DNA of 63,366 nucleotides, counting the filler, from Intoshia linei (Eukaryota; Animalia; Orthonectida), in assembly GCA_001642005.1 (NCBI GenBank). It is 11 parts of 11 records of this genome, joined end to end, with 100 filler letters (N's around TTAATTAATTAA, not from the genome) between each part and the next. Parts side by side here need not be neighbours in the genome. Positions count along the whole stretch, not along the records: positions 13,997 to 23,314 come from LWCA01001384.1; 10 more parts are not named here. One strand, 5' to 3'. The notes beneath the pieces are model-generated. The model was not told the origin of the DNA and did no database searches. It saw only the letters and a list, made by a program, of their open reading frames with translations. Shown here piece after piece: positions 1-63,366 of this stretch (within the stretch, counting starts at the first letter, position 1; each line of letters starts with the position of its first letter). Made by a program: the position numbers and the translations under genes.

Positions 1-520
1 CAAATACTCATCATTACCTTTTTACCATGGAGTTCTGATTTTGGAGTCAATATCAGTGATTCCTGGAAAGATAGCCATTGTTTTTTTAATTTAGTATTAT
101 CACAATGTATCCATTTTTTAGTCTGGCTAGTAATAATTATCATAAGTTTTTTCTATTTAATTTATGTTGAATCGTTAATATTTGGTGTACCCATATTCCA
201 GACTTATTCACTTTTTGTAAACGTTTCAAACAATTAAAGGCACTGGTTTCTGAACAGCTGGCAACAATGGAAAGCGATTGACATGTTTGAATTGGAGATT
301 TTTTCAATTCACTTTTTATTTGATTAATATCAACAGTTGAAGGTCTACCGGAACGTTGGAAATCCATTAGGGTGTAGTTTTCATCTCGAAATCTTTTAAA
401 CCATCTTTGACATTTTGTGTCATTTAAAACATCCTTACCATACACAGCACATATATTTTTGGTAGCTACCACTGCACTAAGGTCCTTAAAGTACTTATAC
501 AGTAAAATATGACGTAAATA
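1..520 (-). mobile_element. Mariner transposase remnant (frameshifted, runs off the window start)
   Basis: ORF 140-472 carries mariner HTH motifs (ICAVYG, CQRWFKRFR, RSGRPS, GIWVHQIL ~WVPHEL). Another frame at 1-120 reads KWIHCDNTKLKKQW...PKSELHGKKVMMSI, the start of the catalytic domain. Confidence 0.9.
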
Positions 521-1366
521 TCCCTCAAAATTATTAAAATAATTCGTCTAAATGGCCAATGAATAAATGTAGATTTAAATAAATTGCGTTTTTATCTGAT
601 GTGGTCGTACACATGATTGTTAAAAAATATTTCATATTTCGAAATATGTGAAATCTTATCGGTGATAAAGCGTTTCTAATCAATTGTATCAATAAAAACG
701 ACATAACTTTGTGAATCACTTAATATTTAATCTATACAATTTATGCTATTTTTAGATTTGCATGAAATTTGTATCAGCATGTATTAAATTTACATGGAGT
801 TTGAATGATACCATTTCATTTGGTGTATCACACGTTACTGGCATTAATGAATTGACTTTTGTGAACGAATCAATTGCCTTGTATGATTTGATTGAAGGTT
901 ACACCAATCAAATTGATAAAAATGTAAAATAATTAATTATTACGGCTATCATTTAATGCGATATTGTGATTATCAATAGGTGCACAATTTTGACGCACTA
1001 ATCCGCTCTAAACCATTTAAAATAAAAATTACGTTTTAACGTATACATTGGTTTAAACTTTGCCACTTTAATTTTTAAATTAGGCATAAATTTTTATATA
1101 TTATATTTAGATTGATATTTTTGTTCGATATTTTACAAAAATGTTGGTAAATCACGTTTCCAACAGTCTTTTTGGAAAAATGAAAATTTTTTTGGACGTA
1201 TAATTATATTTCAATTTTATTTTAATATATCTTATTGGTTTTTACATGTTTACAATTGAATTTATTAAAATTTCCATCAATGAGATAAGATCTAGGATAT
1301 CTTTTGTATCTAAGAATCAAGAAAAATTAGTTTTCAATTTGTATATTTATGTAATATTAAGAATGG

Positions 1367-2124
1367 TTCGCAATAAAAATATTTAGCGCCATCTAGTCGA
1401 GTTGAGCTTGTGATTTTAAATTTATCATATAAAAATGTTAAATATAAATTAAAACTGAACTTTATTATATGTAATATAGAGGTAATGACATATATGGTTA
1501 TGGCGTTAGTATTTTAAATTCCGTATTATATTGTTTAAAATTTGACTATAGTTCAGTAGCGTAAATCGGGTGTATAACTCATAAAAATGAAGTTATAAAT
1601 ACATTTGGTAACGAGATAATGATATCAAGTACTAGCAATAATTTCAATAGTGTACTACTAGAAACTTATATATCAAACATTATATTGCATGTAGAAAATG
1701 AATTAACATAATATATTAATTCTAGAGTGAAGTGAGTTTAACGATAGTTACTCTAAAGTTGCTCTATCGTTACTAGTTCATTTTGTAGTTTTTTACTAAG
1801 TTTTATTTAAAATAAAATATGTATTTATTACATTTTTACAGGATTTAACCATCTCTAAAACCCAAAATGTATGATTCATAGGTAAAGTTAAAAAATTGAT
1901 ATGCATACAATAAAGCATCTTCAACATAATAAATAATAACCATGGATATTTCATTATATTTACTTTTTACTAAACATATTATAATATATTAGTATTATAT
2001 ATATTTAATTATTAATAATACTTCGAATATTGTTCAGTTTTAATTTTTACTGAAAAATTTTATGATACATTTAAAATCACAAACACAACTCGAATAAATA
2101 GCGTTAAATATTTTTAATTGCGAA
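1367..2124. mobile_element. Non-autonomous element with long imperfect terminal inverted repeats (MITE/MULE-like)
   Basis: About 1367-1460 is the imperfect reverse complement of about 2030-2124 (tcgcaataaaaatatttagcgccatctagtcgagttgagcttgtgattttaaat vs atttaaaatcacaaacacaactcgaataaatagcgttaaatatttttaattgcga). No ORF inside. Confidence 0.55.
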
Positions 2125-2815
2125 ATAGTTTTTCTATTTTAAAAATACACACATTTAGTTTATTGACCATCAAATGCTTAAAATTTCCAAAACATGTGAC
2201 ACCCTAATTAGCTCATTATAACGAGCTCTTTAGGTTCTTGTTTAATTTATATATCTACAGAGTAATACTTTTATTTAGAACTCTGAATCATTTTTATATG
2301 AAAATTTCTTGTTACAAATTGAAGGTGTTCAGGTTTTTAATTTGTTATTTATAATTGTCATTAATGTATTTTTTAGCAAAAAATGCAATCTTATTCTCAA
2401 GATTCTAGTACATTTTATAATGCAGAATACTTTTTGATTGCTAATAAGAACATTTCGTAATATTATTTGATATGCGTATATAAATTTTTAATGTAGGGAG
2501 AAAATAAAAAAAGATTGCGATGGAACCATTTTACAGTCATTTAGAATGTTTACAAAACTTTGTATAGACAAAAATGGAATTTGTTTATCAGAATATGATT
2601 CTTGTCAAAATGTTGTTTTAAATTTAAAAAATCATTAAATATTTCATTCGTTTCAATTTTTGTATATCATTAACTGACAAAGAGTTTTGTAAGATGAGAT
2701 GATGTAATATATTATTACTCCTGTTCATAACACTTATACTCAGGGCTGACTGAAATACTGGTACCAATAGAATTTTGCTTTCACTGGTACCATCAGTAGT
2801 TTTTAAACATTTTCC

Positions 2816-3603
2816 ATTACAACACCAAAAAAATGTTTTTATGAATAGCATCTACCCGTTGAAGACCCGGGTCTATAGTGATCAATATTTAAACATACAT
2901 TTAGTTCACTGAAACACTGATAGGAAGTACGTTTCAATGCTCTTATAATTTAAAAATGAAAATGGTCCTAAAATTTTATGAAATACAAATTCTGCGATAT
3001 TTTAAAAATAAAAAACATAATTATAAATCCCAACCTCAACAAAGTGTATTTTTACGACCAAAACCACAGATTACCCTTTTTTTAAAAACAGCAAAATATT
3101 CCTAGATTTTAAAAATCATTACAGCTTATAAAGTTCTATCCAGTTAACATACACAAAAAATTTCAATTCACAAAGTAGTGCCATTACGGTCAAAAAGACA
3201 TTTTGGTATTCATTTTTTTTATGTGGTAAATATTTTATTAAAAAAAAATTTTAAATAATGAATAGTAGTAGAACTGAAAATGTTATATATTTAGTTACTT
3301 ATGTATTTAAATATATAATATAGTAATAGTTAATCGCAGTTTACCGAGAATATATAACATTATATTATTCAGATAAAAGAAATTTAGAGATGGANGGAAT
3401 GGTAACATTTTAAAAATCAAAATGAATGGTAAATCACCTAAAACGTTTCTGATTAAGTTAAACCTTGAGGCTAGAGTCGTTCTAGGTCAAAATTAAATCA
3501 AAATTACAACACCAAAAAAATGTTTTTATGAATAGCATCTACCCGTTGAAGACCCGGGTCTATAGTGATCAATATTTAAACATACATTTAGTTCACTGAA
3601 ACA
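2816..3603 (+). repeat. About 100-bp direct repeat (2816-2916 and 3503-3603)
   Basis: Near-identical attacaacacc...gaagacccgggtctatagtg...cactgaaaca in both places; a single n at 3395 lies between them. Confidence 0.85.
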
Positions 3604-3822
3604 ATTCATGACGTGTTGCTCCAATTTTTTTAACGAATCGCATTCCCATAAAAGCAGTTTGTTTCATGAAATCAGACGAGAAGGTTATTGAAAATATAGC
3701 AGATATAAAAATTTAATATGATAAAATACAGTGATAAAATTTAAAAAAAAACACATTCTTCAAAAAAACATTACATTTTAGGTAAATTATTACTATGCAA
3801 TTGTAGAAAATAATTTAACTAT

Positions 3823-6800
3823 TCATATATCGCTAAAATCAAGAATATTTGATATTTTTACAGATTGATGATAATTATTTCTTTTTTGAAAATCACTATT
3901 GACGTGATTTTGTTGTTGAGGCACAGTAGATGCCGTTTCAAACTTGTAATCTAGTATTATCTTTGTTTTAAATTTTTTCCTAAATATTCAATATATCACT
4001 AACCAAAAACTAAAGTATTTAAATCTTCATGTCCACTGACTTGTGTAATTTTTTTAAATATAATAAAAATTGTATTTCTGCGAAAATGCCTGGTCCACCA
4101 AAAGTTATAAAACCAACATTTAGATCAGTGGTTCTCAACTTATTTTTTCTCATTCCCCCCTTGAGCCATTACATTTTTTCACGCACCCCATTTAAATTCT
4201 GTCCATTAGAAATTGAAAATTTTCTATAAAACTAACAGTTAATTAAAATATGTATTAAAAATATTAAAATAGTATTTACAAAAAATATTAGTGAGAATTT
4301 TGAGAAGATTTTTTTTAGTTAATTCCAAAATACGCGACTAAGTCGTAGAAAAAGCACAACGTAAATCATCTTCAACTATTAATCTACTTCTTTTTTGATT
4401 TTTTATACTCAAAAGAGTCGAAAATCCACACTCACATAAATACGTTGATACAAAAGGCAACAGCATTCTGATAGCCTTTTCTCCGATGCTAGGATATGAA
4501 TTACACATCTTTGATCAAAAGTCCGTTATTGAGTTTTCAAAAAATGCATCCTTGGCATGCGAATCATTTATTAATTCCAAAAATTCATCCTGCAATACAT
4601 CAGGAACGTTTTCAACAATCACTATAAACGGATTTCTAATTAAAGTCAGCTCGGATTCATTAAGTTCAGGAAAGTATCGGTTGAATTCACTTTCTAAAGC
4701 TGTCAAGTGTTCCAAAATTTCATTTTTGATCTCATTTGGCAGCATTTCGTTTATAGTATCTAATACAGTTGATAATTTATAAAACATTGCATAATTATGT
4801 AAATTTATTCGCCTTTTCCAGTTTGCTAATTTACACAGAAACGCCTTTAAATGGTCAATAAATTTAATTACATTTGAATTTTTTCCTTGCATTTTTAAAT
4901 TCAGTATATTAAATTGATCGAATATATCAACTAAATAAGCCCAACGCATAACAATGTTTATCTTCCAACAATGCATCAAATTCAACTTTATTTTGTATTT
5001 CAAAGAACTGTTTCAGTTGATCTCTAAGATCGAACACACGCTCAACCATGTTTCCTCTTGATAACCATCTAATATGAGTATGGAATAATAATAAATAATG
5101 AGATGCTTCCATGTTATTACATATATCTTTAAAAATTCTTGATTTAATAGCTCCATTTTTCACATAATTCACAAAATTGATAATGTTACATATCACATTA
5201 TTCAATTGTATTGGTAGCGTTTTGGATACAAGAACTTGACGGTGAATCATACAATGAAGGCTTTTAACACTGGGAGATTTTATTTTTACATACGATTGAA
5301 AACCTGATTTAGAACCTAACATTGCGGGCGCACCATCAGTACAACATCCACATTGTTCCAATGTAAACATTTCGTTTCGAAAAAGGATGAAGTTTTTTCA
5401 AATATATCTATAGCTTTGGTAGTAGTCTCAAGTGAACAAAAAAGAAATTCCTCTTTAAATATTCCCAAATTCACGTATCTCACAAATACTAATAATTGAG
5501 AGCAAGATGCCACATCAGTCGTCTCATCAACTTGAATTGAAAAAAGACCAAATTTTGCAAATTTCAATTCTGAAACAACCTGATTTTTTATATCAATAGA
5601 CATTTCATTTATTCTTCGCTGAACTGTACTATTTGACAGAGAAACGGCTTCAAGTTTCTTTTCTAACCTATTTCCTAAAACCATTTCAACCATTTTAAGA
5701 GCACATTGTTTAATTAAATTTTCTCCAATTGTGTGAGGCTTTTTTTGTTTGGCTATTTGTAATGATACTACATATGATGCTTCAACAACCTTTTTCTTTA
5801 ATTTAAAATATGATCCAGAATCCATTTTTTCCTTTTTTAAATTATGAGTGCCACGTTCAAAATAATCTGTGTCTTTGTTCTTGAATTTGGCATGTACATT
5901 ATTCAGATGTTTCATTTTAGTTGGTTTCATAGAATCATTTGATAGAGTTTTAATACATATTACACATTGAGGGTTTTCAATTCCTTTGTCTATTAAAGAG
6001 ATAAACCCATATTGTATATAAGAATCGTTATATTTTCGTTTTTTTAAATTCATTAATATTTAAGTATAAAAACGTGTCAAATGAATAATAATATAAATAA
6101 TAATAACTGAACGTTTTTCGAAATATATTTTTATGATTTTAATAATTAAGTTTTTAATGTTTTTATCGAATTAAATACACGTGTACATAAAAATAACTCA
6201 TATTACGGAAATTAAAATAATGAAAGATTAGGAAATGTATTTATTTTAGAATATTTTTTACATTCTATAGATTCTATTATACTATTTTATTCTGGGGCGT
6301 CAGACTCAATTTGCTTTGTGGTCCAAATTTAAAATAAGATAACAACATAAAATTTATATAATAACGTGGGTTGCATAATTGGCATTGCTGATATAGAACC
6401 ATAATTATAAATTTAACTTAGATTTATAAATTTTTTAATAATAAATTTCCCCTTCAAAATAGTAAATTTCCCCCCTTTTGAGAACCACTGATTTAGATAT
6501 TTTACAAAAATTATATTTTTTTCATTAATTATAAAATTTACATTACAAATTGCTTTTTCCTTCCATTAATATTGGTTAATTCGTTAATATAAAATAAAAT
6601 ATACAATTTTTACCTTAAAATTGTGTATTTAAACCAGTCCAATAAGTTGTATTTTGCCATTCCTATATTATAATTATACATGTATAATCGGTATATCAAT
6701 CCCTGGGCATCCGTAATACTTTTAACTGTATTATTGGAGACACAAACGTGGATAGGGGCTAGGAGTATTTAACCGGACTACTACTAAAAAGTAATATATG

Positions 6801-8018
6801 ACGGTAGAAAAATTGTTTTACTTCATCAAGATAATGCTATAAAAGTTAAGGAATGTATATAGCAGGGGTGCACAACCTACGGTCGTGGAAATACATGTGA
6901 TCATAATGGAATATATCATTTTACTTCAAATTCAAAAGTTTAGATCAGATTTTATTCAGAGTTTAAAATATTTTAATCAAAAAGTTACATTTTTGACTTA
7001 GGCCACTTTCTCAAAATGGATTTAAGCTTTCTTAATCGTAAAGCGTCAAAGTAAATTTTGTAGGGCCGTAATATAAATGAGTAAACTAGCTTTGCGGTTG
7101 AATTGGTGGAAAGGTTGTGCACCCCTAGTATACATTAATATACCCCTGGTAGATGAACCAAGTTTCTTTTAAATTTGTATGTTCGGTCTAAAATTATTGA
7201 TTTTGCTCTGTTCGGAAACATTATAGCCTTAAAAATAATATTAAGACAGGTTATCCATTATTATTTGACATAATTTAGGTGCACAAAACAAAAAATACCT
7301 ATCAATAGTCCAGTGGCATATTTATGAATATAATAGTAGACAATTATTAAACTCATAACGTTTAATAAAGCGTAAATCCAATTGATGAAAAATATGATGG
7401 CAACGGACACAATTGACTACAAACATAATGTATAACGTCTAGTAAATGGTAATTTTGTTGGACATATTTAAAATAATAATGAATATAAACTTACTCCAAA
7501 AAGAGCTAGATATTTAGGCATATTTGGTATATTGAATTCGTCTAAATGTTATGGTTGAATGGTTAAATCATAATAATATTAAATTTAGTTTAATTAGTCA
7601 TTACGATTAAATAGAAAGTGTCAATAAGTTGATTAAAATTACCATCCAAACGATTTATAGCAGAATTTGAATTTTTAATTTTTTCATACTGTTTAGTAGT
7701 CATTAAAGCAAAATATGCATAATTTACAAAAGCATAAGTGAGTAAAAATCCGATTGTAACAATTGGACCAACATAATTAATATTTCCAATACATATAAAC
7801 ACCACAGATATGATTGTTACTAATAGAGTAGCTAAAACTGGTATATTGTTGGGTCCTTTCTAAATAGTGATTTTATTTTTATATTATATTAATTTTAAAA
7901 TAACATTAATATACTGTATATTTCAGAAATGAGGAAAATGGGATTGCATTGACTTCAGCTATCGATTGTATTATTCTTGGTGAACCATACAAACTAGCCA
8001 TACTACATGATATGGATG
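3823..8018 (-). CDS. SLC12A8: SLC12A8-like cation-chloride cotransporter family member, 3' part, multi-exon (5' end lost in gap)
   Basis: Exons ~8018-7917 (CSMASLYGSPRIIQSIA), 7860-~7600 (GPNNIPVLA...IGNINYVGPIVTIGFLLTYAFVNYAYF), ~7545-7493, 7416-7299 (IIFFINWIYALLN...YIHKYATGL), 6662-6614 (GMAKYNLLDWF), ~4078-4003 and ~3951-3823 (NSDFQKRNNYHQS, resembling the SLC12A8 C-terminus NADFATRDRYHHS). GT-AG phases are compatible across the last four exons. Confidence 0.8.
4126..6490 (-). mobile_element. Full-length hAT (Buster/Charlie/SPIN-type) DNA transposon with frameshifted transposase, inside an SLC12A8 intron
   Basis: TIRs CAGTGGTTCTCAA...TTGAGAACCACTG and perfect 8-bp TSD ATTTAGAT (4118-4125, 6491-6498). 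ORFs 6053-5316, 5370-4927 and 5003-4515 give BED finger (PQCVIC..LSNDSMKP), QVDETTD, CTDGAPAM, HCMIHRQ, IRWLSRG. C-terminal STYLCECGFS at ~4420. Confidence 0.97.
6863..7127. mobile_element. hAT-type MITE
   Basis: TIR CAGGGGTGCACAACCT / AGGTTGTGCACCCCTA; degenerate 8-bp TSD gtatatag / gtatacat. Confidence 0.75.
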
Positions 8019-8118
8019 NNNNNNNNNNNNNNNNNNNNNNNNNNNNNNNNNNNNNNNNNNNNTTAATTAATTAANNNNNNNNNNNNNNNNNNNNNNNNNN
8101 NNNNNNNNNNNNNNNNNN
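8019..8118. other. Assembly gap with artificial TTAATTAATTAA spacer (also 13897, 23315, 24677, 26819, 29378, 38970, 41793, 44615, 46531)
   Basis: The same 100-nt N-run/ttaattaattaa/N-run block occurs ten times; the 12-mer has stops in all six frames. Confidence 0.97.
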
Positions 8119-8449
8119 TCATCATCAGTTTAAGTAAGTATTAAAGCGTTTATAACTTGTTTATCGATAATCGTTCTATTTGAGAACTTCATTTTATTTT
8201 GTTTGTAATATTGAGTTTTATAAGATACTCCGCAATTCTGTAAAACTATATTTTTCCCTTAAATATTGGTAAAACTAAAATTTTCCTTTTAGGGTTGGTA
8301 AAACTGGAATTTTGACTTTTAGGGTTGGTAATGTACAAAGTAACCAAAAATGTACATTGAACACGGACAAATTCCCAATAAAGATATATGGTGGAAATCT
8401 CATAAATTGATTACTTTGAAATTTGTAATTTTCAAATACATACTGTACT

Positions 8450-8590
8450 AATTGGAGTGTTAGCCCTAGGACGCATGTTACGTGATTTTATTACGCTGAA
8501 AAGTTTTTAATAGGATTCAAGTCAGGACTATAGGGTGGTAAGAATATTTGTTCTACATTTTCTCTTCTCAACAAAGAAATTATTTCCGCA
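8450..8590 (-). mobile_element. IS630/Tc1-superfamily transposase C-terminal remnant
   Basis: Minus strand reads EIISLLRRENVEQIFLPPYSPDLNPIK (the LPPYSPDLNPIE motif). Confidence 0.75.
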
Positions 8591-9850
8591 CAGTGGTGAA
8601 CCTCACATTATCCATTACAATCGGCCTGTTCTCAAATACTCTATAAATCTTATACTTATTTAAAAATTCCAGAAAGAATCTTCGCATAATTTTAATTCTT
8701 GTAAAATTATTATTACTATTTAGAAATCACTTTTAACCTTGTTTTTTTCGTCGAACTTCAAATATTAATCACATTTAGTAGTATTTACTTGAAAATTTAT
8801 ATTCATGAGAAACTCTGTATTACGTATTATATGTATTAAAAAGGTCCATTTGTGGTTTTGACTATGAAGATGTCATGAACATGAAGTTTCTGAGTCTGAC
8901 ATTTAGACAAATGTTTATGACTTTCAATCGTGTCCACAATATTTATGTTTTTTTAAATTTTAGGTTTATTTTATTTTTAATAAAAAATGAGAATTGGGTT
9001 TTTGATCCTGAAAGACTCAATCCAGGAAAATAAAATTTTCGATAATGCATCAATCTCGAAAAATTGTATTAGAAATTGTGTTTTTTGAAATTCTAAGACT
9101 ATTAATTTTTCAAATAAACGGTAACACACACATTAAAAAAAGTAATGTGCAAGGATATAATGGTATATCTGGAAACGTTCACTCTTCGAGGTAGCTACCG
9201 TTTATATCCTAGCATTACAAAACTCTTTGTCTGTGTGTTAACAATTAAAAGTAAAGTGTCCCCTGTATTAAGTACATTTTGCTCTATTTCTGTACATTTT
9301 AATTACAAATTTACAATAGCAATATGAATCAAATACTACATAATTTGATAATGGACCGTACAATGATCAAAATGTAATTTATATACTTGCAAACTGAATT
9401 ATAACAAATAAATACACACGTTTTAAATTTAAAATTTGTAGACCATAAGACTTGAACTAAAATCAGTGTAATATTTTAAAATATGTTAATTAGATAAGAA
9501 CAAGAACATATACTTCACAATACTACACCTCTTTGATCTTGATTAATTAAAGTCAGTTGCAATCGTTTTTCCAATCAATAAATATATCCATTAACTGTCA
9601 ATATAAATAGTTACTGAAATTTATGATACAATCATCCAATGTTAATTTATCCTAAAATTGTTTAATTTGTTTACAAAATTTTGTAACCTATTTCATCACT
9701 TGTGTTTACAAATAATTTGAAACATCTGTGATTTATTTTGTGAATATTTATTACAAAAAAACAATAAAACAAATTTCTATAAACATTCTAAGAATGAATT
9801 AATCCAATTTATAAAAATACAACGTCTCGAAACCTACAGAAAAATCAAAA

Positions 9851-10885
9851 ATGGAAAAATTGGATTTCAATACATGGGCAGAATTTCTAAACAAATTTAT
9901 GAGTCATACATTTCTCGCAATCAAAATTACAATGCCCATATGGATAATTCTCAGTATAACAGGAAACATGATATCAACGTACATTTGGATAGCACTTTAC
10001 CTGAAAAACAAAACTAGTAATTACATATATTATGCCTGCTTCTCATTTTTTTGTCTAATGATTAGCATTCTATACATATTTCAAGAAATTAGTCTACTAT
10101 TTGATATACACTTTTTCTATGAACAAATTTCTTGTAAAATATTTCATTTTCTAAAATCAAGCATTGAACTTTTACCACCATTTCTACTACTAATGTTTAG
10201 TTTTGAACGCTTCGTAGCAATATCATATCCATTCAAACCAATTGCTAAAAAGTTGCAAAAAAGAAGAGTAATTTTTTGCATTTGCTTATTTGCCCTTTTA
10301 GTATGTTTTGCCGTTGGATCCGTTCAATTATACTACTACACATATTACGACAGTATTCGTTCTTGTGGAATCCGTTCCGATTCACTCAAGGAAGGATCCA
10401 TGTCATTTTATTTTATCTGGACTCATACAATAGAAGGAATATTTTTCCTCCTATTACCTTGTATAAATGGATTCAACAACATGTGTTTAATATACAAACT
10501 CAAAAATCAATTCACTAAGCTACCTCAAGAGCAACGGCAATGGAATGCTATTGGTAGTATTCCAATACAAATGACTGTCACACATTTAATAATTTCATTC
10601 TTTTACATTACAACCAATCTAACATCATCAATAGTCTATGTAATACTCTTGTATTATCCCAGTGATTGGCCTTTTGTTAATCTCGATTATGACACAAACG
10701 AACAATGGATATCTTACATTAGAGTAGTTAAAATCAATGTTATTGTTCGGCAAGTTTGCTTTCTCAGGTATGTGGCAAATTTTCTATTGTTTCTTATTTG
10801 CAGCAAAAATTTCAGAAGTTTAGTCTTTTTAAAATTTTGTTTTAACGATTTTGATAAGCCACCAAAAAATAATTTAATTTCATAA
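9851..10885 (+). CDS. Intronless rhodopsin-like (class A) GPCR, peptide-receptor-like
   Basis: 344 aa with seven hydrophobic segments; GN in TM1, CK at the top of TM3, FSFERFVAISYPF (DRY-equivalent), ECL2 Cys, ANFLLF..CSKNFR at TM7/helix 8. Confidence 0.92.
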   Translation: MEKLDFNTWAEFLNKFMSHTFLAIKITMPIWIILSITGNMISTYIWIALYLKNKTSNYIYYACFSFFCLMISILYIFQEISLLFDIHFFYEQISCKIFHFLKSSIELLPPFLLLMFSFERFVAISYPFKPIAKKLQKRRVIFCICLFALLVCFAVGSVQLYYYTYYDSIRSCGIRSDSLKEGSMSFYFIWTHTIEGIFFLLLPCINGFNNMCLIYKLKNQFTKLPQEQRQWNAIGSIPIQMTVTHLIISFFYITTNLTSSIVYVILLYYPSDWPFVNLDYDTNEQWISYIRVVKINVIVRQVCFLRYVANFLLFLICSKNFRSLVFLKFCFNDFDKPPKNNLIS

Positions 10886-10953
10886 TTTTAATTACATTGT
10901 AATTCATAAATAAATGTATTATATATAAATTTATATTTTGTATCTTTTTTACA

Positions 10954-11193
10954 TTAAATGTCGCAGTCTTGGTTTAACATTTTGTGGATCCAAGAATATG
11001 ATGTAAAAATTACACCTGAAGCTATAGATGATTTTAATAATGTTGTCGACATGCCTTTAAAAAATGATTGAAATCCTTCCTCTTTTAACATGGTTTTTAT
11101 GAATAATCCAAGGTTTTTTATTCTTTTACGCTTCCAATATAATTTCGTGTTTGAGACATTATCTGTATTTTGAACTTGATAACGTTTCTTTAC
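10954..11193 (-). CDS. Terminal exon of a mitochondrial carrier, SLC25A19 (thiamine-pyrophosphate carrier)-like
   Basis: Acceptor taacag| then VKKRYQVQ...KTMLKEEGFQSFFKGMSTTLLKSSIASGVIFTSYSWIHKMLNQDCDI*: third carrier repeat (KKR.QV, EG...FFKG....LLK). Upstream exons were not located. Confidence 0.8.
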   Translation of the reverse strand, partial: VKKRYQVQNTDNVSNTKLYWKRKRIKNLGLFIKTMLKEEGFQSFFKGMSTTLLKSSIASGVIFTSYSWIHKMLNQDCDI

Positions 11194-11685
11194 CTGTTAA
11201 TAAATTATATTATTAGGAAAAAAATTAGTTATGGGTTTTAATATAATATCGGTATACATAAATTGTATCATTAAATTTACATAATTTTGTAGTTCGTTTT
11301 TTATGAGACCATGTGGCTTATTTAGTAGACCATGTAGATATGTACAATGTTAATAAAACATGTAAAGTTAAAAAAATAATATACAAATCTGAATTTTTAA
11401 CAAAATACATCGCGTTTGGCCATCACTGTTCTATATTAGATGTATAGGGAACAATTTTCACCTGATTGGACTCACTGTTGACTCTACACGTTCTTGTGAA
11501 AGGCAAAAACTTCGTCTCAACATTAATAACAAACATATTTCACTTATGTTTTAATATACATGAATGTAAATAAACATTTACAAAAATGGGATCACAATTT
11601 AAATTTATTGTCTAAAATTAAATACATATAGTAAAAAAAAATTGGTAATTAAAAATGCGAAAGTGATATACAATATACACTAGGT

Positions 11686-12725
11686 CAGTGCTTTCCAACC
11701 CATTTCGGTTGGCGACACACATTTTAATTTGAAAATTTTTTGCGACACACTAATCTAAAAATATACTATTGATCCGTTGAAACGAAATTTTTTCTAATAA
11801 TAATCTCAAAATAAATCGCAGTGTTAGAGTTATAATGTTCTATCTGCATTTTTGTAAAAAATGAGATTTTTCATAAAAAATGTTTTAAATCATATATTTT
11901 ACATTTTCAACAAAAAAATTAAGCTTGAAACCGTATTATTTTATGATATAACGAACATTTACTGGTTCAATTACTAAATCTCGACTTGATAATTCTTTAC
12001 AAAATTATCAAATTCCTATTAAAAATAACCTCACAGATTCTAAAAATAAAGATATTAAAAGTATGTTAATCAAAATGGACAATGAGTAAATAATTTTATA
12101 ATTTAAACATATAAATTGATAAAAATTAATTTTGATTATAAAAATGTTAAATGTTAACAGTTTCTATAGAATAATGTTCTATTGGCAATTTTTTCAAATT
12201 AAATAGTTAGACAGATTGTTCTATTAGTGAAATTTAAGTTCTGAAAAACCTTTATGTTTTTATTTTTATCGTACGATACTTTTCAATATACTTTAACAAA
12301 TATTAAAAAACTCAATTGTATAATTAAATTTCAACATAAAAATTATTATTTTAGCCAATATAGTACTTTTAGACTTTAAAGTCGATTTATGAAAAACTAT
12401 GTTTTTGCAGATAAAACATTATAACTCTAACACTGCGAAATATAAAATTACTGCTCCACTATAGATTAAAAATAATTATATATGTAATGTTATTAAAAAA
12501 ATTACATTTGTATAAACGAGATTTAAATTATTTTTTCATTATTTCAAAAACGATATGAAAAGGTGTATTTGATATTTTATTTATTGATTTTGACTGTAAA
12601 ATAATCATTTTGGTGATGAATTTAATCAAATTTAGTGAAAAATAACACTATTTTAGTTATGTAAAAATTTTATTTGGTCACACAAATTTTAAAAAGTTTG
12701 GCGACACATCGGTTGGAAAGCACTG
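11686..12725. mobile_element. hAT (Buster-type) MITE containing a nested TIR element
   Basis: TIR CAGTGCTTTCCAACC / GGTTGGAAAGCACTG; perfect TSD CACTAGGT. Confidence 0.95.
11817..12437. mobile_element. Nested MITE with ~32-bp TIRs and apparent 4-bp AAAT TSD (possibly Sola1-type)
   Basis: cgcagtgttagagttataatgttctatctgca ... tgcagataaaacattataactctaacactgcg, flanked by aaat on both sides. Confidence 0.75.
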
Positions 12726-12968
12726 CACTAGGTAGACTGTTTTGTACTATGTACAAACAGCATCTAGCTCTACCGAGGCTAAAAAAAGTAACATTCAATA
12801 CTATCAATTATTTAAACGAGTGGTTGCCCAACTTGTTTCACGTAGAGTCATCATATCACATTATCTTTTAATTGAAAGTGAATTTTTCCATCTTAATATT
12901 ATTTTGTTAACATTCGTGCAAACAATTTTAAAAACAATTAACCTTAATTAAAGATGATATATATTCAG

Positions 12969-14785
12969 TAGTGTTCCAATTTAACATTTTTGTTTGAAAT
13001 TCAAAAAGTATTTTTGACTGTATGTCCCATTTTGTATACAATGTAAGATGTCGCTTTTAATTTATAATTTAATCTTAATTTGGTCAGGCGAAGTACGAAA
13101 ATTTTATTTTAAAAAAAAATAATAAATTTAAACGAATATAAGTTTATTTTCATAGATTAAAAGTCAGTATTTTATAATATTAAAAACATAATGTATCTTA
13201 TTGTAGTGTTATATATTAATTTCTCCGATATATTTAGATTTTATTATAACAACATTTTCTTTTAGTTTTGTTACAAACGAAAATGGAATATTGGGTGAAT
13301 TTGTATTAACTTGCAGAACAGTATAAAAAACATGTTTAAGTATAACGTCTAATATATGAAACCGACAACCTTCGTATGTAAAATCTGGCAAAATCTGTTT
13401 CAAATAAGTTATTACACCCTGATGAATACCGGTGTTGGAGCTTTTTCTGTCGAAAATCATCATTGATATTTTATCATTAATATTAAATAACTCCAAGACA
13501 TTTAGTACATTTCAATTACAGTTTTTTTCGATACGTATATTAAGATAAATTTTAACCTCCCAATTTCACATCTTACGGGTCAAAACCCCAGTTGTCCCTC
13601 TTTTTGAAAATCAAGCGAGTTGGAAAATTAAAAAAAATTATATCTTCAGGGCCAAAACCACAAATTCCCCTTCCTTTTTGTTAAAACAGCCCTAGAATTT
13701 AAAAAAAATTACAGGTGGTACAGTTGTATCCTGTTAACACACAAAAAATTTCAATCCGAATAAGTGACGACTTCACGGTCAAAAAAGCATTTAATTCATA
13801 TATTTTTTTCCGAAATATTTTATTAAAACAAAAAATGTGAATTAATTAACAGTCCGAAAATTAAAAAAAAAGATTATTCTGATAGAGCTTATTCCANNNN
13901 NNNNNNNNNNNNNNNNNNNNNNNNNNNNNNNNNNNNNNNNTTAATTAATTAANNNNNNNNNNNNNNNNNNNNNNNNNNNNNNNNNNNNNNNNNNNNACAC
14001 ATATCTTCAGCATGAGAACAAATTAATTCTGCATTTGTGTGTGATATATCAAATAATTTATCCATAAGAGTAATAAAATTTTCTTCACGGAGTATTTGAG
14101 AATGGGATCGTCTATTTTTATTTTTTTTTAATAGGCTATAGTTGGCAGTATTTCTTTAACTTATTTATTATATGGTTTTTATGTTTAATCGGAATAGTAC
14201 TAGTACTCCACAAATCCATAACCTTCATTACAGTTAAATTAACAATTCCAGAGAACAAATACGTTTTATTGTTATTATTAACATGATAAAAATAAACCTT
14301 CAATACATCTCTCATTGTCGGAAAATTATAGCAAGCAAAATCTTTCATAACATACCCAATTAACCATATATTGTCTTTGGATCTTGTTGGTAACATTAAA
14401 TGGTAAATTAATTTTGTAAAGTAAATAAATTTTTAGATGACAATAATAAAAATATCAATTTATCTGTAATTTACTATTTCATTTAATAAAAACTATTTAA
14501 TATCACGCTGACTCCTAAAATTTGGTATACAGATACGTATGAATGATAAAAATATAATTATTGATTGTTATATTACGATAACATTTTATTATAATCATAA
14601 CGTTCATCAAAATCAAAAAAACTCAACTTTTAGTATATTTCCCGCCCTTGAGCACCACTATAACATTATGGTAGACTTGTAAAATTTCGTACAGATGTAT
14701 AAATGAATGAAACGAACAAAATTTTCACTTGTCCCTCCAGAAAATCTGAAAATAATTATTTACTATGAAAAATATGTCCACCCTA
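12969..14785 (-). mobile_element. Internally deleted hATm-type transposon, interrupted by a Helitron piece and a gap
   Basis: 5' end TAGGGTGGACATA at 14785 (minus). N-terminal ORF 14396-14136 (FPTMRDVLKVYFY...DLWSTSTIPIK) and core ORF 13496-13209 (SSNTGIHQGV, GCRFHILD). Flanks atattcag / atatacag match 7 of 8 (candidate TSD). Confidence 0.75.
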
Positions 14786-14789
14786 ATAT

Positions 14790-15074
14790 ACAGATTCAAT
14801 TTACAGCACAATCTAAAATGAAAAAACAATCAGGTTAACATTCTCCAGAAAATTCTCTGTAACAGTTTACCTGAGACTCTTAAAATCCGAAGCTTCAATA
14901 ATTAAAAATTGGGAATATAACAATGGTAGAATATACGGGATTTGGGATTGTTCTTCTTCTTATGCTGATCAACTAAGGACTCGTTCCTTAGGAAAGCCAC
15001 TATTAGGAATAATAGTTCCTCATCCTTATGAAATGTTTTCGTGTTTAACTTCATTCAAAGAATGTTCACATTAT
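14790..15074 (+). pseudogene. Endogenous viral element: Rhabdoviridae-like (Mononegavirales) L protein fragment, start of capping (PRNTase) domain
   Basis: Frame from 14790 reads TDSIYSTI*NEKTIRLTFSRKFSVTVYLRLLKSEASIIKNWEYNNGRIYGIWDCSSSYADQLRTRSLGKPLLGIIVPHPYEMFSCLTSFKECSHY. This is colinear with vesiculovirus L as I recall it ([22 protein letters not shown]...IVRSEVSSL...[34 protein letters not shown]...CAPC). One in-frame stop. Confidence 0.9.
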
Positions 15075-15270
15075 ATATTATTATTAAGAAAAACATGAAA
15101 ATAAAGTTGAATTTAGCTATTTTTGTTAACTAGTTAATTGAGCAACGCAACATCGTTACTGGCTTTTTTGAAAAACTGTTTTTAACATCGTGATCTGCAT
15201 TCAAAAATACACCCCACCTAGCTACTCAGTCTTTCCAATTGTGAAAATTTAAAAACGATGTGACACCCTA

Positions 15271-16197
15271 AGATCATTAAAAGAAATGTATTTTTTCCAA
15301 GAATATTTGAAAAGGTACAAGATTTTGTTCGAAATTGCGAATCCTGTCATCTATCGAAAATTCAGAATCATAAGCTGTATAAGCATCTAAAAACTGTTGA
15401 AATTAATAATTTTAATGATTTATGGTAAGTAAATGTTTTAGAACCTTTTACTACAAGCATTAAAAGAAAAAAAAATCATTTCAATGATAGATCACTTTAG
15501 CTGTTTGCCGGAGTTAGTGGCAGTTTAAGATATTACAACAGAGACAATTATTAAAGCAATTTTGGAACATATAATAACACGTTACGGTCCACCGAAACAA
15601 CTCCAGACAGATCAAGGAACACAGTTTACAAGTTCATTGATGAACAAATTATGTAGTCATTTGGACATAACACAAACATTTGCGAAAGCATATGTTCATT
15701 CAAAAATTGAAATGGTTGAAAGAGGAAATCGCACAATCCGCGAAAAATTAAGAATTTTATGCAAAGATTTTTCTCAATGGGACACTCACCTGCACTCAAT
15801 CATGGCAAGTCTCAGGTTCTCTCCTACATCTCGCAATAATCTATCCCGTTTGGAAATTATTCACAATTTCACCTCCCTTGTGGATAAGAATAAAAATAAA
15901 ACAAAGTTGGACCATTTAAAAAAATCATTGATTTCATTCAGAAAAAAATATCTAAAGAACATGACAAGTAATTACAACAAACGCGTTAAAAAAAATTTTC
16001 GCCACGATATTGACTATATGCCCAATCAACCGGTTACCTCTAAAGAACGATACCCCCACCGGAAACGTTCTCACCCCTCCCTCCTCATTCTTAACTTATT
16101 TCGGAGGTGTGGCGTTTCTATAGTATCACAATAAAAGATAGATAAAGTTATTATAAACAAAGTACAAGAATAACGATAATCACATTTATATACCACG
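15271..16197 (+). mobile_element. Ty3/gypsy integrase remnant with possible short 3' LTR
   Basis: VRNCESCH zinc motif at ~15330, MIDHFS, ITRYGPPKQLQTDQGTQFTS, VERGNRTI, WDTHL. Purine patch cggagg then TGTGG...CCACG (16108-16197). Confidence 0.85.
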
Positions 16198-16250
16198 AGC
16201 TTTATTATTAAAATAAATTTCTTCCTATACATTTATACTTTAAAATACAA

Positions 16251-16745
16251 TTGATATTCCTCTTTTATCTGGATATCACTACACAAAATAATGAAGATCA
16301 ACCTCTTTGTGTAGTATGCAATGAAATTTTAGCAAACGAAAGTATGAAGCCCTTAAAACTAAAAAGACATTTGAATTCAAAGCATGCTATGTACGCTGAT
16401 AAACCTATTGAATTTTTTGAAAGAAAATTAGAATCATTTGAAAAGCAAAAATCGTTGTTTGAAACAGGTGTACCAACAAGAAAAATTTTTATTAGCATCT
16501 TATGAGGCATCGTATTATATTTCCAAAACGAGTAAGCCATTTACTATCGGTGAAGAATTTGTTTTACCATTAGCGATTAGAATAAATGAGATTATTTTCG
16601 GACAAAGTTACACTAACGAATTAAAAAAATTCCACTTTCAAATGGCACTGTTAGAAGAAGGATTGCACATATCAGCAAAAATCAGTTGGATCAACTCATA
16701 TTGAGAGGGTTTAAAATTCGAAATTTCCAATTCAGCTGGACGTGA
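16251..16745 (+). mobile_element. hAT (Buster-type) transposase 5' remnant
   Basis: PLCVVCNEILANESMKPLKLKRHL BED finger; ASYEASYYISKTSKPFTIGEEFVLP; frameshifted. Confidence 0.9.
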
Positions 16746-17547
16746 AATTAACGTGAAAGCGAAAAAGTACCCAAAAATGTGCTGGACTCCATAACCAAAT
16801 TTTCCAAAATCGGGGTTATCCTTACGTATATAATATGCAATATTTGTTTAAATGCTGTTTGTACGTAGTACATAACAGTATGTATAGTCAACCTAGTTCT
16901 GTATAATCTATTGGAACTGGTCCAATTAAATTAAGGTGATATTGAAAAATTTAAATTAATCTATTTATTACATTTTTAAGAATTTGCTGCTGTACATTAT
17001 TTTTATAATTCAAAAATTTGTTGAAAATTCTGCAAAATTGCAACCATTGAATTTATTTTAACAAGGTATTGATAAACTTAAATTTAGTGTACTTTACAAC
17101 ACATATACAAAGATGTATTGATACCAGTCGAGAATTTTACAAAAATTTTATGGGTCAGGACAATCATACTTATATTATTGAAGATTTCATGTGTATTTAA
17201 AGAAAGTAAGGAATAACAATTAACTCTTTTACTTCATTAGGGTCTCAAAAGCTGCAAATAAACTAATTTTGATCAACTTTAAATAATAACTTGTTCTTTA
17301 TCATTGAATAGTGAACAATTTCAAAAAATGGGTTTATATTGTTCCATATCTACAATTCACACTGTATAAAGATAGGTTTTTTCGATCACGATTTATATAA
17401 ACAGTTTAGTTACAGAAAAACTTAACAATACCAAATGTTGACTACAAGTTGGTGAAATTCTATTTTCCTCCCAATGTAGATGTTTAAAATCGAATTTTAA
17501 ACATAAATTATTTATCGGAGGGATTTACTGTATGATGTGTTCATTAC

Positions 17548-19290
17548 CTTTTCATGGATAAGTTTAGCTATAGATACAAAAATAGTTTCAACATTGATAT
17601 TATCTTTTGCACTAGTTTCATAAAAATGCATTCCATTGGATTTGGCAAACTAAAGTACATAATTATATGGTGCATATCAGTGGTTCCTATTTTCTATACA
17701 ACTACGCAGCCCTACATACTGGGTTGTATAAAACTGTACATAACTTTTACCGTTGTAGAGTAGAATATATCATAAAGATACTCTGATAAATCTTGTTTCT
17801 GAGGGCTATTTTTGTAATTTTCAACTAACCTTATAATAATTTCCTAGTATAATGCACATTGAAAATACATTGATAATTTCGCGATTTTTAAATGAATGTG
17901 AAAAAAATTAAAATACGGGTGTCTACTTAAATTCAACCATTTTTACTAAAAATCAAAATTTACCAACCCTTAAGTGACAATCCACTTTTACAAACCCCTA
18001 AATTAAAATTTCAATTTTATCAACCCTAAAAGAAAAAATTTAGTTTTAACAACCCTTTAGAATATTTAAATATATAACAACAATTTAAATAATAAAAAAT
18101 AGCAATTTTTTAAGTTTTTAACGAAGATCCAAAGAATAATTTAATTATTACTTTTCTACAGTTTTATAAATTGTATATAATACAGTTATGGATTTTTCCA
18201 TAAGGGTTGGTAAAACTGGAATTTTCCTTTTAGGGTAGGTAAAATGGAAATTTTAATTTAGGGGTTTGAAATTTTCCCTAAAAAGTTGTTAAAACTGAAT
18301 TTTTTTTTTTAGGGTTGGTAAAACTGGAATTTTCCTTTTAGGGCAGGTCCAACTAGATTTTTCGTTTAAGGGTTGGCTGATTGTGTTATATATGTATAAT
18401 ATAGATAAAATAAAAAATACATGGTCAGCTGCTGATTTTGAAACAACTCGTTTTGATTCAAGGTCACATTTATTGCCAATTAAGTATTTTATAACATCTC
18501 CTCTAGCCAACTAATTATCATAAATTATACAAATTACATATTTTATAGAATAAATCAATGTACAATAACAGCGTCTTGTAAAAGTCCAATGAAATGAAAT
18601 TAAAATGAATAATTCTAGTTTTTCGGTGATGTCAACAAAAACGCTATTTATAAAATTTTCAAAAGTGCCACTACAAATGTACAAAGATTTTATTCGAAAA
18701 TTTTTTCGATATAATAGTTAATATTTAATACGGGTGACTTTGAAAAAAAGTTGATAAGATATGAATAGTTAAATTTAATTTTTTGCTAAAAAAGCAATTT
18801 AAAACTTGAATGAAAATCAAAATTAACCAGATATTTTCATTATAATAAAATGTAAGTTAAATATAATACGTCGTCAACTTGTTGAGCCCATCGATTAATG
18901 TTTTGAAAAGATTTAAGGTCGGTAATGTCATACATTAAAAAAATTCCAGTAGCTCCACGGTAATATAGAGTAGTGATTGTGTGAAATCTTTCTTGACCTG
19001 CAGTATCCCTAAAATGAGTTAAAAGTAACTACAATTAGATAAAATATAATTAAAAATTACCAGACTTGAAGTTTGATTAATTTACCATAAAAATCAATAT
19101 TTTTAGTTTTGAAATCGATACCTAAAAAAAATGTAAAAATCAGTAAAAAATAGCAAAAACCTATTGTTGATATAAAAGTTGGATTAAAGACACCATCAGT
19201 AAATCTTGCCATAATGCAAGATTTACCTACACCTGAATCTCCAATTATCAAAATTTTAAAAGTTGGATCTTTCTTGTTAGCTATAGTCAT
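17548..19290 (-). CDS. RAB10: Rab8/10/13-family small GTPase, closest to Rab10; five exons seen, C-terminal prenylation exon not resolved
   Basis: Exons 19290-19161 ([14 protein letters not shown]), 19121-~19061 (IDFK...LQVW), ~18949-18871 ([22 protein letters not shown]), ~18510-18421 (GNKCD), ~17649-17548 ([13 protein letters not shown]). FHTITT is the Rab10-like signature. Confidence 0.88.
17915..18380. repeat. ~29-30-bp minisatellite arrays (tagggttggtaaaactggaattttccttt) in inverted orientation inside a Rab intron; related arrays at 8246-8330, 21860-22105 and degenerate at 32500-32790
   Basis: Tandem units are visible on plus (18190-18377) and as reverse complement (17940-18060). Confidence 0.85.
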
Positions 19291-19472
19291 AGATTGCGTT
19301 TTAATTTTTGTAAATATGAAATAAAATTTAGTAAACTAGTTCTTTATTTAACCGATATTTAATTTAAATTAATTTCGAACGCAACCAATCAATTCAATTT
19401 AATCGTTACTTTATTGATAAAAATTGAAATTAATTTTTAATTTCATCAAAATAATAAATATAGTATTTTTAA
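19291..19472. promoter_or_regulatory. Putative bidirectional promoter between Rab and AQR
   Basis: Divergent ATGs only 182 bp apart; CCAAT at 19385. Confidence 0.55.
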
Positions 19473-21379
19473 ATGGTGTTGAAAAATCAGGTTAGCGAAG
19501 AAAAAGATTTTTTGAAATATTCCAAGGATAATTGGACCAACAGAAACAAATTTAATATTGATGTAGTTAAAAAGGTGTATTCTCAATACACGAAAACCAA
19601 GAGTAGTCATTTTTTGTATTATTTAGACATTTCGCGATATTTAGATAATTATTTATGGGTAAATTATGAAAATTACAAAAATTGTGCAATCATGCATTTA
19701 TCTATAGTTTTAATGTTGAATGAAAGGTGTAAGGAGAGATTGAACCCTTGGAAATTTTTGAAACAAAATGAGAATATGGATCAATTTATTCAAAATGTCA
19801 TGATTCTAAGTTTGAACGCAAATAAACCCTTTTCAAATTTACACAATTCTGATGATTCGGATAATTTTTTGTTATTCAACATTTCATGTTTTGAGAGAGT
19901 TTTATTGATAAAATTTTTCATCAACATTTATAATTGCTTGGAAATTGAAAGTATTCATAAAGTTTTAAAAGATACCTGGTCTCTACACACATGGAATGTT
20001 TTGACGGATGATTCACGATTGAAACTATTCAAATTTATCCCAAAATGCAGTAAATATTGGAAATTGATTAAAAAAAAAGAAAAATCTATGGACAAATCTC
20101 AATTAAAAATTTACACTTTTAAATATTCATTCTTGTATAATCACATCAAATTGTTTTTACATTTTTTGTACAATTTCGACAAACAAAATCTACATTACAT
20201 ATTTCGATTTTTAGAATTCTTGATTGATTTGTCTTCTCAATTAGTTATTCGAAGATTTTTCTTACCAATTTTAGAAAAATCTAACATTCTCGTATACTGT
20301 AAACAATCACAATTATACAAAAATACCGACAAGGATTCCACTTTATTTACTCAACTCTTGAATATTTTGGAATATTATATATTCTTTGAAATGGATAATT
20401 TTACTGGAGAACCGCTGTCCAAATCAAAATTAGTTCAAATTCATTACGAAAAATTATACAATTTTCAAAAAATTGGCTATAAACATTTCCCAATGTTGAA
20501 AAAAATTTCTTTAAAACCTGTGTGTTCCATTGATGATGCAGAAATTATACGTTCAAATGTTGGAAATTTATCATGTAATGATTTAAATGATTTGTGTCAA
20601 AAATTAAATATTTTCGTATATTTTGACGAAAAACTTTTACAATTATTCAATACTCTTATCAAAACTGATTCAACCCAATTAGAATCAGATGATTCTGATT
20701 CAAATACCCTCTCTACGTTTTATACAGACACGATTATTCAAAAATTGATGCGCAGAAAATATCAGATAGACATTATTAATGCTATTCCATTGTATCCTAC
20801 AGAAAATGAAATTTGGGATATGAATATTGTGCCAGATAATTACTCTGATTCTTGTTTAGCATTACCAAAATTAAATCTTAGATATTTAACAGTGACTGAT
20901 TATTTATTGCGCAATTTTAATCTTTTTCGATTGGAGGCTATTTATGAAATTAGACAGGATATTGAAAACGTATCTTTTAGAATGAAACCTTATCAAAGTG
21001 AAGACGGAAAGTGCCATTTTGGCGGATGGGCGAGAATGGCACAACCTATATCATATATGAATATTATTGAAATTGCTAAACCGAAAATTGGTGAGTATTG
21101 TCCTTCTAGAGTTAGAATGGATGTTACCATTACTTTTTCAAATACTGATATACAGAAAGAATGGGAGAGTTTGAGAAATCACGACATTTGTTTTCTTATT
21201 TCTTATAAACCTGTTAATCAATCAACTTTTAATTATGATCGGAAAACTCCGTTTTTAGACCAATTTCAATTTACAGCTATTAGAGGCGCTGAAGTGCAAT
21301 CTATGCTTGACGAAAACGGCGACATTATTGAAGATTATCACAAACCTCACAAATTAACTGGTGGAATAAGAACTTTTAG
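19473..21379 (+). CDS. AQR: Aquarius / intron-binding protein 160 RNA helicase, large first exon (helicase exons not found)
   Basis: SRYLDNYLW, FEMDNFTGEPL, PLYPTENEIWD, CLALPKLNL..LT..DYLLRNFNLFRLE, FGGWARMAQPI, IRGAEV; donor tttag|gtattt at 21379/80. Confidence 0.96.
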
Positions 21380-22418
21380 GTATTTTATTAATTTATACAA
21401 ATTTTAAATTTACTATTTTCTATTTTCTAAAAAAATATTCAAAAAAAAACTTATTTCTGGGAAGTTTCAAAATTGAATGTATATTTATTATTTGCTTGTA
21501 TAAATTTGCATGCTGTGTGTCATTATTTTATTATTTCAAAAAAAAGCAATATAAATTTTATTTTCAGAAATTGAGATTTTTACGGTCGAAAACGCAAATT
21601 GTTATTTTATGGTCAAATTCAAATCGAACAAAGCTTGTTGGTTATGCACTTTGTACAAAAATGTAGCTACCTTGGCCTTGGGAAATCTTTTTCGGATATA
21701 TTTTTTACACATTGTTAACTCTGTCAATTATTTCAGGTTTTACTAGCCAAAAAATTAAATTATTAATGATTACATTTTACAATATTTTCCAGATTAAAAT
21801 TTAATTAATGGGCTAATTTAATTAAATTAATTTTCTAAAAATCAAATTTTAACAATCCTTTAGGGAAAAATTTATTTTTAGTTTCCTAAAGGGTTGGTAA
21901 AACTGGATTATTCCCTTAATCGGTTGAAAACTGGAATTTTCCTTAATGGTTAATAAAAATAGTTTTTTCATTTTAAGGTTGGTAAAAGTGGATTTTTCCC
22001 TTAAGGATTAATAAAACTAAATTTTTCCTTTTAAGGTTGGTACAACTGGAATTTTCCCTTAAAGATTGTAAAAGTGATTTTTTAGTAAATATGGTCGGAT
22101 TTAAGAATGTTATCTGATTATCAAAAATTAAATTTGAAATTAAAATACTTAATTATAAATTATTGACAATATTTTCTACACAGCTCGCCAACTCTATAAC
22201 TCGCCATTAATTTAAAATATAAACTAAAAGTTATAAACCCATTTTTCAAAACTAGTTAAGTTATTTTTTATTAAATTTTCAATTTGTATTACAATTTACA
22301 TTTTATTGCAATATAACCTTTAATTTAAAGGTTTTCTACTACTTCCTACTGTTTCTATAGTTTTAAATTCTATATCTCGCCAACTTTTTTTAAATCCCAA
22401 AAATGGCTAGTTATAGAG

Positions 22419-22608
22419 CAGTGGTTTTCAACATTTTTGTGATCGTGACCCCTTATAAACATAAAAAATTTTCTATATACTAAAAACATTTTATCAAATC
22501 ACATAAATGAAAATATTAAAAAAGCATTATCAGTTTTATTTATATTTTATACTGTGTTCAAATTCTCACGACCCCCTAACGGTCGCAACCCCCGGTTGAA
22601 AACCACTG
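22419..22608. mobile_element. hAT (Buster-type) MITE nested in a degenerate pogo-like MITE (~22180-22627)
   Basis: TIR CAGTGGTTTTCAAC / GTTGAAAACCACTG; perfect TSD TTATAGAG. The host element ends ...gagagaatactg-TA. Confidence 0.92.
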
Positions 22609-22859
22609 TTATAGAGAGAATACTGTATTTCAATAAAATAATTTCCAAAAGAGAGTAAGTAATAAATGCCTTTTTGGACCGTGAAAGCTTAATTTTGTGA
22701 GATTGAAATTTTTTGTGTGTGTTAACTAGAAATACTTGTATTGGTTGTGATTTTTAAAACAAATCTAGGAGTTTCTTTTTTTAATTTAAAATTTAATTAA
22801 TATTTAAAAGTGAAATTTTGATTTAAGAGTTTTTATCCTATATTTTTTCATTTTAAGTA

Positions 22860-23314
22860 TAGAGTGCCCGTCATAAGTCTTAGTCACCCCAATTGTAATT
22901 AATTTAAACACTCCAGGTTCAATTTAAGACATTTTCTCTATACTTCCTATAAAATATTACAATTAATTGTTATTTAAATGAAAATATTAGATAAATATAT
23001 ATAAAATTACTAATATTTAGTATTCCATTATTTATTTTTAATCGCTGATACAATTCTTCTGGGCAATGCAGCATACAACCCTTTAATAGTTTTTAGAGGT
23101 ACGCGGTTTCATTTGTCGAGTATATATCTCCATAGTTCTTCTAAGTTGACTGGATGTAGCTTATATTCGTATCTTTCAAATTTTTCACATGTCTTCAATA
23201 ATGTTTAAATTTGGACTTTGTACTGGTCAATCTTTTTTTATCGTAATTTTTTTATACGATTACCCCTTATAAATGGACGGATTGTCTTTGCTGTTTGACA
23301 CGGTTCACAATCTT
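22860..23314 (-). mobile_element. Tc1 transposase C-terminal remnant
   Basis: Minus strand reads PVQSPNLNIIED...PVNLEELWRYI...LYAALPRRIVSAIKNN. Confidence 0.8.
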
Positions 23315-23414
23315 NNNNNNNNNNNNNNNNNNNNNNNNNNNNNNNNNNNNNNNNNNNNTTAATTAATTAANNNNNNNNNNNNNNNNNNNNNNNNNNNNNN
23401 NNNNNNNNNNNNNN

Positions 23415-24676
23415 TGTAAATTTATAAAATTACTATTTATTAATTATATAATAAAATTCTATAAACAAAATGATTTGAATAAAAAACCAAAATTTTAATT
23501 TTTCTGTTTTAGAATTAATTGCACCTCATACATATGACTTACATGATAAAGATTATAAATACGGTCAAGTTGGTGTTATATCAGTAACAAAAAGCCGATA
23601 TGGCATCCATTATTACAAATACCTCTATTCGAAAAATAAATTCAATTCTAAAACTGTCCAACAATGAATCAAATATACCAAGTAAAACTGCACTATTTTA
23701 TAATATAAACAAAATTTTAAAAACCATTAAATAAACTTTAATAAATGATGTATCTTTGTTTAACCAGAACTAGTGTTTACATTTTGACGGCAAAAGAATA
23801 ATTAGATATGACGGCCATAAAACTGAAAAACTGGCTGTTTGTATTTCTGGAGAAAATTATTCAATACTTATTGCTTTACGGACCTTAAATAATAGTAAGG
23901 GTCTTACAATATACCAATAAATTCTAAATGTCTAAATGAGTTATTTAATATTAATGATAAAATATTAATGGTGATTTGCGACACAAGAAGCTCCATCACC
24001 GGTATTCATCACGGTGTAATAACTTATTTTAAATAGATTTGGCCAGAGTTTACATACGAAGGTTGTCGGTTTCATATATTAGACCTTATACTTAAACATG
24101 TTTTTTATACTGTTTTTTAAATTAATACAAATTCGCCCAATATTCCATTTTCGTTTGTAACTAAACTTAAAGAAAATTTTGTTATTATAAAATCTAAATA
24201 TATTGGAGAAATTAATATAGAACACAATGCTAATTTACAGGGAAATTGGCGTAATGACTACAAAAAATTATCTGAGCTAATAGACGCTTATAAAACTAAT
24301 AAAATACCAAAAAAATCCAATTATCAAATTTAAAAAGCCGAGTGCATTTCTAATTCTCGTTGGAATGCAAAAGCNTATCAAATTTAAAAAGCCGAGTGCA
24401 TTTCTAATTCTCGTTGGAATGCAAAAGCATTATATGCATTGAAATCATACATTTTACATGTGGATAGAGCACCAGAAATGAAACAAATTTGTCATTTTAT
24501 AGCAAATGTTTGGTCTAAATGTGGGTTTACTTGCAGATTCTAAACATTTCCAGAATGGGATTTTTTAGAAGCAAAATTGCTATTTTTTATTATTATATAT
24601 TTATTATTGTTATATATATTATTGTATAAAAAAATTTAACAATTATAATTAAAATATTTAAAATGAATTTTTATCT
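23415..24676 (+). mobile_element. hATm-type transposase remnant
   Basis: LHFDGKRI, EKLAVCISG, CDTRSSITGIHHGV, YEGCRFHILD, WRNDY, PSAFSNSRWNAKALYALK with stops. Closely similar in part to 13209-13496. Confidence 0.8.
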
Positions 24677-24776
24677 NNNNNNNNNNNNNNNNNNNNNNNN
24701 NNNNNNNNNNNNNNNNNNNNTTAATTAATTAANNNNNNNNNNNNNNNNNNNNNNNNNNNNNNNNNNNNNNNNNNNN

Positions 24777-25166
24777 CCTGAAGAAAATGAACGAAAAAAG
24801 GCACTGGGGCTAGCAATTGCTTTCATATCAATTGGTTCTCTGTTTGCACCACCTTTCGGAGGCATTTTATTCGAATTTGCCGGAAAAGCACTTAATTTTA
24901 TTCTGTTGGCCATGTTGGCTTTATTTGACGGAAGTTTATTGATTATAGTCATGATACCTGTTCACGATAAGCGAAAAATCATGCAAATATCTGACGATCT
25001 ACCGAAAGCAACTCCGATTTATCATTTAATTCTTGATTCGTACATTGCAATGTGTGCCAAAGCCTTAGTAATAGCAAATATCAGTTTGGCATTTCTTGAA
25101 TCAACAATTGCAATTTGGTTGCAAAAAACGATAAAAACTTTTGTTCAACATAAACACCTCACATAA
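24777..25166 (+). pseudogene. SLC18A3: Vesicular acetylcholine transporter (SLC18A3/VAChT) internal fragment, truncated
   Basis: PEENERKKALGLAIAFISIGSLFAPPFGGILFEFAGK...TPIYHLILDSYIA...LAFLESTIAIW matches the central part of VAChT. Conserved DPY and LEP are changed to DSY and LES, and the frame stops at 25166, well before the normal end. Confidence 0.8.
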
Positions 25167-25621
25167 TAAACATTTTTTATGTGAACATAATTTTTAACAT
25201 TTATAATAGTGATTTCCAATTTGTACGTATTTACTCACGAGTGGGTAATTTAATATTTTTCATGAGATATCGTGAATTATGTTCTAAAAAATTTTTTTTT
25301 ATTTTTTTTGCGTCGCATGCACACTGTGCATTGCACAGTAACGTTCAAAATATAAATTTTCCCATTGAATCTTTCAGGGTTAAAAACCCAATTTCCCTTT
25401 ATTTTAAATAAAATCAGCCCTATAAAATTAAGAAACTTTATTTATTATTTTGCAAAATTAGTTTTTTAAAAATTTTAAATTATTAAAAGATTTATATGGC
25501 TTATTCTAAAAACCTGAACGTCCAATATGAAGTTAAAAAATATTGTGAGTAATATCAAAATAAGTACTATAATATAGGTAATGTAGTAAAAAATTCTGTG
25601 AAACACTGATTTATTGGTGCG

Positions 25622-26810
25622 CGTCACATAATTCTGCATTATTCGGGTTTAAAGCGGCTTGGGATTGATTGATACTCCTTTTGGTCATATACACTGCAAT
25701 TTTCACTCCATATATGGCAGTATTCGTGTTAAGTGAACCGCACTATTTGCACCGACGCAAATTTCTCTCATTCAGTGGATCTCTTCACATAATCGACGCA
25801 ATTGTGGATATAATGTTTGTGATAGACATTGTAATAAATTTNAAGTAATTGCACACCCCAAAAAAATTGCAATTCACTATTTAAAAAGATGGTTCATTCT
25901 TGATTTTATCGCAGCTATACCATTTGATTTGATATTGGTTAAATACCACACGGATGATGTAATTTAAGGGTAAATATAATAAAATATATAATATTTCGTA
26001 AACGGCGACTTTAACGGGGTTGTTAAAAACAGCACGTTTATTGAGACTAGTTCGAGTTGCACGAAAATTGGATCGATATTCCGAGTATGGAGCAGCTGTT
26101 TTATTGCTTCTTATGTCCATGTTTGCGCTTATTGCACATTGGTTAGCATGCATTTGGTACCAAATTGGAAAAATTGAGCGACCCCAATTGTCGGAACGAG
26201 AATCGGCTGGCTCGATAAACTATCTCGGCAAACTTATCAGCATTATATTAATATTACCCAGGGAGGACCTTCTCTCAGAAGAAAATACATTACCGCTTTA
26301 TACTTTACCTTTTCTAGTCTTACCAGTGTTGTTTTTGGTAATGTATCTCTAAATACAAACACTGAAAAAGTTTTCTCCATATGTGTTACGCGAATTGGAT
26401 GTATTTTTTTCAATTTATAACTAATATTATATTATTTTATTAAAACTAATTAAAATTTAGCTTTAATGCACGCCAGCGTATTTGGTAACGTTGCAGCAAT
26501 CATTCAAAGATTGTATTCTGGTTCTGCACGCTATTATTTACAAATGCTCCGACTTCGCGAATTTATAGTGATTCATCAAATAACCAACCCTTTAAAGAGA
26601 AGAATGGAAAACTACTTTCAAAATGTTTGGTCTTATACGAAGGGTGTAGATAACCATTCAGTAATATCATATTTTTTACAAAATTCAATTATAGTCAATT
26701 GTAGTCTCATTAAAATTTAGATTATAAATATTTTCCCAAAGTTGATATATCAACTCATTTAAACAGAAATTTGTTCAATAGTTTCAACGTTTTTGCTAGT
26801 AAGTATTCAG
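25622..26810 (+). pseudogene. ERG (KCNH2/6/7-type) potassium channel, decayed S1 to C-linker fragment with introns
   Basis: [84 protein letters not shown]. Premature TGA at ~25667, frameshifts (~25648, ~26195) and filter SVGFG changed to SVVFG. Confidence 0.9.
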
Positions 26811-26918
26811 TGTACATTNNNNNNNNNNNNNNNNNNNNNNNNNNNNNNNNNNNNNNNNNNNNTTAATTAATTAANNNNNNNNNNNNNNNNNNNNNNNNNN
26901 NNNNNNNNNNNNNNNNNN

Positions 26919-29178
26919 ATATTGAAGAACATAAAACACACTTGGAAGAGGTGTTCAAAAGATTGAAAATTGTTAATCTCACGATAAAACCAGAAGAATC
27001 CAACATTACCGCAAAAGAATTAAAATTTCTCGGAAATATTATATCCGCGGCAAGAATACAGATAGACCCTGATAAAACTATAGCTATAAAGAATTTAAGT
27101 ATTCCTAAAACTGTTAAACAGCTAAGAAGATTTATGGGTGCCTGCAACTATCATCGAGGATTCATAAAGGAATACTCTAAAGATGAAACGATCTTGACTG
27201 AACTTCTTAAGAAAAACGTAAAGTATATATGGAACTCAGAAAGAGATTTAGCCTTTCATAATTTAAAAAACAAATTAATGTAAGCACCAATACTTGCGTT
27301 GCCTGATACAGATAAATGTTATACACTAGAAACCGACGCCTCACAACATAGTATTGGAGCAGTCCTGAAACAGGGTGATAATTTTATTGAATATTCTAGA
27401 AAATTGCTCAACACCACGAGAAAAAGTACTCCACAGTCAATAAAGAATTATTAGCTGCAGTATGGGCTATGAAAAACTATCGTCATTACCTACTAGGAAA
27501 ACATTTTATGGTCATAACAGACCACCAACCTTTGATCAATATATTCAAATAAAATAACTTAACCGACAAACAATTCAGGTGGATAGAACAAACTCAAGAA
27601 TTCGACGATACCATATCATACATANACGATCTTGACTGAACTTCTAAAGAAAAACGTAAAGTATATATGGAACTCAGAAACAGATTTAGCCTTTAATAAT
27701 TCAAAGAACAAATTAATGTCAGCACCAATCCTTGGTTTGCCTGATACGGATAAATTTTATACACTATATTCAAATCAAATAACTTAACCGACAAACAATT
27801 CAGGTGGATAGAACAAACTCAAGAATTCGACTTTACCATATCATACATACCGGGCGAAACTAATGTAATGGCCGATATCCTCTCTAGAGATGTAGAAAAT
27901 ATAGACAAAATCAATGCAATGAAAGTTCATAATTATGATAACTTTGATATCAGAGAACAACAAAAATCTAACGTTTCATGTCAACAATTATATCACTCAT
28001 TAAAACATAACAAAAAATTACCCTCTAAGTACAAATATTCTTTAAAGCACTATACAATAATTGAAAACACTTTAATCTTTAATCAAAATAACATAAAAAG
28101 GAAACTAGTACCTGATCTACTTATATTAACAATGTTAAACTATTTTCACAATTCAAAACTAAACGTGCACCCAGGAATTACTGCTACCTATCAAAATATT
28201 TCAAAGTACTATTTTTGGCCCAATATTTACAGGGATGTTCATAATTACGTATCCAAATTTCACAAATGTAACATATCCAAAACCGGCAAGCGTCGTCATA
28301 CTTCGAAACTTAAGAAAATAAAAACCAACGAATTTGGTGAATTGTGGTTATTGGACCTACTTGGTCTGCTCCCTGAAACATCCGAACAGTACAAGTACAT
28401 TTTAACTATGATAGACCACTTCACTGGGTGGCCAGAAGCAGTCCCACTGAGGGATATTACAACTTATTCGGTTGCCAGGGAAATTGTGGATAGAGTCATT
28501 GTACAACACGGAATACCAGCAGCCATTCACACTGATAATGGAACACAGTTTGTGTCCTTAGTTAAAGAAATATGCAATTTATGTGGAATAAAACAGTCGA
28601 CATGCTCGGCGTATGATCACAAAAGTACTGGTTTAATAGAGCGTCTCCGCATTACCACTAACCCAAAATTTAATGACTGGGACACACAATTACCGTTTAT
28701 CTTAATTTGAGGTTAATATTAATACTTTGAGGAAAACTAAATCCTCTAAAACTGGAAAATCTCCATACAATATTATACATGGAAATATCATGAAAGATAA
28801 TAACCATAATCTTAACCCAATAAAACTTGGTATTCTAATGTCTGATGCAAAGAAACATGCCTATAAGCATCATTACAGAGTTAAAAATAATTATGATAAA
28901 AAGGTTCCAATTTACAAATTATATCACACTACTAATTGCAAAATTAATCATCCTATATTATCAAAAAAGCAACCTCAATACGTACTCAAAGAACCTCGTC
29001 CTTGTAAACCTCCAAATTACTTAAATGACTATGTTCTGAATTAACTCCCATTCTTGGAGGGGGACAAGTAACATAGTTACACTAATAAACTTCAATCTCC
29101 ATACACACAATATATTATTAACTAAATATTAAGAACAAAATTTCATTAAATACTCAATATATTTGGCGTTATATTACT
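26919..29178 (+). mobile_element. Ty3/gypsy LTR retrotransposon, 3' part (RT end, RNase H, integrase, PPT, 3' LTR), disrupted
   Basis: [71 protein letters not shown] ggagggggaca (~29056-29066), then candidate LTR AGTAACATA...TATATTACT at 29067-29178. Confidence 0.93.
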
Positions 29179-29189
29179 TAAAATATAAT

Positions 29190-29377
29190 AAATAAATGAT
29201 TGCTTTTTATGAAATAGCTCATATTATTGCAAAAACAGGAAATGCCCACACCATTGCAGAAAATTTCATAAAACCTGTTTTATCGAGCGTTATCTCTACA
29301 GTTATGCATCAAAATTCTTCAATTATTTTAGCACGTTTACCTCTTAGCAACGATTCAATTAGAAGACGAATTGATGA
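29190..29377 (+). mobile_element. hAT (Buster-type) transposase fragment
   Basis: YEIAHIIAKTGNAHTIAENFIKP...LPLSNDSIRRRID. Confidence 0.88.
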
Positions 29378-29477
29378 NNNNNNNNNNNNNNNNNNNNNNN
29401 NNNNNNNNNNNNNNNNNNNNNTTAATTAATTAANNNNNNNNNNNNNNNNNNNNNNNNNNNNNNNNNNNNNNNNNNNN

Positions 29478-30174
29478 TTAAACATAGACTATGTTAAGGA
29501 TGTAATAAAAAAAAAATTTGAGAGATGATTACAAAGAATGTTAGCAATAATTTTTGGTGGTAAAATATCCTTAAAAAAACCTGGAGCATCGTCAAAGGCC
29601 AGATAGATGTCTCTCATAATTTATTGTGCTAAATCGTTTATATTGGATATCAATAAAAACCACGAAACAGAATGTTTCCTAATATGGGTGTTTTATGGAT
29701 ATTTACCATTTTGGCTAAGGGCATCTGATACACAGCAAGCTAGGATCAATGATATGGCCATGGTCATTTTTTAAGCATCAATGTCAACAATTAACCCCAT
29801 TTTCAAAAGAATAATTAATTGCGCGAAATTAAAATTCATGAACCACAAAGAATAGTTTACAAATGATGTTATTAATGTCAAAAATGCTTCTTCTGTTAAT
29901 GACCCAGCGGAGAGAGCAGTAATGAAATTCAAGAAAGCCATTATCATATATGATATAGAAGACGAACGAAAAAAAATAGTATCAATAATAATGATTTATA
30001 ATATTGTAAATGTATAATAAAGTTATTTCTTGAAAATTTTCCGAAATTTTTAATGTCTTCCTGCGGACTCAATCCTTAATTATATATATTAAAATTAAGC
30101 CATTCTTAATAATTTATTGATGTGAACCGAATTAGCCCTGAGCGGCAAACAAAATGTAAAATGTTGACATCCTA
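29478..30174 (+). mobile_element. hATm-type transposase 3' remnant with terminus
   Basis: RDDYKE, KKPGASSKAR*MSLIIYCAK, SVNDPAERAV; terminus ...gttgacatccta. Confidence 0.78.
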
Positions 30175-31293
30175 GTGTACACAATATTGTAATCGCATTA
30201 TATATTTTCAATGATATTCATAAATTTAAGTTTGTCAAGATTGTTTAGTCAGATTTATCAATTTATTATAAATGTTATCAGACTGTTTAGCAAAATGTGT
30301 CAAAATTTACTGGGAAAGATAATAGGCTAACCCAGCGGTTTTCAAATGAAGGTACTTGGAGTCATAGAAATTATTTTGGGTACCAGCTCGTCAGATAATA
30401 TGACTTACTTTATGATTCATAAATTCTAAATTTTTTATTTTTCCAAAATTTATTTTTTATCAAGTCATGTACTTGGTAAAAACAGCACCGAGAGCGGACT
30501 TTTTTAATTTGTTTTTAAAAATGCTACTATTCATGATTATCAATGATTTAAATTAGTTGTTCCCAAACTTTTTTTATCATGGACTGGTCATTTAACATCA
30601 TCTTTTAATTTCAAGCCAATTAACCCTGTTTAATTTTATTTTGATATCATTTTTGTAACTTATTTCAAAAAAACAATTTTGTGATTCCGTTTTTTTAATT
30701 TATTAAAGAGAATGAGTGTATAATCTTAAAAATAAAGTTAAAACAGTATAATCCTAAAAATTGTCTTAAATATAAAAAAATTAAACTGTAAATACCGGTA
30801 ATATCTTTTTGAATGTGATGATATATTCAGTATCTGCTTTCGACAAGTAAAAAATATTTTTTATCAATAACTAACGAAATCTGCACTTTAAAAACGCATT
30901 TCGGGTAAATTTTACCAACATTGTAATAAATGTAAAAATTATATAAAAATGTGATAACAAAGTTGTACTGGAGTCTCCAGTCTGGAAGTGATTTTAAAAA
31001 TTTATTTAAAAATTTAATTATTGCTGCAACATCCCTAAATATTGTAATTTAATTTTAATTTAACTAGAGCAGCAGAAATTAAAATTAATTGATTGGATGC
31101 TACCAATCAATTATTACTTTTATCAATCAATTTATTGAAATTTAAAATATTTGCAATCAATTAACAAATTGGTTAAAATTTTATAAATCAATATACATAA
31201 GTTGTAAAAAAAACCAATCCCACAAATTAGTGAGTAGTCCTCACTGAAGACTTAAAAAATGATTTTATTTTATTTAAAATTAAATAAAATTTA

Positions 31294-31904
31294 TTAGACG
31301 TTCAATGCACAGGTTTTTTGAAATTGTATGATCAATATTTACATTTTCAATTTTTATTTAAATCGAAATATTTGAAAAATATTGGTTGATAATATATTAA
31401 AAATTATTTTTCACCGGGAGTGGGTAGATTTCTGGGGTTAAAATTTTGTATTTATATCAACTGCAATAAGCTTTATCAGAATAATCTTTTTTTTTAATTT
31501 TCGGACCGTTAATTAATTCACATTTTTTGTTTTAATAAAATATTTCGGAAAAAAAATATATGAATACTAAATGCTTTTTTTGACCGTGAAGTCGTCACTT
31601 ATCAGATTAAAATTTTTTGAAATTCTAGGGTTGTTTTCATTAAATAAGAAGGATAATTTAGGGTTTTAATACTAAAGATATAAATTTTTTTAAGTTCTCC
31701 AACTCGTTGCTTTTCAAAAAAGGACAATTGGGGTTTTTAACACGTAAGATGTGAGTTTGGAAGGTTGACATTTATTTTGCTAACACCTCCAGAAAAACTA
31801 TAATTGAAATGTGGACTTTATAAAATTCTAAAACGGGTAGTTATTTAGATAAAGTTGAACACACACACAAACAAAAATCGCGTAGCATATTATATAAGTT
31901 AGGA
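31294..31904 (-). mobile_element. Non-autonomous Helitron, complete 611-bp copy
   Basis: Minus strand A|TCCTAACTTATATAATATGCTACGCG...(GT)n...CCTGTGCATTGAACGTCTAA|T: 5'-TC, 3' hairpin, CTRR, A/T target, no TSD. Related copies at ~3020-3260, 13497-13896, 16819 (stub), ~22660-22770, 38360-38886, 39290-39741 and 48640-48955. Confidence 0.8.
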
Positions 31905-32128
31905 TATCCTCTTCAGATTACTCGAAATAAACTAAATATGATTTAATCTCGTAATATCTAGTAATCATATCTGATATACTCCTCTATCTTGTTACACTTT
32001 TTTGTATGGGTGTCAAATCAGTGTACCGTCGTAATATTCCAAATAGTTTTAAATTTTTTAATTTTTCCATTAAATGATTTACCTTGACAATAATTTGAAA
32101 ATAATTTACCAAAAAATTATTTAGTGTG

Positions 32129-32960
32129 AGGTAGGAATTGTAATTTCCCGGGAAAAATAAAAAATTTTTATTTATATATAATATAGAAGCATTAAAAATT
32201 TTAGAGACCTTAATTAATTTTACAAACAAAAAAAAATTTAATTAATGAAATAACACAAATCTAGATTGAGATTTACAAATTTAATTAGAAAAAAATGTAT
32301 TTATTTTAGATTGTTGAAAAAGTGTTTCAAAACAAACATAATATTGATAGATTCGTGTTTTAAACGCGTTCTACGTTTTGTAACGAAATTAGAAGCAGTA
32401 GAGAAATTTCTTTCATTTTGTGTTGACGTAGGTTGAGTCATAAGGGCTTCCTTTAATTTTACCAATCTTGATGATAGCGTTCCTATTCATAACAACCCAT
32501 AATATTTTTCAAAATAATATTGAAAAAAGAGGATAATTCCCTTAAGCGTTAGTAATTTGTGATTAGAATAAGAGGTTTTTACAAAAAAATATTGGAAAAA
32601 AGATATTTTTCCATTAAAGGTTGGAAAATTAAATTTTTTATTTGTGGTTTGATGGAGTGAATTTTTTCATAAGATTTCGTAAAATCGGATTTTTGAAAAG
32701 AATATCGGTGTAAATCAATTTTTGCATGAGAGCTTGAAATGGTATTTTTGATTAAATTTCATTAGTGGTGGGATTTTTCAAATGGTAAATTTTAAATATT
32801 ATAATATTATAATATAATCATATTTTCATAGTAACAAAAAACATAAATCAAATACAGGTATGTTTCAATTTTTTTCGAAAAATCCCGGTAAATTTAATTC
32901 TCGGAAATTATTAAAAATCCCGGGAATTTTTTCCCGGTTTTTCCTCCGGCACAAACACTA
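32129..32960 (-). mobile_element. Deleted hAT element (C-terminal dimerisation remnant, CCCGGG subterminal repeats)
   Basis: Minus 32450-32310 reads MTQPTSTQNERNFSTASNFVTKRRTRLKHE; clusters of ttcccggg near both ends. Confidence 0.65.
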
Positions 32961-33660
32961 CTGTAAGGTAATGGTAATCCACATAATTTACTAAGAGCCT
33001 CAATAGTTTCGCAATTATCACCAATTAGAGCTACAACATTATCCATACTTTTGCTGTAAATACTCTCCAAAGTGTACACAATGAAATCATAACGATTCCG
33101 AGCAGTAAGTCTTACCTCATCACAAAGTGGTGAGAAGGTTAATAACATGGTAGAATAACCATTCTCATTTGTGCCGAAATAACTAGTGAACAAAGCCACA
33201 AAATGAGTACTTGCTTTTGACCAACCGTCCAATAACAAAGAAAAACTTTCAGGAATAAGTTGTGTGATGCGAGCTTATTCTTTTTGTTACGAGTTCCATA
33301 TATTTTTTTAAGGTTTTCACGCATATTGGGCGTCATATGGTATTTTTTTTCGTGTGAGTTAATTCTCAACAAACGAAAACGGTTTCATTTCAATACACAC
33401 CCATTCTCGCCAAAATATGTTCTCAGCTTTTGTAGAACTTCCTTTATTATTTTCTAAGAAATTAATATAATATATAATTGAATTATTGCTGTCGATTTTG
33501 TCCCAATTTGGATGTTGACTTTTAATGTGATTAAATAAATTGGACCATCCTGTACTTTCTTTTGTATCAATATTTTGCTAAATTTGCATATCCAAGTATT
33601 ATTTGTACCAAATCTTTAAAATGCTCCAAAACCATACTTTTTATTTTAATTCTCATGTTA
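32961..33660 (-). mobile_element. hAT transposase remnant (different subfamily)
   Basis: GWSNLFNHIKSQHP (BED-like), LLDGWS..STHFVALF, LLTFSPL, VVALIGDNCET; multiple frameshifts. Confidence 0.75.
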
Positions 33661-34844
33661 TCGTAATATCGGTTGATTATATTTGATTTAAATTTTATCA
33701 TAAAGTTTTGTTTCAATTGAAATAATTGCAAGTACAGTCATTTCTCAATTTTAAATCCATTAAATTTAACAATATCTCGAATACAAGTGTATTCTACTAG
33801 CTATTAGATTAAACTTAAAACTATAAAACTTCATATTAGTATTTAAAATTAATATTTATATAGAATTTTGATTTGATTAAAGTTTTTTTATTAATTTCTT
33901 TTATCTAATTATAATTTAAAAAAATTTTATATAGGGTCTACTTCTAGATTTTCAAGCACCTGCTTGTATGTATATCTGCTTTTAAACTGAAAATTTTTAA
34001 AAATAGTGTTAATAAGTAATGTAACTCATGTACCATGTACATCAGAGGTCGACAACTACTTAGTTAGGCTGACCATATTTTTGTTGTACTACAAGTATTA
34101 CTTTTATTGCTAATAAACAATCGTCAAACGTCGTTCCTCGTCAGGTTTGGATAATCCAGCTAATGATAATGATAATTTTGATAACTAACAATCACTATAT
34201 TTAAATTTGCGTTAGGATGAATGCTTTCCATAATTTCTTAAGACTTGTCCTTCACATTTACAAGTATAGAGGAAAATTTACTCTCCGACGACTTAAAAAC
34301 CATATAAATATTTTTTCCATTTAAGTGATTTAGTGTTGGTTAAATTATTGTTACCTGTCTCCGTTTTACATAAGATTCTAACACGGTTTCGATAAATTAA
34401 TATTATATTTTTTCTTGGTCGGATATGGTCATCAGATACCTATTGATATGTTTTGCCATTATCAATATCGAATATAATTTTTATTTTAGAAAATAAATTA
34501 ATTGGTATTCTTCGTTTTATAAACTAATAACAAATCAAAATAAGCAGACGTTGAACGATATTTAAATTTAGTTTACTTTAATTTGGCGCAATTATTTCAC
34601 TCAGCAACAATTTAAAAATTGATATTTTATTGCTGTAATTATTAACGAGAAACTACAGTACAATTAATTAATTCCAATCCCTGTAGAGTAGTATTACACA
34701 TTCCCAGTAAATGCATTAAAATCCATTCAAATTCAACAAAGTACATAATTATATTGCTAACCATTGAAAATGTATAAAATTTTACAATAAAGTTTTTAAT
34801 GTGTAAAAATGGCTCTGTAAAATTGTATCTAAAATTTAGACTAA

Positions 34845-36228
34845 ATGGATGAATGTCAACTATCAAATGATATTTTGTGTCAAATTGTAAAAAAATATAT
34901 ATTTGGAAATCCATTCTCGACGTTTCCACCCATAAATAAATCATGGTTGAAAGCATTCAAAAGTAATTATAATTATATACATTTTTGAAAATATAACTAA
35001 ATTAAACAGAAATTACAAAACTCATTTCCTTAAAAACGCTGCAACATTTGGGTATTTTAAGCAGTTTTAAATGTAAAGACATATATTTTCACAATTCTCT
35101 ATTACAATTCTGCACTACCCCAATCTGTTTGAGATACTTGGAAAGCCTTTTATTAGATAAAAACAACATTTACGTATTTGGGGGAAAACCTCCTTCATTA
35201 GACTATACCTCATACAACGATTTTTATGTTTTTAGCCTAGAAACAAAAAAAACGAAAAGAATTATGAATGTAAAGGGTATTCCACCATCACCACGCAGAG
35301 GTGCTTTAATGTTAAAAAATAAAGATGAAATTATATTTTATGGTGGATCTCTTGCAAAAGCAACCATTAATTGCAACGTTTCAATTTTTATTTTTATTTG
35401 TTTTTATAGTTTTAATAGATGATGCTTTTTCAAAATGACTTGTATTCTTTTAATTTAAAATCTTATACATGGTCTCAAATTCATCATAATCAACAAATTC
35501 TATTATTGAATCCTTCTGGAACTATTATCAACGATTACCTTATTCTTTATGGATTGTAATTTACGTTTTTATTGTTTTCATAATTTACAATATATTTTTT
35601 GTTGTTCAATTTAGATCAACACTTACAAAATCCTTTCAAATATCAATGTTTAGCTTATCTTTACGAAAGTGGAAATGTATACATGTACCCACGTGTAAGG
35701 ATATTGAAGATTTCTTTTTCTATAATCATGATTGGTTGGCATTTAACAAAACGCACCATTTTAATACGCCCATGGTATTTTATTATTATTTTAGTTAAAT
35801 TTCTTTTTATCACCCCTCTTCCTATAAAATCCTACTCTATTCTAAAACATATTTAGATTGAATTAGACAATGATTATACTTTATTAATTATGGACAGATC
35901 ATCATTATTGGTTATATGTATAATTACCTTTTAATACTATTTATTTTAGAAAAATGGTGCTTTCTTGATTCCACATAAACATATTGATTATATGTTTAAT
36001 AATCAAATCGATAACATTTTAGATTATTTTATACGCATAACTGTCGATAATTCGGTTATGGAGTGGCCACACTTGGAATATTATACAAATCCAAATACTT
36101 GTCAAACTAGTAAAGATGTAAAACAAATTTCTTTGTCACAAGTAGTGAAGGTATTTACCATATTAAATATTTTATTATCAAAAAACTATTTAATTGGTAC
36201 TGAATATATATTATCATATTTAAAATGA
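34845..36228 (+). CDS. F-box/kelch-repeat protein, FBXO42-like, multi-exon (3' end uncertain)
   Basis: Exon 1 [18 protein letters not shown]...INKSWLKAF is F-box-like. Exon 2 IYVFGG...[10 protein letters not shown]...[10 protein letters not shown]...IIFYGG and exon 3 [18 protein letters not shown]...LILYG are kelch repeats. Short GT-AG introns. Confidence 0.7.
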
Positions 36229-36694
36229 CAAAATAGGTTTTTATAATTTATATTTTTCTGGAATTTATGCTATTTATTAAAATTTTTAGGATTAGATTGT
36301 TTTTACTTTATTTTTAATATTATACACACATTCTGTCTAATAAATTAAGAAATGGAATAAAAAGTAATGTGATATGACGGTTTTAACTGAAACAAGTTTG
36401 GGAACCACTCCTTTAAATGATTGATAATAGTGAATAGTAGGATTTTTAAGTTAGATTTTCAACGTGAATTTATTTTTTAAGTATAATAAAAATGTGCTCT
36501 CGGCAGAGCTAGGTCCTGTTTGTACGTAGTATGTAAATTTATTTTTTGGTAGTATAAAAATGTTCCCTCGGTAGAACTAGGCTACGAGAATTTATTTTGT
36601 TGGTATACTAAAAATGTGCACTCGGCAGAGCTAGGTGTTGTTTGTACGTAGTACATAATAGTCAACCTAGTTAAAATTATAAAGCTGCTGTATA

Positions 36695-36863
36695 CAGTAA
36701 AACCTCAATTAACGAACAAATTAAAATACATAAAATTAAGTAGAAAAATGTCCGAAAATTAATTTTATAAGTAAAGTGAAATAAAATAGGTAATGTAAAT
36801 TAGACTCTCGCTTAACAAACAAGAACTTGGAACGAATTGGTTCGTTAAAGGGAGGTATTACTG
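36695..36863. mobile_element. pogo/Tigger-type MITE
   Basis: TA|CAGTAAAACCTCAATTAACGAAC ... GTTCGTTAAAGGGAGGTATTACTG|TA. Confidence 0.8.
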
Positions 36864-37199
36864 TAATTTTGAAAAATTTTATTATTTACTAAAATTGAAT
36901 TTAAATATTTAGATTGATGATAATTTATTCCAATTTGCAAGAAACGGAGCTGAAGGACAACAAATTTTGTACATATATTGCATAAAAAACTTAATTGGCC
37001 AGTATAAAATTAACCTTTTACGATACATGAACATTTGTACAGTCAGTCTAGACTTGTATTTTAATCTATTCGTCTGTCGCAACCATTTTATTTTTAATTC
37101 TAAATGCTGCGACCAAAAAGAATGTAAAAACCCAGATAAATGTATTTTTGCTATAATTAGATTATACAATTTGTTTTAAAATGTAATTGTACAATTTTA

Positions 37200-38190
37200 T
37201 TAAATTATAATTTTACAATTGCATTTCGGTTCATATATTATACTTTTGTTGGCATAGTCTTGTTGGGTTAATGTAATTGAATTTAGGTTTGTGCTATACA
37301 TTTGTTTTTTTAATTTTTCTTTTTTTAGTCTAAAGAATGTATAAAACATAATTATCATATACCCTTTGCGATAATTTAAGATAAATAGAATTAAAATTGT
37401 TCCAAATAATACACCAAATATGATTCCCATTGCTATAGCTAATATTAATCCTACTAAATGGAAAGATTTTAAAATGATTAAATTTTCCTTGTTTACCAGA
37501 ATTATCTATAACATTCTGATTGTTTTCTAGAATTTTTTTATTATACATATTTTATAAAAAAAAACTTGAATGGTCTTCACATTTTGGTGGATTTCCCAAC
37601 CATTTACCATGTTCACATTTGTATATACTATAAGTGGTTTTTTTATCTTTGCACGATATGAGCATTCTAGAAGATTCTAATCTCTGAATATTGTATATTT
37701 GTGAATTAAAATTGAAAGTTGTGCAACCTTTTACTAAAATAAATAATTAAAATTTTTTTTGGTTTATTTAGATTAGTTCAATTATACGTTTATAATGTAG
37801 TAAGAGTTTTATTCCAATTGATGTTTTGTATAGGTTTAACGATACATCAGACAATGTAGGTTTTTGTAATATCACATTTCGTTTATTTTCTGTACATATA
37901 TTTTGAAAAACTGAATCGTTTTTGTTATGTAATGCCAAGTTGCCAATACATTGCTTATAAAATTCATTTTTATTTGACATTGAAAATTCGTATTTTGTGA
38001 TAGATAATGATTGTCCGTTCGTTTTTAATTTTGCGGTGCAAAGTTCTTTATTTGTGTATTTTGTTATTACGTGAGGTTTAAAGAATGCTTTATTATATAT
38101 TATTTTTATGAGACCCTCATTTTCTAAATGTATTTCATTTTCAATGTTTTTGCAGAGTTTATCTTTCAAATTTAGATATGTTACTAAAAT
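37200..38190 (-). CDS. Single-pass membrane protein with CUB-like region, sushi/CCP domain, TM helix and Tyr-containing tail (5' end uncertain)
   Basis: ORF 38169-37768 with spaced Cys; next exon KGCTTF...ISCKDK...YKCEHGKWLGNPPKC (sushi); TM LAIAMGIIFGVLFGTILILFIL; tail QDYANKSIIYEPK. Confidence 0.6.
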
Positions 38191-38359
38191 TTATCATATA
38201 TAATGTTAAAATATGTCAATATTACAAGATGAATTTCTCAATTAAAATATTTTCAATTTGGAAAATAAAATTTTTACTACTATTAATATGTACCAGTATA
38301 TAAGTCAGAACCGTAATTACCGTTCTAGGTCCCTCTTCGGGGTCCTACCAGTGGCAAAA

Positions 38360-38886
38360 TAAATTTCAATCCCCCAAACTCACATCTTACGGGTCAAAAA
38401 CCCCAGTTGTCCCTCTTTTTGAAAATCAAACGAGTTAGAAAATTTAAAAAAATCATATCTTCAAAGCCAAAACCCCACATTATCCTTCTTTTTTTAATGA
38501 AAACAGCCCTAGAATTTCAAAAAATTTACAGGTCGTAGAGTTTTAGCATGTTAACTCACATAGAAAATTTCAATCCGAATAAGTGACGACTTCACGGCCA
38601 AAAAAGTATTTTAGTATTCATATATTTTTTTCGCGAAATATTTTATTAAAACAAAAAATATAAAATAATTAACGGTCCGAAAATTTAAAAAAAAAAAAAA
38701 TTCTGATAGAGCTTATTCCAGTTGATATAAATACAAAATTTCAACCCCAGAAATCAACCATTCATGGTCACAAATAATTTTTAACATTATCAATCAATAT
38801 TTTCCAAATATTTCGATTAAACTAAAAAATTAAAAATGTAAATATTGATCCTACAATTTCAAAAAAACTGTGCATTGCACCTCTAC
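38360..38886 (+). mobile_element. Non-autonomous Helitron copy (5'-truncated)
   Basis: Colinear with the 31294-31904 element; ends ctGTGCATTGCACctctac (perfect hairpin). Confidence 0.75.
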
Positions 38887-39289
38887 ACATTTCCAATAAA
38901 GAAATATGGGTAAAAATCTGTATAATTCATTCCTTCGGAATTTTTTTCATTGCTACGCAATTTTTAAATNNNNNNNNNNNNNNNNNNNNNNNNNNNNNNN
39001 NNNNNNNNNNNNNTTAATTAATTAANNNNNNNNNNNNNNNNNNNNNNNNNNNNNNNNNNNNNNNNNNNNGATATATATTCAGTACCAATTTAATAAATAC
39101 TTAAAAATACCAATTATGTATAATTAAAGGAATCTTCACTTTATAAACATATTTCAGGCGAATTTTACCAAAATTGCAAATAATTGTAATGAAAATGATA
39201 ATAACAAAGTTGTACTACCTTTAGTAATGGTTGTTATAGTTTTAATTTAAATTTTATACAAAAAGTTTTGAAAATGCGAAGTTGAAATT

Positions 39290-39741
39290 TAAAAATCTAA
39301 AATGCTTTTTGACCGTGAAGTCATCACTTATTCAGATTGAAATTTTTTGTGTTTGTTAACAGGATAGAACTGTATCACCTGTAATTTTTTTTAAATGCTA
39401 GGGCAGTTTTCATTAAAAAAAGAAGGGTAATTTAGGGTTTTGGCCCTGAAGATATATTATTTTTAATTTAAGTTTATGATAATCTTTATGATTTTAAAAT
39501 CCGTCTCAGAGTGTATATTTTTTTTAGATTCTCGAACTCGTTTGATTTTCAAAAAAAAGGATAATTGGTGTTTTTGACACGTAAGATGTTAGTTTGGGAG
39601 GTTGAAATTTATTTTGCTAACACCCCTGCAAAAAGTGTAATTGGAATGTGGACTTTAAAAAATTTTAAGACTGGTAGTTATTTAAATAAACGGTAACACA
39701 CACACAAACCAATATTGCGTAGCATATTATATAAATAAGCA
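39290..39741 (-). mobile_element. Non-autonomous Helitron copy (3'-truncated)
   Basis: Same 5' tatataatatgctacgc-(GT)n block and same internal sequence. Confidence 0.75.
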
Positions 39742-39963
39742 TGTAAGTGATATTCAATAAAACTGAATTATCAGCAGTTTTATGTAGTTATCATGAATTA
39801 TAGTTTGTAATTGTTGACTTTCCTATAATTAAAAATTTTTATCTATTTTAATTTTAGTGTTATTTTTCTGAGTGGTATAAATGCTTCAAAATAATCAAGT
39901 TTAAAAAAACCATTAGCCTTAAAATAAAGCGTAAATTTATAAGTTTTCATTCTTGATCTAGAT

Positions 39964-40565
39964 CAGTGATTCCAAACGGAGGGTGTGCGCACCACTAGTG
40001 GGGCTTGTGAATATTTGGTTGGGCTTTCAAAGTTTTACAAAACAAAATAATTGATTGGTTATCAATGATTTCTATTGTTAAAAACTCATTGATAAGCTCA
40101 ATTTTTATTAAAATTTACATATATTTTTAGAGATTATTTTACATGCGTTTTTGATTACAACGATGATTAGTGATCATTGACCAAATCACATTTATATAAA
40201 GAATTTATCACATTTAACTTTGAAGTCATAACTTATAACAACCATTGAAACACAGTGATAAACTTTACCAGTTAAAGTTACAGCAATGATGATTCTTGAA
40301 CAAGATAAACTAAACTTTGGTAAATTCTCATATTTTTGATAAACTAAAATTATTTACACTAAACTCATAAATCACAAATTAATTAAGTTTATTTTGTTAT
40401 ATTAAATTTTAATTTAACTTTTTACCCCAATTTGCAGTAATATATAAACATAAAAAAAACTGTTAGGAACACCACATGGAAATATTTGTTATAAATTATG
40501 GTGAAGCGTAGAAATTTCGTAGGGATAAAAGTAGGTCATGACATTTAAAAGGTTGGGAAACACTG
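39964..40565. mobile_element. hAT (Buster-type) MITE
   Basis: CAGTGATTCCAAAC ... GTTGGGAAACACTG; perfect TSD ATCTAGAT. Confidence 0.9.
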
Positions 40566-40983
40566 ATCTAGATACTTTGACTACTTTGTTTATCAGTTCT
40601 CACTAAAAATTAATCCACCATCTTGGATGATTTATATTAAAAAATATAATTGTAGCGTCAATAATATACAAAAATTGAAAACATAATTATTATATCAATC
40701 TACTAATTAACCTGATTAAGATAATACAATTATCTAAATTTTTCTTCTTTTTTATAAATCTATATATCGATTATAAACGATATATAACATTTTAAACGTA
40801 TTTATATTATAAATATCATAATATTTATATATGGTATATATTCTTGTATTGTATATACTTGAATATTTCATCAACGGTTAAATTCAATTAGTTTAAACGA
40901 AACTATACTTTTAATTATAATTTAAGCATTTCTTAATATTACTTGAATATTAATATAATACTACAATTTGATGAATACATGAA

Positions 40984-41449
40984 ATGACGAATTTGTCAGA
41001 AATTTCACATTATGATATTCATTTGGTTGTCACAAGTTGGAATGCTCTCATAGGGAATGAGGAATATTCAATGCTTTATTTGAAATATCTATTGCAAATG
41101 AACCCGGGCCTTCAAAAAGTATTTAAAAAATTTGATAATGTCCCAATTGAAAATTTGCAAGACAATGATTTTGCGATACACCAAGCTCATTCTACATGGA
41201 AAGCTATTTCAAAAGGAATATCATATATCGGTAATGGTGAAATTGATGCTGCAAACAATGAATTGAATAATTTCATCACTTATCATCAAAATATTCAAGG
41301 ATTTGAAGGGAAAATGTTTGAGGTTTTTATTCTTACGAGTTATTTAGTTTTTATTGAATATTATTCTGGATTGTCGGATTTTTAGGGATGACACAGAAAC
41401 ATTTGAATTTTTCGTAATTGGTAACATAACAAAGTTACATCATAAATAA
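40984..41449 (+). CDS. Globin (exons 40984-41322 and 41348-41449; 146 aa)
   Basis: A-helix VVTSW, C2 Pro and CD1 Phe (NPGLQKVFKKF), F8 His (ITYHQNI), G5 Phe (KMFE). A phase-0 25-nt GT-AG intron at the G7.0 position gives a canonical-length globin. Confidence 0.85.
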
Positions 41450-42646
41450 TGGTTGATTAATTGAGATGGTATATTTTTGTGGGGAAAGTGCGACCTTTAA
41501 TAGAACAATTGATTTACTTGAAAAATGTGAATTATTTTTCATTTAATTTTATTTATATTATTACAATATATGTTCATGCATGTTCAATAGGGTGTGCACT
41601 TTTGACATTTTTTTTGAATTTCAAAAAGTATATTTGAGTGCAGATACATTATGTTATTTAGAACACAATGACAAAAAAAAAATTGAAAACGGTCGTAATT
41701 TTCAAAGGCAAAAAATTTGTACTTTGAAGTTTATTTTATTTAAATAATTTTACAATTATTAATATAAATTATTTATTTATATATTATTGTTANNNNNNNN
41801 NNNNNNNNNNNNNNNNNNNNNNNNNNNNNNNNNNNNTTAATTAATTAANNNNNNNNNNNNNNNNNNNNNNNNNNNNNNNNNNNNNNNNNNNNAAAACATT
41901 TAAATGACCATATTATACCTTGGTCACAGGGTTGTAGAGTAGATGTAGTGTTTGCACGTATATTTATTGTGTTATGGTGTATTTAATCCATTAAATACAT
42001 TTTCATTGAAAGCAATTATAATATTTTGTTCATTTTTTTTTATGTCACTGACGGTAGATGATGAGAGATTATACTTATCACAAATGTAGCTTTGTTTGAA
42101 CTTTTTGAAATTATCAAAAATTTTTTGTTTAACACATAATGATATTTTTTTTCTTTTTAATTTTGAATGATAATAAAATTTATAAATGTCAATATAGATG
42201 AAGGTGATATTAAAATGATATTGGATAACTTAAAATTTATGATTAATTAACAATTAAGCTTTATATTTAATTTTTTTTATTAACGGAATTTTTGTTTCAT
42301 ACAAAATTGTTAACAAGAAAATCGATTCCGTTATAATGGACTTAGACTGTATTGTCATTTGAAACAGTTTTTATGTCAATATTATATGATGAACATTGTA
42401 GAATATATTTTAAATTGAATATTTACCAGCACTTTGATTCTTTAAAATATTTTCTATCTAGCTATTTGAATTCCCACACTTCAAAACTTATAAACTGTTT
42501 CTTAAGATATAAATGTGAAGTATTTTTTAATAAATAGGAACCTCTTTTTAAGATATAAGTGTGAAGTATTTTTATTAATTTGGGGGCCTTTTTTAATGAG
42601 TGGCCCTGGGGTACAGCCCATATTGCCCATGCCTTAAAACGGCTCT

Positions 42647-43750
42647 GTATCAACCACAGGTATCGGAATAGTCACAGAATCGCATATAGTCACTCAAGGC
42701 ATTTTGTTATTGCTATGTCTCAACATCTTACTATCTTTAATGCCAATTTTACGTTCTGTTTGTTATCAAAATTAGAAAATTCTGGATGTGTATTAGAACT
42801 TAAATCATCGCATTCAATTAAATTGGTTCAATTACACTATTTCGTATATTTTTAATGGGAGCTTTTACGCCAAAAACAGCTTGGTATAGGCTGGTCTGTA
42901 TACCAGAATGCCATCTTGTCTTTGTTGGGTATTGTACTGTTGACAATGAAAGGTACCATGGCTTTTTAGGGTTTTGGTGTCTCCATGCCGCAATAAGTGG
43001 GTCAATGTCCCTATTATCTCTTTCAACGTTTTCTGAGACTGATAGTGGCGCGGTATGGATCGCCTATGGATCAATTTACAGCTAGGCCAATATGATTTCA
43101 AAAAATTTGACATGTGTTGATTTTTAAATTCACGTCCATTATCACTTTCCAATATTTCAGGTGATCCAAAGATAACACCTCTGTGACCATTTCAGCTATA
43201 TTTCTCAATCAATGGTCGTATAATGCAAAATTTAGTAAAGTGATTCTAGTAATGCAATATAAAGTTGTACTTCTCATTGGCAGATTGCATATTGATTAGA
43301 TCAATTTCGACTTGCGAATTAAAATTTGCAGTTAAGATAGGTTTATGAACAAGGTTCTTTCTGTTAAATGGTTTTTTAAGTGGCATACCTCACACTTCTT
43401 GAGAAATGATATTATTTGCTTTCTAGTAATTTTGCTAAACTTGCATCTTAAATCCTAAATTTATCGATTAATAATAATAAACTAATTCTGCATGGATGTA
43501 TATTTGTCCATAGTGATAGAAAACCTCATTCCCTTCTCATTTATTTTGCAACATTATTTTAAGTTCTTCCTTTTTTTATTGTAAAACGATAGAATCATTC
43601 TTTTTACAGAGTTATGGCAAGTGGGAGGAGTATTGTCATATTCACTGTTCCGTTTTTTAAAACTCATTTCAATAAAATCGCTTTTTTCTATTCTATTAAA
43701 TAAGAAATTATCCATGACTGCCATTTGGATACCTCTTCTTCCATCGATTT
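42647..43750 (-). mobile_element. Ginger2/KRBA2-SCAND3-like integrase (rve) transposon remnant
   Basis: HKPILTANFNSQVEIDLINM, FILHY*NHFTKFC.LRPL, FGSPEILESDNGREF, VERDNRDI, YQAVFG; stops and frameshifts; no RT. Confidence 0.8.
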
Positions 43751-44059
43751 TTTAATATCAAGAAAATCTATCCTTCGAAATTTTGCTTGGTTTGTATTTT
43801 CGTTCAAATTAATATTATGAACATTTTAACCATAATAATAATCCACTGGTAGTTCTTGAAGATTTTACAATTTTATAAAATTTTGTGCATTTACAGTGGA
43901 AATTGGATCGTGAAAACACTTCATTGTAAAAACACTTGATACTAAATACAGCTAAATTAAAGTGTCCAGATACTTAGTACACTAAATAAGTACTTTCCGA
44001 AATTTCTTATAAACAATAAGAACATTAAAATTGGAATTGAAAGTTCTAGCAATTTAATT

Positions 44060-44614
44060 TTTTTTTTTAATATAATAATGATTTATTGAAGTAAGCAATT
44101 TGCTTGGATACAATATATATTGCTTTATGGAATAGTTTTTTTAAAATTAACTTTTGTGGTTTGCTTTTTGAAAACTGTTGAGGATTTGAGTGATGTAATT
44201 GCTTTGGGTAGTTGGTTCCAGTGGTTCGTTATTCGGTTGTAGAAGGAATTTTTTTGGAGGTTTGTCGCAAATCGTTTTTTAAATATTTTTCCATTTTGTC
44301 GGGTTGTTGTGTAGTTAAATTGGATAGGTGAGATTATGTTTGAATTTAGTATTTTATAGATGAGGTTGAGGTCCATGAGTGATCTTCTATGTTGAAGTGA
44401 CATATTAGAACGGAATAGATTTTTTTTGTTTACAGATTCGAGACGTTTTATATTTTTCTTTTTTGATGGATTCCAAACTTGGCTCGCGTATTCGATTTTT
44501 GGTAAAATAAATAATTTAAACAGAGGAAGTAAATATTTGGGGTATCGCAAGGCAATAGTTTTTTTAATTCTGAATGTCTCAATTTTAGCAGCACGCACAA
44601 CGCGTTCAATGTGT
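44060..44614 (-). mobile_element. Non-LTR retrotransposon (CR1/L2-group LINE) 3' end
   Basis: LFKLFILPKIEYASQVWNP...LESV, DLNLIYKI, SFYNRITNHWNQLP; 3' tail aataaatcattattatatt-poly(A). Confidence 0.9.
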
Positions 44615-45076
44615 NNNNNNNNNNNNNNNNNNNNNNNNNNNNNNNNNNNNNNNNNNNNTTAATTAATTAANNNNNNNNNNNNNNNNNNNNNNNNNNNNNN
44701 NNNNNNNNNNNNNNATATATTTTTTAAATTCAAAATTAATTATTTATTTCATTTGGGCTAAAAAATTTTAAAGTAGACAATTTTATTTAACTTTCCCGAT
44801 AGATAGATATACAGAAAAATACATGCTCGAAAAAGCCTATGAGTCAATAGTAACTAGAATAAGTGGATTTTGATGAATAATATCTAAACAATTCAAATAT
44901 CCGAAATTATTTGATAAAAATAGCAAGTATTCGGTTAATTTCAACTGTTAAAATGCAAACATAAAATAGGCGGACACAGAATATTTTAAAATTTATTGAG
45001 TTTCCCATTCATCAATTTCAATAATCCTGTATCATTTGTACTTTGTTCAGTATCTTATTAATTAATAATTTTAATT

Positions 45077-46530
45077 TTAAGAAACTAATAATATTATTAC
45101 GTATATAGATAAGTTGTAAGATAACATTTCAGCAGTTGGTTCATATTTGTCGCATGAAGTCTCATATACCTCTAGCGTAGTTTTTATCCTAATAAGAGAA
45201 GACAACATATCGATATTCATTCTGTTTCTGCACTTGGATTTTATATGTGCTAATCTAAAAAATATTCTTTCTAAACAAGTGTTGCTGATATGCAGAGAAT
45301 AAGCCTTTAAAGCAAATTTGGCCAGGTTTTTGAAAATTTGATTGCCACAAGAATTTCTATACTCATAAATACCTGCCAAAAATCTACATCCATCAATTAT
45401 TGGTATTTCGTTATTAAAATATGTTATAAGATCTGTTACTCTCATGATCCTCCATTTTTCCTGGATTGTATCAATCATAGAAATGTCATCAACAAAAGAA
45501 AGAGGCAACAAGGTAAAATCTGAATTTACATTTAAGATATTTGCAGGTGAAAAATTTTTAATCATATTCAAAGCATCCACAGGTTGTGAAATTCTATTTG
45601 AAGTTTCTTTGATACATTTTATCAAAAATTGTTTCATTACGATAAGAATAGTGTCTAAAATAATTTGTGGAAAAGTTGACAAGTATTGTCTTGTAGAATA
45701 ACCTATATCGATTAAGGGCAAATCCAAATATATTGAAGGGTAATCAAAATTAATTGTATCCAAATTTGAATGTTTTATAACTCTAATTTTTAATGATTCG
45801 TAAAAAGAATTCAAATCATCTATCAATCCACAATGGTCAGCCCGATTTGATTGAAAATTCCGATTCATGCTTTCAAATTTTGAAAACACGGGTTGTAGAA
45901 ATTTTAAATAAGCCAAATTTACATCAGAATATAAATCTAATAGGATATTAGCACTATTAACATATGAAGTACTGTTTTGAATGTATAAATTTAAAAATGT
46001 CTTGATTACATCAAACTGTTCTACAATAACCCCAAGGGCTTTAGATCTAACTAACCATCTTGTTTTGCATATAGGAATACATTTTAATGGAGATCTTTCA
46101 TTGTAAATAATTTTATAGAGATTTCTGTATTGTTCTAATCGTAGAGGAGACTTATTAAAAAAAGCAAAAGTGGATTTGATCAAAATTTAAATATCGTGAG
46201 GGATTACATCAAATGCATGTGAGCAAACTAAATTCAGAGAATGGCATATACATTTTACCAAAATAATATCCGGTATTAATACTTTTAATTTAGAGTATAG
46301 GAAATTATATGGACCGCAAAAATTTGAAGCACCGTCGGTTGCGATGCTTATACATGCATTGATGTTTATTGATAAATCTGTAAAAAATTTTTTAACCACA
46401 GTATACAACGTTTCTGCATCTGTTTTGCCTACTTTGACAATTCCGAGGAACTGTGTTATGATCTTTTTTTGTTTGACCATTAAATCAAAAAAAATTGTAA
46501 GAGAATCAAAATTAGTAAGCGAGTCTAAAA
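45077..46530 (-). mobile_element. hAT transposase (ZNF862-like), C-terminal two thirds with one stop
   Basis: SIATDGASNFCG, CICHSLNL, TRWLVR, SNTCLERIF...KSKCRNRM. Confidence 0.9.
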
Positions 46531-46630
46531 NNNNNNNNNNNNNNNNNNNNNNNNNNNNNNNNNNNNNNNNNNNNTTAATTAATTAANNNNNNNNNNNNNN
46601 NNNNNNNNNNNNNNNNNNNNNNNNNNNNNN

Positions 46631-47060
46631 ATTTATGTGCGATATATCGAACAATTTATCAATTGTATTAATGAAATTATCCTCGCGGAATATTTGGGAC
46701 TTACATCTACTATTTTTATTTTTTTTTAATAAATTATAGCGTTCGCAGTATATCTTTAATAGAAATTGAACTTTTAATCCACAAATCTAACACTTTCATC
46801 ACAGTTATATTCAAAACTTGAAAAACCCCATATTCCTTTTTTCTATGATAAAAATAAATATACGTCCCGTAATGTTGGGAAGTTATATTTACAAAAATCT
46901 TCCATCACATTGCGTATTATCCAAATATAATCCGCGTATCTTGTTAACAAGTGCATTTCAAATAAAACTTTATAATTTAAATTAATAAAGCTCAATTTGA
47001 GCACTACGTTAAAATTAATCTTGCTTCCTAAAATTTTGCATAGACATACGTATGAATATG
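46631..47060 (-). mobile_element. hATm-type 5' remnant
   Basis: Homologous to 14136-14540 (DFCKYNFPTLRD...TVMKVLDLWIK; shared cctaaaattt.g.ata.a.atacgtatgaat). Confidence 0.7.
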
Positions 47061-47989
47061 AAGAATAAAATTAGATAATAGCTCATCAGAGAATATTAGT
47101 GAATAAATATATATGACATGATATGACCATTCATTCCAATTTTTTGATTAAAATGTCTAATTTTAAAGTTCGGTCTGGGATCTACTATATAACTAACTTA
47201 AATAATAATAATAAAGTTAATTTAAATCGTTAATTAGATTAAATTTAAGGCACGTAAAAATTATTAACGTTATTCAGTGAAACTTCCCTTCATTTTGATA
47301 AAATGTTTACGTTTTATAATAATAATAATAAATGATCGATAATGAATAATATTATAATTTAATTTTATTGTCAAAAAAGGAGTACATATTCATTTTGGGC
47401 ATATCTGGAAAAATTTCAATATCTCAATATATCAAATAATCAGTATCTGATTCTTCAGAGAATCCGAAGAAAATTTTTCGAAAAATTAATAAAAAGTGAA
47501 TCAGCCTTTTCTCCGGTCAGAGACACACAAAATAAAACTGTTATCCTCTCCTTTTTTGTTTTACTACAAATATTACAATTTCAGAAGTTGCTTAAGTTTT
47601 TTTAGATCCCCGTTTATAGTATAATCCAGTTTAGTCATAATTCCATACATCGTCTGGCTTATTTTAAGAAATTTTCTTTTTATTATATTATTCGAAAAAG
47701 AATTTGGAACGTTTATTAAGAGATACAGTTAGAAAAAAGTGATTTTTAGAAATGACTCAATACTGACGTAAAAAATAGAAATTTTGGCCCATATAATACT
47801 GGTTATAATTTTAATTAGTTGTAACAAAGTTTCTGTTTATATTTACGTAAGATTTTTCGAATAAACCGCTATTATCACATTGAAAGTATTTGCTATCACA
47901 TCGCTTGGAATTGTTATCACATGGAAAATCGTTATTCGATTTTGAGTTTAGCTATTATCCGATCGGTTGTAATTACTATCATATGAATA

Positions 47990-48590
47990 GTGAAATGGTA
48001 TAGTATTCAAGTATATATACCCAATGGTATGGAATGTGACAGAAAAAGAATGTGGGATGGGAAACACAAGTTTAATGCTTTGAAAAAAGAAGTAGGCGTC
48101 ATGAAATGTAAGCCCCATTATGCATTATTTTCTTGTCCATCGACTATGAGAAGTTTACACGACTACAAGGCATTTAAATCTAATTTTAAATTCAGGGTAT
48201 ATAGAAGACGCACATGATACATCGGGAATTAGAAAAATTGCTGTTAAAAAACCAACTCAATGCGTAACACAACTTCAAATTAAAGAACATGACAAACAAT
48301 GTACTATAATATCACTTGTTGAAAGATTCTTCGTAAGACTAAAGCAAGCTTTCTCAGTTTTTTTTGGGATTTATAGATATGATCATCAAAATTTCGACAT
48401 TGATTTCGATAACGCTGTATTGCTAACTAACGAATTGATGTGTAAAACTGGATTAACCGAAGATGATCAAAAATATCAAAAAAAAATTGTACGCTAACAT
48501 CATGGATAAAGAAGACCACGTGACGTAAAAAAAAAGAAGACGCAAATCAAGTACAGAGAAAATATTAAGAAAAGATTAGAAACTTAAATT
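47990..48590 (+). mobile_element. PIF/Harbinger-ISL2EU-like (DDE_Tnp_4) transposase remnant
   Basis: WDGKHKFNALKKEVGV, SLHDY, later VERFFVRLK; disrupted. Confidence 0.6.
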
Positions 48591-48639
48591 AAATTAAATT
48601 AAATGTTAAATATTTCTATATTTTTTGTATACAAGTATA

Positions 48640-48955
48640 TCTTCACTTATATAATATGCTACGCGATTTTTGTTTGTGTGTGTGTGTGTTCCACTTTATT
48701 GAAATAACTACCAGTCTTAGAATTTTATAAATTCCACATTTCAGTTACAGTTTTTTCCGAGACGTATAATAACATAAATTTCAACCTCCCAAATTCACAT
48801 CTTAAGGGATCAAAAACCCAATTGTCCTATTTTTGAAAATCAAACGAGTTGGAGAATTTAAAAAAATATATACGCTGATACGGACTTTAAAATCATGAAA
48901 ATAAGCATAAATTTAAATTTCAAATAATTATATCTTCAGGGCCAAAACCACAAAA
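48640..48955 (+). mobile_element. Non-autonomous Helitron copy (5' part)
   Basis: A|TCTTCACTTATATAATATGCTACGCGATTTTTGTTT followed by a (GT)n run. Confidence 0.78.
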
Positions 48956-49825
48956 CCACTTGGATTTATGTATTATGTTTATAGATGTCTCTTGGATCTA
49001 AATTAACAATTCTAGAAAAACCATAAAATCATGAATCAAAAATATTTGTAGATAAAATAAATTTAATATACAATTTATGTATTTCTATTTTAAAATTTCA
49101 TCTGGTTTGTAATTAATTAATTAAAAATGATTTAGACGTACAACCATTATGTGAAATAACTTGTATTATTACTTTTAAATGGCTTTTGACATAACATAAG
49201 TTTCGTGAAGAAAGATATTTCAGAAAATTTATTTTATTTCAGGTGTGTAATTCAGGTAACTATTTAAAATTTTTTTTTTCTATTAGATAAAATTTACATG
49301 ATATGTTTAACAAATAGACAGCTTTAACTAGATAAAAAATCGAAAAACAAAGCTGACATATCTATTTATTAATTATATTACCCTATTTTTACTACCCCGT
49401 ATCTCGGGTCCCTAACCTAGACTATCAGAAAAAATATACATCGTGATGCTAATAAAAAACAATACATTGATTTACATTGTACCTGAAAAAATTTGATAAA
49501 ACTGGTATGCCGTATTATTATTTTTTTTCATTGAATATTATAAAAAAAAATTTAGAATAAATTATATAAATGGTAGGATATAATAAAATGTCAATTTAGC
49601 ACAAAATAGAACTCAGCGTTGTGTTACGTTATTAAACAGCAGATTGAAAAGTTAATTAAACATTATTCACTTGTAAATAAATTTTTATTGACTTTTCAAT
49701 AAAAGTGATTTTTGGTTCATAATCTCTAGACATCGTGTTTATATTTGTACATCTTCTTAGTTAGTTGTATATTTCAGTTACTATCTACTAGTAAAATTCA
49801 AAATACTCATTTATAATACTCATCA

Positions 49826-52800
49826 ATGGAAAACCAAACAATGTATGTTTTATTTCACCTATTTTACCTTTCAAGACTTACACAGTGCTGTAAATGTTGT
49901 GACATTAACCCATTTAAAAAAGTTACTTTTATAAAGTCCGGAGTTAATTGTAATTAGTTAAGAATGTAGCTATATACAGTAAATTAATATAATTTTTTAT
50001 AAGATTCAAATATATAAGTATTTTTACATTTTTAATTATTCAAAGAGTAATATGGAGTCAATAAAAATAAAATAATATAATTATATTCTTCATATCTAAA
50101 TTATCACATATTATATGTCACTTTAAAGGGCTCATACCTACTAACATTATAAATATTTTGAAATTATTTTTTGTTTTTCGTTTAATCTAGGATATGTTTT
50201 ATATTACTTAAACTTTAAATTTCATGTATAATGGTATATCTATTTTTCAGAAAGAGTTAAAAATGACCATTTTTAAATTTAATAAATTTTTTTTATTGAT
50301 CACTTAATTTAATTGTAATTAAGGCTATTTAACATACTTCACGAATGTTAAACCGTATAAGTGTCATGAGACTGGATATTTTTTATCCATTCAATTTAAT
50401 TTACGACAGTGGCTGTTTTCAGTGGAAATTTTGCCTCAATTCTGGAAAACGGTGATCCATTATTTTATTTTTTAAAGTTTTTACATAATATATTTAATTT
50501 TAATACTCACATATGGATAGGTTCTTCATTCGTGAATTTAAAGTGTAATTTACAATTTCCAGTGAAATATATTTACAGAACCGTTCATTTATTTAATAAT
50601 TCACAGATATCAATAAATAGTTCATTTCCTTCACCTTCCTGGAAAAAATAACTATTATTATAAAAATTAGCAGTAATTAATTAATATCGTATACAAAAAC
50701 TACATTAAACAAAAAGTGATGAAATCCACAAAATTTTAGATAAGTCACTTATTTGAAAATTCAGGATACTCAAGAATTTCGATTCCTATTAATAGTTTCA
50801 TCACTATTAAAAACTGAAGCCTATCAAAATAATGAGAACAGAATCTATTATTTACTCTGGTTGAGGAAAATTGAGAATAAATTATATGGAATTATACAAG
50901 TTGTAATCAACTAAGATAGAAAGATGAGCATTAATGCAGTAAATTAATAATGTATATTTATTAGTAATGTTACTATATATTGCTACTATGTATCACTAAG
51001 CGTCATTTTCAGTATAATAATAATTCCAACCGATGAGATAATAATTGAATTTTTAATTGCAAAGTGATAATATTGTTTGACACTTTATGAACATATTTTA
51101 CTCGTACATTGTATTGTACATCACAGTGTATCACATTGAATTTAGCTATTATCATCTATCTTGAAAACTGAGCGGATCAAAAAATAAGGAACTCATAACT
51201 GTACTGAATATCTAAATCACTTCAATAAAACTGTTATATTTTTCAAAAACATTTGTATTTCTATACTGAAACGTTTTTCAATATTTTCATCATATTATTA
51301 ATTTCGGTTGACTGTAAAAATGCAAATAAAATCCATCTATTAATATGCTAATTAAATCCCTAGATGGGTAGAATGATCTACATTTGATATTATATTTCAT
51401 TATCTTAATCTAAAAAACAATTAAATCAATGTATATTTTGTATTACTATTTTTTTCCATTTCAGTCAGTCCATAACTTTGTTACATTTTAATGCGACATT
51501 TGACAATTTTATTCTTAATTATCTACATATCTTATAAATTTGGTGGAATGTATTTTAAAAAATATATACTTTATATAATACAGTTCAAGCCTTAATTTGA
51601 TATGTATATCCAATAACTGAATCCATAATGTACTAAAAACATAGACACTCCCATTTAATTTGATTATATATTACATTTAGAGTAAATAACAGAGCTACAC
51701 CAGAAAAAGATACAGATGCAGTATTAGCATTGTCTAAAAGTTTAGAGTTTAATCAAATCGATAAAATAAACAAAAAAGACGTAGTAAATTTTTCTGTGCC
51801 AAACCAATCTCTTATTATACCACAAAAAGAATATAATTGTAAAATGTTTACCAACAATAAAAAAAATAATACTCAAAATAAAAAATCTAGCTTTAAAGAA
51901 AGGAAGAAAAAAGGATATTACTGTGAAAGTATGAATGATTCTACCTATGAAAATTTTCAAATACTAGAACATAATATTAATGTAGAAATAAATCGAGATA
52001 AACTTGATTTTAGTTCAAACTTGGAAAATTACAATAATTGTATTTATTATAAAAAAAACTCAAATAATTCAAATAAAAATATTAAATTTAATGCAATAAC
52101 TCCAAATATAGATAACGAAAAAAAATATGAAAAATTGGAAAATTCAAATGAAATAGATGCTTATTTTCCTAAATTCGAAGAAAATGACAATCTATTTCAT
52201 GAAAATTTTATTAAAATAAAAAATGACTCTACAAAATGTAATGAAATTGAACACAATTATCTTTATTCTCAAATGATTCATAACTCAAAAGACAATAATA
52301 TGGATATAACCATAAAAAATGATATACTTACCAAAAATATAGAAAGAATTAAAGAAATTGGTAAATATACTTATATTTAATATTGCATCTACCTAATCTA
52401 AAAATGTTATTAATTTAATAACGCTAGTAAACATGGAAATGAGTTCCATATCAAGAACTATTATCCATGATCGTGTTCCAGGTAATAGGTGTTGTATTCT
52501 GTCGAGGCCCACCATGAAAATAATGCAGATTAAATTACTTTTAATGTATTTTTAGCCGAAACATTACTAGTGAATTTTTTAGAAATACAATAACTATTTT
52601 GAAAACTGTAAAGAGTGAATAAATATTTTAATTATTGATAATCAGATAAACATAAAATCAAGAAAACATTTTTATTAATTTAAACTAAAATTTAACCATT
52701 TTTGGCCCCCATTATTCTAACTCAGCAAGCAAAAGCAATTTTTTGATACGTATCTTAATTTTTTTAATCTTTTTAGGCCTGTTCACTTTCTTTTTACACA

Positions 52801-55800
52801 ATTATAAGTTAATATATTAATAAATAGAATAAAACTTAAAATTTAGAAGTTAACAAAACTTTTAATTTTATAATACATACTTTCCAAGACCCAAATTTCA
52901 CATTGTTATCCTTATTTTGATTAAATATATCATACAATCATTGATGTAGTATATCAATATTTCTAAAACTCTTTTACTTGCTGTATAACATATAGTGATT
53001 CCTAAGGTTGGCGGTAGCGCCCACCTAGAGGCTCTGAAGCTGTCAGAGGGACGGTAGAAAAATTTTTAACTTTTGGGGCCCTGGACTAAATTTGGTATTT
53101 TATTATATTATTAATATTTTTTATTGACTTACACTCCGTTTTAAAAATAACACGACTCGATATTTCAGTTTTTTAAAGGCTCTCAAAAGATTGTAGTATA
53201 AAAATACAAGTGAAACTATACACATAATGTTACTACATTTCAAACTAAAAAATATAATTTTCTTTTAGCCCATAATATTAACTAAAAATGTAACTAAACA
53301 GAAGATTAGTCAAAATTGAATATTTTTTACAACAATATTTGTGTTTCAAAAATAACGCGAATTTTCATAATGACTAAATTATTTACTAATATTTAAATAC
53401 CATTAATTTAATATCAAAGCAATTCTGTCATTCATTGAATTGGCCAGTTTTTTTAAAAGATCAGGCGAAATACCACCCCAGTGATTTCTAATAGCACTCT
53501 TTATGCTTTCTATAGAATAATAATGTGTATTGTTGTAGACAGCTCTGGACATAATACCACATAGGTTTTCGATCAGATTGAGGTCGGGTTACATAGGATA
53601 CCATGGTAAAAATGCAATATTAACCTCTTCACAATATGCCTTTGTCGATCTTGATGCATGGATGTCGCATTATCTTGCTGATATATCAAATAGGTATCCT
53701 GTATAGTATACATCAGTGGCCAACCTTTTTTTGATGCGATCGACTTTAAAATTTTTCAATGAGTGGTGATCGACTAATACATTGACTAGAAAAATGTTTC
53801 TGATCGGAACCTATTTCAAAAAAATCGCTTTGCAGAAACCAATACAAAATTTTAACTAAATATTTTTTGTGTGATTGTAGAAAACATAAAAATTAAAATT
53901 CGGAATAATTCCCAGCACTTTCGCTGTATATTTGAAAATTATCGGCAAAACCTAGTTTAAGAAATAGTGAACTAATTTATTTATTAGATAACAATTTAAA
54001 CAAGTGCCTTCGCTTTATTGAAATGTGTAGAAATTTTAACAAAATTAAAAATAAATTATATATATCAATATTAAATTTTTTATCATTTTAATAACGAGTA
54101 TTATTAAAATAAATAATTAATTTTATTTTTTTAATTTTGGCGATCAACAAGAAAATCATCTGAGATTGACAGGTTGGGCATCCCTGGTATACATCAACTT
54201 AAATTGTTTCATGTATATTTATGAAATTTGTGCGGCCCGCATACCAAAAAGTTTGCTCATCCCTGCTGTATACAGTCAATTCTCCAGAGACGAACGTCTT
54301 CAGAGATGAACATTTTTATAATAAACATTATTTTTTTGATTTGAACAAAAATACATAATAAAAATTGAAAATATCTCTGTTTGAAAAAATTTTCAAGTTG
54401 AACAAAAAATAAGCAATCGAAAAATATAAAGAAATAAAATATTATAATATTATCACGTGAAATCATACAAAATATTAAAACAACCAAAGAAAACTTATAA
54501 AATATACCCAAATATAAAATCGCAGTTGGTATAGTTTAAATACTTAAAGATACTAAAGCAGTTAAGAAACCAATGAACAATGTATACCCGGTAAAAACAA
54601 GAAAATTAAGCAAAATTTATTTAAATATGGAATTATATTACTTGATTGTTTTCACACAAGCGGAATCTAAACTTTATAATCAATGATGAAGATGTTAGAC
54701 CAGCTACACCGAAACAATAGGGGAAATTGTAAAGAAAATTTTACGGCGTCTACTGGGTGGCACGATAATTTTAAAAAAAGACATACTATAAAATACTAAT
54801 CACTGATTGGTAATCTCTAAAAGGTGATCCAAATTTTATTGATACTAATTTGCTTGACAAGTTTAAGGAAGATTTTGAAAAATATGCAAAAATTGTAAGT
54901 TACAATTTGTAATAAGAAACATATTTTTAATTGTAATGAAACAGGTCTCAATTTTAAACAAACCATAAACAAATCTCTTAATTTTAAAGGATGTAAAACA
55001 ACTAAATCGTCTAAAAAATTTAAAGAATTATTAAAAATACTATTTTGTTGCTCATACTTATAAAAAAATTTACACATTTTGTCAGATATTAATCAAAAAA
55101 CCTCAATGTTTTAAAAAAATCTTAATATTGATTATACTTAACAACATTTGTTCATTTCTTCTATATTGAATATTTTGATATTTATCTTTGAAAAATTTAC
55201 AGTAGTGGCATATTATTGAAAATTAAATTCTGACAATAATCGAAGTTAATTTTTATATTAACCAAAGACAATAGGTGTCTTTCCACGTCCCAAAAATGCT
55301 GCCTATACCATTATACCACCACCTTTACATTGTCTTTTAGGCTTTTGGAATCTTTTCTTACTGATAATAATAATAAATAATAAGTGTATAATAAAGAATT
55401 TTTTGATAACACGCCATACTGTTGATGCTGATACACAATTTTCAGTATCTTTGACAATGTCCCTTACAGATTTTGTTGAATTAGATGCATTTTGAATAAT
55501 TTCCCTTTCCAAATAAGGAGTGATTTTATATGGCCTATCTCTTTGATGATTTTTAGTTTCATTTTTTAGTATTCTATGTATGGTAGATTTGTGTACTTTG
55601 AATTATTGAGACATTTCTACTACAGATTTGTTTTCTAATCTCAACATAAATACTACTTTTCTACTACATTGTATAATATTTCTATTAACATTAACATATT
55701 GTTTTGTTTTTATGTGAGAATCTACAAAAAACGACTTTTCAAATTTGACTACTACATCATTTGATAAAATATAAGGTTAGTAAGATTACAAATAAATTAC

Positions 55801-58800
55801 ATGGAGTACATCCATACAAATTAATTTATTGAAAAATTTTACCAGAACCGAACCTATTCAAAATATATTTTAGACATTTCAAAAATGCCTAAAAGTGTAA
55901 CCATGTGCTTAAAACGCATTTTCTCGTATTCTACTTCAAAAAAAATTGATTTTAATGACTAAAACTTGCCATAGTTATAACATGCATAATATAGAGTAAT
56001 AATTGTACAACAACAAAAAATTTAAGGAGCGGTGAATATTTTTATGATGCTGTGGTGAAAAGGGTTAGGAATCACTGCACTACACTTTGATCATAACTAC
56101 ACGGATACTACTAAAAACAACATTATATGTATCAAATTTTTATTTTTATTGGCACTTATTATCAATAACCTTTTTTTGTAAAAATATTTTGACAGAGTCA
56201 ATCTTAATACCTTAACAAAAATAGTATATTATTTACACCGTAGTCATGTTCATAAGCGGTTGTCCAAACTATTTTTCAGCGTTACCGTGCGGTGTTATCA
56301 AAATGTCACCCCATTATTCGTACATTTTCCATCATCCCTATTAATTTAAAATACGAGTCCCGTCATATGGTCCCTATTTATAACTATATTTTCTGAATAA
56401 ATACAACAAACACGTTGGTGTATCGTGAAATATTAGATCTTTACTTATGTGTCACCAAAAGAATTTTTTAGAAATTGTGGTTTGTAGTACAAACTTTGTA
56501 CTGACATTGAACTGCTCTAAAATTTCTTAATGAAATTTAATGGTCCATGGAAGTCGTTTATATTATATGAAAGGTATGTAATATTGTATAATAAAAAATG
56601 ATACAGTATACGTTACATTTATTTAAAATATTTATTTAATAGAAAAAATTGTTTGTTATTTATGTCAAAACTTCATCGAAGATCCTTACATGAACTCTTT
56701 GGTTTGCAAGAAGGCAAAGGTTATGTATAGAATACATGAAAAATGTAAGAATGTATTAATATAAGTTATTTTTTTAGGTAATAAATGTTCCATATGCAAA
56801 AATTACGTGTCTGGATCGTCTTTTATACACGAAGGGAACCTGTATTGCAAAGAGGATTATATGAAGTAATTAGTTAATTTTATAATTATTTTTGAAAATG
56901 ATTTTAAATCATGTTATGTTTTGTTTAATATTTCAATTAATTAAAAAAAACTGTATATTTGAGTCTTCAATAAATGATGACCATTAACCCATATACTCCC
57001 AGACAAATTTTTTCCAATTTTTTGGCTTCGATTTTTTCAAAAATTTGGGAAGTTAATACATACTTGCTTATTTCTCACCATATATAATTTTAGGTAATTA
57101 CCAATTGTAGTTATGGAGTTATTTCACATTCCATATGTTCACATTGGGAGAATAAGGCAAATAAAAGCGTGTATATATAAAACCGCATCGTCAATATACC
57201 TAATTATTTCATCAAATTGTAGCCAATACATGAATTCATCATATGGTATTCATTAAATTCAGTTATCACAACTTTAACAAAAAAAANAATTTTAGGTAAT
57301 TACCAATTGTAGTTATGGAGTTATTTCACATTCCATATGTTCACATTGGGAGAATAAGGCAAATAAAAGCGTGTATATATAAAACCGCATCGTCAATATA
57401 CCTAATTATTTTATCATATGGTATTCATTAAATTCAGGTATCACAACTTTAACAATAAAAAATATAAAAAATTTTTTCAGTGAATTTTTTTTTGCTTTGA
57501 AAAATCATTTTGGCCCACTGTCAGTGACACAGGAGGCTAATCGGTGAAAACTCATAACTAATATACTCGAATGTTATATAATATACTAATTAATTTAATT
57601 TTTCATATTTAATTAACTTTGTTTCAATTTGATACGTGTTTTTATAAATGTAATGTGTGACCATATGGTCACACTGGGAGTATATGGGTTAATATAATAT
57701 TAATCAAACAAACAGAATTATTAATGAAAAGTTAAATATATATAAAGCACATATATTGTCGAGAGAGCAAGGTTCGAACTTCGAATAAGTGATACCACTA
57801 TATTTAATGTTTAACTCATATTTATATGAATATTTATTTGATATGTAATTCAACTGATTATACGTAGATAATGTATTTAAATTCTATTCTGGATAATAAT
57901 ATTTATAAAGACATATATCACTTAAAACCACTATGACCAATATCAATAATGTCTATGGCGTCATCACCAGTACTAACAGAATATGACCAAAATAAAATCC
58001 TAATTTTTTTGAACTAAGAAAAATTAATGGTAAAAATGAAAAATACACAAACTTATATTTTATAAAATTGCAATGTACATAATATATAAATAATTTAAAT
58101 TTTTTTTAATTGCATATGCATATGTAAAAAAAGTTAAAAATAAAGAAATTGGTAAATGATATGTATCGATCAGCGATGTATACTGATGTAAGAAATAATT
58201 TGATATTAAGTGACATCTATTGATTTATGCGAGGAAATAAATAAAGTGTCACATCGTATGTAATATATTGTTTATCGATTATTTAACAATAAATATATGT
58301 AATATCGATGAATTTATCATTTTGGCAATATATTGTTTATTTCAAAAATTATTTATAATAATTAAACTTAAATGACATGTATTTAACCACAATATAATTT
58401 AATTTAACCAGTTTTTAACAAAGGTCACACATTGAAATTTACAGAATACAGTCGATTGTATCCTATATGAACATTTCAATTTTATTTTTTTAACGATGTT
58501 CAGTTGAAAAAATTTTTTTAATTTCAGTCATGGTTATTCATTTGAATACTTTATTCTAAACTTTACCCACGGCGCACCGGTTAAGTATCACTGCTCTAGA
58601 GTCTAGACTTATTGTAAATCACAAATAGACACTACCAGTCTCTCCACAAATTTGGAATTTACAGTTTCCATTTGAGATACAAAAAAGTTGTATGAAATGG
58701 AAAAATATAATATTTTTAAATGAAAAAATTTGGAAAAATGACATTTTTTCGGCTACGTTAATTTCTATTTGATCTTAAGTGATCACTTTTTAGAAGTAAA

Positions 58801-61800
58801 ATTAATTTAAATTTTATAGTTTTGTTATAACATCTTAAAAAGTGGTCATTTATACAAAGCGGTCTCCCCTTCGAGCTGTTCACTTTTCGAGCGTATACTG
58901 TATGTTTAAATAAAGTATAGAGATAAAATTAGTTTTGATATTTAAAAAAAATCTACCCTGTAAAAATAAAATGTACCGGTAAATTACCATCCCTAATAAA
59001 TACATCATATACCTACTCATCTGTTATGTACTTTGTATAAAGAGTATGTAGATCTGCCGAGAGCTTAACTATAACTTTAAAGATATACTATTCATAAACT
59101 ACCTTTTTGGAACTCCCTATTGTGTATTTACAATTTAGAAAATAGTGTGTGCACAAAAATTTTCACAAAGACCATAAAATGATTCGACGGGACATGTTAA
59201 GAATACCTGCACTAGATAGTTTCACATTTCCTTTAAGCTTTGTTTTTAAGATTTGAAAAAATACTTAATTAACTTACCTGATAAAATCTCTAATGAGTAA
59301 GTAATGAAATGCATACCCCGGAAGGGATGACCATAACCATTATATTGAAATGTAGAATAATTTCGTTATAATTTTTTTAGTAACTCTAACCCATAATTAT
59401 TTTCTATAAGTTGAATAAATATTTTAATTCATGATATATCAATGAAAAGAAGTTAAGAAAACATGTTTCAAATAATTTATTTATAATAAATCCCAATTCG
59501 GTCTTGACACGGCACTGATAATAGTTGATAAAATTAACGGATTTTTATTATATTATTGGAATTTTTTTATGCACAAAATAAACAGGAGTAAAGAATGTTT
59601 TTTACTTTAGAAAATTCACTTTTTCATAAATAGTCGACTTCACATTCATACAGGACACTATTGATTCTATATTATTATTTTTAACTATGTAATACAATTA
59701 AACATATAATAATAATTTTAGTTGACTAAATATTACATAATAATTTAATATACAATAGATATCATTTGAAAGACTGCAATATTTGTGGAGAGAAAATAAC
59801 ACCAATTGTCATGTATTGTGATATAAATAATAAAAAATTTGCCTGCCACGAAAAATGTTTGAATTGCAGTTATTGTGGAAATTATTTAAAAGAAGGAAGT
59901 GGCGTAACACTTTTTAAAGATAAAATTTACTGTTTGCCCTGCCGTGACTACATTGAATATGACAATTGTTTAAATTGTGAAACACTACAAGATGATATAT
60001 GTAATTAATATTATGTAATATAGTAATTTATACATTTCAATTTAATAACAACTTGTTATATACTGTTGTTATTAACAACACTGTTTAACATGAATTTATA
60101 AAATAATGTATGAATTAATATTAAATATCATACAAATAATTATTACTTAATGCTATAAAGTTCTACATAGTATGTAATGTAATTTATTGTGTGCATATAG
60201 ACGAGGATATAAATTTTTATTCTATAAAAAATGCCAAAAGACCTAGAACAGTATTAACACTGCAACAACGAAATTTATTCATTGATACGTTTAAAATGAA
60301 CTCAAAGCCCTCCAGAAAAGTAATACGTTTAATAAGAATACATATTACAATACTAAAACTAACATTATTAGTCTGGCTAGTGGTGGCTTGTCATAGAGGG
60401 ATGCAGGGCTGCCGGTCCTCAAAAATAAAATGTTTACAAATTAAAAAATTTATTTACAAAATTACAATTTTGTAATACATTGTACATATTTTATATGTAC
60501 TAGTATATGAATATAACATAAGTACTACATATATTATATATAGTATTATTATTATAATATAATGTTGTACATAGTAAATAGCAATTGTAATACCTGTGAC
60601 GGCACTATTCGCATCTTGATATTTGTAAATATCGCTGTGTAACAGTCATATATGATATATTCATATTAGCGTAAACAAATATTACATAATATTCATATTA
60701 GACAGAAACCACTGTATTTACACTATTATAAACTTAGAACATGTAAATCAGTAGAACGATAATTATTGTTCAGTATACTTTTTTCACAGTTTATTAGCTG
60801 ATTTAAGAATAATTTATGTCAGTGATTCAGTTTTTTGACAGCGAATTTATCTTAAAATTTTTGATATACATTACAATATTATTTTATTTATGTTACAAAT
60901 AGACTCGAGAATCGCTTGCAAATTCAACCGGATTGAAGCCAAGAGTAGTTCAAGTGTGGTTTCAGGTAATTTATAATTTTATTAGAGAAAAGAATACGGG
61001 TAAAGAATATATAAATTCACATCCACATGTACAACTTTTTAAATCTGAAACTTGAACAACATCGGAGATTTACAAAATTTTAAAGAATTATATTATTATA
61101 ATAATATGCAATAATTATTGTACAATTCGTCAAATTTTCTTATCGAATGTGCTCTACAATTAATGTATATAAATTAAGATATATAAGTAAATTAAATTTC
61201 AAAACTTCTAACAAATATATAGAGGACTGGATTATTAGCTCATTTTTTTTTGAAACTGACAAAATGAATGACGAAGATTCTTTCAAATATGAAACACAAT
61301 TCAATACAAAAAACGTGAAAATTATTAGGGCATGATTGTTAAAAGTGTAAAATTTGTTAACTAAAACATCAGAATCTTTAATTTCTTTTCAAACTACATA
61401 ATATGTATACATATACAATAGGGCAGTGTTTCCCAACCTTTTTTATCACATTACCCATATGATTGTACTTATTTTAATATTACCCATAATATTTTTAATA
61501 TTTAACTGCATATTGGAATAAAAGTCTATATGTTTTAAAAACGCGATGTATATGTCAGAATTAATTTTGACTCCATCATCTAACTTGTATAAAGTATGTA
61601 TGTAACTATGTATAAAGTGATACAGAAAGATTTTAACACGTGATAATAGTACATAATAATGAGCACAGTAAAAAAATGTACATCTGTATATCAAGACAAA
61701 ATGTATTGACCGATATGACTAATATAATCGGGTTCTACTCACTATATAATTTTTTAATATACATATTATTTTTTTATAATTGATTCAGAAATGTTTAGAA

Positions 61801-61906
61801 TCAAAGGGCCAAAGTAATAACTTCCAATATTATTATTTTAATCTATCAAAAATGTATATTTAGATTAAAAAAACGGATAAATCATATTCAGATGTTGAAG
61901 AAAAAG
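49826..61906 (+). CDS. LMX1: Lmx1-type LIM-homeodomain transcription factor, multi-exon (further 3' exons probably in 62400-62950)
   Basis: Phase-compatible exons: 49826-49842 (MENQT, tentative), 51681-52360 (Asn/Lys-rich), 56643-56744 and 56778-56865 (LIM1: CYLC..HEKCNKCSIC..YCKED), 59759-60000 (LIM2), 60201-60319 (KRPRTVLTLQQR...SKPSRK), 60903-60965 (TRESLA..TGL..RVVQVWFQ), 61799-61813 (NQRAK), 61864-61906. The homeodomain matches Lmx1 (KRPRTILTTQQR...SKPCRKVRETLA). Confidence 0.88.
53714..54186. mobile_element. hAT MITE nested in Tc1
   Basis: CAGTGGCCAACCT ... AGGTTGGGCATCCCTG; perfect TSD GTATACAT. Confidence 0.85.
54440..54790 (+). mobile_element. Tigger/pogo CENP-B HTH remnant
   Basis: ENFTASTGWHDNFKKRH at ~54733-54785. 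Confidence 0.7.
56988..57688. mobile_element. piggyBac-type MITE
   Basis: TTAA|CCCATATACTCCCAG ... CTGGGAGTATATGGG|TTAA; subterminal palindrome gtgtgaccatatggtcacac. Confidence 0.93.
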
Positions 61907-62215
61907 GTTACCATATTTAAATTTAGCTTAAGTAAAGCTCATTTACTCGTTTTATTATATTTACGTTAAAGTGGGCAGAAAAATACATACTATCACTTTT
62001 AGTTTATTTGGAATAAATTTTAACCCGAAAATTTTTGTTCGTCATCATAGATAAGTAGTTTTGGCTTTACATTTATCACCAAATAAATTAAAATTGATAG
62101 TACGTATTTTTTCTGGCCACTTTATTTAAGTATTAAAATATAATTTAATGTTTAATAACTAAACGTATATGATCCATTCTCTGTCATATATTAAAAACAC
62201 GATAAATTTAAATTA

Positions 62216-62409
62216 CCGTATTTTTCGGAGTATAAGGCGCTAGAAATTTTATTAGGAGACTTCTATGAAAAATTAAGAATCAAATGGTACAATATATAGT
62301 TAGAAAAAAATTTTCACTTCCAAAATCATCATATAAGGCGCACTGGCGTATAAGGCGCATTCCTAATTTTTCATGTAAAATGGTGCACCTTATACTCCGA
62401 AAAATACGG
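62216..62409. mobile_element. pogo/Tc2-type MITE
   Basis: TA|CCGTATTTTTCGGAGTATAAGG ... CCTTATACTCCGAAAAATACGG|TA. Confidence 0.92.
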
Positions 62410-63366
62410 TATATGCTGGCATATTTCCTTTTACATTCTTTGTTAGGTTGATTCGTATATTTCAGGATATTACAAAATTATTATAGAAAATGTAATATTA
62501 AGGCTCTATTAAGATATTATGACATAAAAAAATAAAATATACTATATTTTAAAATACATTCTAAAAAGGAATGCATCACAATTACGCCAATGTTGACTAA
62601 AAAGTAATAACGATACATGGTAATGTTCATAAACTTAAACTCTTTCGAATGTGCATAAAAATAATGCATATTTGAAATTAACATGAGTTAATTATTAAAA
62701 TATATAATTATTTGTTTAATTAAAATTATACTTAACTATACTTAATTTTAATTTATCACAACATAGAGGTGAATCCCGTTTTGTTGCGTATTGCACGCTA
62801 CCATACGCACATTTTAAGTCTATCTATGAGTACGAGTCTTGGATATTATTTCCTGTAGGTTACTTAAATTGAAATATTTATGTTTTATTTGCTAGAGAAT
62901 GGCTCATATAATAAACACATTATATATGATTAATTAAACATTCATGTGATTATTTATGTTAATAAATATGATATTACAATATATACAAAGTTATAAAATT
63001 TATACATTATAATAAATTCTTATATTGATTCTCAAAAATATCTACATAATTTACAATATAGAAGATCAACAAATAATCACAAAAACTGCAAAGAAATCAA
63101 CAGAATGTAATAGCGAAAATAACACAATAATAACTCATCAAAAATCAACTTTTTTATTTTAAATAAATTATATTATTAACCACCAAATATCACATTTAAA
63201 GTTATCATAGTCATATAAAATATATTTCTCAAAGGGCCACTAGAAACATCAAGGGACTATGTAAAATGTTTTCTATTTGGGGGAAAAAGTAAATTATAGG
63301 GCCCATAAAAAATTATATATATTTTAATGTATTAATATATAATTTATTTCGAATACATCAATTCTC

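Follow-up and report, generated by a model that had tools for sequence, protein, structure and literature searches.

A decayed rhabdovirus L gene fragment between two hATm-type transposon ends in likely orthonectid (Intoshia linei) DNA

The locus and its repetitive surroundings

The window, a stretch of 63,366 nucleotides of Intoshia linei DNA analysed as a whole, consists of contigs joined between 8019 and 46630 by ten spacers of 100 bases each, in which two runs of 44 N enclose a short linker with stop codons in every frame. GC content along the window is 22-33%. The fragment under study sits on the gap-free contig at 13997-23314, together with a Rab-like gene and Aquarius (Table 1). Six sequencing runs from two studies contain part of 13997-16100, and all of them were compared. 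X1 is a DNA-type run of 2016 and perhaps the source of the assembly, X6 comes from the same sample as X1, and X2 is a 2024 run of another sample from another study.

Aquarius displays 35-40% identity to each of the 120 matches listed, a divergence as expected of a fast-evolving lineage. None of the listed matches is named Intoshia, and the host assignment draws on the viral paralog described below and on the style of the genome. Introns in the run contigs measure 34-45 bases; the genome of I. linei is described as reduced, with small introns (PMC6736024). Between 16671 and 17600, contigs of X2, X3 and X4 contain plus-strand GT..AG joints of 34-45 bases, which converge on the Rab-like gene of the minus strand, at its last exon, in a region where no long ORF was seen. 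Elsewhere in the window, Pfam matches mark an intron-free frame of a rhodopsin-family receptor (9815-10885, plus strand) and a globin exon (40975-41385, plus strand).

Table 1. Features on the contig that carries the viral fragment, in window coordinates
Feature	Position	Strand	Basis
Left flank: multicopy hATm-type DNA transposon, decayed minus-strand coding region	14033..14785	-	X1 depth, loose ends, paralog
Probable target site (8 bases) of the left element, coinciding in part with the first viral codons	14786..14793	+	inference
Decayed rhabdovirus L gene fragment	14787..15074	+	Pfam PF14318, PDB L chains, tblastn and profile limits
Premature stop codon	14814..14816	+	translation; no other letter there in runs X1 and X2, both covering
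PRNTase motif A, two invariant positions substituted (codons 14988, 15012)	14976..15020	+	comparison with 21 relatives
Zinc-binding CxxC remnant, second site substituted	15063..15074	+	comparison with relatives
Right flank: second multicopy element of hATm type, terminal 188 bases	15083..15270	.	loose ends, depth, motif position
Decayed gypsy-type integrase, zinc-finger part cut by the right element	15271..15900 (right limit approximate)	+	Pfam, tblastx
Remnant of another transposase, hAT type	16212..16704	+	sub-threshold Pfam match to the Spin-doc zinc finger (E 7.6e-4); tblastx match at 5574-5978 (E 8e-19)
Rab-like GTPase (exons)	17512-19335	-	Pfam Ras, exon frames
Aquarius gene	from 19473 (both host genes within 17512..21407)	+	Pfam Aquarius, exon frames

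Transposons of the hATm type have termini TAGGGTG...CACCCTA and target-site duplications of 8-9 bases (PMC6004678). One such terminus is found on each flank of the viral piece, each element being visible from one side: the left element ends in CACCCTA at 14779-14785 and the right element in CACCCTA at 15264-15270, with the inner side of the right element joined to the viral piece. The depth of X1 is about 80-500 on the left flank and about 110-230 on the right flank, versus 7.4 on the viral piece, and loose contig ends occur at 14785 and 14792, before 15083/15085, and behind 15263-15275. A paralog of the left element is present at 46631-47078 (tblastx E 6e-31), and the left ORF gave no Pfam family and no Atlas match at 0.9 or more. 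At their loose ends, other copies of the left element continue with similar 8-mers that have a central TA. Since the 8 bases following the left element resemble those of the other copies and overlap viral codons, the viral sequence is likely where this element inserted; the far end of the element, where the matching duplicate would be, lies beyond the contig end at 13997. Another interpretation, in which CACCCTAA, common to 14779 and 15264, is the duplicated target site of a 477-base insert, was rejected, as these are multicopy transposon termini. Further hATm-like terminal words with similar neighbouring bases at 2200-2206 and 41588-41594 indicate that an hATm-like family is spread through the scaffold. 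Part of the right repeat (15131-15263) is also found inside a 2232-base X2 contig at a depth of about 3800, with a similar depth in X4, and so is a transposon-derived piece within a very abundant sequence.

The gypsy-type integrase beyond the right element lies 196 bases from the viral piece. Its match to Pfam rve falls just under the cut-off (E 1.9e-7), and it resembles the integrase at 28393-28557 (tblastx E 4e-12). An X2 contig matches gypsy from 15268 and continues upstream in other sequence. Because the right element cuts the integrase at 15271 and the X2 gypsy contig continues elsewhere, gypsy is a neighbour of the viral piece and is not directly joined to it. The transposase remnant at 16212-16704 we take to be hAT Buster/SPIN-like. 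Remnants of a gypsy-type reverse transcriptase and integrase are found by Pfam at 26867-28710 (plus strand), and a frame at 44125-44614 (minus strand), which has no Pfam match, presumably resembles the end of a LINE reverse transcriptase. These gypsy-type and LINE-like remnants are candidate sources of reverse transcriptase in this genome. A decayed hAT-like transposase in three frames occupies 4515-6059 (minus strand), and a PRANC match within it (E 0.0033, under cut-off) is probably due to chance.

Identity and decay of the viral piece

In the mRNA sense of L, 14787-15074 comprises the end of the polymerase domain and the start of the capping (PRNTase) domain, which amounts to about 290 bases, or about 96 of 2100 codons. 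Translation of 14790-15074 on the plus strand gives exactly the 95 codons of an earlier sequence-only reading, with a single stop. Tblastn with 35 of the 37 protein matches and the L profile place the limits of homology at 14787-15071, one codon to the left of the start given in that reading. Its claim of a rhabdovirus-like L identity holds: the 93-codon frame after the stop gives a significant Mononegavirales L match (Pfam PF14318, Mononeg_mRNAcap, E 3.7e-7, 30.3 bits against a cut-off of 22.2), the PDB matches are L chains only, and an L-like protein of Intoshia linei is nearest.

Among 177,635 PDB sequences, the only matches at E<=1 are 6ueb_A (E 5.1e-9, 78 residues without gaps), which we take to be rabies L, and 5a22_A, the L of VSV (E 2.8e-6). 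This preference is informative because a full-length rhabdovirus L matches 28 sequences in the same set, many of them presumably L proteins of other families. Against a profile of 21 full-length L proteins the fragment scores 85.0 bits, the reversed fragment -4.3 and the best shuffle 3.5 (525 scored of 1000 made), a control that is partly circular since the profile was built from matches of the same query. Judged by these scores, the L homology is far beyond chance. Within the window, a second L piece was not found, the best values elsewhere being E 0.24 (tblastn) and 0.039 (profile).

The fragment has 37 matches among 1.84 billion representative proteins. The 30 that were looked up include one Intoshia linei protein, 16 named viruses, one false match and 12 entries without a name. 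By name, UniProt code or ICTV genus, 15 of the 16 named viruses are labelled rhabdoviruses and none is labelled another family; the remaining one, Lantra virus, has no family label. Two candidates, P0125 (a repeat protein) and P0126 (a Clostridium pilin), were dropped as false matches and left out of later work. On these comparisons, 14787-15074 is confirmed as a decayed piece of a rhabdovirus L gene.

The piece is visibly broken. PRNTase motif A (as defined in PMC4705655), which the sequence-only reading had recognized, is present, with the residues at 14976, 15006 and 15018 being those of 21 of 21 relatives. The full motif A pattern is matched by 19 of the 21 relatives and by the second Intoshia linei protein described below, but not by the window copy. 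Four points of decay had been named: the stop, the two motif A substitutions (14988, 15012) and the one at 15072. They turn out to be real departures, as the window states at 14814, 14988, 15012 and 15072 are common to none of the 21 relatives. Conservation of these columns is 21/21 at 14988 and at 15012, 15/21 at 15072, and only 11/21 at the stop. The first Cys of the CxxC remnant is common to 18 of the 21 relatives; zinc sites of L are described in PMC6636387. The window copy keeps 18 of the 22 columns that are at least 90% conserved, and no frameshift was seen in the L fragment. A stop together with three substituted conserved sites is decay unlike that of a live virus.

The PF14318 match spans only profile positions 1-38 of 241, whereas a functional PRNTase domain comprises motifs A-E over about 250 residues. 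Motifs B-E are absent from the fragment and, reading on in frame from the stop, no ATG occurs before 15033, so no capping protein is possible. The fragment is likely inert today.

Integration, history and rival explanations

Genomic integration, as claimed from the sequence alone, is borne out by contigs of X1 and X2 that run from the fragment into host repeats. In each of these runs a single contig spans 14792-15081, extending over 14761-15112 in X1 and over 14741-15094 in X2, and X6 covers 14839-14996. Runs X3 (organism B), X4 and X5 have no cover on the fragment, an absence that proves nothing for X3 and X4. The X1 contig has a depth of 7.4, and the unique host stretch at 17260-17600 one of 8.4. 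Both X1 and X2 retain the stop and both differ from the window at one synonymous site, 14837. The same fragment sequence is thereby present in two samples and two studies of organism A, of which X2 alone is independent, since X1 may be the source of the assembly. With a bridging rule of 31 letters, the left junction is crossed in X2, where the contig extends 45 letters into the left repeat, while the right one is not, the contigs extending 30 letters in X1, one short of the rule, and 12 in X2. A contig leading from the viral piece through to the host genes is present in none of the six runs. Taken together, the fragment is most likely genomic.

We hold with considerable confidence that the locus contains part of a rhabdovirus L gene, 290 bases long and broken, between two hATm-type ends in likely orthonectid (Intoshia) DNA, a fragment that likely arose by germ-line reverse transcription of viral RNA and is likely inert. 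It likely records an old germ-line infection. No poly(A) tail is visible at the viral piece, and neither junction bears the mark of any particular reverse transcriptase. The sequence-only reading held that the reverse transcriptase of a host retroelement must have made the cDNA; we infer such an origin at most, as the piece joins DNA-transposon ends.

Four events would account for the present arrangement, in an order that we infer. A host reverse transcriptase of gypsy or LINE type, remnants of both being found in the window, may have copied an internal part of L RNA. The cDNA would then have been joined into or beside an hATm element already sitting in the gypsy integrase gene. Insertion of a second hATm element into the viral sequence at 14786 would have cut off the upstream part, and neutral decay would have added the stop and the substitutions.

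The closest relative of the window copy is OAF68635.1 (A3Q56_03634, a hypothetical protein of Intoshia linei, here P0121), with 58 of 81 residues identical (72%) and 103 bits versus 50.5 for the next match. It is located on a 28.4-kb contig, and its automatic UniRef name is 'Mononegavirales mRNA-capping domain-containing protein'. P0121 represents the same L stretch and is sister to the window copy in both trees, but it reaches 34 residues further upstream, ends earlier and keeps the full motif A. The host thus likely carries at least two such fossils; a protein search for a third copy found none, with one match among 152 candidates.

Instead of separate integrations, the two copies might represent one insertion that was later duplicated by an hATm element that had captured it. 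In favor of this, the two copies span one and the same small part of a protein of 2100 residues, their clade is tight and has a long stem, and in the window copy the viral piece adjoins the inner side of an hATm end. However, no second copy at >=80% DNA identity is present in X1, X2, X5 and X6, and the protein search did not yield a third. The pair differs at 3 of 21 near-invariant versus 17 of 50 variable columns, so that the substitutions lean towards divergence in the virus, not significantly for the split used (Fisher p 0.21). We regard such a capture and duplication as a real possibility, albeit not the one that we favor.

A different function can be envisaged: the fragment might have been retained, or put to use, to supply antiviral small RNAs, being transcribed together with the surrounding nested transposon cluster. 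It does lie within nested transposon remnants, and arthropod EVEs give rise to piRNAs. In addition, X2 contains the fragment with its left junction, and this run looks like an RNA run because it shows spliced GT..AG joints nearby. Yet X2 is not on record as RNA, its contigs give neither strand nor level, and the visible decay bears no sign of selection on the protein, which makes a retained role of this kind unlikely.

An artefact, either a chimeric join with a contaminant or a fossil from the parasite's own host animal, is very unlikely. The repeats on either side are multicopy, and assemblies misjoin at such places; the fragment lies 0.8 kb from the contig end, and parasite samples can carry host DNA. 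Nevertheless, a stop and lost motifs are not what an RNA virus that still replicates would have, and such a virus would be missing from a DNA-type run. Moreover, a contig with the same junction is found again in a second study, its X1 depth is like that of unique sequence, and other members of the flanking repeat families are present in the window.

Donor virus and relation to known fossils

Apart from the Intoshia linei record, the window copy is 34-43% identical to the 16 named viruses, in agreement with the earlier suggestion of a probably undescribed virus. By its L, the donor is nearest to rhabdoviruses (15 of the 16 named viral matches are labelled so). Rhabdoviruses have the gene order N-P-M-G-L with conserved signals at the gene junctions; the fragment represents an internal piece of L, and junction signal words were not found in 14701-15300. 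It is highly improbable that the L sequence came from a mononegavirus outside the rhabdoviruses, or that the likeness arose by chance: the fragment is short, its Pfam family is order-wide and the trees have no outgroup from another family, but 15 of the 16 named viral matches are labelled rhabdoviruses with none from another family, and the fragment matches 2 PDB sequences against 28 for a full-length rhabdovirus L.

Two L trees were computed, as had been proposed as a check, with references chosen by this query. The window copy and P0121 form the only clade that is starred in both trees (100/96 with 23 rows, 100/99 with 33 rows), on a long stem. Both trees group this pair with Beihai dimarhabdovirus 1 and Himastelon rhabdovirus 1, with unstarred support of 88/86 and 82/85 on 138 columns and long branches. 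These two viruses are placed in Betaplatrhavirus by ICTV (PMC12451637), a genus of viruses of parasitic flatworms or worm-infested animals (PMC12451637, PMC9241645). Grouping the pair with Xinzhou and Tahe viruses instead is not rejected by the AU test (p 0.27). For both copies, the highest blastp score among 21 full-length L proteins is likewise that of Beihai dimarhabdovirus 1, although identity to the two Betaplatrhavirus members is only 38-39%. The pair may thus be joined, weakly, to the flatworm Betaplatrhavirus.

On a more far-reaching reading, the phylum Orthonectida would here gain its first recorded virus, from a rhabdovirus lineage that is still undescribed. This lineage would be related to the flatworm-parasite Betaplatrhavirus clade near the base of the lyssaviruses and would have entered the Intoshia germ line at least twice, which would suggest that unrelated parasitic worms with marine invertebrate hosts in common have exchanged viruses. 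We consider this reading doubtful. Parasitic worms have been proposed as a hub of rhabdovirus host shifts (PMC9241645), and if the weak Betaplatrhavirus link is true, the fragment bears on that proposal.

Rhabdovirus fossils are established in animal genomes and are known from many arthropod genomes (PMC5014481). Like those of arthropods, the fragment is a rhabdovirus gene piece in nuclear DNA, with a stop codon and among transposable elements. It differs from them in its likely orthonectid host and in its immediate flanks, which are hATm DNA-transposon ends. Arthropod EVEs are usually associated with LTR retrotransposons. The sequence-only reading had called the piece a non-retroviral integrated RNA virus sequence, and the homology, the join to host sequence and the decay are all found; on these features, the fragment belongs to the known rhabdovirus EVEs. 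What is unusual is the likely orthonectid host, the class of fossil itself being already known. The finding extends the rhabdovirus host range, by fossil evidence, to a likely orthonectid and leaves the view of how such fossils form unchanged.

In the literature searched, with most subscription journals outside its scope, no report of an orthonectid virus or of Intoshia with a rhabdovirus was found. Neither 'Intoshia' nor 'Orthonectida' was found in one supplement of PMC10101049. A survey of 31 phyla that includes Orthonectida (10.1101/2023.11.03.565523, PMC11097642) names this phylum in its text passages only for the host tree, but might list rhabdovirus reads.

Searches for further relatives added little. 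A word-seeded search of longer proteins passed 0 of 47 candidates, which is weak evidence, and a scan of IMG/VR confirmed 0 of 10 stretches. In a metagenome scan with P0121, 2 of 257 stretches passed; both were dropped, neither scoring E<=1 against the L profile. Two further matches, P0124 and P0147, are unnamed L-protein fragments from ENA whose contigs, at 22 kb and 61 kb, exceed most rhabdovirus genomes in length; they are probably fossils in other hosts.
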